A stretch of DNA of 64,000 nt from Squalus acanthias. Lineage: Eukaryota. The DNA is taken from assembly GCA_030390025.1 (NCBI GenBank), contig CM059432.1, positions 10,726,001-10,790,000 on the forward strand, in the 5' to 3' direction. Below the pieces are notes generated by a model. It worked only from the letters and a program-made list of their open reading frames with translations. It ran no database searches and was not told the origin of the DNA. This document shows, one piece after another, positions 1 to 64,000 of the stretch. Position numbers and translations under genes: made by a program. Position 1 is the stretch's first letter. Each line of letters opens with the position of its first letter.

Positions 1-367
1 AATTTCCTTACATTACAACACTGACCACACTTCAATTAAAAGCATTTCATTGCACCCCCCCCCCCCCGCGTGACTGAGGTCACACCTGACCCCACCTTCC
101 CCTCGCCCCGACACCCCCCACGTGACAGAGGTCACACCTGAACCCCCACAGTGTCTATGATTAGCCCGCCCCCTTCCACCCAGTAACTGTGACTGGGCCC
201 TCCACCATGTGCCGGGCTCCCAGGCACTTCCACATCCGAGAATCCAGCAGCCCGAGCCTAGCCAGAAACTCAGAAATAGCAACCGGCAGATGCGCAGAAA
301 GACCACCCAGTCGCGCAAGCCCAGTGAGTCACTCAGGTCATTGTACAAGTTGTTGTTTAAACTGACA

Positions 368-997
368 GCTCAGGGGGTACACCCACTGCCCAGGGGGTAC
401 ACTCACCGTCCGGGGTACCCTCACTGCCCGGGGGGTACACTCACTGCCCAGGGGGTACACTCACTGCCCAGGGGGTACACTCACTGCCCGGGGGGTACCC
501 TCACTGCCCGGGGGGTACACTCACTGCCCAGGGGGTACCCTCACTGCCCAGGGGGTACCCTCACCGCCCGGGGAGGGTACACTCACTGCCCAGGGGGTAC
601 ACTCACTGCCCAGGGGAACACTCACCGCCCCGGGGTACCCTCACTGCCCGGGGGGTACACTCACTGCCCGGGGGGTACACTCACTGCCCAGGGGAACACT
701 CACTGCCCGGGGGGTATACTCACTGCCCGGGGGTACACTCACTGCCCGGGGGGTACACTCACTGCCCAGGGGGTACACTCACTGCCCGGGGGGTACACTC
801 ACTGCCCAGGGTTACACTCACTGCCCAGGGGGTACACTCACTGCCGGGGGGTACACTCACTGCCCAGGGGGTACACTCACCGCCCCGGGGGGGAAATCAC
901 TGCCCAGGGGTACACTCACTGCCCGGGGGGTACACTCACTGCCCAGGGATACACTCACTGCCCAGGGGTACACTCACTGCCCGGGGGGTACACTCAC
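368..997. repeat. GC-rich minisatellite, ~20-bp unit (TCACTGCCCRGGGGGTACAC), left block
   Basis: Tandem units directly visible; G-run length varies, giving units of about 18-21 bp. Confidence 0.95.
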
Positions 998-2721
998 CAT
1001 ACTTTGGTTCTGTCTTCACAAAGGAGGACACAAATAAACTCCCAGAGATGTCGGGGAACATAGGGTCTAATGAGAGGGAGGAATTGAATTAAATCAGTAT
1101 TTGTAGGGAAATGGTGTTAGGGAAATTGATGGGATTGAAGGCCAATAAATCCCCAGGGCCTGATAATCTACATCCTAGGGTACTTAAGGAAGTGGCCCTA
1201 GAAATAGTAGATGCATTGCTGGTCATCTTTCAAAATTCTATAGACTCTGGCACAGTTCCCATGGATTGGAGGGTAGCTAATGTAACCCCACTATTTAAAA
1301 AAAGTGGTAGAGAAAAAACGGGGAATTATAGACCGGTAAGCCTGACATCGGTAGTGGGCAAAATGCTAGAGTCCATTATAAAAGATGTAATAGCAGAGCA
1401 CTTGGAAAACAATGACAGGATCGGACAAAGTCAACATGGATTTACAAAAGGTAAATCATGCCTGACTAATCTACTGGAATTTTTTGAGGATGTAACTGGT
1501 AGAATAGATAAGGGAGAACCAGTGGATGTGGTGTATTTGGACTTTCAGAAGGCTTTCGATAAGGTCCCGCATAAGAGATTAGCGTGCAAAGTTAAAGCAC
1601 ATGGGATTAGGAGTAAGGTACTGATTTGGATAGAGAACTGGTTGGCAGACAGGAAGCAAAGAGTTGGAATAAACGGGTCTTTCTCCGAGTGGCAGGCAGT
1701 GACTAGTGGGGTACCGCAGGGATCGGTGCTAGGACCCCAGCTATTCTTAATATATATTAATGATCTAGACGAGGGAACTAGATGTAATATCTCCAAGTTT
1801 GCAGACGACACAAAGCTGGGTGGGCGTGTGTGCTGTGAGGAGGATGCAGAGAAACTCCAGTATGATTTGGACAGGTTGGGTGATTGGGCAGATGCATGGC
1901 AGATGCAGTATAATGTGGATAAATGCGAGGTTATCCACTTTGGTGGCAAAAACAGGAAGACAGATTATTATCTGAACAGCAATAGATTGGGAAAAGGGGA
2001 AGTGCAACGAGATCTGGGAGTCCTTGTGCACCAGTCGCTGAAGGTAAGCATGCAGGTGCAGCAGGCGGTTAAGAAGGCAAATGGTATGTTGGCCTTCATA
2101 GCGAGAGGATTCGAGTACAGGAGCAAGGATGTCTTGCTGCAGCTGTACAAGGCCTTGGTGAGACCACACCTTGAGTATTGTGTGCAGTTTTGGTCACCTT
2201 ATCTGAGGAAGGATGTTCTTGCCATGGAGGGAGTGCAGCGAAGATTTACCAGACTGATACCTGGGATGGCAGGAATGACGTATGAAGAGAGATTGGGTCG
2301 ATTAGGCTTATATTCGCTAGAGTTTCGAAGAATGAGAGGGGATCTCATTGAAACTTATAAAATGCTAACAGGACTAGACAGACTAGATGCAGGAAGGATG
2401 TTCCTGATGGCGGGGGAGTCCAGAACCAGAGGTCACAGTCTAAGGATAAGGGGTAAGCCATTTAGGACTGAGATGAGGAGGAATTTCTTCACCCAGAGAG
2501 TGGTGAACCTGTGGAATTCTCTACCACAGAAGGCAGTTGAGGCCAATTCATTAAATATATTCAAGAAGGAGATAGATATATTTCTTAAGGCTAAAGGGAT
2601 CAAGGGTATGGGGAGAAAGCAGGGACAGGGTACTGAGTTTGGATGATCAGCCATGATCTCATTAAATTGCGGAGCAGGCTCGAGGGGCTGAATGGCCTAC
2701 TCCTGCTCCTATCTTTTATGT
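998..2721 (+). mobile_element. 5'-truncated CR1 LINE with open RT ORF (1111-2646) and 3' UTR, inserted in the minisatellite
   Basis: KSPGPD, YRPVSLTS, YLDFQKAFDKV, GVPQGSVLGP and KFADDTK motifs; CR1-type 3' end (GGCCTACTCCTGCTCCTAT). Confidence 0.95.
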
Positions 2722-3461
2722 TCACTGCCCGGGGGGTACACTCACTGCCCAGGGGGTACACTCACCGCCCGGGGGGGGAAATCACTGCCCAGGGGTACAC
2801 TCACTGCCATGGGGTACACTCACTGCCCAGGGGGTACACTCACCATCCAGGGGGTACACTCACCGCCCGAGGGTATACTCACCGCTCGAGGGTACACTCA
2901 CCACCCAGGGGGTACACTCACTGCCCGGGGGGTACACTCACTGCCCGGGGGGTACACTCACTGCCCGGGGGGTACACTCACTGCCCGGAGGGTACACTCA
3001 CTGCCCGGGGGGGTACACTCACCGCCCAGGGGGTACACTCACTGCCCAGGGGGTACACTCACTGCCCGGAGGGTACACTCACTGCCCGGGGGGTACACTC
3101 ACTGCCCGGGGGGTACACTCACTGCCCGGAGGGTACACTCACCGCCCGGGGGGTACACTCACTGCCCGGAGGGTACACTCACTGCCCGGGGGGACACTCA
3201 CCGCCCGGGGAGGGTACACTGACTGCCCAGGGGGGTACACTCACTGCCCAGGGGGTACACTCACCGCCCGGAGGGTACACTCACCGCCCAGGGGGTACAC
3301 TCACTGCCCAGGGGGTACACTCACTGCCCGGGGGGTACACTCACTGCCCAGGGGGTACACTCACTGCCCAGGGGGTACACTCACTGCCCAGGGGGTACAC
3401 TCACTGCCCGGGGGGTACACTCACTGCCCAGGGGGTACACTCACTGCCCAGGGGGTACACT
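2722..3461. repeat. Same ~20-bp minisatellite, right block
   Basis: Same unit as 368-997, resuming immediately after the CR1 tail. Confidence 0.95.
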
Positions 3462-5767
3462 TCGGGGACGAGTTTTGTGAACCAGGGACTCTTCCAGAGA
3501 CATTATTTGCCCGGTTACACAGTACCTCATCCGGGCACTGTCCCCGGAAGCGGGTACGTGTGATCACCTTATGTAAAGCACTTTGTGACATCCTGAAGCC
3601 GCGCAAGGTGCGACATAAATACAAGCTGTTTCTTTCATTAGCATTGAATTCTTCCTTCCTGCTTTATTTAGAGCTCAGGGCCGGTTTCATCCACTGGCTC
3701 TCTGACACCTATGCAACTCAATCACTATAAGCGTATCCAAAACCAAGCTCGAAAGAAAGAACTTCGATTTATGTAGAACCTTACCTTTCAGTAATGTCCA
3801 AAAGTGCTTCACATACCATGAATTATTTTGAAGAGCAGCCACTGTTGTTGTACAGGCAGCCATTTTGTGAGTGAGGGAGAATGCTGGCCAGGGCTCCAGA
3901 ATGCCCTACTCTTCTTCAAGTGGTGCCATAGGGTCTTTAATGTCCACCTGAACAAGCAGTTGGGACCTCAGTTTAATGTTTAATCCAAAGCTACTAAAAA
4001 ATCCACACTAGTAGTTTTTTCAGATTTGCCCAATATGGGGATAGAAACTGGTTCTCGTTGCGGCCATTTTACAGGCTCAAAACTGGTGAAATGAGGCCCA
4101 GTTTCGGGGAACAATGTCCCAAGGATTCCTGAAAGATGTTCGACTTGATAATGGGTCGGTCCATTTTGCAGGCGTCCCCCAGGCGCTCGGCCCCTTTACT
4201 TATGTAGAGGGGAGGTGCGGGGAATTATTTTTACGCAGCGAGTTGTGATGATCTGGAAGGGCGGTGGAAGCAGATTCAATAATAGCTTTCAAAAGGGGAT
4301 TGGATAAATACTTGAAAAGGGAAAAAAAAAAATGTGCAGGGCTCTGGGCAAAGAGCTGGGGAGTAGGACTAATTGGAGAGCTCTTGCAAAGAGCCAGCAC
4401 AGGTACGATGGGCAAATGGCCTCCTTCTGTACTGTATGCTCCTGTGAAATGAGGTGGACCTAACGCCTGTTTTAGGCCTCCTCGCAGAAATTGGATTGTG
4501 ATGAGCTGACCAGGCTCCAGGCTGCCTGACCTCACCTACCTTCTATAACTTGAGATGTCTTCCACTCAGAGGAATTTATCCAGCTCTCTTTTGAAGATCT
4601 GTAGTAAATCCATACCCACCGCATGTTCTGGCAATCAATTCCGGAGGTGGTTGACCCTGCGAAAAGAAGTACTTCCTGGCGTCTAACCTATGTTTTCTTA
4701 TTTCGTACTGATGCCCCACCCCATCCCCCTAGTCCTACTCTCCTTATCCAAATCAAATAGCCTCTCCACCCGAACTGAATCTATTCTCTTCATCACTTTA
4801 ACAACCTCAATCATATTTCCTTAAAGTTTACGTTTTTCCAATGAAAAAGGACCCAGTTTCCTGAGCCTGTCCTGATAACTAAAAAGCCTGAAGGCTAGGT
4901 AGCTTTCCTCTGGACCTTCTCCAGTGCCTCAATGTCCCCCATGGAGGAGACCAAAACTGGGCACAGTATTTTCGATTTGGCTGTACCGAGGTCTTGTATA
5001 AGTATCACATTTCCGAGTTTCTTACTTTTCTATTATTTAGTGTGTGCAGACAGCATATAATTCCAGTCGTCTAAGAGCACAGTGATCACGAGCATGCAAA
5101 GCAGGTAAGTCTCTCGATAGTTTAGTTAGCGGACCAGGCTCCCAACTGAAACGTGCAGCTTGCATGTGTGCCCTGCTGAGTATGGATATGCATATATGAT
5201 ACTGTGGGGTAGTCTTATTGTGCCAGGTTCCTTAATGTATGCCATATTCCTCCGCATCAGTTCCTATATCCCTTCTTGTGGAGCCCTGAATGCCAAAGAG
5301 GGCAAGCCCTCCCCGCATATTCACTTCACCAGCCATAAAACGGGGTTCTGTTACTCCCCCACTAACCCACAGGCTCTCTTTTGTTATTTGGTATTGGTGT
5401 GCCTTTACTTGCTTTTGGCCTGCCACTTTTTTGATTCTTCCCGTCACTCCTCCCCACCCCTTCCCCCCGCCATATGGCCTTTGGAAAGGCTGACAAATAG
5501 ACTTCCCACCTGCCTCCCCCAACCCCCATGTGGCCACTTTCCTTGAAATTGTTTCATGCAACCCTTAAAGGATGCTGTCCTGCTCCTCTTCCCTCATCAG
5601 TGTGTCGTTACTGGGCTAATGTGTGCCGGCAGCACATTCTAATCAGTTGAAGCAGCATGACCTCGCAAACTGAGAAGGGACCAAGCCAATTCACTGCGGC
5701 ACACGTTGCACTTGAGGAACAGCAATGCTGCTGCAGGCACTGTCTCAGGATCACAGAAACGGTTCCA

Positions 5768-6162
5768 TTAGAAGAATGAGAGGGGATCTCATTGAAACTT
5801 ATAAAATTCTAACAGGACCAGACAGGCTAGATGCAGGAAGAATGTTCCCGATGGCGGGGGAGTCCAGAACCAGGGGTCACAGTCTAAGGATAAGGGGTAA
5901 GCCATTTAGGACTGAGATGAGGAGGAATTTCTTCACCCAGAGAGTGGTGAACCTGTGGAAATTGAGGCCAATTCATTAAATATATTCAAGAAGGAGTTAG
6001 ATATATTTCTTAAGGCTAAGGGGGATCAAGGGATATGGGGAGAAAGCAGGGACAGGGTACTGAATTTGGATGATCAGCCATGATCGCATTGAATGGCGGA
6101 GCAGGCTCGAGGGGCCGAATGGCCTACTCCTGCTCCTATCTTCTATATTTCTATGTTTCTAT
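5768..6162 (+). mobile_element. CR1 LINE 3' fragment
   Basis: RRMRGDLIETYKI...RNFFTQRVVNLW; (TTTCTATG)-type tail. Confidence 0.9.
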
Positions 6163-7736
6163 AATTCTTTTCCTCCGCTGCATTGAAATTAAAACTCGTG
6201 TCCTTTTCCAATTCAGGTTTTCCAGCACCTCCATATGACACAACCCTTTACTTCCCTGAGTCTTCTCTTCCTCCAACAATTAAATAAAAACAAGCTTGGC
6301 GTCATCCAATTACAACTTCTTCCTTCACCTTGCTTTCTGTCCTATTCTTTTCAACCTTGGCACTTTGGGCCTCGGTCCGACATCAAGATCGCCCAGTAAA
6401 AAAATAGCAGATACCTCAACGAGGTAATTTAAGGCAGTAATCCAATCTCTATCCATAGATGATAATTATAATCTACTCACACACAGCCCTTGTAATTTGC
6501 AATGCCATTTAAAGCTCTTGATTGGATTAGTTCCTTATAATTGGTAAGAGTATCCATTACATAATATAATACCAGCCAACATACTGGTAAGGGGGCAAAA
6601 GCTATGACGGTTTGTGGCTGTCCCAGAGAGTGTTCGAGAAAGCTCAACTGTATCGGATCACTGTGATTTATTTCCTTTGACTGAAACAGAGCTCCAGAGC
6701 TCTGCTATCTCCCATGGGAAGCCTCCAAGATTGACGTTGTAAAATAACCTTGGCCCTGATTCCTGCTATTGTGCAATTTCTTTTCCAGCCTAGTTCTCAA
6801 ATCCTGCTAAAAATAGGACTGGAAGCTCTCGTGGCGAAGCACTGGCCTTGTGTACTGGGGAGCTGGGGTTCCAGTTTCAAACCTGACTGTGCACGTCACT
6901 GCTTCTTAACAAGGCTGTCGGATAAAATGACTTGTGTTAATGAAGCATCCTCGAAGAATCATAGAATCATAGACGGTTACAGCACGGAAGGAGGCCATTT
7001 CGGCCCATCGTGTCCGCGCCGGCCAACAAAGAGCTGTCCAGCCTAATCCCACTTCCCAGCTCTTGGTCCGTAGCCCTGCAGGTTACAGCATCCCAAGTGC
7101 ATATCCAAGTACTTTTTAAAAGTGGTTAGGGTTCCTGCCTCTACCACCCTACCATCCTTGTCCCAAAAGTGGTCAAAAATCATCAGGGAGGATCTATTTC
7201 GCCCCGTTAGTGATTATTTTGCATCAATGGTAAGGTTTCGCGACACATTGACTGTTATAATTGGAATTTTTATACTTTACGCCCTAACAATTTGAATTTA
7301 TTTCTCAAACATGAGTATTCGAGTTGTTACGAACTGGAATGCCCTGCCTGAAAGGTGGGAGCAGATTCAATAGTAACTTTCAAAAGGGAATTGGATAAAT
7401 ACTTGAAAAGGAGAAACCATTGCAGGGCTATGGGGCAAGAGTAGGGGGAGTGGGACTAATTGGACAGCTCCTTCAAAGAGCCGGCACAGGCACGATGGGT
7501 CGAATGACCTCCTTCTGTGCTGTATAATTCTTTGATTGACTTAATGCTCATTCTTTAATTCTTCAAACACAGAAAAAAACAAGAGATTGTGATGTAAATG
7601 AATGAAAATATTACTAGTCATCCCATTGCAGCAACCACGACTGGTTTAGCTGACTCTGAAATCAATGCAAGTAAGCATGTCAACTCCTTCTCCATGCACC
7701 TACTTATTTACCCAAATATCTCTTCCACTTATCTAT

Positions 7737-8504
7737 GGCCCAGAAATTCCGATCGCAGGTCTCCCGCGGGCAGAGGGCTGCGATCTGGAAAAATCTACGC
7801 CAAGACCGGAGGGCTCCCGGGAGGCGCAGAGATCCATTGCTGGGCCTCTCCAAACTGGGCCTCCTTCTGTGCAGGGCCCACGTATCCCAGAGGCGCAGGC
7901 GGTTTGCAGCGTCCCTGGGATCACGTGGGCCATGGGGAGCCAAACAGAGAAGGGAATCTCCCTTCATACATTTGACAGGAAGACCTGTCAAATATATGAA
8001 TGGAGATCACCCCCAAAACATAGTAAAACTTTAAATAAATGGGGACAAAAAAGTCACATTTTTAAAATGACTTGAAATTACAATAAATTAAGTATTTTAA
8101 ACAAAAATTTTATTTTTTGAAAAAAGTAATTAAAGTTTTTAACGGGGCTAAAAATAAACTTACCTTTCTTTAAAGTATTTTTAAATGATAAATCAGTGGA
8201 AAAATATTTATTTTTTTACTTTTTTCAACTCTTATCCTGGTAAAAGCAGGCCTTACACCTGCTTTTAACAGGCACAAGAATTGTAAGGGTTTTCTGCGGG
8301 CGGAGGGTCTCCAAAAAACGGAACTATCTGCCCACAGAGGCCCTTCTCCAGGGCAGCCAGAGGATCTGTCAAGACCATTCTTGACAGATTGGAAATGCCG
8401 GTTTTCAGCGCATGCGCAGTGCATGCCTAAAACCGGCATTTCCAATGTCCCTACAGGTGGGTGCACAGCGCGTACCCACCCGTAGGGATCGGAATTTCTG
8501 CACC
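7737..8504. mobile_element. Non-autonomous PIF/Harbinger-type DNA transposon (MITE family A)
   Basis: TIRs GGCCCAGAAATTCCGATC / GATCGGAATTTCTGCACC; TAT 3-bp TSD; internal hairpins. Confidence 0.8.
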
Positions 8505-9348
8505 TATATGTTTAGGAACACTAATCAGCATAGAGTGCGTGGATCTATTTTGGGACAGTGCTAGGTTTGATCCAAAATACATCAACATCATCCAAATGAG
8601 AATTTGGCCCAGTGCAGGATTACAGAATCATGGAATCATAGAATAGTACAGCACAGAAGGAGGCCATTCGGCCCATTGAGTCTGCGCCGGCTCCTTCGAA
8701 GAGCAATCCAGTTAGTCCCACTCCCTCGCTCTTTCCCCATATCCCTGCAATTTTGCTCCTTCAGGTATTTATCCAATTCCCTGTTGACGGCTACTATTGA
8801 ATCCACAGCCCCATCAGGCAGTGCATTCCAAATCCTAACCACTCGTTGCGTAAAAAAGATTTTCCTCATGTCGCCTCTGGTTCTTTTGCTAATCACCTTA
8901 CATTCACAGCAGATAAGATCACCATGCTGACAGCATGGTAAAGGCTCTACACTTTAATACTTCATGATATATGGCATTTTTTTTTTAAATGCCCATGAAT
9001 GGACTTGTTCTTATGAAGGATTGGGAGTCCAGAATTATTGTTGTGCATTATTTTTCCCCAACAACAAAATCAATTTCCCTAATTTTCTGCCCTCCTCTCC
9101 TGTCCTAACTCGCACCAAGTGCCGTTCTCCCATTTCCCCCTCTGTTTGTTGCCCTACATTGGCTCCTGGTCCAGCAACACAACCCACAGATCAAATACAT
9201 TGATTTCAGCACAGCAGACAGGACATTATTGGCAGCCATTATTATTTTAGGATTGATTACTTCTTTTTCTCGAGCACATTTGTAGTTAAGGTACTGGGGT
9301 CATCGGTTAAGTGTATAGGTTATGCTGAATGAGAAAGGATATACTTAC

Positions 9349-9420
9349 AGGTGAATTAGAGACTTAAGTCCTCGAAAAGCATACCTTGAGATGGACTGGA
9401 TTTTGTTGTTTTCTACAAAC
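9349..9420 (-). CDS. LGI1: LGI1-like coding exon 4 (72-bp LRR exon, FVENNKIQSISRYAFRGLKSLIHL)
   Basis: cccag acceptor, GTAAG donor, phase 2; closely resembles human LGI1 FIENNNIKSISRHTFRGLKSLIHL (from memory). Confidence 0.9.
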
Positions 9421-9511
9421 CTGGGAGAGAAATCAGCATTTCAGTATTCCTATGTTAATGGTACTCGATCACTACATAGTGTGAACGTGTCCAGATGTGT
9501 CATCTACTTAC

Positions 9512-9583
9512 AGGTACTCGAGTTGAGAAAGACCGAGGAAGGCATCATCCCCAACAGTTTCAAATGAGTTTGAAGTGAACAAG
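9512..9583 (-). CDS. LGI1: LGI1-like coding exon 3 (72-bp LRR exon, LFTSNSFETVGDDAFLGLSQLEYL)
   Basis: aacag acceptor, GTAAG donor, phase 2; 91-bp intron to exon 4; resembles LGI1 LFTSNSFDVISDDAFIGLPHLEYL. Confidence 0.9.
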
Positions 9584-10163
9584 CTGTTAGGAAAGTAATA
9601 ATCAAAACAATAATAAATTTTCTTTTTATAAAATAGCTGACATTACTATTGATACTGACAATATTTACGCAATTCTCAATCACACGGTTTAAGGTGGGTT
9701 TTTATTTTTGCTGGTCGATCTTGCTTGAAAGGGCGGTGGAAGCAGATTCAATGAGTAACTTTCAAAAGGGAGTCGGATATATACTTGAAAAGGAAAAATG
9801 AAAAACGTTGCAGGGCTATGAGGAAAAAGCAAGGCGGAGTCAGGCTAATTGGATCGCTCTTTCAAAAGAGCCGGCACAGGCACGATGGGCCGAATGGCAT
9901 CCTTCTATACAGTAAGATTCGATCTTTATGCTCAACAAGGTGAGTCAGGTCAATGCTGGGAATAGAATACTTTCCACATTTTGAAACAAGGGGTCAACAT
10001 CAAAGGCTTCCAGGTCAGCAAGGGCAAAGATTCAGCTCAAGGTCTCTCTATCTTTCCACATCAATTCACTTTAAACGTAACGTTAGCTAAGCACCCTTAC
10101 TACATCAATAGGATATTGCCATTTTCCGCATCAGTGTGACCTTTCTGATTGGGCTGCCAATTA

Positions 10164-10608
10164 AAGAAAGAAAGACTTGCATTTCTACAGCGCCTTTCAT
10201 GACCACCGGACATCCCAAAGCGCTTTACAGCCAATGAAGTACTTTTTGAAGTGTAGTCACTGTTGTAATGTGGGAAACGCAGCAGCCAACTTACACACAG
10301 CAAGCTCCCACAAACAGCAATGTGATAATGACCAGATAATCTGTTTTTTAGTGATGTTGATTGAGTGATAAATATTGGCCAGGACACCGGGGAGAACTCC
10401 CCTGCTCTTCTTCGAAATAATGCCTGTGGGATTGTTTACATCCACCTGAGAGGGCAGACGGAGCCTCAGTTGAACGTCTCATCCGAAAGACGGCACCTCC
10501 GACAGTGCAGCACTCCCTCAGCACTGTACTGGAGTGTCAGCCTAGATTTTTGTGCTCAAGTCTCTGACTCGGAGGCGAGGGTGCTACCCACTGAGCCACA
10601 GCTGACAA
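10164..10608 (-). mobile_element. tRNA-headed Deu-domain SINE (SacSINE1-like). Further copies at ~16396-16865, 19440-19795, 25701-26975 (split), 33928-34368, 45120-46098 (split), 46327-46640, 47546-48013, 52780-53175, 53876-54274, 60309-60750
   Basis: tRNA-like head (GGCTCAGTGGGTAG; B box GGTTCAAGTCC seen in the other copies), Deu-type core GTGCCGTCTTTCGGATGAGACG, L2-like tail; repeated many times in the window. Confidence 0.8.
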
Positions 10609-11126
10609 CTGACAATTAAGCGCAAAAATAATGCCAAGTTAATGGACAGCCAGTTTCCCCTCTCCCCTTCTTCCCACAGAAGGAATGCCTCATCTAAATG
10701 GTACTGCCAGGAACTGACCAACTCACCCAGATACAGTCAAGTGATAAGCAGCATTGAACCCCAAACCTAATTACCACAGACAGTAACCCAACTTACGATC
10801 ATTCAGGTAAATTTAGTTCGAGCAGCTACTCTAGTGTATCCACTCTTTTAAGGTTTTTTTTTATTTCTTTCGTGTTTTTACAGATGTTACTTTTTCTTCA
10901 TGGCATAGTGGGTACGGTAGCATAGTGGTTATGTTACTGGACTAATAATCCAGAGGCCTGGACTAATGATCTCAAGACATGTAGTTCAAATCCCACCACA
11001 GCAGCTGAGGAATTTAAATTCAAAATAATTAAATCAATCTGGAATCTTAAAAAAAAGCTAGTATTAGTAATGGTGATCATGAAACTACCAGATTGTCATA
11101 AAAACCCATCTGGTTCACTAATGTCG

Positions 11127-13478
11127 GTTACAAGTATATAAAAAGGAAGAGAGTAGCTAAAGTAAACGTTGGTCCCTTAGAGGACGAGACTGGGGAAATA
11201 ATAATGGGAAACAAGGAAATGGCAGAATCATTGAACAAATATTTTGTATCTGTCTTCACAGTAGAGGACACTAAAAACAGCCCAGTAATAGTAGAAAATC
11301 AAGGGGCAAAAGGGAGGGATGAACTCAAAGCAATCACTATCACTAGAGAAAAAGTGCGAGGAAAACTTATGGGTCTAAAGGCTGACAAGTCCCCTGGACC
11401 TGATGGCCTGCATCGTAGGGTCTTAAAAGAAGTGACTACAGAGATAGTGGATGCATTGGTTGTAATCTTCCAAATTTCTCTTGACTCTGGAAAAGTCCCA
11501 GCAGATTGGAAAACCGCAAATGTAACGCCCTTACTCAAAAAAGGAGGGAGACAGAAAGCCATAGGCTAGTTAGCCTAACATCTGTCATTGGGAAAATGCT
11601 CGAATCAATTATTAAGGAAGTAGTAGCAGGGTATTTAGAAAATCATAATACAATCAAACAGAGCCAACATGGTTTTATGAAAGGGAAATCGTGTTTGACA
11701 AATCTATTAGAGTTCTTTGAGGAGCTAACAAGCAGGGTGGATAAAGGGGAACCAGTAGATGTAGTGTATTTGGATTTCCAAAAGGCATTCGACAAGGTGC
11801 CACATAAAAGGTTACTGCATAAGATAAGAGCTCATGGTGTTGGGGGTAATATATTAGATTGGATAGAAGATTGGCTAACTAACAGAAAACAGAGAGTCGG
11901 GATAAATGGGTCATTTTCAGGATGGCAATCTGTAACTAGTGGGGTGCCACAGGGATCAGTGCTGGGGTCTCAACTATTTTCAATCTATATTAATGACTTG
12001 GATGAAGGAAGCGAGTATATTGTAGCCAAATTTGCGGACGATACAAAGATAGGTGGGAAAGCAAGTTGTGAGGAGGACACAAAGGGGGAAAAATTGAGTC
12101 GCACTCCAGAAAAATTAGAACCCCCGCGGCCGAAATTGAGTGGTAGCGCCCCAAGAGGGAAGCGGGCCGCTACTGGAAGCGCCCCGCCTCCCTCTTGGGG
12201 CGCTGCGAGGGAATATCGCGGCGCTACATGCCACAGTATTGCAGGCCTTCCTCCCCTTCTTAAAGGGAAGGGGCCTTGCGCAGCGCAACCCGGGGCCCAG
12301 CTGGGCCACCGGGGATCGGAGTGCCGGCAAAGGAGCCCGGCACTCAAGAGAAGTGCCAGGCTCATGGCGCGCAGCCGGCACTCCGCAGGGGCGGGGACGG
12401 GTCAGGAGGCCGGAGACGGGAGCGCAGGCAGGTGCTGGCAGGCGGCACAGCAACAAAAATGGCCGCCCGGCACCTCGCCTTTAAATGATGTCATCGGCTG
12501 AATTTCGCGGGAGGCGTTGGCAGCACCGCGCCTGGGTACTAGTTGCTTTGCGCCTCCCGTTAGCGCGCTAACGGGAGGCGCAAAGCAACCGAATTTTTCC
12601 CCCAAAGAGCCTGCAAAGGGATATAGATAGGTTAAGTGAGTGGGCAAGAATTTGGTAGATGGAGTATAATGTGCGAAAATGTGAAGTTATCCACTTTGGT
12701 AGGAAGAATAGAAAAGAAAAATATTATTTAAATGGAGAAAGACTACAGAATGCGGCGGTACAGAGGGATTTGGGTGTCCTCGTACATGAAACACAAAAAG
12801 TTACCATGCAGTTGCAGCAAGTAATTAGGAAGGCAAATGGAAGGTTGACCTTTATTTCAAGGGGGATAGAATATAAAAGTAGGGAAGTCTTGCTACAACT
12901 GTACAGGGCGCTGGTGAGACCACACCTAGAGTACCGCATACAGTTTTGGTCCCCTTATTTAAGGAGGGATATACTTGCATTGGAGGCAGTTCAGAGATGG
13001 TTCACTAGGTTGATTCCTGGGATGGAAGCGTTGTCTTATGAGGAAAGGTTGAACAGGTTAGGCCTGTATTCATTGAAGAATGAGAGGTGATCTTATTGAA
13101 ACATATAAGATTCTGAGGGGGTTGGACAGGGTAGATGCTGAGAGGACGTTTTCCCTCGTGGGGGAACCTAGAACGAGGGGGCATAGTCTCAGAATAAGGG
13201 GTCGCCCATTTAAGATGGAGATGAGGAGGAATTTCTTTTCTCAGAGGGTCGTGAATATTTGGAATTCTTTACCCCAGAGAGCTGTGGAAGCTGAGTCATT
13301 GAATATATTCAAGGCTGAGATAGACAGATTTTTGAGTAACAGGGGAGTCAAGGGTTATGGGGAGTGGGCAGGAAAGTGGAGTTGAGGCCAAAATCAAATC
13401 AGCCATGATCTCATTAAATGGCGGAGCAGGCTCGAGGGGCCGAATGGCCTACTCTTGCTCCTATTTCTTATGTTCTTA
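11127..13478 (+). mobile_element. CR1 LINE (frameshifted ORF2 remnant) interrupted by a MITE
   Basis: ORFs 11204-11569, 11506-~12083, 12659-13090 and 13080-13385 are consecutive CR1 ORF2 pieces. Confidence 0.93.
12084..12603. mobile_element. GC-rich Harbinger-type MITE inserted in the CR1 RT
   Basis: TIRs GGGGGAAAAATT / AATTTTTCCCCC; AAA TSD; removing it restores the CR1 sequence GACACAAAGAGCCTG. Confidence 0.85.
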
Positions 13479-13696
13479 TGGAAGGAAATCTGCCGTCCTT
13501 ACCTGGTCTGGTCTATATGTGACTCCAGACCCACAGCAATGTGGCTGACTCTTAACCGCCCTCTGAAATGGCCCAGCAAGCCACTCAGTTGTATTCAAGA
13601 AGGCGGCTCACCACCACCTTCTCGAGGGCAATTAGGGATGGGCAATAAATGCTGGCCTTGCCAGTGACACCCACATCCCATGAATGAATAAAAATA

Positions 13697-14272
13697 ACAA
13701 GGTTATACAGGGCCTTGGTGAGACCACACCTGGAGTACTGTGTGCAGTTTTGGTCTCCTTACCTAAGAAAGGATATACTTGCCATAGAGGGAGTGCAGCG
13801 AAGGTTCACCAGACTGATTCCTGGGATGGCAGGACTGTCGTATGAGGAGAGATTGGGTCGACTAGGCCTGTATTCACTAGAGTTTAGAAGAATGAGAGGG
13901 GATCTCACTGAAACGTATAAAATTCTGACAGGGCTAGACAGACTGGATGCAGGGAGGATGTTTCCCCTGGCTGTGGGGGTCTAGAACGAGGGGTCACAGT
14001 CTCAGGGGTAGGACATTTAGGACTGAGATGAGGAGAAATTTCTTCACTCAGAGGGTGGTGAACCTGTGGAATTCTCTACCACAGAAGGCTGTGGAGGCCA
14101 AGTCACTGATTATATTTAAGAAGGAGATAGAGAGATTTCTAGATACAAAAGGCATCAAGGGGTATGGAGAGAGAGCGGGAATATGGTATTGAGATAGAGG
14201 ATCAGCCATGATCTTATTGAATGGCGGAGCAGGCTCGAACTGCCTACTCCTGCTCCTATTTTTCTATGTTTC
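13697..14272 (+). mobile_element. CR1 LINE 3' fragment
   Basis: [15 protein letters not shown] motif and CR1 3' UTR. Confidence 0.9.
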
Positions 14273-14594
14273 TAACAACAGGAAGCAGTCATTGGCAATT
14301 TTAACAAGGAAGGATGTCTCACGAATTCGACCCCGCAGGGAGCACAGAAAGACTTGGAGAAATTGTACTGGAATATCCACAGGTAGCTCATATATTTCTT
14401 GCAGCCGAATGCATATTTAAAGCAGCAAACTTGCTGCAGAAATGATGGCTACCTGCATTTGAACTTTCAAGTGATGAAGTTGTCTGGAATTATGTGAAGG
14501 TTACCTCCCCCTCCCACCATTCCCCCACCCCGCCCTCCCACCCCCCACCACTTCCCCTCAATTGCATGACACTTCATTTTTCTATTTACTTACA

Positions 14595-15232
14595 TTGTTA
14601 AAAAAGCATATGGGATCCTTGGCTTTATTAATAGAGGACTAGAGTACAAAAACAAGGAAGTCATGATAAACCTTTATAAAACACTGGTTAGGCCTGAGCT
14701 GCAGTGTTGTGCACAATTCTGGGCACCGCACTTTAGGAAGGATGTCAACACCTTGGAGAGGGTACAGAGGAGGTTTACCGGGATGGTACCAGGGATGAGG
14801 GAGTTCAGTTATGTGGAGAGATTGCAGAAGCTGGGATTGTTCTCCTCAGAGCTGAAAAGGTTAAGCTGAGCCCTAACAGAGAGGTATTCAAAATTATGAG
14901 GGGTTTTGATAGAGCAAGGAGGGAGAAACTGTTTCAAATGGTAAGTGGGTCGATGACCAGAGGTCACAGCTTTAAAATAATTGGCAAAAGAACTGCAGGG
15001 GAAATCAGGAGAAATTATTTCACTCAGAGGGTTGTTATGATCTGGAACACACTAGCCGAAAGGGTGGTAGAATCAGATTCCATGGGAGCTTTCAAAAGGC
15101 AATTGAACATGTACTCAAAGAGGACTCATTTGCAGGGTTATGAGGAGAAAGCTGGGGTGTGGGACTAAATTGGACAGCTCCATCAAAGAGACAACATAGG
15201 CACGACGGGCCAAATGGCCTCATTCTGTGATG
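14595..15232 (+). mobile_element. Older CR1 LINE 3' fragment
   Basis: LYKTLVRPELQCCAQFWAPH; degraded 3' end. Confidence 0.85.
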
Positions 15233-15381
15233 TATCTCAACTCTGCTTCCCTGCTTACAGGACAGGGCAGGACATAACTGAAGAGAGCAGATACGCACTG
15301 GGGAGAGGGCCCCATAATATTAAGCCCTAGAATTTCTTCAAGTTATTGGGGATGATTGTTATGAAGTGCTATGTAGGGTAG

Positions 15382-15881
15382 TTGGCTGCCCGTGTCCTAA
15401 CTCGCACCAAGTCCCGCTCACCCATCACCCCTGTGCTCGCTGACCTACATTGGCTCCCAGGTAAGCAATGCCTCGATTTCAAAATTCTCATCCTTGTTTT
15501 CAAATCCCTCCATGGCCTCGCCCCTCCCTATCTCTGTAATCTCCTTCAGCCCCACAACCCCCTCCGAGATATCTGCGCTCCTCTAATTCTGCCCTCTTGA
15601 GGATCCCTGATTATAATCGCTCAACCATTGGTGGCCGTGCCTTCTGTTGCCTAGGCCCTAAGCTCTGGAATTCCCTGCCTAAACCTCTTCGCCTCTCTAC
15701 CTCTCTTTCCTCCTTTAAGACGCTCCTTAAAACCTACCTCTTTGACCAAGCTTTTGGTCACCTGCCCTAATTTCTCCTTATGTGTCAAATTTTTTTTTTT
15801 GTCTTAAAATACTCCTGTGAAGCGCCTTGGGATGTTTTACTACGTTAAAGGCGCTATATAAATACAAGTTGTTGTTGTTGT
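15382..15881 (+). mobile_element. L2 LINE 3' fragment
   Basis: AARVLTRTK..SPITPVLADLHWLP..FKIL motif; (TTG)n tail. Confidence 0.85.
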
Positions 15882-17749
15882 GTAGTGGTGTCAGCCTTGG
15901 TTCAGTAGTAGCACCCTTGCCTCTGAATGAGAAGATGGTTCAAGTCCCACTCCAGAGACCTGAGCACATAATTCCAGGTTGATACTTCAGTTCAGTACTG
16001 AGAGAGTGCTTACAGAACTAGAGATGTGAATACAAGATTAGAAAACCTCAAAAGATTTAAAGATTGTTTTCCTACAGAAAGGTAGGTGGATTAAACTCCC
16101 CCAAAAAAGCTAACCCTAACCCAATTAAATTGGACATCAATTGATATCTGATCAGTATTGAAGGTCATGAGATGCAGGGAACCAAATATTCTGTGGTTCT
16201 CTCCTTTGGGCCTATAAAAACATCATCTAATTTTCAATACCCAGAATATTACTTCAAAGTACATCAGGCTGAAAGAACCAAAAGATATAACTTTAAATTA
16301 ATAAAAAGTAAGTTTAAAACCTTTACTGGGAAAAAAAATTCCTAATTCAAAATGAAATAAATGTTTGGAAAGCTAGGGTAATAGACACAAAGACATTGAA
16401 AGACTTGCATTTATGTAGCGCCTTTCACGACCACCAGACATCCCAAAGTGCTTTACAGCCACTGAAGTACTTTTTGAAGTGTAGTCACTGTTGTAATGTA
16501 GGAAAAGCAGCAGCCAATTTGCGCACAGCAAGCTCCCACAAACAGCAATGTGATAATGACCAGATAATCTGTTTTAGTGATGTTGATTGAGGGATAAATA
16601 TTGGCCCAGGACACAGGGGATAACTCCCCTGCTCTTGTTCAAAATAGTGCCATGGGATCTTTTACATCCACCTGAGAGAGCAGACGAGGCCTCAGTTTAC
16701 CATCTCATCCGAAAGACGGCACCCTCCGACAGTGCAGCACTCACTCAGTACTGCACTGGGGTGTCAGCCTAGATTTTTCTGCTCAAGTCTCTGGAGTGGG
16801 ACGTGAACCCACAACCTTCTGACTCAGAGGTGAGAGTGCTGCCCACTGAGCCATGGCTGGCATTCAAACTAAGTTAGATGCTGGGCTGAGAGTGTAAAGA
16901 TACTCGCTGGCCTGAATAGTTCTTTTATTACTTGAATTTGAAACACTTCCTTTTTAAAAAAGAAATCTAATGGAATTGAGTAGATTTTTGTGTGGCCGGC
17001 CCATGCTCCCAGCCCCAGCACTGGACAGGAGCAGTGCGCCCACAGTATACTATCCTTTGGAGGTTCGAGTGCCTGGCATTTTTCAAATTCGGGGCCATTT
17101 ACCTGGCTGGGGAGGCACCTCTGGTACCTCCCCTGCAGGGCTCAGCATCGGCAGAAGGGTCAAGAAACTAAGGCACAGCTTAGGCCTAGAGAGGCCTGTT
17201 GGATCTTGGAGGTTCAAGTGTGTGTCGGTATTTGTCCCCCGATAGAGCGCAGCAGCAAAGGAGGTCCTCGGGGTACGGGGTGGGGAGGGTGGGGGCGGGT
17301 GGGAGAGAGAGGGGAATCTTCCAACCAAAAACAAAGCCTGGCTGAAAGTCTCCTTGCTGCCCCCTGGAGCTGTCACCCACCGTCTAATCAGCAGGGATTC
17401 AGAGGGCAGGGTCCTGAAAAATGAAGTGGGAAGCCAGATGCGCCCTCTCCCTCCTCATCCACACAGCTCCAACCGACCTGTGCCTACTGCAGGCCACAGC
17501 CACGATCGACCACCGCCCCCTCCCCGCGCCCCCCCCCCCCCCACCTCATCCCGCACTCCTACCCTCAGGAAAACTCTACAGCTATGTAATGCCATGTCTC
17601 TGCTCCTTTTCCTTCACCATTACGTGTGGGGAAATGGGTGTTCCCTGGGTGTAAGGGTCAGGAAAATTGGCTTTATTTTTTTTTAATTTGTTCTTGGGAT
17701 GTGGGGCAACACTGGCAAGGCAGTTTTTATCGCTTATCTCTGGTTAATC

Positions 17750-19111
17750 TGAGGACAAGGGGGTGCAGGAACAGAGAGATCTGGGGGTATATGTGCACAA
17801 ATCATTGAGGGTGGCAGGGCAGGTTGAGAAAGCGGTTAAAAAAGCATACGGGATCCCGGGCTTCATAAATAGAGGCATGGGCTGGATTTTCATTGACCCG
17901 TGGAGGCGGGTTTGGAGGCATGTGGGGGGTTCAAATTGCGAAACTGGCGGGCGGGCACAAGTCCGCCTCCATCCCGCCTCCACGCAATTTTCATTAAATC
18001 GTGTCTGCTGGTCCCGACTCCGTCCCGCCTCTAAGAGGCGGGATAGGCTGTTAAGGCCCTTAACAAGCACTAAATTGCCTCTATAATGCTATTTTGAAAG
18101 GCCTTTGTGATTTTAACCCTTTTTCTACGTGAAGCACGCCTGTTCTGAACCACGAATGTGAAACCTGGCGGGAGCACATTTGGATAGCTGATTCTGGCTG
18201 GCTGTGGGGATGCATATATGGATGGATGGGGAGGAGACATATCTGGGAGCAGACTTAGGGCTGCTGCTGCTCATTTTGCAAAGGCCAGGCAGTCTCTGAA
18301 GACCTTCAATGCAGCAGCAATGATGACATCATCAGAGGCGACTTTCAAGCTGAAAACACTAATTGGTTCATGGGTTCCCACATGCTGGAACTCAATTGCC
18401 CAATTAGGTGAAAAGTGCATCAATCTCCCACATCCAATTGCAGTCGGATGGATAACACGAAAAGTGGATGACACGACCCCAACTCGCCCCAGTATCAAAA
18501 TCCAGCCCATAGAGTACGAAAACAAGGAAGTTATGATGAACCTTTATAAAACATTGGTTCGGCCACAACTGGAGTATTCTGGGCACCACACTTTAGGAAG
18601 GGTGTGAAGGCCTTAGAGAAGGTGCAGAAAAGATTTACAAGAATGGTTCCAGGGTTGAGGGACTTCAGTTACGTGGATAGACTGGAGAAGCTGGGGTTGT
18701 TCTCCTTAGAACAGAGAAGAGTGAGAGGAGATTTGATAGAGGTGCTCAAAATCATGAGGGGTCTAGACAGAGTAGATAGAGAGAAACTGTTCCCATTGGC
18801 AGAAAGGTCGAGAACCAGAGGACACAGATTTAAGGTAATTGGCAGAAGAACCAAAGGCGACATGAGGAAAAACTTTTTTACACAGCGAGTGGTTATGATC
18901 TGGAATGCACTGCCTGAAAGGGTGGTGGAGGCAGACTCAATCGTGGCTTTCAAAAGGGAATTGGATGTGTATCTGACGGAAAAGAAATTGCAGGGCTACG
19001 GGGAAAGAGCGGGGGAGTGGGACTAGCTGAAGTGCTCTTGCAGAGAGCTGGCACGGGCTCGATGGGCCGAATGGCCTCCTTCTGTGCTGTAACCATTCTA
19101 TGATTCTATGA
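17750..19111 (+). mobile_element. CR1 LINE 3' part split by MITE 17879-18508
   Basis: RDLGVYVHKSL before the MITE and ORF 18604-19026 after it; (ATTCTATG) tail. Confidence 0.88.
17879..18508. mobile_element. Harbinger/PHIS-type MITE (family B)
   Basis: TIRs GGGCTGGATTTT / AAAATCCAGCCC; short AT(A) duplication; ends homologous to 35150-35993. Confidence 0.8.
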
Positions 19112-20409
19112 TTAAGTCAATCACATAGTGTGGGACTGGAGTCATGTGTAGGATAGGGCCATTAGGGCTGGCAAGCCCTTTCCCTGAATGACATTAGTGA
19201 ATGTGTTGGAGTTTTACAACAAGCTGCCATTTTTCTGGTGCCAACCCATAAATTGCGAGATTTATTGAATACAATTCGCAACTTGCCATGGTAGGATTTG
19301 AACTCACGACCATGGGCTGCTAGACACCAATAACATTGAGTCAGTTGGGTTATATTTTGTGTGTTTCTTCCTATTGTTAACCATGCTGAACCACCGCACA
19401 CCACCGCACCCACCCCCCCATCCCCCACACCCTCACTCTGTACTGAGTCAGTGTTGCACTGTCAGAGGTGCCGTCGTTCAGATGAGATGTTAAACCGAAG
19501 CCCCGTCTGCTCTCTGAGGTGGACGTAAAAGATCCCATGGCACTAATTCGAAGAAGAGCAGGGGAGTTATCCCCGGTGTCCTGGCCAATATTTATCCCTC
19601 AATCAACATAACAAAAGCAGATTATCTGGTCATTATCACATTGCTGTTTGTGGGAGCTTGCTGTGCACAAATTGGCTGCCGCGTTTCCTACAACAGTGGC
19701 TACACTTCAAAAATACTTCATTGGCTGTAAAGCGCTTTGGGACATCTGGTAGTCATGAAAGGCGCTGTATAAATGCAAGTCTTTCTTTCTTTTTCCTCAT
19801 TCATTGCAAAACTCCATGGTCTAGAATGTCAAGATGTTTACCCCCATGTCCATTAGACCTCATCCAACCCTGATATTTATCTTGTAAATCCTAAATTTGC
19901 TGATTTTCATTTTCATCGTCATCCAACAGAATTTCTCCAGCAATTAAGACTAATTTGTAGAGTCTCCTTATAGCTTAACAGGTAGCTACACCGAGTGGTG
20001 TGGCAGTGAGCTATTCAGATTATGAAGCCCCTGGGTTTGCTTCCTGGTCTGTGCCAGGTTAGCCAAACTCACAAAAAACAGGAGCACTATCACGTGGTCT
20101 TAGTGTCCTTAGTGTCTGGCAAAGCCTCAATTTTAAAATCCTCATCCTTGTTTTCAAACCCCTCCATGGCCTCACCCCTCCCTATCTCTGTAACCTCCTC
20201 CGCCCCTACAACCCTCCGAGATCTCTGCGCTCCTCCAATTCTGGCCTCTTGCGCAACCCCGATTTTAATCGCTCCACCATTAGCGGCCGTGCCTTCAGCT
20301 GCCGAGGCCCTAAGCTCTGTAATTCTCTTCCTAAACCTCTCCCCGCCTCTCTACCTCTCTCTCCTTTAAGACACTCCTTAAAACCTACCTCTTGGTCATC
20401 AGTCCTAAT

Positions 20410-21174
20410 GGCCCAGAAATTAAACATCGATGGTTCCCGCGGGGGTAAGGATTCCCCGCGATATCGCACTCTGCGCCTACCTTTTTGTTTCGGGCCCACA
20501 CGAATTTCAGTTTCAGGGCCTCTCCCTGTTGCCAGCGTGCAGTGCTTGCGTGTCCCAGAGGCGCAATTAGTTCGTGCGAGCTCTGGGATCACGTGATTCA
20601 GTTAGAGCCAATGGCAGCACACCATCTTTCATTCATAGTTTTGACAGCAAGGGCTGTCAAAGCTATGAATACTACAAGCCCCCAAAAGAACAGCTAAACC
20701 TCAATTAAATTTAAAAAAAAGCCATCACATTAATAAAATAACTATAGTTAAATAAATTAACCACTTTAAACAAAAAATAAAATTTTTGAAAAAATTTAAA
20801 ATCTTTTTAAAAGTTATAAAAATAAACTTACCTTTCTTTAAAGTCTCTAAAAAAGATAAACCTGTTGAAAAAAATTTAAAATAACACTTAATTAACTACT
20901 TACCTTGTTAAAAGGGGGTCCTACGCCTGCTTTCTTTATGTGTAAAATCTTCAACACTTACCTGCGCGTTCAAACCTGAAAAAAAAACTAAGTGCACTGC
21001 GTGCGCGCAACCTGTAGCGCGCACGCGGTTCACTTAGGAACCGCCCCCTTTGCAATACACGAAGTGCCGGTTTCCCGCGCATGTGCAGTGCATGCAGGAA
21101 ACCGGCAATTCTGGAACTAATACGCGAGAGTACACAGTGCGTACTCTCGCGTATTAGGTCTAATTTTCAGGGCC
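20410..21174. mobile_element. Harbinger-type MITE (family A) inserted in an L2 3' end
   Basis: TIRs GGCCCAGAAATTA / TAATTTTCAGGGCC; AAT TSD; the flanks rejoin as an L2 tail. Confidence 0.82.
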
Positions 21175-21912
21175 AATATCTCCTCATGTGGCTCGGTGTC
21201 AAATTTTGTTTGATAACGCTCCTGTGAAGCGCCTTGGGACATTTTAGTACGTTAAAGGTGCTATATAAATGCAAGTTGTTGTTGAGTAAGGAGTGGAAAA
21301 ATTAGTGAGGATCCCTGCTGCTGATCTTTATACAGTAATTCATATTCAACGTGCATATGAATAAATGCCTGATGAGGATGCGGTCATGTTCAGGTGTGAT
21401 GATCCCCATGGTCAGTAGCACGCCAGGAATCATTGTACAGACATGAAGAATGCCTTCTTGGAAAGGCGTCAGAAGACCATGAGGGAAAAAAACATTTGAA
21501 AGTCAAAGAAAGCTTTTTTTTTTAAGAAATGGAGCAAGCTTAAACATTACTACAAGCAGAAACACCAATGACCAGGGGGCATAGATTTAAAGTAATTGGT
21601 CGGAGGTTTAGAGGGGAGTTGTGGAGAAATGTTTTCGCCCAGAGGGTGGTGGGGGTCTGGAAGGGTTGTAGAGGCAGAAACCCTCATCACATTTAAAAAG
21701 TACTTGAAGTGCCGTAACCTATAGGGCTACGGACCAAGAGCTGGAAAGTGGGAATTTTTTTTTAATTCTTTCATAGGATGTGGGCGTCGCTGGCAAAGCC
21801 AGCATTTATTGCCCATCCCTAATTGCCCTTGAGAAGGTGGTGGTGAGCTGCCTTCTTGAACCACAGAGGGCAGTTAAGAGTCAACCACATTGCTGTTGGT
21901 CTGGAGTCACAT

Positions 21913-22337
21913 ATAGAAACATAGAAACATAGAAGATAGGAGCAGGAGTAGGCCATTCGGCCCCTTGAGCCTGCTCCACCATTCAATGCGATCATGGCTG
22001 ATCATCCAAATTCAGTACCCTGTCCCTGCTTTCTCCCATATCCCTTGATCCCCTTAGCCTTAAGAAATATATCTAACTCCTTCTTGAATATATTTAATGA
22101 ATTGGACTCAACTGTCTTCTGTGGTAGAGAATTCCACAGATTCACCACTTTCTGGGTGAAGAAATTCCTCCTCATCTCAGTCCTAAATGGCTTACCCCTT
22201 ATCCTTAGACTGTGACCCCTGGTTCTGGACTCCCCCACCATCGGGAACATCCTTCCTGCATCTAGTCTGTCTAGTCCTGTTAGAATTTTATAAGTATCAA
22301 TGAGATCCCCTCTCATTCTTCTAAACTCTAGCGAATA
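21913..22337 (-). mobile_element. CR1 3' fragment inserted in a SINE
   Basis: ORF 22002-22316; same subfamily as 998-2721. Confidence 0.9.
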
Positions 22338-24493
22338 TATAGGCCAAACTGGGTAAGGACGGCAGATTTCCTTCTCTAAAGGACATTAGTGAACCAGATG
22401 GGTTTTTAATGACTATCCGCCATTACTGATGCTAGCCTTTTATTCCAGATTTATTAAATTATTTTGAATTTAAATTCCCCAGCTGCTATGGTGGGATTAT
22501 GAACTCATGTCTCCGGATCATTAGTCCAGGCCTCTGGATTACTAGTCCAGGAACATAACCACTATGCTAAATACCCCACGGATACATAACTTGCCTCTGG
22601 TAAAAAGCATAACCAGCTCATGAATTATCAGCCTATTTAAGGGATTAAAAAATGTTTCCCCATCTTCTACTGGTATGTTTTGAAGACTGGTAACTACCAG
22701 AAAATAGATTTATGCAAATATTTTAGATTGTCATCACTGTAAAGCAAAATAATTGTTTCCCCAGCTGCCTGTGGTGGGATTTGAACTCATATCTCTGAGA
22801 TCATTAATCCCAGCCTCTGGATTACTAGTCCAGTAACATAACCACTATGCTACCATACCCAATTAGGGTGAATAGTTCTTTGTCGGCCGGCACGGACAAG
22901 ATGGGCCGAATGGCCTCCTTCTGTGCTGTATGATTCTATGATTCTACAATGCTCACTGTGTAGCTTGTCTTCACCCTGCGGGGAGAGACCCATCCTTCCC
23001 TAGCGTCTCCTCACACACCACAGCTGACACCAGGGAGTCAGCAGAGTGGGAACATGAATTGGCGCATAGGCATCGTAAAGAAGATAGGGGACGGCCCTGT
23101 CTCATTCCTGGCAGGAAGGGCTGAGAGCAGTCTGTCCACCAGGTTCGCTGCCTGTTGTGTTTTATACATGATTTAAATCCAATTTACAAAATTCTGGTCC
23201 AATCCGGATTTTCACAGCGCATAAGAACAGTTAACAACCACTTTATCAGATTGCTGAGTATTTTCAGCATTTTTCTGTGTTTATTTCAGATTTCGAGCAT
23301 CTGCAGTATTTCGCTTTACTATATCAGATCACGGCCTTCTGTGTCTGTGATCGCTACCTCCCTCTTTATCAACTGCTACCTAATGTGATTCACTTGCAGA
23401 GCACTATCAGCTGAGCAAGATGCTTCGAGATTTCAACATTTGGAACATGTTATTTAAAAAGCTGTGCAGACAAAAGAAAAACCAGTTTTCTCCACTCAAC
23501 CACAGACAGCAGTCTGTGCCAGTGAAAGGGGCAAAACAAGTCCAAACAGATAAATGGAAAGACTCACTGAATAATTTTCATGATCAGAATGACTCTTCCA
23601 GCATGCTTTATCGTGGAAATGGGGAGCAGGCAGAGAACCAACTCAGGCATGGCAAATAGCCAGGGTCTTTAATTAGGTGAAGGAGTACTCTTCCCTAGGG
23701 TAGATTTACAACTGGTTTGGTAAAAGATCATTCGATTTCCTGCGTCTCGCGCTGTTTTTACTGACTTTTTAATCATTCTAACATTTACCGTGCGCACTGC
23801 ACGACAATTATCTTCAGTCAGCAACCGGGGGAACATCTGGAAGCAGTGCGCGGGGGGCGAATGGTTCTTTGCGATTGTGAATTGTTAATTTGATGCCAGG
23901 CGTAGTTGTAGTCATAAGAACATAAAAGAATTAGGAGCAGGAGGAGGCCATTTGGGCCCCTCGAGCCTGCTCCGCCATTCGATAAGATCATGGCTGATCT
24001 GATCTTGGCCTCAACTCCCACTTTCCTGCCCGCTCCCCATAACCCACGTCCAACAATATTCCATCTAAATTTTTTATTTGGGGTGGGGGAGCCTTTAACG
24101 GCTGCGCGGCCCATTCAAAATTCCATTTTTTTTCCATTTAAAAGCCAGTGAGCCAGCTGCGCGGGAGCTCCAGAACGCTGCACGGCTGCACGGCTTAAAG
24201 GGAACATTGGCCGTGTCCCTCCGAAGAAAGTGCCCTGGATTTAATGGTGACCATGGAGATTTAGAGAGAACATCTTATTGGTGGCAGGAGAGGTAACAAC
24301 AGCTTCCGTATCGATGAACATACAAAATTGATGAGCAGGAAAAGACCAGATGGTCCATCAAGCCTGCCCCACACCTCATCATGGCAGGAGCATTATGATT
24401 AGACACTTCCTAACAACCCCCCGCAGCCATGTAACCTCCTTGGAGAGGCAAAAAAAAACACAGAAAAAAAAATCCACGGCCAATAATAACATC

Positions 24494-25000
24494 GATGTGG
24501 AGATGTCGGTGTTGGACTGGGGTGGACAAATGTGAGAAGTTGCACAACACCAGGTTATAGTCCAACAACTTTATTTGAAATCACAAGCTTTCGGAGCGCT
24601 GCTCCTTCGTCAGGTGAAGTGAAGAGATGCATATAGACACAGCATATATAGTCAGAGAACACTGCCAGATGATTACAGTTAATCTTTCTAACTGCCCTTT
24701 ATCACACCTCGGCAGAGAGATAATCACGGCAATCAAAGGTGTGGATGGTGTCCAAACAGTTCAGTCAGACCTGTTTGAACACCATCCACACCTTTGATTG
24801 CCGTGATTATCTCTCTGCCGAGGTGTGATAAAGGCCAGTTAGAAAGATTAACTGTAATCATCTGGCAGTGTTCTCTGACTATATATATGCTGTGCCTATA
24901 TGCATCTCTTCACTTCACCTGACGAAGGAGCAGCGCGCCGAAAGCTTGTGATTTCAAATAAAGCTGTTGGACTATAACCTGGTGTTGTGCGACTTCTCAC
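24494..25000. mobile_element. Penelope-type fold-back element (~230-bp inverted arms) carrying hammerhead motifs
   Basis: Arms 24531-24759 and 24771-25001 are near-perfect reverse complements; AATAATAACATC duplicated at 24482-24493 and 25001-25012. Confidence 0.8.
24581..24617 (-). ncRNA. Minimal type-I hammerhead ribozyme motif (inverted copy at 24915-24951, plus strand)
   Basis: UCAC-CUGACGA-A-GGAGC(AGC)GCUCC-GAAA-GC-UU-GUGA: core boxes, stem I UCAC/GUGA, stem II, palindromic AAGCUU helix III. Activity untested. Confidence 0.6.
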
Positions 25001-25778
25001 AATAATAACATCAATAGTTTGTATTTATATAGCACCTTTAATGTAGTAAAATGTCCCAAGGTGCTTCACAGGAGCGTAATCAAACACAATTTGACACTGA
25101 GCCACATAAGGAGGAACTAGGACAGGTGACCAAAAGTTTGGTCAAAGAGGTAGGTTTTAAGGAGGGCTTTAATGGGGGAGAGGTAGAGAGGTAGAGCTGT
25201 TTAGGGGGGGAATTCCAGAGTTTAGGGCCAAGGCAGCTGAAGGCGCGGCCGTCAATGGGTGGAGCGAAGAATATCGGGGATGCGCAAGAGGAGGAGCGTA
25301 GAGATCTCGGAGGGTTGTCGGGCTGGAGGAGGTCACAGAGATAGGGAGGGAAAAACTACTCTGGAAAATTCCACTCCGACCTCCTCAGAAAATCCAGATC
25401 ACACGGACAAAGTGTTAGCGATAAATCCAGTTGCCTGCTACATGATGCGATATCTGCCCCAGTCAAGAACCAGTCCAGCTGCCGCTTGAAGGCATGCAGA
25501 GCGTCAACATGCACCACACCAGCTGGCAACGTAGTCCAGAGGCATCATCATCCACCATATTACCAGAGAACTTAAAAAGTTGTGTGACAGGCTGGTAACA
25601 TTACTGGACCTGCCCCTTATCAAGCACCCTCTCTCCTTCCTGAAACCCCCACAGCCTCCAATTCTTGAAGACTGAGGTAAGTTAGAAATTGGGTAAGGAG
25701 GTCAGCCTTGGCTCAGTGGGTAGCAGTCACACCTCTGAGTCAGAAGGTTGTAGATTCAAGTCCCACACCAGAGACTTG

Positions 25779-26588
25779 GGGGGCGATTTTCTCAGCCCCG
25801 AGGAGGCGGGTATGGAGGCAGGACTGCCGGGAAAATGGCAGAATTTGGGGGCGGGTGGCAAACCCGCCCCCAACCCGCCTCCATGCCATCTTGCCAGGAG
25901 GCGGGTAGCTGTCCCACGCCGGGTCCCGTCTCCTTGGAGGTGGGAATGGATTAAAGCCTATTAACTGCCTGTTAACAGTTAGTTAACAGGCAGAAAATAG
26001 GATTATCCCCTTTTTGCCCTCACAAGTGCGGGGTTCCCAGTTCAGTGAGGCGAGTACTGGGTCTGTGGGGGTCGGGGGTGCAAAAGTGTGGTGTGAAGGT
26101 AAGTGATGGGTGCAAGAGTGTAGAGGTGAGTATCTGAGGTAAGTCCTAAGTGTTTTTAAAGGTGTACTTACCTTTATTTCTTCCTGCAGGCTTCAGTCGG
26201 TTTCTATGCGGAGAGTCTCACACCTCCGTGTTGCAGATGAGAGATGTCCGTTGCATTCTCAGATGCAACAAACATCTCAATTCTGTCAAAGAAAGAAGGT
26301 TGATGAGGTCTTGTATGCAAGACCTCATCAAACTGCAGAGATTGTCACTGTTTGACAGCTTCACAGAGCTGTAAAACGATGACAATTTGACAGATGACAC
26401 GTCATACGTTGTTGACGTGCTTTGCAACCGGCTTTCCCTTAATTGACCTGCTAAGCCCGCTGAGCAGGCTTAACAAGGTCAATCAAGGGAAAATAGCGTG
26501 GGTTAGCCACAACTCGATGGAGGCGGGACTGAAACCCGACAAGCAGCAGTCCCACCTCCAACTCGCCTCCATTCACAAAATCGCCCCC
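25779..26588. mobile_element. Harbinger/PHIS-type MITE (related to family B) inserted in a Deu-SINE head
   Basis: TIRs GGGGGCGATTTT / AAAATCGCCCCC; internally colinear with 35150-35993; TSD ambiguous. Confidence 0.8.
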
Positions 26589-27943
26589 TGTGCACATAAT
26601 CTAGGCTGACACTCCAGTGCAGTGCTGAGGGAGTGCTGCACTGACGGAGGCGCAGTCTTCCGGCTGAGACATTAAACTGAGGCTCCCCCCCCCCCCCCGT
26701 CTGCTCTCTCAGGTGAACGTAGAGGAGCCCATGGCACTATTTCGAAGAAGAGCAGGGGAGTTCGAGCCAGTATTTATCCCTCAACTAATGTCGCTAAAAG
26801 AAAATACAGATTATCAGAGCCGTTATCTCACTGCTGTTTGTGGGAGCTTGCTGCGTGTAAATTGGCTGCCGCGCTTCCAACATTACAACACTGACTACAC
26901 TTCAAAAGCGCTTTATTGACTGTGAAGCACTTTCGGACGTCCTGAGCTCTTGAATGGTGCTATAGTCCTTTCCTTCAGGTGGAGAATCTAGTTACCATAA
27001 GCAATAGCCCACCTCTGACTACTGACAAGGGCTAGTTAACACCCAAGGCTCCAAGTCCAATATAAAGTGCACTAAGAGGTTTTCTATAGCCATAATTATG
27101 CAGGATAATTTTCAAATTATTCATCAGAATGCTGCTACATACAAGTCTACTGAGCAGTATTGCCTTGGATCTGAAATACTTTCTTTTTTTTAAAGAAATT
27201 TCAGTTTTTACAATGCATCCCTCAACCTACCCTCCTAAGAATTCATAGCATTCTTGTGATCATTTTTTTTAACGTAATCCTGCCCCTGTTACAAATTTTG
27301 CTGCAGTAACACTACTGCAGTCCTCGTAGGGTTGAGAAGCTAAAGATATATGGTTCCTTTGTTGAGTTTGGATGCGGTACCGCGGATATTGATTGCAATG
27401 TCCCTTTCTCTGCAAATATCACAAAATTATTCGGAAGAATGTCATTTCTCCGCTGTATTTTGTAGATCTCATCTTCAAGATCTGAGTCAAAACCTGATGT
27501 TATTTTAATATTTGAAGATGAATGAACATGTTAAAAAAAAAACACAAATCATTACTCCTGAATAAATAGGTCCTCTTTGCACAATGTAACAACCCTGATA
27601 ATTACGTCTACTGCGTTGGAACAGATGTTTGTAAATAAATATAGGTTATTTTTCCTCGGATTTTTTGTTGTTGTTGTAATGACACTACCATTTAAGACAG
27701 GCTTGTTGATTATTTTCCCCACCTCCACTGGAAATCTCAGTATGAATCTCTTCTTGTCTGTGATGGTGCTACATGATTCCGGGGGGATAACAAACTGCTG
27801 CTACATACAGTCGCTACGTCCCCGCAACAAACTGCGAAGGGAAATTATTTGGGGGAGTGGGGGGGAAAGGCAGGGGTGGGTGGTGGAAAGAGAGACTTCA
27901 TTGTCTTACTGAATAAACATAAGAGAACGAGATGTAATCTTAC

Positions 27944-28015
27944 AGAAGCTGCAGGGATGGCATGTGTAAGAAGCTGCTTTCTGGGATTTCACTGAAGCCA
28001 GACTTCACAAATGAT
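27944..28015 (-). CDS. LGI1: LGI1-like coding exon 2 (72 bp, SFVKSGFSEIPESSFLHMPSLQLL)
   Basis: tacag acceptor, GTAAG donor, phase 2; resembles LGI1 [24 protein letters not shown]. Confidence 0.9.
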
Positions 28016-28318
28016 CTGTAAACAGAATGCATCGGTTAAAATGCCAGAATCCCGAGCCCCCTTTCAATCAATCCAATCACATGCATTGTGGACAGACAAA
28101 TCATTTGACTACAATATATTTAAATAGCCCACGGTACAATTTGGCAATCGACATTCACCACAGCCTATTTTTAGATGGGTGCAACACAGGCGACAATGAT
28201 CCGTGCATTTTCTGCCACACACTCATGCACCATTATACAATAAAAAAACAAACGCAGTTAAGCTTCCATTAGTGTCAAATGACATGTACAATTGTGTATC
28301 ACAGATCATAGTACTTAC

Positions 28319-28512
28319 AAGGAGACCACACCTGGAGGAAAACTGTGAGGGATTGATTTTCTATTTTCACACAAAGCATTATCTCTGGAGCAGGTGCATG
28401 CTGTGGGACATTTCATCTGTTTCGGCGTTTTCTTTGCTTCAACTAAGAGCAAGAGGTAAATAATCCACCAGACCCGGGACAATCTTTTCGTGGTTTTATT
28501 GGCATTTCCCAT
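28319..28512 (-). CDS. LGI1: LGI1-like coding exon 1 (signal peptide and LRR N-terminal cap)
   Basis: MGNA...LLLVEAKK..KCPTACTCSRDNALCEN..SIP...PP.VVSL; phase-2 GTAAGT donor; in-frame TGA two codons upstream fixes the start. Exact paralog identity is uncertain. Confidence 0.88.
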
Positions 28513-29625
28513 TCTTCAGTACACGCTCGGCGCAAGTCGCGGCAAAAGAATTTATCCCAGATCAGGAACTGATCCTTGACAGCTGTCCTGTTCCCTGCTT
28601 CTATGAAGCCAAGCCACCGTCCTCTTCTACCTACACGACGTTTGAACTGCAGCTGACTTATATTCCACTAGTGCAGCAAATGCTAGAGTCAGTGGTCTGT
28701 TTCCATTTCGCAAATGCGAAGGTGTGCTCCAGAAATCTTTTATTGCTGGTGGCAATGCAGAACCTCTAAGCCTTTTTATGTTTTTTAAAAAAAAATCTCG
28801 CATTGACTTAATCGAACCGGGTTATCCTGTTGTTTATTTGCATTTTATATATATTTTTTTTTCAGAATGTCATGCAATCCATCGTGGACCCTTTGGAATA
28901 AAATGGAACAGGCTGAAGTCCTCTGGGGAATTATAAAAAGGAAATATTATGGATGGATGGATCTCATTTCCCCATACACTGTTCATCGACTGTATGGGCT
29001 GAAGTGCAGTGAGAAAAAAAATTAAATGGAGCATCCTGTCCAATGATGTAATTGGGAGCTGGCAATGAAGAGCATATTGCACCATTACTACAGTTAGTGT
29101 AGAACCCCTTTCAATAGGATTTGATTAAGCTTACAGAGCTTTCTGGGAAATTATTTCATTATATAAGCTAACAAATAAATTCATGCGCAATATTTCACTC
29201 TATCATATAAAAAAATATATACATTAATTCCCTGGTAATAACATTTGAATTATTTACAATAAAATTAAAGTCAAAGATTACAATTGCAGCACCTGTAAAT
29301 TCTGTATTTTAATTCTTAACACTTTCAAAGCTATATTCAGACAGTTCGGACTAATTTTAATCTGTATTGCTGCTTGCAAAGCTAAATTTAATGCAGCATC
29401 TTGTGAGTTGCATGCACAATGACACATATGCAAAGTAATTGCTATTTTTAGCCGCAGTGTTAACAATGTGACACAGAGGATGGATGCTGTGCTGATGAGC
29501 GGAACAAGCGAGTGTTCGTGTCCATGATTTCGCACTTGCGTCCACGAGCAGAAGGCACAGGAGAGAGGCGAGCAAAGCTCAGAGATAAGTGACAGCAGAA
29601 GAGTCTCACATACTTCTTACAAAGG

Positions 29626-29750
29626 CAAAACACTGCGGATGCTGGGGATCTGAAATAAAAAAACAGGAAATGCTGGAAATACTCAGCGGGTCAGGCAGCA
29701 TCTGTGGAGAGAGAAAGAGAGTTAGCGGTTCAGGTCGATGACCTTTCATG
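29626..29750 (-). mobile_element. Penelope-type terminal repeat fragment with degenerate hammerhead core; related pieces at ~34646-34752 and ~23250-23315
   Basis: Minus strand reads ATGAA-AGGTC(ATC)GACCT-GAACCG; the three segments are mutually similar. Confidence 0.55.
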
Positions 29751-30810
29751 AAATCTCGCTCTTTCCTCCTTTAAGACGCTCCTTAAAACCTACCTCTTTA
29801 ACCATGCTTTCGGTCACCTGTCCTCATATCTCCTTATGTGGCTCGGAGTTAGATATTGTTTGATAACGCTCCTGTGAAGCCCCTTGGAACTTTTATATGT
29901 TCAAGGCGGCGCTATAAATGCAAGTTGTTGTTGCCTCATCCATGGAGCCGCTGGATTTTCTCCGCCCCCCCCCCCCCCCCCCCCCGGTCAGCTCTCTGCC
30001 TGCCAATGCTTGGCAGCTCACCATCTCAAGGGCAATTACAGATGGGCAATAAATGCTGGCCATGCCAGTGACGCCCAGATCCCATGAACGAATATTTAAA
30101 AAAATCTGTATTCTAATGAGGCCCGAACGGTGAAAATGGTTCGGACCTCCTATTGGATTCATCAGGCGGGCACCACAGACACACCACCGACTTCATGCCC
30201 ATTTTGGGCAAAAGTTCTAAATCACCGAAAATATATCTACAAACGCACTTCACTTGAACTATTGCAGACAAACCTGCACCCAATATAACCCTGTGGGGCA
30301 AGACATGTGCTATGCACTGAGTAGGTAGGTTTCTGACACCCAGTGATGACCAGGGTGAGCTAGCCCCCAGCAGATGCCTCAGTGGACCAGAATTCTCGCA
30401 CCCTGCAGCTAGCCAGCCAAGCAGACCCAGGTACCCAGGCATTGAACACTGGCCAGTCTGACTGCGCTGTGCAGCTCATAATAAGGGATTCGCCCCATCA
30501 GGCACAAACATGTCAAACTAAAACAGGATTGCGCCAGTCAGTATTGCCTCTTTATACTAAAAATAAAGAGGGAGTGGTAACTTTACATCGAATTACATAG
30601 AATTTACAGCACAGAAACAGGCCATTCGGCCCAACTGGTCTGTACTGGCATTTATGCTCCATGTGAGCCTTCTCCCGCCCTTCTTCCTCTAACCCTATCA
30701 GCATATTCTTCTTCTTTCTCCCTCTTATGTGCTTATCTAGCCTCCCCTTAAATGCATCTATGCTATTCGCCTCAAATACTCCTTGTGGTAGTGAGTTCCA
30801 CATTCTCACC

Positions 30811-33738
30811 ATAGAATCATAGAAAGTTACAGCACGGAAGGAGGCCATTTTGGCCCATCGTGTCCGCGCCGGCCAACAAAGAGCTATCCAGCTTAATCCC
30901 ACTTCTCAGCTCTTGGTCCGTAGCCCTGCAGGTTACAGCATCCCAAGTGCACATCCAAGTACTTTATAAATGTGGTTAGGGTTTCTGCCTCTACCACCCT
31001 TTCAGGCAGTGAGTTTCAGACCCCCACAACCCTCTGAGTGAAGAAATTCCCCTCAAATCCCCTCTAAACCTTCCACCAATTACTTTAAATCTGTGCCCCC
31101 TGGTTTTTGACCCCTCTGCTAAGGGGAATAGGTCCTTTCTATCCACTTTATCTCGGCCCCTCATAATTTTATACACCTCAGTAAGGTCTCCCCTCAGCCT
31201 CCTCTGTTCCAAGGAAAACAAACCCAGCCTATCCAGTCTTTCCTCATAGCTAAGATTCTCTACTCCCAGCAACATCCTTGTAAATCTCTTCTGTACCCTC
31301 TCGAGTACAATCACATCTTTTCTGTAATGTGGTGACCAGAACTGCACGTAGTACTCTAGCTGAGGCCTAACTAGTGTTTTATACAGTTGAAGCATAACCC
31401 CCCTGCTCTTGTTTTCTATGCCACGGCTAATAAAGGCAAGCATTCCGTATGCCTTCTTAACCACCTTATTTACCTGGCCTGCTACCTTCAGGGATCTGTG
31501 GACATGCACTCCGAGGTCCCTTTGTTCCTCTATACTACTCAGTGTCCTACCATTTAATGTGTATTCCCTTTCCTTGTTAGCCCTCCCCAAATGCATTACC
31601 TCACACTTCTCCGGATTGAATTCCATTTGCCACTGTTCTGCCCACCTGACCAATTTATTGATATCTTCCTGCAGTCTACAGCTTCCTTCTTCAGTATCAA
31701 CCACACAGCCGATTTTAGTATCATCTGCAAACTTCTTAATCATACCCCCTATATTCAAGTCAAGATCATTGATATATACCACAAAAAGCAAGGGACCTAG
31801 TACTGAGCCCTGCGGAACCCCACTGGAAACAGCCTTCCAGTCACAAAAACACCCATCAACCATTACCCTCTGCTTCCTGCCTTCGAGCCAGTTTTGAATC
31901 CAACTTGACACTTTGCCCTGGATCCTATGGGCTTTTAACTTCGTGACCAGTCTGCCATGTGGAACCTTATCAAAAGCCTTGCTAAAGTCCATATACACTA
32001 CATCAAATGCACTACCCTCATCTACCCTCCTTGTTCCCTCCTCAAAAAATTCAATCAAGTTTGTCAGACACGACCTTCCCTTAACAAATCCGTGCTGACT
32101 ATCCTTGATTAATCCGTGTCTTTCTAAATGAAAATTTATCCTGTCCTTCAGAATTCTTTCCAATAATTTTCCCACCACCGAGGTTAGGCTGACTGGCCTG
32201 TAATTACTCGATATATCCTTTTCTCCCTTTTTAAACAAGGGTACCACATTAGCAGTCCTCCAGTCCTCCGGCACCACACCTGAAGCCAGAGAGGATTGGA
32301 AAATGATGGTCAGGGCCTCTGCTATTTCCTCTTTTGCTTTGCTTAACAGCCTGGAATACATTTCATCCAGGCCTGGGGATTTATCCACTTTTAAAGCTGC
32401 TAAACCCTGGTAGCAATGTCTGCTTCGCCCCTCTCCTTTGTGAAAACAGTCGCAAAGTATTCATTAAGAACCCTACCGATGTTTCCCACCTCCACACACA
32501 GATTATCCTCATGATCTCTAATAGGCCCTACCCTTTCTTTAGTTATCATCTTACTCTTAATATATTTATAAAACATCTTTGGGTTTTCCTTGATTTTACT
32601 TGCCAAGAATTTTTCATGCTCTCTCTTTGCTTTCCTAATATCCTTTTTAATTGCACCCCTGCACTTTCTGTACTCCTCTAAAGATTCTGGAGTATTTAGC
32701 CCTTGGTATCTGTCATACGCCTCCCTTTTTTTCTTTATCCTACCCTGTATGTCCCTAGACATCCAGGGGGCTCTAGATTTGTTAATCCCACTTTTTTTCT
32801 TTAAGGGCACATGTTTGGTCTGAACCCTCCGGATCTCCTCCTTGAATGCCTCCCACTGCTCTGACACTGATTTACCTTCAAGTAGCTGTTTCCAGTCCAC
32901 TATGGCTAAATCCCCTCTGAGCTCAGCAAAATTTGCTTTTCCCCAATTTAGAATTTTTATTCCTGGTCTATCCTTGTCCTTTTCCATAACTACCTTAAAT
33001 CTAACTGAATTATGGTCACTAGCACCAAAATGCTCCCCCACTGACATGCCTTCTACCTGCCCAGCTTCATTCCCTAAAACTAAGTCCAGGACCACCCCCT
33101 CCCTTGTTGGGCTTGCTACATACTGGCTAAAAAAGTTCTCCTGGATGCATTTTAGGAACTCCATACCCTCTATACCCTTCACACTAATTTTATCCCAGTT
33201 AATATTGGGATAGTTGAACTCCCCTACTATTATTGCCCTATAGTTTTTGCACTTCTCAGAAATTTGTCTACATATTTGCTCTTCTATCTCCCTCTCACTG
33301 TTTGGGGGTCTGTAGTACACTCCCAGCAGTGTGATCGCCCCTTTTTTGTTTTTCAATTCGACCCATATGGCCTCGTTTGATGATCCCTCCAACATATCAT
33401 CCCTCCTCACAGCTGTAATAGTTTCTTTAATCAATACCGCGACCCCCCCCCCTCCCTTTTTATCCCATCTGAAAATCCTGTAACCAGGAATGTTGAGCTG
33501 CCATACCTGCCCCTCTTTCAGCCACGTCTCTGTAATAGCTATAATATCATAGTCCCAATTATCTACCTGTGCCCTCAGCTCATCTGCCTTATTTGCTATA
33601 CCATAATACAGGCAAACCTCCTTGTTGACTACTATCTAGCCCTTGATTCCTCTGACCTTCCAATTTACTTTCTACGTTTTACTTTTCCAATTTTTCTTCC
33701 CTCCCTACTGACTCTATTCTTAGGTTCCCATCCCCCTG
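30811..33738 (-). mobile_element. Long CR1 LINE: APE endonuclease part (32400-33434) plus RT (30991-32388), disabled; nested in another CR1 3' end
   Basis: GVYYRPP, G(E)FNYP, SDH endonuclease motifs and RT motifs; stop and apparent deletion at ~32400; frameshifted 3' end. Confidence 0.93.
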
Positions 33739-34475
33739 CCACCACTCTCTGGGTAAAGACGTATCCCCTGAATTCCCCATTGGATTTATTGGTGACTATC
33801 TTATATTTATGGCCCCTAGTATTGGTCTACCCCACAAGTGGAAACATCTTCTCTACGTCTATCCTATCGAACCCTTTCATAATCTTAAAGTCCTCTATTA
33901 GATCACCCCTCAGCCTTCTCTTTTCCAGAAAGAAAGACTTGCATTTCTATAGCGCCTTTCACGACCACCAGACATCCCAAAGCACTTTACAGCCAATTAA
34001 GTACTTTTTGGAATGTAGTCACTGTTGTAATGTAGGAAACACAGCAAGGTCCCACAAACAGCAATGTGATAATGACCAGATAATCTGTTTTAGTGATGTT
34101 GGTTGAGGGATAAATATTGGCCAGGACACAAGGGATAACTCCCCTGCTCTTCTTCGAAATAGTGCCATGGGATTTTTTACATCCACCTGAGAGAGAGCAG
34201 ACGGGGCCTTGGTTTAACGTCTCATCCGAAAGACGACACCTCCAACAGTGCAGCACTCACTCAGTACTGCACTGGGAGCTTCAGCCTAGCCTTTATGTGC
34301 TCAGGTCTTGAACCCACAACCTTTCTGACTCAGAGGAGAGTGTGCTACCCACTGAGCCACTGGTTGACACAGAGAAAAGTGCCTGTTCAGTCTTTCCTGA
34401 TAGTTGTAACCTCTCAGATCTGGTGTCTGTTTAATTCTGCGAATTTAGCTGAGAAGAATATAATCTTTATGATTT

Positions 34476-36172
34476 AGGAAGGATATACTTACCTTGGAGG
34501 CGGTGCAACGAAGGTTCACTAGATTGATTCCTGGGATGAGAGGGCTGTCCTATGATGAGAGATTGTGTAGAATGGGCCTATACTCTCTAGAATTTAGAAG
34601 AACGAGAGGTGATCTCATTGAAACATACAAGATTCTGAAGGGGCAATAGCAAAATACTTCAGATGCTGGAAATCTGAAATAACAGCAGAAATTGCTGGAA
34701 ACACTCAGCAGATCAGGCAGCATCGAAGAGAGGAGAAACAGAGTTAACTTTCTGTTGTTATTTAAGATTCTGAAGGGGATTGACAGGGTAGATGCTGAGA
34801 GGTTGTTTCCCCTGGCTGGAGTGTCTAGAACTAGGGGGCATAGTCTCAGGATAAGGGGTAGGCCATTTAAGACTGAGATGAGGAGGAATTTCTTCACTCA
34901 GAGGGTTGTGAATCTGGAGTTTAGAAGAATGAGAGTTGATCTCATTGAAACATACAAAATTCTTACAGGGCTTGACAGAATAGATGCAGGGAGGATGTTT
35001 CCCCTGGCTGGGGAGTCTAGAACCAGGGGTCATAGTCACAGATTAAGGGGTCGGCCATTTAGGACTGAGATGAGGATAAATTTCTTCACTCAGAGGGTTG
35101 TGAATCTTTGGAATTCTCTACCCCAGAGGGCAGTGGATGCTGAGTCATTGGGCTGGATTTTCAATGACCCGTGGAGTCGGGTTTGGAGGCGTGTGGGGGG
35201 TTAAAGTTGCAGATTCGGGGGTCCCGACCCCATCCCGCCTCCAACCCGCCTCCATGCCAGTTTCGCTGGTGGCGGGTACCCGACCTGTGCTGAGACCCGA
35301 CTCTCCGAGGCGGGAAGGGATTAGTGACAATTAACTGCCTGTTAACAGGTAGTTAACAGGCAGTTTTTTGGATAATCCCTATTTTAAAAGGTGAAATGTG
35401 GGCTTCCCGACAGGTGGTAACCACGCCAAGTTATCGGGGTGGACCGTGGGTCTGCAGGGGTTGGAGGGATCGATATGTCCGGTGGGCAGGTGAGTGATGG
35501 GTGCATGTGTGCAGAGGTAAGTGTGTAAGGTAAGTGCTAAGTGTGGGAAAAAGTTTTACTTACCTTAACTTCCTCCTGCAGGTGTCAGCCCTTCAGGTCT
35601 CGGGAGTCAGAAATCTCACCGGCACAGAAAGCAGAAAAGCCGTGGTCCTGTCAAAAACTGCAGCCTTCTGTTTTCTGCGGTGGAATGATTTCTAACTCAG
35701 CCTGAGAGGAAGGACTCAAGTTAGAAATCATATTGTCAGTGTTTGACAGCTTCACAGAGCTGTCAAACGCTGATATTTCATCTGTCAAAAGCTCTTGACA
35801 GATGAAATGTCAATCTGTGACATCACCTGTTGCCGGGTAGCCCTTAATTGGCCTGCTGAGCCCACTGGGCGGGCTCAACAAGGTCAATCAAGGGAAAATA
35901 CAGTGGGTTGGCCACATCTCGATGGAGGCGGGTTTACAAGCCAAAATGTGGGATTCACGACACCAACCCGACCTGAGTATCAAAATCCAGCCCATTGAGT
36001 ATATTCAAGGCTGAGATAGATAGATTTTTACACTCTAGGGGAATCAAGGGATATGGAGATCGGGCTGGAAAGTGGAGTTGAGGTCGATGATCAGCCATGA
36101 TCTTATTGAATGATGGAGCAGGCTCGAGGGGCCGTATGGCCTACTCCTGCTCTTATTTCTTATGTTCTTATG
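34476..36172 (+). mobile_element. Tandem CR1 3' fragments with a Penelope-type piece and a MITE inserted
   Basis: Repeated RGDLIETYKIL / RNFFTQRVVNL segments; CR1 tail at ~36160. Confidence 0.85.
35150..35993. mobile_element. Harbinger-type MITE (family B)
   Basis: TIRs GGGCTGGATTTT / AAAATCCAGCCC; ATT TSD restores CR1 GAGTCATTGA. Confidence 0.85.
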
Positions 36173-36672
36173 ATCATAATGTGCTTCTTCAGTGGTTATG
36201 CTGAGTTTTATTTTCTCTGCCGTTTTTGCTCTATCTGGGTCAGGCCCCTTGAGGTCTGGGTATTGCTGAAAGGAACTCAATTATCCATCAAATGCACAAT
36301 TATGCCAGGCTTCAACATAGCAGAGTTAATCAAAAAAATATAAGCCTGTCAGAGCCCATGACAAATGTTTGTTCTGAAACGCAGTTAATGGGCGGCTAAT
36401 GGAAGCTGCACCACACTAACAAAACACTTGATTGCACCCACCTCAAGTGCCCTACTCTCAATATAGGCTGAGTGCTTCATTGAAAGTATCACAGATGCAG
36501 TTCATGTCCTAGTGATGTAGCAGGTAAGACATCAGCCGCACACAACACATACCAACTCTCCATATCAGAAATTTAAAAAAATGTGAATGTTGGAAATAAG
36601 AAATAAAATACTCCCCACCTCAACCTGCAGTCTGGCATTTCTTACTGAGGCATGCTAACATTATTCGCATTC

Positions 36673-37264
36673 ACAGAATCATACAACCCAGACGTAGGCC
36701 ATTCGGCCCATATGTGTCTGTGCCATCTCTTTTAGAGAGCCATCCAATTAGTCCCACTCCCCCTGCTCTTTTCCCATAGCCCTGCAAATTTTTCCTTTTC
36801 AAGTAGATATCTAATTCCCTTTTGAAAGTTACTGTTGAATCTGCTTCCAGCACCCTTTCAAGCAGCGCATTCCAGATCACAACAACTCGCTGCATAAAAA
36901 AAATTCTCTTCCTCTCCCCTCTGGTTCTTTTGCCAATTATCTTAAATCTGTCTCCTCTGGTTACTGACCCTCTTGCCAGTGGAAATAGTTTCTCCTTATT
37001 TACTCTATTAAAAAGCCTTCATATTTTTGAACACCTCTATTAAACCTCCCCGTAACCTTCTTTGCTCTGAGCACAATTGCAGCTTCTCCAGTCTCTCCTC
37101 ATAACTGAAGTCAACTCATCCCTGGTATCATGCTAGAAAATTTCCTCTGCACCCTCTCCAAGGCCTTGACATCCTTCCTAAAGTGTGGTGCCCAGAAATG
37201 GACCCAATACTCCAGCTGAGGCCTAACCAGTCATTCATAAAGGTTGAGCATAACTTCCTTGCTT
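36673..37264 (-). mobile_element. CR1 3' fragment
   Basis: QRVVVIWNALLERV motif and CR1 3' UTR. Confidence 0.85.
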
Positions 37265-37521
37265 GTGGAAGGCAGCAAAATAGTTTTCTCCATGGGATTC
37301 CCTTCTAACTTATTTGTTGGAGAAGGAAGAGGAGGTAGACCTGCAGGCAACTAAGGATACCCACCTCACAAGGCAACATTACAGAAGATCTAGACCTTCA
37401 TACAGATACCCCAGCAGATCGTTCCTCAATATATCCATGGAGTTACATGTCAGGAGGCCTCGGTGTTCTGTGACATGTGTGCAGATGTTCCTGGACCTGC
37501 CACTTGATCCAGGATGCTCTG

Positions 37522-40500
37522 TGTCGTAAGAATGAGCCTTACGCGTGGTGAACTTAAAGTAAGCTTTAATCAACTAAAAAGGTGCTACATACAAAAGAGG
37601 TCTTACTCTGTGCCTCTCCAGGATCCAACTGATCAGCCCAGTATTTATCCTGGACTAATCACAGGAAGTGATGTAATAAAGTTCAAGTCACAGGAAGCTG
37701 TATTGTGTTACCACATTCTCCCCCCCCCAAAAGATTAGGAGGCCGGGATGAAGTTCGAGTCACAGGAAGCTGTATTGTGTTACCACATTCTCCCTCCATT
37801 TCGTAGCCGCTGGACGAGGGAGAGCCACACCCGTTTGGGTTCTCGTAGCGGTAGAGGGCCCCTAGCCCGTTTACCCGCCGCGGGCCGTGGACCAGAGTCC
37901 GAGTGATCCAGCCCGCTCTGTGAGGGGTCAGGACGATCCTGACTGTGTACTGGTGCCCGAACGGGTGTCGGGCAGGGCTGTGGCAGATCCGTTTCCGAGC
38001 GTATGGTACGGGGTGGATCGTGGCTGCGCGTGCGAGCCCCGACGGGCTCATAGTCAGTCTGCCCCAGGTCGGCACGCTGGAGTGAGGTACCAGCCGGCGT
38101 CAGATCCAGATCGTGATGAGAGGCACCTGGCGAGCCCAGAGATGTGCCTGGTACAATATCATCCCCTGGTGTCCCTCTATGTTTCGGCGGGCAGGGAGCC
38201 AGATCCCGCAATGACACGGTAGATTCCCGACCGTCAGGATACCGAATATAGGCGTAGGTAGGGTTGACGTCAGTGAGCCCAACCTCATCTACCAGGGGGT
38301 CATTCTTAGATGCCCGAACATATCTTCGGAGTAGCACTGGTCCCGGTGCAGTCAGCCACGATGGGAGAGATATCCCATAGGATGAGCGACGCTGAAATCG
38401 GAAGAACCATTCATGAGGCGTCGTATTTGTGGCGGTCGAAAGGAGGGACCGTGTGGAGTGTAATGCGTCTGGAAGTACTGCTTCCCATTGCTGGTTGGGT
38501 AGGCCCCGAGATCTCAAAGCCAGACGTACCGCATTCCAGATGATAGCGTTAAAACGCTCGACTTGCCCATTCCTGACCGGATGATAAGGCGTAGTTCTGC
38601 TGGCAGCAATACCCCGTTCCGAGAGATAGGCCTTGAGTTCTCCTGACATAAAAGAAGGGCCCCGATCCGAATGAACATAGGATGCCATGCCACAGAAAGC
38701 AAATACCTGCTCAAGGCAGCTGATAACCGTGGTCGTCAGCATATTGGGGCAGGGAAAGGCAAACGGAAAACGGGAATACTCATCGACCATGGTCAATAGA
38801 TAAGTGTTGCGAGTTGAAGAGGGCAACGGCCCCTTAAAATCGATGCTAAGCCGTTGCATTGGCTGGGTCGCATGTATGAGTATACCACCCGAGGGGCGGA
38901 AAAACTGAGGTTTCAATTCCGCACAGACTCTGCAGTCCGAGCACATCTTCTTTACATCCCCGGTAGAGAATGGGAGATTTCGGGACCGCACGAAGTGTAG
39001 CATGCGAGTAACGCCCGGATGACACAACCCATCATGGATGTCTATGAGCGTAGAGGGTGCCATGGCGGAGCAGAATGCTCGTGTGAGGGTATCCGGAGCC
39101 ACATTCTCCTTGCCAGGTCGATAGTGGATGGTGTAACCAAAAGAGGCCAATTCCAGCCGCCAAAGCTGGATTTTATTATTTTTAATTTTGGTCCGTTTTC
39201 GATTATCGAGCATGAAGGCGACCGATCGCTGGTCCGTGATTAAGGTAAAGTGCTGGCGAGCTAGGAGATGAGTCCACTTCCGTACTGCCTCTATGATGGC
39301 TGTAGCTTCTTTCTCGACTGGAGGATAATGTAGCTCAGCCCCTTGAAAAGTCCTGGATAAAAATGCCACCGGACGACCTTCCTGATTCAGAGTGGCCGAG
39401 ATCGCCACCTCCGAGGCATCACACTCAACAACAAAAGGAAGACTCTCATCGATGGAGTGAAGAGCCGCTTTCTCCAACTGTTTTTTCAGGAGGTTAAAGG
39501 CTGCAACAGCCGCTGTGTCTAGTGGGAATGTGCTGGCCTTCAGTAGAGGTTGGATTCGGTCCGAGAAGTTAGGAATCCATTTAGCATAGTATGCAAACAG
39601 GCCGAGGGCCCGACGCAAGGAGGCCGGATTCTTAGGTGGCGGGAGTTCTTGGAGTGGGCGAAGCCTTTCAGGGTCAGGTTTAATGATGCCATTGCCCACA
39701 CAATAGCCAAGGATGTTGATGGTTGGTTGTGACTCAATGGATTTAGCCGCATTTAATGTCAAATTACGGTGCTGGAGTGCATCCCAAAATCGTTGGAGAT
39801 TGGCGTCATGTTCCCGCTGATTGCGACCTGCAACAGTAATATTGTCCAGATAAGGAAACGTATCCTTTAAGTCTTCCTGTTTGACCAGGTCATCCATTGC
39901 TCGCTGGAAGACAGCCACTCCATTAGTGACCCCAAAGGGGAGGCGACGAAATTGATACAGTCGTCCATTGGCTTCAAAGGCCGTATACTACTTGTCTGAG
40001 ACCTTCAAGGGTACCTGATGATAGGCACTTTTCAGATCATATGTTGAGAACACCGTGTACTCAGCCAGTTTATTAACCATATCATCGATGCGCGGCAATG
40101 GGTATGCGTCCAAGTCCGTATATTGATTGATGGTCTGTGAATAGTCAATGCACAGCCGTTTTTTGTGAGGTTGTAGAGGGTTCTTAACAATAACGACCTG
40201 GGCGCGCCATGGCGATGAACAAGGCTCGATGATATCCTCTGCTAAAAGCCGAGAAATCTCAGCCGCAATAAAAGACTGGTCTTCCTGACTGAAACGTCGT
40301 GACTTTGTTATAATCGGTTTGCATCGAGGAGGGATACTGGTAAACAGTGAGGGTTCATCCAGTGAAGCTGCTGACAATGCACAGAACGGTAATCGAGGTC
40401 GTATATTAGAAATAGTGAGTTCAGGTTTGGATCCGCCGAACTCAATGGTGAGCTTCTTATGCTGCTTTTGAAAATCTAGCCCTAAGATAAGATCACTACA

Positions 40501-42002
40501 TAAGTCCTTGAGCACCGAAAGCCGGGTGGAGGGATACCTGTGACCATTAAGTGTTATTTCAACCATACAAAAGCCAGAAATTCTGGTATTAAGTGATGAC
40601 TGAGCCATCGCAATTGCCTGGTCCGATGGGAAAACATGTAGCTTTAACTCTGCAACAATCTGTTCCCTAATGAAACTATCAGTGCTACCTGAGTCAATTA
40701 AGGCATCTAAAGTATGTCCATTAATTGATGCTTTTGTAGCTGCATGGAATAGGTTCTGAGGACAAGCAGCTGTAATTGGTGTCGTTGCACAAAGAGTGGC
40801 TGAAACTCTAGGTGTGTTTCTTCGAGAGAAAACCCGAGAGGAAGCACGATAGATTTTAGCCGGAACATCTTGATAGGCCCTTACCGGGGCAGTTCGGTAG
40901 GACTTAGCTTGATAAGCCCTCGTAGAGGCTCTTGATAGGCAAACCTTTGCAAAATGACCCTTTTTGTTGCAATGACTGCAAAACGCATTGCGAGCAGGGC
41001 AGAATTTCCGAGGGTGAAACTCATCACCACAAAAGAAGCATTTCTTAGATTGCCAAGAGGCTGCCACAGTGGGGTCATCATCCTCTTCATCAGTGAAGTC
41101 ATCAGATTGATCGTCAGGGATAAAGTCCTCCCTAATAGAGTTCACCTGTGGCCTCTTAAATTGCCTGACTGTAGTTAAGGTAGCAGACCAAGGTCTGGGC
41201 ACTGTATAAAGGTCTGCATTTCTTTTTGCCAGATCTAGAGAGCAAGCCATGTCATAAGCTCTCTGAAGCTCAAGTGTCTTACTTTCCAGTAGACGCTGGC
41301 GTATAAATGGGGAGGCAAGCCCGCAGATGAAAGCATCACGGATCATTTCTTCACGGTACAGCTCAGCTGAGGCCGCCTGAAAGTTACAGTCCATACTAAG
41401 TCTGCGAAGCTCTTGGAGGAATTTATCAATGGATTCCTCCGGCCCTTGTTGGGCTGTAGCTAGTAGATGTCTGGCATAGACCTCATTCGGTGTCTTAGTA
41501 TATAGTCTTTTAAGCGTCCGAATTGCCTCCTCGTAACTGCCCCATTCCTCGACATACTGAAATACATTCGGGGTGACACAGTTGATGAGTATCCGCAATT
41601 TTGAGTCATCATCAGCCTTGCAATATTCGAGAAAATTGTCAAACGTACGATACCAGTGTTTCCACACCTTACCGGCTGCTGGGGTGTTTGGGTCCAAGTC
41701 AAGACGCGATGGTTTAAGGATGTTTTCCATGATGGGTGATTCCCTGGATCCTTAGTTCCGAGTTCGTCCAAAAAGTTTGAGTGCGAAGTTTTCCAAAGTT
41801 GATTAAATTGTCGTAAGAATGAGCCTTACGCGTGGTGAACTTAAAGTAAGCTTTAATCAACTAAAAAGGTGCTACATACAAAAGAGGTCTTACTCTATGC
41901 CTCTCCAGGATCCAACTGATCAGCCCAGTATTTATCCTGGACTAATCACAGGAAGTGATGTAATAAAGTTCAAGTCACAGGAAGCTGTATTGTGTTACCA
42001 CA
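37522..42002 (-). mobile_element. Full-length Ty3/Gypsy LTR retrotransposon (Mag-like), 4481 bp
   Basis: LTRs 41809-42002 (5') and 37522-37715 (3'), TG...CA, 1 mismatch in 194 bp; CTCTG TSD at 37517-37521 and 42003-42007; PPT at 37716-37728. Confidence 0.97.
37780..41730 (-). pseudogene. Single gag-pol frame (~1316 codons: Gag, two CCHC knuckles, PR, RT, RNase H, IN) broken by one in-frame TAG at 39988-39990
   Basis: ORFs 39988-41730 and 37780-39918 are in the same frame; LIDSGS protease, LCIDY/DLKSAY/PFG/YLDN RT, ECDAS/EKEA/ITDQ RNase H, HHCC and D-D-E integrase; no chromodomain. Confidence 0.93.
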
Positions 42003-43002
42003 CTCTGCATTGTAGAGAAGCTCCACAAATGATGGCACTGGAATCTGCTGTTATGCCTATCATCTGCCACACATCTTCTGAGAGTCTTTCATATGGCTCT
42101 GAGACTTTTCAAGCATTTGCCTTTTCATAGAAGAACCCCTGAGATCATCATCTAAATGCTCAATTGGCAGAGTCTGACATTTCCTCAGCCTCCACTCAGG
42201 AACATTAGACTCCAAATCCAATACTTCATCTTCTGGCTTCCTTGTGAGTTGTGAATCACACCCTTTATCAATTACTCATCTAGATTATCTGTATCACCCC
42301 GAGTTAACCAATCTGGGCTGGTGAGTACAAGTGATTGGGTTCATAATGGAGTGGGTCAATTTCCGTTGGGAGTGCCGGATGTTGAAGGTTCTGGCATTGG
42401 TTCCTTCTCTCTCTCTGCCGCATCTTTCTTGCTTCCAGATATTGTGCAGATAAGAAGAGTGAGAAATATAGTGACTTTCCTGCTATCGATTGTTAGCCTG
42501 AAATAAGGGTCTCCTCAAAGTATAAGCCTCAAGACAGAGAAACCTTGTCTGATCTTTGGCCATCAGCACTTAGTGCAAATCATCTGTGGGAGCAGGCCCC
42601 TCCCACCCATCTCTCCATCCCCCTACAGCATTATCTGAGTGATTCCCAGGATGTCCTCTGTCTCCTCCCCCCACCGTAACCCATCCTTCTCAGGAGTTGT
42701 GTCCAATCTTTTCCTGCATGGCAAAAGAATGCTTCTTATTGTAAGTCACAGACTGCTTAATTTGACAATTATTTGAGAATGATCATCTCTTATGGAATTC
42801 TCACAGAAATAGGAAGGCTTCAATGGGCATGCATTGCAGGATGGCGTATCCACTTCATTGAAATCTTACCTGTGTGGTTGTCTCTACAGATCGTTTAATG
42901 CACAGTATGATATCCCTAGATTTGAGAATGCAATTTTAGGGTCAATATAGGTCAACTGCCTGAAACATCAAAAATATACATTACTTGCAGCCATCAAACT
43001 TA

Positions 43003-43250
43003 CCTTTGTTCTCCTTGTGAGGTCATTAAATCTCACCCAGCATTAGAGAGGTGTCCTAGGGGTTAGGGATTTGCCACTCACTACCTGTGCCACTATCTTC
43101 CACATGCTCCTGGGTGCTTTACTGGCATTTCTCGTGCCACCTATTCCACTATTCCATTCGCCTCTCCCCATGCCTACTCTCAGTTAGAATAATATTAGCA
43201 TCATTCTCCGAGAAGTTTGAGGCTCTGCTTTTTCTGGTTTCTTTTTGATC
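43003..43250 (-). pseudogene. Decayed Myb/SANT-like DNA-binding exon of a PIF/Harbinger transposon
   Basis: RKSRASNFSENDANIIL.. (frameshift) ..MWKIVAQVVSGKSLTPRTPL*CWVRFNDLTRRTK followed by GTAAG; downstream EPSTSG low-complexity segment at ~42370. Confidence 0.65.
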
Positions 43251-43284
43251 CAAGGTTTCAGATTGCAGCCTGCTTGTTAAGAAT

Positions 43285-43833
43285 ATAAGAACATAAGAAA
43301 TAGGAGCAGGAGTAGACCATTCGGCCCCTCCAGCTTGCCCCACCATTCAATAAAATCATGGCTGATCTTCGACCTCAACTCCACTTTCCTGCACTATCTC
43401 CATATCCCCTGATTCCCTTAATATCCAAAAATCTATCGATCTCTACTCAATGACTGAGCCTCCACAGCCCTCTGGGGTAGAGAATTCCAAAGATTCACCA
43501 CCCTCTGAGTGAAGAAATTTCTCTTCATCTCAGTCCTAAATGGCCGACCCCTTAATCTGTGACTGTGACCCCTGGTTCTAGACTCCCCAGCCAGGGGAGA
43601 CATCCTCCCTGCATCTACTCTGTCAAGCCCTGTAAGAATTTTGTATGTTTCAATGAGATCACCTCTTATTCTTCTAAACTCCAGAGAATATAGGCCTAGT
43701 CTACTTAATCTCTCCTCATAGGACAATCCCCCCTATCCCAGGAATCAGTCTGATGAACCTTTGTTGCACTCCCTCTATGGCAAGTATATCCTTCCTTAGG
43801 TAAGGAGACCAAAACTGTACACAATACTCCAGG
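43285..43833 (-). mobile_element. CR1 3' fragment
   Basis: ORFs 43433-43726 and part of 43716-43934; (TTCTTATG) tail. Confidence 0.9.
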
Positions 43834-44065
43834 TTCTTCTTTAAGAGCACTTGAACTTCAAATCCTGCATGCTGTGCCCTTAAGTGCTTCCTCCCCACCC
43901 CGGCCCCAAGTATTTTCCGGTCCTCCCAGTGCAAGTAGCCAACTGCTGGTGGGAAACCCGCCTATATCTTGCCCAGCAATATTGAAATGAATTGACCATG
44001 GAATTTCCAACAGGGTCAATGTTGGGGCTATTGAGCAATTTGAAGAACCACACCTCCACACTTAC

Positions 44066-44234
44066 AGCAGCTGATCGCGGGACTCAGAAATCCAGGGTCA
44101 AATAATATGTCAACAACTTTCTGCTTTACATCTTCAAAGCTTTGATTTCTTTGTCCAGTGCTTTGTAATAATCGCTCAAATGTCTGGTACATTCGCTGCC
44201 AGATCAATGCTGCTGAAAATGAAGCCATGCCTAT
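44066..44234 (-). other. Candidate exon of an unidentified gene (MASFSAALIWQRMYQTFERLLQ...LSPAISC)
   Basis: Pyrimidine-rich TTCCACAG acceptor, GTAAGT donor, one open frame, non-repetitive context; no homolog recognised. Confidence 0.35.
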
Positions 44235-45337
44235 CTGTGGAACAGTAGCAGAGCAAATTTATTCCAGCTTATCTTTTTGTTAGGATCTTAAAAGTTCCAA
44301 GTATGTAGGAGGGCACAATACCTCAATATCCGTACAACACCCTGCCAAAGGTCAATTCTAGGGATCTGGAGCACTGGTCCACTCTTCACATCTTATCGCT
44401 ATCACAAGTAAGTATTAAAATGGCTTAAATTCTCAGATTGGAAACATTTATTTTAAATGTTTTCTGTTACCATTCCTCTTGCAACAATAATTCAATTGAA
44501 TCCTCACCAAATTTATTTGGATGGTAAGAAAGCTTGGATCTAACTCAAAATAATCTCTTTCGCACAAATATCTCGAACCTTCCATTTCTAATGTAAAATT
44601 CCTATTACTGGGCAACCCAGCTCAACCCAGAATAATTTAAACCAACAACCAATGAGAAAGTCATTTCATGTTTATACAGGAATCTTGTTAGCACGCACAA
44701 GTCAATTTCTTAAACCTTGCTGCGATCATAAAGGGGCAGCTTCCTGCATGATGTGCAATCTGTTCATGCAATATACAATCACAGGGTGATTAATATTGAT
44801 TAGACATTTGACGTTATCTTTTAGGAACAAAACAAATCTGATTTTTGCTGGGGAGTCTGGAATTCAGGTTTAAAATCTAAGCAGATAAAAATTGTTCAGT
44901 TCAATTAGCTTATCTCAAATAATTCAATTAAGCCTACTTAACAGCTAGCCATAGAATTTAAGCTGGATAAATCTTTCTTTAAGTCCCGACATGTACGACA
45001 GCTCCTTATACAAAACTGTATAGGGATATTCTATCTATTCCAGGCTCATTCTTCATAAAGAACAGGGACTAAACCACATAAAAACTTGTACTGGATGGTC
45101 CACAGATTACAAACCAACAAAAACTTGTATTTATATAGCGCCTTTAAAGTAGTAAAATGTCCGAAGGAGAGAGAAAAAGAAAGAAAGAAAGAAAGTCCCA
45201 ACGCGGCAGCCAATTTGCACACAGCAAGCTCCCACAAACAGCATTGTGATAATGACCAGATAATCTGTTTTTGCTATGTTGATTGAGGGATAAATATTGG
45301 CCAAGACACTGGGGCTAGCTCCCCTGCTCTTCTTTGA

Positions 45338-45888
45338 AACAGCTGGAATACTGTGTGCAGTTCTGGTCACCACACTATAGGAGGGATGTGATTGCATTGG
45401 AGAGGGTGCAGAGGAGATTCACCAGGATGTTACCTGGGCTGGAGTGCTTCAGCTATGAGGAGAGACTGGACAGGTTGGGGTTGTTTTCCTTAGAGCAGAG
45501 AAGGCTGAGGGGGGACCTGATTGAGGTGTACAAAATTATGAGGGGCATAGATAGAATAGATAGAAAGGAACTTTTCCCCTTAGTAGAGGGGTCAATAACC
45601 ATGGGGCATAGTTTCAAGGTAAGGGGCAGGAGGTTTAGAGAGGATTTAAGGAAAAACTTTTTCACCCAGAGGGTGGTTGGAATCTGGAACTCACTGCCTG
45701 AAAGGGTGGTAGAGGCAGGAACCCTCACAACATTCAAGAAGCATTTAGATGAGCACTTGAAACGCCATAGCATACAAGGCTACAGACCAAGTGCTGGAAA
45801 ATGGGATTAGAATAGACAGGGCTTGATGGCTGGCGCGGACACGATGGGCCGAAGGGCCTCTTTCTGTGCTGTATAACTCTATGACTCT
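45338..45888 (+). mobile_element. CR1 3' fragment inserted in a Deu-SINE
   Basis: ORF 45334-45810; the SINE halves flank it. Confidence 0.9.
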
Positions 45889-46984
45889 GAGTGCCATGGG
45901 ATCTTTTACATCCACCTGAGTGAGCAGACAGGGCCTGGGTTTAACATCTCATCTGAAAGACGGCACCTCCGTCAGTGCAGCACTCCCTCAGTACCGCACT
46001 GGAGTGTCAGCCTAGATTTTTGTGCTCAAGTCGTTGGAGTATTGAACTCACAACCATCTGACTCAGAGGCAAGGGTGCTACCAACTGAGCCATGGCTGAT
46101 ACTATAAGGTGATATTGGGGCAGGTGACCAAAAGCTTGGTCAAAGGGGTAGGTTTTAAGGAGCGTCTTAAAGGAGGAAAGAGAGGTAGAGAGACGGAGAG
46201 GTTTAAAGAGAGAATTCCAGAGCATAGGGCCTAGGCAGCTGAAAACATGGCCGCCAATGGTGGAGCAATTGAAACCGGGGATGAGCAAGAGGCCAGAATT
46301 GGAGGAGCACAGATATCTCGGAGGGTTAAAGAAAGAAAGAAAGACTTGCATTTATATAGCGCCTTTTATGACCACCGGACGTCCCAAAGCGCTTTACAGC
46401 CAATGAAGTATTTTTCGAAGTAGCGTCACTGTTGTAATGTAGCAAACGGGGCAGCCAATATGTGCACAGCAAGCTCCCACAAACAGCAATGTGATAATGA
46501 CCAGGTAATCTGTTTTTTTTTAGTGATATTGATTTAGGGATAAATATTGGCCAGGACACCGGGGATAAATAGTGCCATAGGATCTTTTACATCCACCTGA
46601 GAGAGCAGACGGGGCCTCGGTTTAATGTCTCATCGGAAAGATGTTGTAGTGCTGGAGGAGATTACAGAGATAGGGAGGGTGGCGAAGCCACGGAGGGACT
46701 TTTGAAAACAAGGATGAGAATTTTAAAATTGAGGTGTTGCTTAACCGGAGTTGATTGAGGGATAAATATTGGGGAAAACTCCAAACTGTGAAGTGGACAA
46801 GCTGCCATGGCTCTACAAAAGTTGAGCACAAACTGCTCCGGCTTTTGAACTTGACAAGACTTTTTCCTGCTTGCCTTCTTTTAACTCCCCTGCCACCCCA
46901 CACTGCCTGTGATGTAACATTGCCAACTCCAGTACACACGTGGAGCCAAGTCAATCAAGGGAAGAGACAGGCAAATTGGGAGGG

Positions 46985-47465
46985 TGGAGCGGGACCTGGC
47001 GCGGAGCATTCTGGGAGGTGTAGTCCGACGGCCGCGGGCCTCCCAGGAGCCGGGCCGGGTGGCGGACTACAATACCCGGAGTTCCGCGCGGCCCCGCTGG
47101 CCGACGCATGCGCGGTGGCGGCCCGGGGGAGTGGAGGCAGCCGCCATCTGCTTTTGCCGAGCTGGAGCGTGGAGTCGGTGAGAGTCTGCGAGCGGCGGCC
47201 TGGAGGGCGGCATAAAGACCAATATAAAATAAAAACACTCCTCCGCTCGCTCGGAAGGTGATGCGGGTTTTAATTACGGGTAAGAGGGGTGGTTTTAAAA
47301 ATGACAAGGCAAGACGGGATGGTGTTTCTCCTCCCCTCACACCGGAGCTGTGTGTGTGTGTGTGGGGAGCGGCCAAGGCCCGAGTCAGGCGGCCCTTTAA
47401 CCTAGGGGGGAGGAGAAGGCCCCTGCTCAGGGAGGTGGTCTGGTGCAGCAGGGTCACCCCGGCCT
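46985..47465. promoter_or_regulatory. CpG-island promoter, probably of the FAM210A-like gene (non-coding exon 1 with donor near 47178 or 47257)
   Basis: CpG-dense; ZNF143 SBS ACTACACCTCCCAGAATGC (minus, 47006-47024) and a second ACTACA at 47066; NRF1 CGCATGCGC 47105-47113; YY1 GCCGCCATCT ~47140. Confidence 0.75.
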
Positions 47466-48177
47466 AAAGCAATGTCTGCCATGCCCTTTATAACCCAGCA
47501 GATCTGGAGTGGGTGGGTGCTGGCTGGTATTCTTTCCCCAAGGTTAAAGAAAGAACAGACTTGCATTTATATAGCGCCTTTCACGACCACCGGACGTCTC
47601 AAAGCGCTTTACAGCCAATTAAGTACTTTTTTTTTTCCTGAAGTGTTGTCATGTGGGGGAAAGGCGGCAGCCAATTTGCGCACAGCAAGCTCCCGCAAAC
47701 TGCAGTGTCATCATGACCAGATCATCTGTTTTTTGAGATTGAGCAATATATATGTTGGCCCCAGGCCACCGGGTCTAACTCCCTTGTTCTTCTTCCAGTA
47801 GTGACCGTGGGATCTTTTACGCCCACCTGAGGGGCAGCCGGGGACCTCGGTTTAACGTCTCATCCGAAAGACAGCGCCTCCGACAGTGCAGCACTCCCTC
47901 AGCACTGCACTGGGAGTGTCAGCCTAGATTTTTGTGCTCAAGTCCCTGGAGTGGGACTTGAACCCACAACCTTCTGACTCAGGCAAGAGTGCTGCCCACT
48001 GAGCCACGGCTGACGCCGAGCTCCCACAAACAGCAATGTGATAATGATCCGGCATTGGCCTGGATTTTGCGGTCAGTGGTGAAGGGACGGCGCTCGCCGC
48101 TGGCCTCAAAAAGCTGCCCACAATGATTTAGTCGGCTCTAGAGTGCTGATTTCCTCTATTCTGATGTAACTTTGAAT

Positions 48178-49640
48178 CAACAACAACAAGTTGTATTTAT
48201 ATAGCACCTTTAACGTAGTAAAATGATCCACGGCGCTTCACAGGAATGTTAAAAGACAAAAAAATTGATACCGAGCCACATAAGGAGAAATTAGGGCAGG
48301 TGGCCAAAAGCTTGGTCAAAGAGGTAGGTAGCGTCTTAAAGGAGGAAAGAGAGGTAGTGAGGCGGAGAGGTTTAGGCAGAGAATTCCAGAGCTTAGGGCT
48401 GAGGCAACAGAAGGCACGGCCACCAATGGTTGAGCAACTATAATCGGGGATGCTCAGAGGCCAGAATTAGAGGAGCGCTGATATCTCGGGCGGTGTTGTG
48501 GGGCTGAAGGAGATTACAGAGATAGGGAGGGGCGAGGCAATGGAGGGATTTGAAAACAAGGATGAGAATTTTGAAATCGAGGCGTTGCTTAACCGGGAGC
48601 CAATATAGGTCAGCGAGCACAGGGGTGATGGGTGAACGGGACTTGGTGCGAGTTAGGACACGGGCAGCCAAGTTTTGGATGACCTCAAGTTTACGTAGGG
48701 TAGAATGTGGGAGGCCAGCCAGGAGTGCATTGGAATAGTCAAGTCTAGAGGTAACAAAGGCTTGGATGAGGGTTTCAGCAGCGGATAAGCTGAGGCAAGG
48801 GTGGAGACGGGCGATGTTAGAGATGGAAATAGGCAGTCTTTGTTATGCTGTGGATATGTGGTCGGAAGCTCATTTCAGGGTTAAATATGACACCAAGGTT
48901 GCGAACAGTGTGGTTCAGCCTCAGACAGATGTTAGAGAGAGGGATGGAGTCAGTGGCTAGGGAACGGAGTTTGTGGCGGGGACCGAAAACAATGGCTTCG
49001 GTCTTCCCAATATTTAATTGGAGAAAATTTCTGCTCATCCAGAACTGGATATCGGACAAGCAGTCTGACAATTTAGAGGTCATGATGCGGAGATGCCGGT
49101 GTTGGACTGGGGTGGACAAAAATGAGCAGTCGCACAACACCAGGTTATAGTCCAACAGTTTTATTTTAAATTACGAGCTTTCGGAGCGCTGCTCCTTCAC
49201 CTGAAGAAGGAGCAGCGCTCCGAAAGCTCGTAATTTTAAATAAAACTGTTGGACTATAACCTGGTGTTGTGCGACTTCTCATTTTTGACAATTTAGAGAC
49301 CATGGAGGGGTTGAGAGAAGTGGTGGTGCGGTAGAACTGGGTGTTGTCAGTGTACATGTGGAAACTGATGCTGTCTTTTCAGAAGATGTCGCCAAGGGGC
49401 AACATGTAGATGAGAAATAGGAGGGGACCAAGGATAGATCCTTGGGGAACACCAGAAGTAACGATGCGGGAGCGGGAAGAGAAGCCGTTGCAGGTGATTC
49501 TCTGGCTACGATTAGATAGATAAGAATGGAACCAGGCGAGTGCAGTCCCACCCAGCTGGACGACGGTGGAGAAGGATGGAGTGGTCAACCGTGTCAAAGG
49601 CTGCAGACAAGGAGAGATACTTTACCTTTGTCACAGTCAC
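48178..49640 (-). mobile_element. L2 LINE fragment (RT to 3' end)
   Basis: [50 protein letters not shown] motifs. Confidence 0.9.
49084..49285. mobile_element. Short Penelope-type fold-back element with hammerhead motif (same family as 24494-25000)
   Basis: Same 5' leader; inverted arms ~49117-49287; ~18-bp target duplication TGACAATTTAGAG..CAT; CUGAAGA...GAAAGCUC at 49201-49229. Confidence 0.8.
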
Positions 49641-49644
49641 AAAG

Positions 49645-49963
49645 AACAGAACTAGAGGACATCATTTAAGGATAAGGGCTAAACCATTTAGGACAGAAAT
49701 GAGGGGGAATTTCTTCACTCAGAGGGTGGTGAACCTGTGGAACTCATTGCCACAGAGGGCAGTGTACACCAGCTCATTAAATATATTTAAGAGGGAATTA
49801 GATATATTTCTACAGGCAAAAGGGGTTAAGGGTTACGGAGAGAAGGCGGGGACGGGATACTGAATTGGAGGATCAGCCATGATCTCATTAAATGGCGGAG
49901 CAGGCTCGAAGGGCCGGATGGCCTACTCCTGCTCCTATTTTCTATGTATCTATGTATCTATGT
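49645..49963 (+). mobile_element. CR1 3' fragment
   Basis: RTRGHHLRIR..NFFTQRVV; (TATCTATG) tail. Confidence 0.88.
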
Positions 49964-50319
49964 AAAGGATGTCATCACAAAGGATGAATCTTAAGAGAGA
50001 AAGGAAAAGTAAGAAAATTAACATTTAATTTTTTTTTTTAAATCTCTGCAATTTAATATGCGCACGAATGAAATTGAACAGTTTAATTGGGCTGGAGAAA
50101 TTGAGTGGCATTGCAGGTACATAAATCTCCTAATTAAAAGGGTACTTGCACTGTTAAGTCGCAACCCTAACTTTCTGTGGTGAGTTTCATTGGCAATTAA
50201 TGTACAAATCCAGCAATTTCATGAAACTCAGAGATTGAGGGCGAGCTGCCATTTTCGCGAGGCGAGTGGTGCAAATCATCCAGCAATATGTGGAGATTCA
50301 CAATTCATAGCGTAGCTCT

Positions 50320-52268
50320 TTTTAATTTAATTAGTTCCTGGGATGTGAGCATCGCTGGCAAGGACAGCATTTATTGCCCATCCCTAATTGCCCTCGAGAA
50401 GGCAGTGGTGATCCGCCTTCTTGAACCGCTGCAGTCCGTGTGGTGAAGGTGCTCCCACAGTGCTGTTAGGGAGGGAGTTCCAGGATTCTGACCCAGCGAC
50501 GATGAAGGAACGGCCGATATACTTCCAAGTCAGGATGGTGTGTGACTTGGAGGGGAACTTGCAGGTGGTGGTGTTCCCATACGCCTGCTGCCCTTGTCCT
50601 TCTAGGTGGTAGAGGTAGCAGATTTGGGAGATGCTGACAAAGAAGCCTTGGCGAGTTGCTGCAGTGCATCTTGTAGATGGTACAAACTGCAGCCACGGTG
50701 CGCCGGTGGTGGAGGGAGTGAATGTTTAAGATGATGGATGGGATGTCAATCAAGCGGGCTGCTGTGTCCTGGATGGTGTCGAGCTTCTTGAGTGTTGTTG
50801 GAGCTGCACTCATCCAGGCAAGTGGAGAGTATTTCATCACACTTCTGACTTGTGCCTTGTAGATGGTGGAAAGGCTTTGGGGAGTCAGGAGGTGAGACAC
50901 TCACCGCAGAGTACCCAGCCACTGATGTGCTCTTGTAGTCACAGTATTTATGTGGCTGGTCCAGTTAAGTATCCTGTCAATGGTGACCCCCCCAGGATGT
51001 TAATGGTGGGGGATTCGGCGATGCTAATGCCGTTGAATGTCATGGGGAGGTGGTTAGACTCTCGCTTGTTGGAGATAGTCATTGCCTGGCACGTGTGTGG
51101 CGCGAATATTATTTGCCACTTATCAGCCCAAGCCTGAATGTCATCCAGGTCTTGCTGCATGCGGGCATGGACTGCTTCATTATCTGAGGAGTTGCGAATG
51201 GAACTGAACACTGCAGTCATCAGCGAACATTCCCGCTTCTAACCTTATGATGTGGGGAAGGTCATTAATGAAGCAGCTGAAGATGGTTGGGCCTAGAACA
51301 CTGCCCTGAGGAACTCCTGCAGCGATGTCCTGGGGCTGAGATGATTGACCTCCAATAACCACAATCAGCTTCCTTTGTACAGGAAACTCTTTATTAACCG
51401 GCACCCAAATATCCGGAAATCTCTCTTAACCGGCAAAATTCTTGAGTAGGTAACCGGGGTTTTCCTTCATCTCTCTACACTGGATCGTAGCATTATATGG
51501 GCTAAGTCTTTGCTGAATGCTCGCTGTAAGATCGCTGTAAGATCTGTCACAAGAAGGGAGATGCAGAAATTCTTTAATGTGACCGGGGTTCCTGCACCTG
51601 TGGCCGTGCACCAGGGACTCCTGGATCTGTGGCCATGTACAGGGCTCCCCGTACCTTGGTAGATATAACTCTCCGTTATCCGGACTTTTTGATAAACCGG
51701 CACCACGCCGGTCCCGTCGGTGCCGGTTAATAAAGAGTTTCCTGTACTAGGTATGATTCCAGCCAGTGGATAATATTCCCCCTGATTCCCATTGACTTCA
51801 ATTGTACTAGGGCTCCTTGATTCCACTGTTGGTCAAATGCTGCCTTGATGTCAAGGGCAGTCACTCTCTTCTCACATCGGGAATTCAGCTCCTTTGTCCA
51901 TGTTTGGACCAAGGCTGTAATGAGGTCTGGAGCCGAGTGGCCCTGGCGGAACCCAAACTGAACAACAGTGAGCAGGTTATCGGTGAGTAAGTGCCGCTTG
52001 ATAGCACTGTCGACGACACTTTCCATCACTTTGCTGATGATTGAGAGTAGATTGATGGGGCGGTAACTGGCCGGGTTGGATTTGTCCCGTTTTTTGTGGA
52101 CAGGACATACCTGGGCAGTTTTCCACATTGTCGGGCAGATGCCAGTGTTGTAACTACTGGAACAGCTTGGCTAGAGGCGTGGCTAGTTTTGGAGCACAAG
52201 TCTTCAGCACGACAGCCGGGATGTTGTCGGGGCTTTTGCTGTATCCAGTGTGCTCAGACGTTTCTTGA
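50320..52268 (-). mobile_element. Non-LTR retrotransposon of a second CR1-group family (degraded RT), split by a MITE
   Basis: YRPINLLS, QFGFRQG, ALDIKAAFD, GVPQGSVLGP, MFADD; its 3' tail equals the tail of the second SINE family. Confidence 0.85.
51380..51744. mobile_element. Tc1/mariner (pogo/Tigger-type) MITE
   Basis: Perfect 26-bp TIR CAGGAAACTCTTTATTAACCGGCACC; TA TSD. Confidence 0.88.
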
Positions 52269-54274
52269 TATTTTCCTCGCCACAAGTTGCTGGACGATTC
52301 ACACATCAATAACGGCGAACGCCATTAAACGCGCTGTTATTTTGGCAGCAAAATCTGGGCCTATGTTTGAATAGTTTTCCTGAGATCATGGGTGAATATC
52401 CTTTAACATCTGTGGTAATGCACTACCTCTCCCCAGTGTCCTGACTTCCAGCAACGTCCTCTCTTTATCCTGCAGAAACAAACTTAACATCTCTCAACAT
52501 AAATATGTACAAACACATTATAGTTTATATTGTCTTGTAGTTTATTTATACAAACTATACAGAAATAATTAAATATATAAAATGTCAATTGCTATTCTAA
52601 TATAAGATACTTAAATTTAAACTAATCATGGTAATTTGTGTATATAGTTCACAAAAGGAATAAAACTAATTATCTAACACTTATAGCTTTGATCCATTAT
52701 ATTTTTAAGTTCATGCATAAACTATAAAATGTCTCATGGAAAGAAAAGCAGTCTTAATCATCAGCTTAATGACTAGTGTTAGTCAGTGGCTCGTTGGTAG
52801 CACCCTTGCCTCTGAGTCAGAAGGTTGTGGGTTCAAGTCTCACTCCAGAGACTTGAACACAAAAATCTTTCGGATGAGACGTTAAACCGAGGTCCCGTCT
52901 GCTCTCGCTGGTGGACGTAAAAGATATTTTGAAGAAGAGCAGGGGAGTGCTCCCCGGTGTCCTGGCCAATATTTATACCTCAATCAACATCACTTAAATC
53001 AGATTATCTGGTCATTATCACATTGCTGTTTGTGGGAGATTGCTGAGCGTTAATTGGCTGCCACGTTTCCTACAACAGTGACTACACTTCCAAAAAAAAA
53101 GTACTTGGCTGTAAAGCGCTTTGGGACATGCGGTGGTCGTGAAAGGCGCGATATAAATGCAAGTCTTTTCTTTTTTAGTTCAGTTAGGCTTAATGAGTTT
53201 TTATCTGCTCCTCTCCTTGTGTCCAAGAAGGTAGGTACTGCATAGCAGGTAATACCAGTTATAGAGTCAGGATAAAGGTTTGGCACGTGGAAAATGGTGG
53301 CCTTACCGTGCAGCACAGAAGGCAATGAACAACAGTGTAGTGAGTGGTCATTTTTGCTTTTCATTGGAAACCTGCTTTGTCCCAGACTTGATTTCAATTT
53401 TGTAAACTCAGCTGTTGAAATGAAGGAAACCTGCAAATGGACAGCACATTTTCCAGAACGTTGGACCTAACCGCCTTCTAACAGTCCCTGTACTTTCATT
53501 GAGCAACTTCTGCATTTTAATGTTATCGTTCAGTTATAGTGACTCTAATCTTTCTGACAGTTTATTATTCCTTGAACTTATTTGCTGTATGATGCTGCCT
53601 AACCATTTCAAGCTATTTTTCAGCAGTATATATTCTTGTATATAGTTGTTCCTGCTGGTATTTGTAATTAATTCCTGTATCCAATCATGTTGTGTAACTT
53701 TGTTTTACGTGCCATTTCTTGTGTCAGTCTTCCTGTGCCTCCCTCAACACACCCAAATTTCATTGTGTACACTTAGCACACAATCTAGGCTAACAATGCA
53801 GTACTGAGTGATTTCTGCATTCTTGGAGGTTTGAGATATTAAACTCCCTGTTCCGATGCAAGCAGCAGATCCCATAAAAGAAAGACTTACATTTATATAG
53901 CACCTTTCATGACCACCGGACGTCCCAAAGCGCTTTACAGCCAATTAAGTACTTTTGAAGTGTAGTCACTGTTGTAGGAAATGTGGCAGCCAATTTGCAC
54001 ACAGCAAGCTCCCACAAACGGCAATGTGATAATGACCAGATAACTTTTTTTTACTAATGTTGATTGAGGGATAAATATTGGCCAGGACACCAGGGATAAC
54101 TCCCCTGCTCCTCTTCGAAATAGTGCCGTGGGATCTTTTATGTCCACCTGCCAGAGCAGACGGGGCCTCGGTTTAAATTCTCATCTGAAAGACGGCACCT
54201 CCGACAGTGCAGCTCTCCCTCAGTACTGCACTGGAGTGTCAGCCTAGATTTCTGTGCTCAAGTCTCTGGAGTGG

Positions 54275-57231
54275 TGTAGAGATTAGGCCAATTAGTAGCT
54301 TTTCTCTAGTCTTTCAAATAATCAGGATCGACTGCAAACCAATATGGTGGGTTTAAGCAGAGTTTAAGATGGAATATAACATGCTGGTGACGAGCAGCTG
54401 GTACCGGTCCCGATTGGACAGATGGCTGGCGTGCGTGAACAGTTCTCTGGCTTACGGCCTCTCTCCCTCTCATCTAGAACCTCTGAGTTGGTGAGCATGG
54501 GATCACTCTCGAAAGAGCATTCGACCAGCCCAACTTCTACTTGGCTCTCCCTTCCACCGTCTGCGTGGACAAGCCCTCAGGGTGTTTCTTTTATTCTCTT
54601 TTTAGGGGTGGGCTTGAGGCCAAATTATTGACGACCATTTAATCTATAGAGGTTCCCCATAAACCTCGGTACCCAATGTGGCGTCGATTCTTTGTCTCGA
54701 CTTCAAGATGAAGATCCTCCCACCAGGAGGGGTCTTCACAATCATTACACATGCTTTATTGTTTATACGTTTTGAAGGCCTACCCATCGAATTTCTCTTA
54801 CCTCCCTAGTTTGGAGTCAGACAAGCCATTCTCGGCCATCAGGTGTTGGTAACTGCTTGTTATCCGTTATTTATGTTCATGCTGTTCATGCAACTTTAGC
54901 TGTGCAAAATAACTATTTCATTATCAGTCTATTGTACCATGGAATGAATCATTAAATCCCCAAAGATATCTTCTATTCTATTCTCATACACTGGTTAACT
55001 TACGAATTTTAAAGCAGTTTTGTTAAACAAAGTCAAAATCCTAATTTAGGATTATAATATGGTTATTAGCAATAATGGAAGAAATATAGGCATTGGGCCT
55101 TGGTTGGTCAAATTAAAGATACATAAAACAACCTTCCTAGCACATAAACAGGCAGCTAGCCGAGAAACAAGGTCATAGGTGACCGTCACAGTGCAAAATG
55201 TTATAACATCCGCAGGGAACCAAAACATAAGCAGATTCTAAGCATCTATCCAGTTATTCTAACACTAGTCTGAAAGAGACTTTTTGACTCCAGTTCTAAT
55301 ACCATCATGTACATAAGAACATAAGAAATAGGAGCAGGAGTAGGCCAATCGGCCCCTCGAGCCTGCTCCGCCATTCAATAAGATCATGGCTGATCTGATC
55401 CTAACCGCCAATCTACTATCTACTATCACAGAACCATCTCCTGCATCTAACAGAATTGCACACACGAAATAGGAGCAGAATCAGGCTACACGGTCCCTGG
55501 GCCCGCTCCACTACCCACAGGGCCATGACCGATCCGAACCTAGACTCATGTCCAAATTCCTGCCCGCTCCCCGTAACCCTTAATGCCCTTTACTTCTAGG
55601 AAACTGTCTATTTCTGTTTTAAATTTATTTAATGATGTAGCTTCTACAGCTTTTTGTGGCAGCATATTCCATGGACCTACCACCCTCTGAGTGAAGTAGT
55701 TCCTCCTCATCTCAGTTTTGAAAGAGCAGCCCCTTATTCTAAGACTATGTCCCCTAGTTCTAGTCTCACCCGTCATCGGGAACATCCTCCCCGCATCCAC
55801 CCGATCCAACCCCTTCACAATTTTATATGTTTCAATAAGATCTCCTCTCATTCTTCTGAACTCCAATGAGTAGAGTCCCAATCTACACAACCTCTCCTCA
55901 TATGACCACCCCCTCATCCCCGGGATTAACCGAGTGAACCTTTTTTGCACTGCCTCGAGAGCAAGGATGTCTTTCCTTAAGTAAGGACACCAAAACTGTA
56001 TGCAGTATTCTAGGTGCGGTCTCACCAATACCTTGTACAACTGAAGCAATACCTCCCTATTTTTATATTCTATCCCCCTAGCAATGAAAGCCAACATTCC
56101 ATTTGCCTTCTTAATCACTTGCTGCACCTGCATACTAACCTTTTGAGTTTTGTGCACCAGGACCCCCAGATCCCTTTGCACTTCAGTACTCTCCAGTTTC
56201 TTGCCATTAAGATAATAAATTGCTCTAGGATTTTTCCTGCCAAAGTGCATCACCTCACACTTTCCAGTGTTGTATTCCATCTGCCAAATCTCTGCCCACT
56301 TACTTAGCCTGTCTATGTCCCCTTGCAGGTTTTTTATGTCCTCCTCACTCACTACTTTCCCTCCCATCTTTGTATCATCTGCAAATTTTGATATGTTACA
56401 CTTGGTCCCTTCCTCCAAATCGTTAATATAGATTGTAAAGAGTTGGGGACCCAGCACTGACCCCTGTGGAACACCACTAGTTACTGATTGCCAGTCTGAG
56501 AATGAACCATTTATCCCAACTCTTTGCTTTCTGTTAGATAGCCAATCCTCTATCCATGCCAGAATATTACCCCCAATCCCGTGATTTTTTACCTTAAGCA
56601 ATAATCTTTTGTGTGGCACCTTGTCAAATGCCTTTTGGAAGTCTAAATACACTGCGTCCACTGGTTCCCCTTTATCCACTCTATATGTTACTTCCTCAAA
56701 GAACTCCAGCAAATTTGTCAAACATGACTTCCCCTTCGTAAAACCATGCCGACTTTGTCCTATTAAATTATGATTATCCAAATGTCCTGTTACTGTTTCC
56801 TTAATAATGGACTCCAAAATTTTACCTACCACAGATGTTAGGCTAACCGGTCTATAGTTACCAGCCTTCTGTCTACTGCCCTTTTTAAATAAGGGTGTTA
56901 CATTAGCAGTTTTCCAGTCTGCCGGGACCTTAGCGGAATCCAGGGAGTTTTGAAAAATTATTACCAATGCATCTACAATCCCTACCGCCACTTCCTTCAA
57001 GACTCTAGGATGTAAGCCATCAGGTCCAGGTGATTTATCCGCCTTGAGTCCCATTATTTTACCGAGTACCACTTCCTTAGTGATTTTGATCGTGTTTAGC
57101 TCCTCTCCCCCTATAGCCCCCTGTTTGTCCAGTGTTGGGATATTCTTAGTGTCAGTGTAGACACAGCATTATTCGCGTCACAATTTTGTTCGCATAACCA
57201 TATACATTTTGGACACCCCTGATTTCTAACG
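54275..57231. mobile_element. Probable solo LTR (~1.1 kb without the nested CR1)
   Basis: Interrupts a SINE at GGAGTGG|GACTCGAACCC with a GTGG 4-bp TSD; ends TGTAGAGAT...ATTTCTAACG form an imperfect inverted repeat. Confidence 0.6.
55311..57153 (-). mobile_element. 5'-truncated CR1 with uninterrupted RT ORF (55546-57072)
   Basis: 508-aa ORF with all RT motifs through to the natural stop; 3' UTR and tail. Confidence 0.95.
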
Positions 57232-57622
57232 GTGGGACTCGAACCCACGACTTATCGCTGCTGTTTGTGGGACCACTCTCTGCACACATTGGCTGATGTG
57301 TTTGCCTACAATACAGTGACTACATTTCAGAATAATTAATTGGCTAGTCATTGATTAAAGTCCCTGTAGGGTGGAAGGCCCAAGTTCCTCGGTACAGGGT
57401 CTCTCGTGTAAGTGGAAAGGATTGGGTTTATTAATAAAAAAAATGGAAGGTCAAACACATTCTATTGAAAGCGAAAGGATAGCGTTCGGAATGTGGAATG
57501 ACTGAAATAGGTGCAAAACGGGTCTAGTAGTCAAGGACTGAGAAATGTTTCTCTAACACTTCCCTGTTTTCTTTCCAGTTCTTCATCACTGGACCAGAAA
57601 TTGTTAGACTGGAAACTTAAAA

Positions 57623-58107
57623 ATGCAGCGGTACTTCGTTCAGGCTGTCCTCTGGCACTCGAAACGAGCTTGCAGTGCCCGACCATGTGTCACTCGCATA
57701 TTTGCAGCTACGTGTGGGAAAATGCCTCTTATACCACACCGCGGGCAACTCCTGCACACATCGCGTCCAGTCATTGCCTCAGAACAGAAAAGGCCAAATC
57801 TGCAGGAAGAGCCGTTATCCACACAGCACAAGGGCATCGACCAAAACAAATTACAGGAGCCCAAGACTTTGCCGGGGAGCGACCCGCAGCAAGATACCTT
57901 GTCGGACTCGGTTCAGGAAACGTATTTTTCCGACACAAAACTGACTCAAGAGGCAGCAGCTGTGGAAACGGATCCCCTCCAGGACCCTTCAATTGGGCTC
58001 TTTCAGCGATTCAAAAAGACATTCAAACAGTATGGGAAAGTCATGATCCCAGTGCATCTATTAACGTCCACTATATGGTTTGGTACATTTTACTATGCAG
58101 CAATTAA
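57623..58107 (+). CDS. FAM210A: FAM210A-like mitochondrial DUF1279 protein, first coding exon (exon 57579-58107)
   Basis: DPLQDPSIGLFQRFKKTFKQYGKVMIPVHLLTSTIWFGTFYYAAIK resembles FAM210A DPLQDKSISLYQRFKKTFRQYGKVLIPVHL; TTTCCAG acceptor; phase-2 AA|GTAAGT donor; Arg/Ser-rich N-terminus. Confidence 0.88.
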
Positions 58108-58328
58108 GTAAGTAAGTTGCAAGTTATGTTCACCCATGGGTTTTAAGATTTAAAAAACTCTCTAGGTTGGAAACACCCATTTATTGGAGCCATCCTCCAA
58201 AATCTAGTTTTGGGAATTGTTTTTTTATAAATTGCTCTGAGAATTTTATTTATTTTTAAAGCTAATGAGATTATGAGTTAAAAATTTGCCAAACCCAGAA
58301 TCGGCGCTGTAAGCACCTCTGCGGTGAG

Positions 58329-59545
58329 ACATAACATAAGAATTAGGAGCAGGATTGGCCGTTCGGCCCCTCGAGCCTGCTCCGCCATTCAATAAGATCA
58401 CGGCTGATCTTCGACCACAACTCCACTTCCCCGCCCGATCTTCATATCCCTTGACTCCCCTAGAGTTAAAAAATCCATCTATCTCAGCCTTGAATATACT
58501 ACCACAGCCCTTTGGGGCAGAAAATTCCAAAGATTCACAACCCTCTGAGTGAAGAAATTCCTCCTCATCTCGGTCTTAAATGGCCTACCCCTTATCCTGA
58601 GACTATGCCCCCTAGTTCTAGACACTCCAGCCAGGGGAAACAACCTCTCCGCATCTACCCTGTCAATCCCCTTCAGAATCTTGTATGTTTCAAGGAGATC
58701 ACCTCTCATTCTTCTAAACTCCAGAGAGTATAGGCTCAATCTCTCATCATAGGACAGCCCTCTCATCCCAGGAATCAATCGAGTGAACCTTCGTTACACC
58801 GCCTCTAAGGCAAGTATATCCTTCCTCCGATGAGACGACCAAAACTGTACACAGTACTCCAGGTGTGGTCTCACCAAAGCCCTGTACAATTGTAGCAAGA
58901 CTTCCTTACTCTTGTACTCCAATCCCCTTGCAATGAAGGTCAACATGCCAATTGCCTTCCTAATTGCTTGCTGTACCTGCATGCTAACTCTGTTTCCTAT
59001 AGGAGGACACCTAAATCTCTCTGAACGCCATTTTAAAAATATTCTGTTTTTCTACATACCAAAGTGAATAATCTCTCATTTCCCCACATTATACTCCATC
59101 TGCCACTTTATTGCCCACTCACTTAACCTGTCTGTATCCCATTGCAGCCTCTGTGTTCTCCTCACAGCTTACTTTCCCACGTACCTTTGTATCGTCAGCA
59201 AACTTGGATACATTACACTCCTCCAAGTCACTGAGGCCCAAGCATTGATCCTTGCTGTACCCCACTAGTTACAGCCTGCCAACCCGAAAATGACCCGTTT
59301 ATTCTTACTCTGTTTTCTGTCCGTTAACCAATTCTCTATCCATGCTAATATATTACTCCCAAACCCATGAGCCCTAATTTTGTGTATGTGGCACCTTATC
59401 AAATACCTCTTGAAAATCCAAGTACACTACATCCACTGGTTCCCCCTTATCTACCCTGCTGGTTATAACCTCAAAAAACTCAACATATTTGTCAAACACA
59501 ATTTCCCTTTCATAAATCTGTGTTGACTCTGCCTAATCATATTAT
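58329..59545 (-). mobile_element. Degraded CR1 LINE
   Basis: ORFs 58479-58778 and 58794-58982 and further RT remnants. Confidence 0.88.
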
Positions 59546-59549
59546 TCCA

Positions 59550-60082
59550 TATCATCATAACTCGCATTTTAAAAAAAAATTCTCATGTCACCTTTGGTTC
59601 TTTTGCTAATCACCTTAAATCTGTGTCCTCTGGTTACCCACCCTCCTGCCACTGGAAACAGTTTCTCCTTATTTACTCTATCAAAACCCTTCATGATTTT
59701 GAACATGCCTATCAAATCTCCTCTTAACCTCCCCTGCTCTAAGGAGAACAATCCCAGCTTCTCCAGTCTCTCCACATAACTGAAGTCCCTCATCCCTGGT
59801 ACCATTCTAGTAAATCTCTTCTGCACCATCTCCAAGGCCTTGGTATCCTTCCTAAAGTGTGGTGCCCAGAATTGAACACAATACTGAGGGCTAACCAGTG
59901 TTTTATTAAAGTTTAGCATAACTTCCTTGCTTTTGGACTCTATTCATAAAGCCAAGGATCCCATCAGCTTTTTTAACAGCCTTCTCAACTTGTCCTGCCA
60001 CCTTCAAAGATTAGTGTACATACACCCCCAGGTCTCTCTGTTCCTGCACCCCTTTAAAATTGTACCATTCAGTTTATATTGT
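59550..60082 (-). mobile_element. CR1 fragment
   Basis: ORF 59569-59919 (YCVQFWAPHFRKD). Confidence 0.85.
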
Positions 60083-60924
60083 CATAAACAAATTGATCTG
60101 TTGAGTTGACAAATTCCGATCTTTGTTGCTCAAGGTGAGGCGGGTGGGTGGAGAGCAAGGTCTGGCATCCTTATGGTTGAGTGTGTCAGGGAAACAGAAC
60201 CCAAAATCCCTCTTTTCTACCGTCATTTGCTGCACTCTGTGTTCCTGCCACTCCCCTCCTCCCTGACCCTTTTTGTGCTCTCGGGTACATCTTGGTTTTA
60301 TGAGAATAAAGAAAAGAAAGAACTTGCATTTATATAGCGCCTTTCACGACCTCGGAGTGGCAATGACGTACTGTTGTAATGTAGGAAACGTGGCAACCAA
60401 TTTGCGCACAGCAAGCTCCCACAAACAGCAATGTGATAATGACTGGATAAGCTGTTTTTAGTGATGTTGGTTGAGTGATAAATATTTGCCATGACACTGG
60501 GGATAACTCCCCTGCTGTTCTTCGAAATAGTGCCACGGGATCTTTTATGACCACCTGAGAGAGCAGACAGGGCCTCGGTTTAACGTCTTATCCGAAAGAC
60601 GGCACCTCCGACAGTGAAGCACTCCCTCAGCACAGCTGGGAGGGTCGGCTGAGATTTTTGTGCTCAAGTCTCTGGAGTGGGGACTTGATCCCACAACCTT
60701 TCTGACTCTGAGGCGAGAGAGAGTGCTACCCACTGAGCCACGACTGACAGTTACAAGCATTTAAGGGAAAACTTGCACTTTCAGTACTCCTGACACACGC
60801 CGGATTAACAGATGGAAAATATCAGGCTGGGCGCGTGCAGTTTCTCTGAGCCTCTGGCATGTGCCAGGAGCGCACAAGCCGGAAGTTTACCCATTGGAGC
60901 ACTTAGTGAGTTTTCTGACTGATG

Positions 60925-61097
60925 GGGGGAGATTTTCATCTTGCTGCCCGAGAGTAAAACTGGTGTTGTCGACCCATCCCGTTTCGCCACCCGCCCCATT
61001 ATTATTTCAATAGTAATGAAAAGCAGGCGGATTCTAGAACAGGCAGGCGATCCGCAACATCTGCTTTACACCTGGGCAGCAAGTTGAAAATCTACTG
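60925..61097. mobile_element. Short Harbinger-type MITE remnant
   Basis: AGATTTTCATCTTGCTGCCC ... GGGCAGCAAGTTGAAAATCT inverted ends; no clear TSD. Confidence 0.55.
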
Positions 61098-62636
61098 CAT
61101 AGTCTTTAATAAACCCAAACAAACACTTCACTAGTCAGTAAATTCAGTCACTCAAGTTTCATAGATTAAAAAAGGTTGAAATTTTTTTCAACTGAATTCT
61201 TGACAGATCTGGAGGTGACTTGAAAAAACAAACTCTGAACAATCTTCAAACCACACTTGCTCTAATTACAACTGTCTATCTGTAAGAAGTTCATGCTAGA
61301 AAACATCATTCGTCAATACATTTAAACATTACTTGCCCAAAAATAAAAGCCGGGAATTTCCTTGGAGCTGCCGGACTTGCGTTTCCGCCACCGCTTCCGG
61401 TGGCCTAGCAGGGAGTAACCTCGAGGTAATTTGCAGAACTCCGTCTCCCGTTTGTTTCAGTAGTGTTTTTGGAAAAAAGCACGAAACTCAAATCCTCAGC
61501 AGATGAGACGCAAACGCCCTCTACCCTGCAACTTGTCCGGATGCGCAGATTGCGTGTTCGGACATTCTGCAAGCTCTCGCTGGTTAGAATACGAAGGTCA
61601 AAATATCCAGTCTGAGCCCAGGCTTTCAAGACGTGCTGTGTGCCCTTGGGATAAAAAGCCTTTTAAGGCATAAAAGGAGATTTAAAATGTAAAATATAAC
61701 TTTCTTGACATTTTTATTTTGTTTAAAACCTTAATTTTTTTTAAAAAAAGGCCAGGCAAAAATGTTTCCAAAAAATCATTTTGAATGATTCGATTGGTTC
61801 ATGAATTGTGGCTTTGAAAGTTGACGCAACAAAATAGGGAAATAATGACCTACAAATTTACAATTCAAAAAGTTGACCGTGTGACCAAAAATTATAACCA
61901 CAGCAAGTAACATCTGTCGATGGGAAATATATGCCCTACCTAAGATTTTTAATAAAATACATAGATATATGCAGTCAAACCAAGTTGTAAATAATTTAAA
62001 ATGGTAACTAGCAGTAAAAATTTTGAATTTTTTTTTACAAGATTTTCTTTCCTCCCCTTTCACAGTACCAATCAGTACAACTGTACAATGTTCCACAAAT
62101 TGTACAAGGAATGGTACTGCTGGATGACGAGTATCAATAAAACCAGGCATTTAAGTGTGGGAGCTGCACTGAATTTATCTAAAAATATTCTGGTAATTCG
62201 ACATGATCTATGTTCACACGCAGTCTTTAAGTTTTTTTTTGTGGGCGGCGGGGTGGAGGAGGGGGGGGGGAGAGAGGAGGAGATGTACTTTCATGCATAA
62301 TGGATAAAACAACTTGGCATTAGACAGAAAGTTGGTCTGATATTGTGAAGCTACAGCAGTGACAATGACCAACAGCCTACCCAATGTCAAAAGTTCCTCG
62401 TTGGTCCTGGGTTTTTTTCTATAGGTCGATCAAACCAGTGGTTTGAAGAAAAACTTTGATTTGGAATATTAAAAGTTCTTTGCAATTGTCACTGTGCCGC
62501 ATCCTTCTCCAGTCAGGAAGGGGACATTTACTCCCAAGATTGGAGCTTGCTGCACGGGGAAGCACGACCAGAAACGGTGCACTTCAGTCTACCTCGGTAC
62601 CTGCCCCGATTCATATTTTTCATTTTTGTACTCTTT

Positions 62637-63095
62637 CATAGAATCATAGAAACTTACAGGAGGCCATTCGGCCTGTTGTGCCTGGGCTTAGTCCCACATC
62701 CTCGCCTTTTGTCCGTAACCCTGTGAGCTCCTCATCCTCAAGTACCCGTCCAACTCCCTTTTAAAATCATTTCTGGAATCAGCTTCCACCACCTGTTCAG
62801 ATCCAGACAACTGAGTGAAAAAAATTTCTTCTCATCTCCCATCTAGATATTTTGCCAATCATTTTGAATCTATGACCTCTGGTTATTGATTCACGTGCCA
62901 GAGGGAATAATTTTTCCCTATTTACTCTTACAAAACATTTCATCGTCTTGAAAACCTCTATTAGGTCACCTCTTAACCTTCTCTGGTCCTAACTTTTCCA
63001 ACCTCTCCTCATAACTGAAGTCCCTCATCCTCCTCTGCACCCTTTGTAAGGCTTTCCTGAAGAGTGGTGCCCAGAATTGTCCACAATACTCCAGC
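62637..63095 (-). mobile_element. Degraded CR1 3' fragment
   Basis: (CATAGAAT) tail and CR1 ORF2 remnants. Confidence 0.8.
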
Positions 63096-64000
63096 TTTTT
63101 TTTTTATTCGTTCCTGGGAAGTGGGCGTCACTGGCAAGGCCAGCATTTATTGCCCATCCCTAATTGCCCTTGAGAAGATGGTGGTGGTGGTGAGCCACCT
63201 TCTTGAATACAACTGAGTGGCTTGCTGGGCCATTTCAGAGGGCGGTTAAGAGTCAGCTGTGGGTCTGGAGTCACATATAGGCCAGACCGGGTAGGGACGG
63301 CAGATTTCCTTCCCTAAAGGGCATTAGTGAACCAGATGGGTTTTTACGACAATCCGGTAGTTTCATGGTCACCATTACTGAGATACTAGCTTTATAAAGT
63401 TCCAGATTTATTTAATTAACTGAATTTAAATTCCACAACTGCTGTGGTGGGATTTGAACTCATGTCTCTGGATTACTCGTCCAGTAAACTAACCACTATG
63501 CTACCGTTCCCGTAAGGTTTATGAAGTTCTGTGTTGTCTTCTGAGCACTCTTTTTTTATTTCTACAACTTCCCTCTTTAATCAAAACCCCCCATTATGAA
63601 TCTCGTTTGTGTATTATTCCAGTTGACTGGGCTGACCAATGAACGGTTCAGTAACTGTCGCTCATTAAGTAGTTACAAATAATAGTTTTCATCAATTGAA
63701 TTTCCCTTTTTAAAAAAAAAAAATAAGTCCTGCAGCATTTGGAGTCAGTGACGCACAGCACCAGAATGTGAGCTTGTGCCCAATGTTTAGCATCTGTTGT
63801 TTCACTGTAGGACAGGCACTCCACTGCACAAAAGGGGACCAGTTAAAGGGATAGCCATCTCCCGGTAACTCTTGCACAGTCCTGAGCACCCAAATAGGGC
63901 ATAGGCGACCATCCTCGTCATTTGATGTAGATTTCCCAGTAAGACACAGTTAGAAAGAGGAAGAGAATTACTTTTTTTAAAAAGATAATTGGAAATAAAT

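Follow-up and report, generated by a model that had tools for sequence, protein, structure and literature searches.

A helix between LTR and primer site, conserved by compensatory change, in an animal clade of Gypsy retrotransposons that likely prime themselves

The window analyzed here is a stretch of 64,000 nt from the 3.7-Gb genome of Squalus acanthias (G000). On its minus strand lies a young copy of a 4.5-kb LTR retrotransposon. The two LTRs, each of 194 bp and bounded by TG...CA, are at 41809–42002 (5′ LTR) and 37522–37715 (3′ LTR), differ at one position, and are flanked by the target-site duplication CAGAG (42003–42007 on the 5′ side and 37517–37521 on the 3′ side). A single gag-PR-RT-RNase H-IN frame of 1316 codons runs from the ATG at 41730 down to 37780, with one interruption in this copy, a stop codon in RT (39988–39990), and a polypurine tract occupies 37716–37728. 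The TG...CA ends, the target duplication, the polypurine tract, and the domain order PR-RT-RH-IN are those of Ty3/Gypsy elements. The Gag has two C-x2-C-x4-H-x4-C knuckles, and Pfam gives no SH3_Tf2-1 match and, at E ≤ 0.05, no chromodomain in the element, in agreement with the two CCHC knuckles and the missing chromodomain of the initial annotation; no env was found in the element. A duplicate of the purine tract and of the LTR's first ~40 nt stands at 37748–37797, 72 nt upstream of the 3′ LTR; the gag-pol frame terminates inside it. This duplicate may be what is left of a plus-strand priming site that has shifted. The LTR-start motif is single in the six other 3′-LTR loci of the host genome that were checked, and in run X13 the LTR comes directly after the upstream purine tract. 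Elsewhere in the window, two arrays of 19- to 20-nt tandem repeats with long open frames are found at 300–1010 and 2690–3450, and the remainder contains many dispersed repeats resembling the 3′ ends of LINEs.

Past the terminal CA of the 5′ LTR, the element reads one A (41808) and then TTTAATCAACT (41807–41797), which is the exact complement, over 11 nt and with a loop of 44 nt, of AGTTGATTAAA inside the LTR (41862–41852). The TGG start expected of a tRNA-type site is absent after the 5′ LTR of this element. Both the A followed by a non-TGG site and the exact 11-nt match, from which self-priming had initially been proposed, are borne out by the window sequence, and the match is kept in all 30 of the 30 best copies in the host genome. 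In what follows, negative numbers designate the primer-like arm upstream of the helix end, with −11 at 41862 and −12 to −16 at 41863–41867. The latter positions form a T run that could lengthen the helix, imperfectly, onto 41796–41792. The primer-like segment contains ATTAAA, and its first A (−11) stands in an initiator-like context; directly 3′ of the segment is a small hairpin (41839–41851), the first base of which is the predicted cleavage junction. A U5 hairpin, CGTAAG/CTTACG (41812–41830), is present in the predicted fold, and the TATA-like GATAAATA lies at 41936–41929, as had been annotated, starting ~75 nt upstream of the primer-like segment. The fold of this single copy is modestly beyond chance (z = −2.62, with three of 200 shuffles as good, for a 73-nt piece; z from −1.3 to −2.0 for three longer pieces), and the strong evidence for the putative helix is comparative rather than drawn from that fold. 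Rfam gives no match in 41600–42100. A spliced primer was rejected for the window element: the GT..AG candidate inside the LTR is of 33 nt, and splicing would add no match length.

The host genome holds the family of the window element and a second, sister family, recovered with the Gag of a relative as query. For the window family, 2,255 places match the LTR end and primer site exactly, the top 40 DNA matches of the element are 99%–100% identical, and all 150 of the 150 RT matches scored are 100% identical; judged by these identities, the family is very young. Against the 2,255 exact copies, five primer-site variants were found (two positions tested), all of them uncompensated. They are likely changes that followed insertion, with no sign of copy-correction. 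A second subfamily has 793 LTR matches and a 12-nt stem. In the sister family, 45 copies carry a G at one position of the primer site, and the compensating LTR segment is perfect in 16 of the 30 G-variant copies read. Among 13 mismatched G-variant copies that were fetched, 11 have a 3′ LTR, and nine of these 11 retain the compensating C there, as would be expected if the 5′ LTR had undergone CpG decay after insertion. The sister family contains, on these counts, a compensated sublineage.

Subfamilies A (loci L001–L030) and B (L121–L150) of this genome are both young and carry distinct LTR markers. A search for recombinants between the two subfamilies, aimed at mapping the strong-stop end, yielded 1 and 8 single-site variants, and the second marker of the other subfamily is present in none of the five single-site-variant loci read. 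The lack of clear U3/U5 recombinants at the tested markers may mean that A and B were not packaged together. At C1:564707–575029 and C4:938041–942785, element copies stand ~4.25–4.3 kb apart, a spacing that suggests tandem arrays with shared LTRs. Polyadenylated retrocopies were sought, with no match.

Outside this genome, a protein search gives a tight group of relatives at 45%–69% identity, beyond which identity falls to about 30%. The named proteins of the group are from shrimp, whipworm, electric ray, cockroach, hagfish, and liver fluke. Closest to the window element are a shrimp protein (P0004, 69% in the best segment) and a metagenome contig (L031, 73% at the start of RT), the electric-ray protein being more distant (58%). 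Horizontal transfer among aquatic animals is possible. An RT pattern gave DNA of relatives from 571 metagenome loci, of which the best 80 were taken, and from six MAG contigs; the family set consists of the metagenome and MAG contigs and the host genome, the hosts of the named proteins (shrimp, ray, hagfish, etc.) lying outside it. Contigs L111–L115, in bacterial MAGs, encode this animal retrotransposon, and these occurrences are probably eukaryotic contamination of the bins. The viral contigs scanned contain no relatives of the window element.

The start of Gag is found in 137 of the 180 loci collected, and 131 of these have enough upstream DNA (six were dropped). Clustering gives 29 families, 27 from contigs and two from the host genome. 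For each locus, the stem was defined, with no motif assumed, as the perfect inverted repeat of greatest length within the 275 nt surrounding the start of Gag. A perfect stem of 11–19 nt is present, in the best copy, in 24 of the 29 families, and the maximum in 348 dinucleotide shuffles is 10 nt. There is one common register (set by hand for L099 and L067), with the right arm beginning ~1 nt after a CA and, where both LTRs are present, with that CA as the LTR end. The loop is of 24–69 nt in all 24 helix families, among which there are 21 distinct 11-nt primer sites.

At positions −5 to −11, which are in part selected by the stem cut-off of at least 11 nt, 168 of 168 pairs are Watson–Crick, against 94 when partners are swapped between families. 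At −12 and −13, 46 of 48 positions pair (20 with swapped partners) and, at −14 to −16, 50 of 72 (33 with swapped partners); the families being mutually related, these counts are not independent events. At −17 to −24, the 46 pairs in 192 are background (50 with swapped partners), and the clade-wide boundary of pairing is at −16/−17. RNAalifold, given 22 sequences (that of the window plus representatives of 21 families, without L067 and L112), predicts only this helix, of 13 bp, with changes on both sides in 11 of the 13 pairs. In L071 and L055, a further co-change of primer site and LTR segment occurs. The initial annotation had proposed a search for such compensatory changes, and co-variation is found between families as well as within the sister family of the host genome. 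The predicted helix is clade-wide and is conserved by compensatory change.

Sites without an initial TGG are also known from half-tRNA primers, in Bianca, Osser, and FunCo1 according to the excerpted texts of PMC6317226 and PMC5445492, and a host tRNA half or other small RNA might bind the site, with the match to the LTR incidental. The sample of host tRNAs is tiny, seven distinct tRNAs for Lys and Cys only, and within it the longest complement to the primer site is 4 nt. Each of the 21 different sites matches its own LTR and co-varies with it, and we consider binding of such a small RNA extremely improbable. A sequence starting with TGG, which would suit a tRNA-derived primer, occurs in one of the five families without a perfect stem. 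Two of these five (L061 and L100) have decayed helices, and in two others (L094 and L098) no LTR is seen. In the fifth (L035), the region 330–420 has TGGCGGCGTCG right after an LTR-like CA (TGGCGG..., which shares bases with a possible ATG), with a partial LTR complement after it, and the upstream part is cut by an apparent DNA-transposon end. The tree places L035 inside the clade, near the window family; it may be a true tRNA-primed member or a rearranged copy.

Several features accompany the helix in the 24 families. An A is found at −11 in 17 families and a G at −10 in 21; 14 families have Y-N-A-G-Y with its A at −11, a motif that we take to resemble an initiator element. After the helix, the bases are mostly C at +2 (22 families), C at +3 (20 families), and T at +4 (21 families), and a small hairpin closed by bases +2 to +4 is found in 14 families (null mean 1.8, maximum 8). 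In 14 families, that of the window included, a hexamer A(A/T)TAAA overlaps with the end of the helix; in eight of the other 10, it is absent from −120 to the primer site. The U5 hairpin of the initial annotation is real in the predicted fold of the window family, but it is not conserved among the helix families. The Tf1-like duplexes are not conserved either, with p ≤ 0.1 for a U5-end duplex in only five of 24 families (Fisher 0.085) and a leader duplex in three of 24 (Fisher 0.51). As for the early reservation that a TATA box might set the RNA start further upstream, it stands for the window family, but a TATA-like match is present upstream in only four of the 24 families, at scattered distances and with no common one.

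Poly(A)-masking hairpins exist in retroviruses, and the helix could be regulatory or structural only (masking of 5′ poly(A), packaging, or circularization), with priming left to some other primer. The ATTAAA seen at the outset in the primer-like segment is truly there, and the overlap of the hexamer with the helix in 14 families, that of the window among them, suits such a role. The masking role fits only those 14, however: the helix is kept without the hexamer in 10 of 24 families, and L037 alters the TAAA end itself, with compensation. Moreover, the paired site is 1 nt past the LTR end in most families, which is the position of a primer and where the helix would block a primer acting in trans, and the clade has no alternative tRNA site, save perhaps in L035. 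A helix without a part in priming is thereby very unlikely.

The site adjoining the LTR end tracks its own LTR through many substitutions, and a primer derived in cis is therefore the simplest reading. We infer, with a probability of roughly 0.75, that the window element and its clade prime reverse transcription with a segment of their own LTR RNA, in a Tf1-like manner. Transcription would begin where the helix does or a few bases earlier, at about −11 to −16. The 5′ end of the RNA would then fold back onto the primer site, the RT/RNase H of the element would cut after the ...UAAA end, and minus-strand synthesis would proceed from the new 3′-OH through U5 and R. In families with A(A/U)UAAA inside the helix, that of the window among them, the helix may dampen 5′-LTR polyadenylation as well, as a side effect and not as a rule of the clade. 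The self-priming first proposed for the window copy is strongly favored by compensatory conservation across and within families, priming itself and the RNA start being predicted from the sequences.

In the excerpted text of PMC7175516, the primer of Tf1 is of 11 nt: the RNA's initial 11 bases anneal to the primer site, and RNase H makes its cut between bases 11 and 12. Priming in Tf1 requires a three-duplex structure (bioRxiv 10.1101/2022.12.06.519325, as excerpted), and transcripts of Tf2 that start downstream of the LTR and are without the self-primer are described as not reverse-transcribable in the portion consulted of PMC5341516. In the present clade, pairing to −16 exceeds an 11-nt primer and counts against a simple Tf1-like model. 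The −16 edge could correspond to the furthest RNA start, to an enzyme footprint, or to pairing with the 3′ LTR copy. In the two host families, the TATA-like boxes start 75 and 92 nt upstream of −11, so that the RNA could start further upstream. Self-priming might then take another route, in which RNA from a TATA-driven far-upstream start, or a copy from the RNA 3′ end or from a partner RNA, pairs over ~16 nt and is cut after ...UAAA. The continuation of pairing past the initiator-like A at −11, the boxes of both host families, and the absence of the Tf1 pretzel are in line with this route, but the initiator-like context at −11 is conserved, the TATA position is not common to other families, and the loop of 24–69 nt in all 24 families suits a local fold-back. 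We find this route unlikely and keep local fold-back of the RNA 5′ end as the preferred reading.

All trees recover the clade as monophyletic, on a long stem (support 100/100) and outside the Mag-like group. The label "Mag-like" is defined here by one database name ("K02A2.6-like") and by Gag motifs, with no named Mag references, and matches bearing a chromodomain stood in for chromoviruses, with no named Tf1 or sushi reference in the trees. The 59-row tree is a quick tree; the 96-row RT-RNase H tree leaves out 15 short matches and 10 near-duplicates, and the IN tree one of 31 rows. In the RT-RNase H trees, the clade is beside the Mag-like set, with SH-aLRT values of 95 and 91 in the quick trees and support of 74/52 in the careful tree. 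This sister link is weak in the careful RT-RNase H tree and absent from the IN tree, where the AU test gives p = 0.345 for Mag as sister. A chromovirus sister position is not rejected by the AU tests either (p = 0.356 for RT-RNase H and 0.197 for IN). In no tree is the clade nested among the chromodomain-bearing sequences, and the Pfam lists of relatives P0004–P0020 and P0022 contain no chromodomain. The Pol of the clade is ~30% identical to that of the Mag-like set, and its Gag is similar to Mag-like Gag with E from 3e-14 to 1e-4, against >0.01 for chromodomain-bearing proteins. The initial assignment as Mag-like has thus the Gag similarity and the best RT-RNase H trees in its favor and, against it, a long-branch clade of its own and the unrejected chromovirus sister. 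The RT/IN phylogeny proposed at the time puts the elements outside the chromodomain-bearing group, the AU tests still allowing a position as its sister. On these trees, the clade is neither a member of Tf1/sushi nor a proven member of Mag. Since the AU tests reject neither sister position, an origin of the self-priming signature independent of Tf1/sushi is likely but unproven. No published clade name was matched to the clade; among molluscs, Cigr-1 and MolGy1–16 are named clades in the excerpted text of PMC6238403.

The excerpted texts of PMC6317226 and PMC4600332 report self-priming for Tf1/sushi and give it as a prediction for Tcn1 and for TAR, a copia lineage. As in Tf1, Tf2, Tj1, and the Tf1/sushi chromoviruses, as far as the excerpted sources describe them, the site after the LTR CA complements an LTR segment of ~11 nt and there is no tRNA site; some Tf1/sushi members also have a single gag-pol frame. 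Unlike Tf1/sushi, the clade has neither a chromodomain nor a conserved three-duplex pretzel and is not nested among chromodomain-bearing sequences, and its pairing extends over 13–16 bp or more, ends in a conserved ...TAAA, and is followed downstream by an R-C-C-T motif. The self-priming of Tf1 has been shown experimentally, whereas that of the clade is predicted from sequence. In Tcn1 (a plant chromovirus clade) and TAR (Ty1/copia), as here, self-priming is predicted from complementarity between LTR and primer site, and with TAR the trait lies outside chromoviruses (PMC6317226, as excerpted). Those two are plant lineages, whereas the present clade is of Gypsy type and in animals. Skipper of Dictyostelium and the fungal GalEa share the lack of a tRNA primer site; they are without LTR complementarity in the excerpts of PMC5006619 and PMC5445492, which describe instead a polypyrimidine stretch and a hairpin downstream of the LTR, whereas the LTR complement of the clade is perfect. 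Bivalve TRIMs also have neither a tRNA site nor LTR complementarity according to the excerpted text of PMC6934838. The two CCHC knuckles and the detectable Gag similarity are shared with the Mag lineage (A/B/C clades, K02A2.6-like), from which the clade differs by its long stem outside the Mag-like group and the divergence of its Pol. Mag elements normally have tRNA sites.

Taken as a whole, the picture would be that of an animal-wide clade (worms, arthropods, and fish) with tRNA-free priming that arose independently of Tf1/sushi and by simpler means: a single helix of ~13–16 bp ending in ...UAAA, an R-C-C-U hairpin marking the cut, an initiator for a primer of 11–16 nt, and a poly(A) signal hidden in about half of the families. 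With all these parts joined, we give it a little less than an even chance. In the open full-text literature, a scope that stops short of subscription papers and Repbase, we found no account of a clade like this one being self-primed. The clade-wide feature is real, and it most likely represents a variant of self-primed reverse transcription not described before.

The mechanism of self-priming itself is already known. So far, self-primed reverse transcription has been demonstrated by experiment in fission-yeast Tf1, the other cases, in chromoviruses and in a single copia lineage of plants, being predictions. The significance of the present case rests on a large and recently active animal clade, with thousands of near-identical copies in the host genome, without a chromodomain and without the pretzel. 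The compensated variants and the sharp boundary at −16 lead to exact predictions for the mapping of RNA ends. If self-primed, the clade would evade silencing by tRNA fragments directed at primer sites. If the reading is true, loss of tRNA primers can recur among LTR elements, or self-priming goes back further than assumed.
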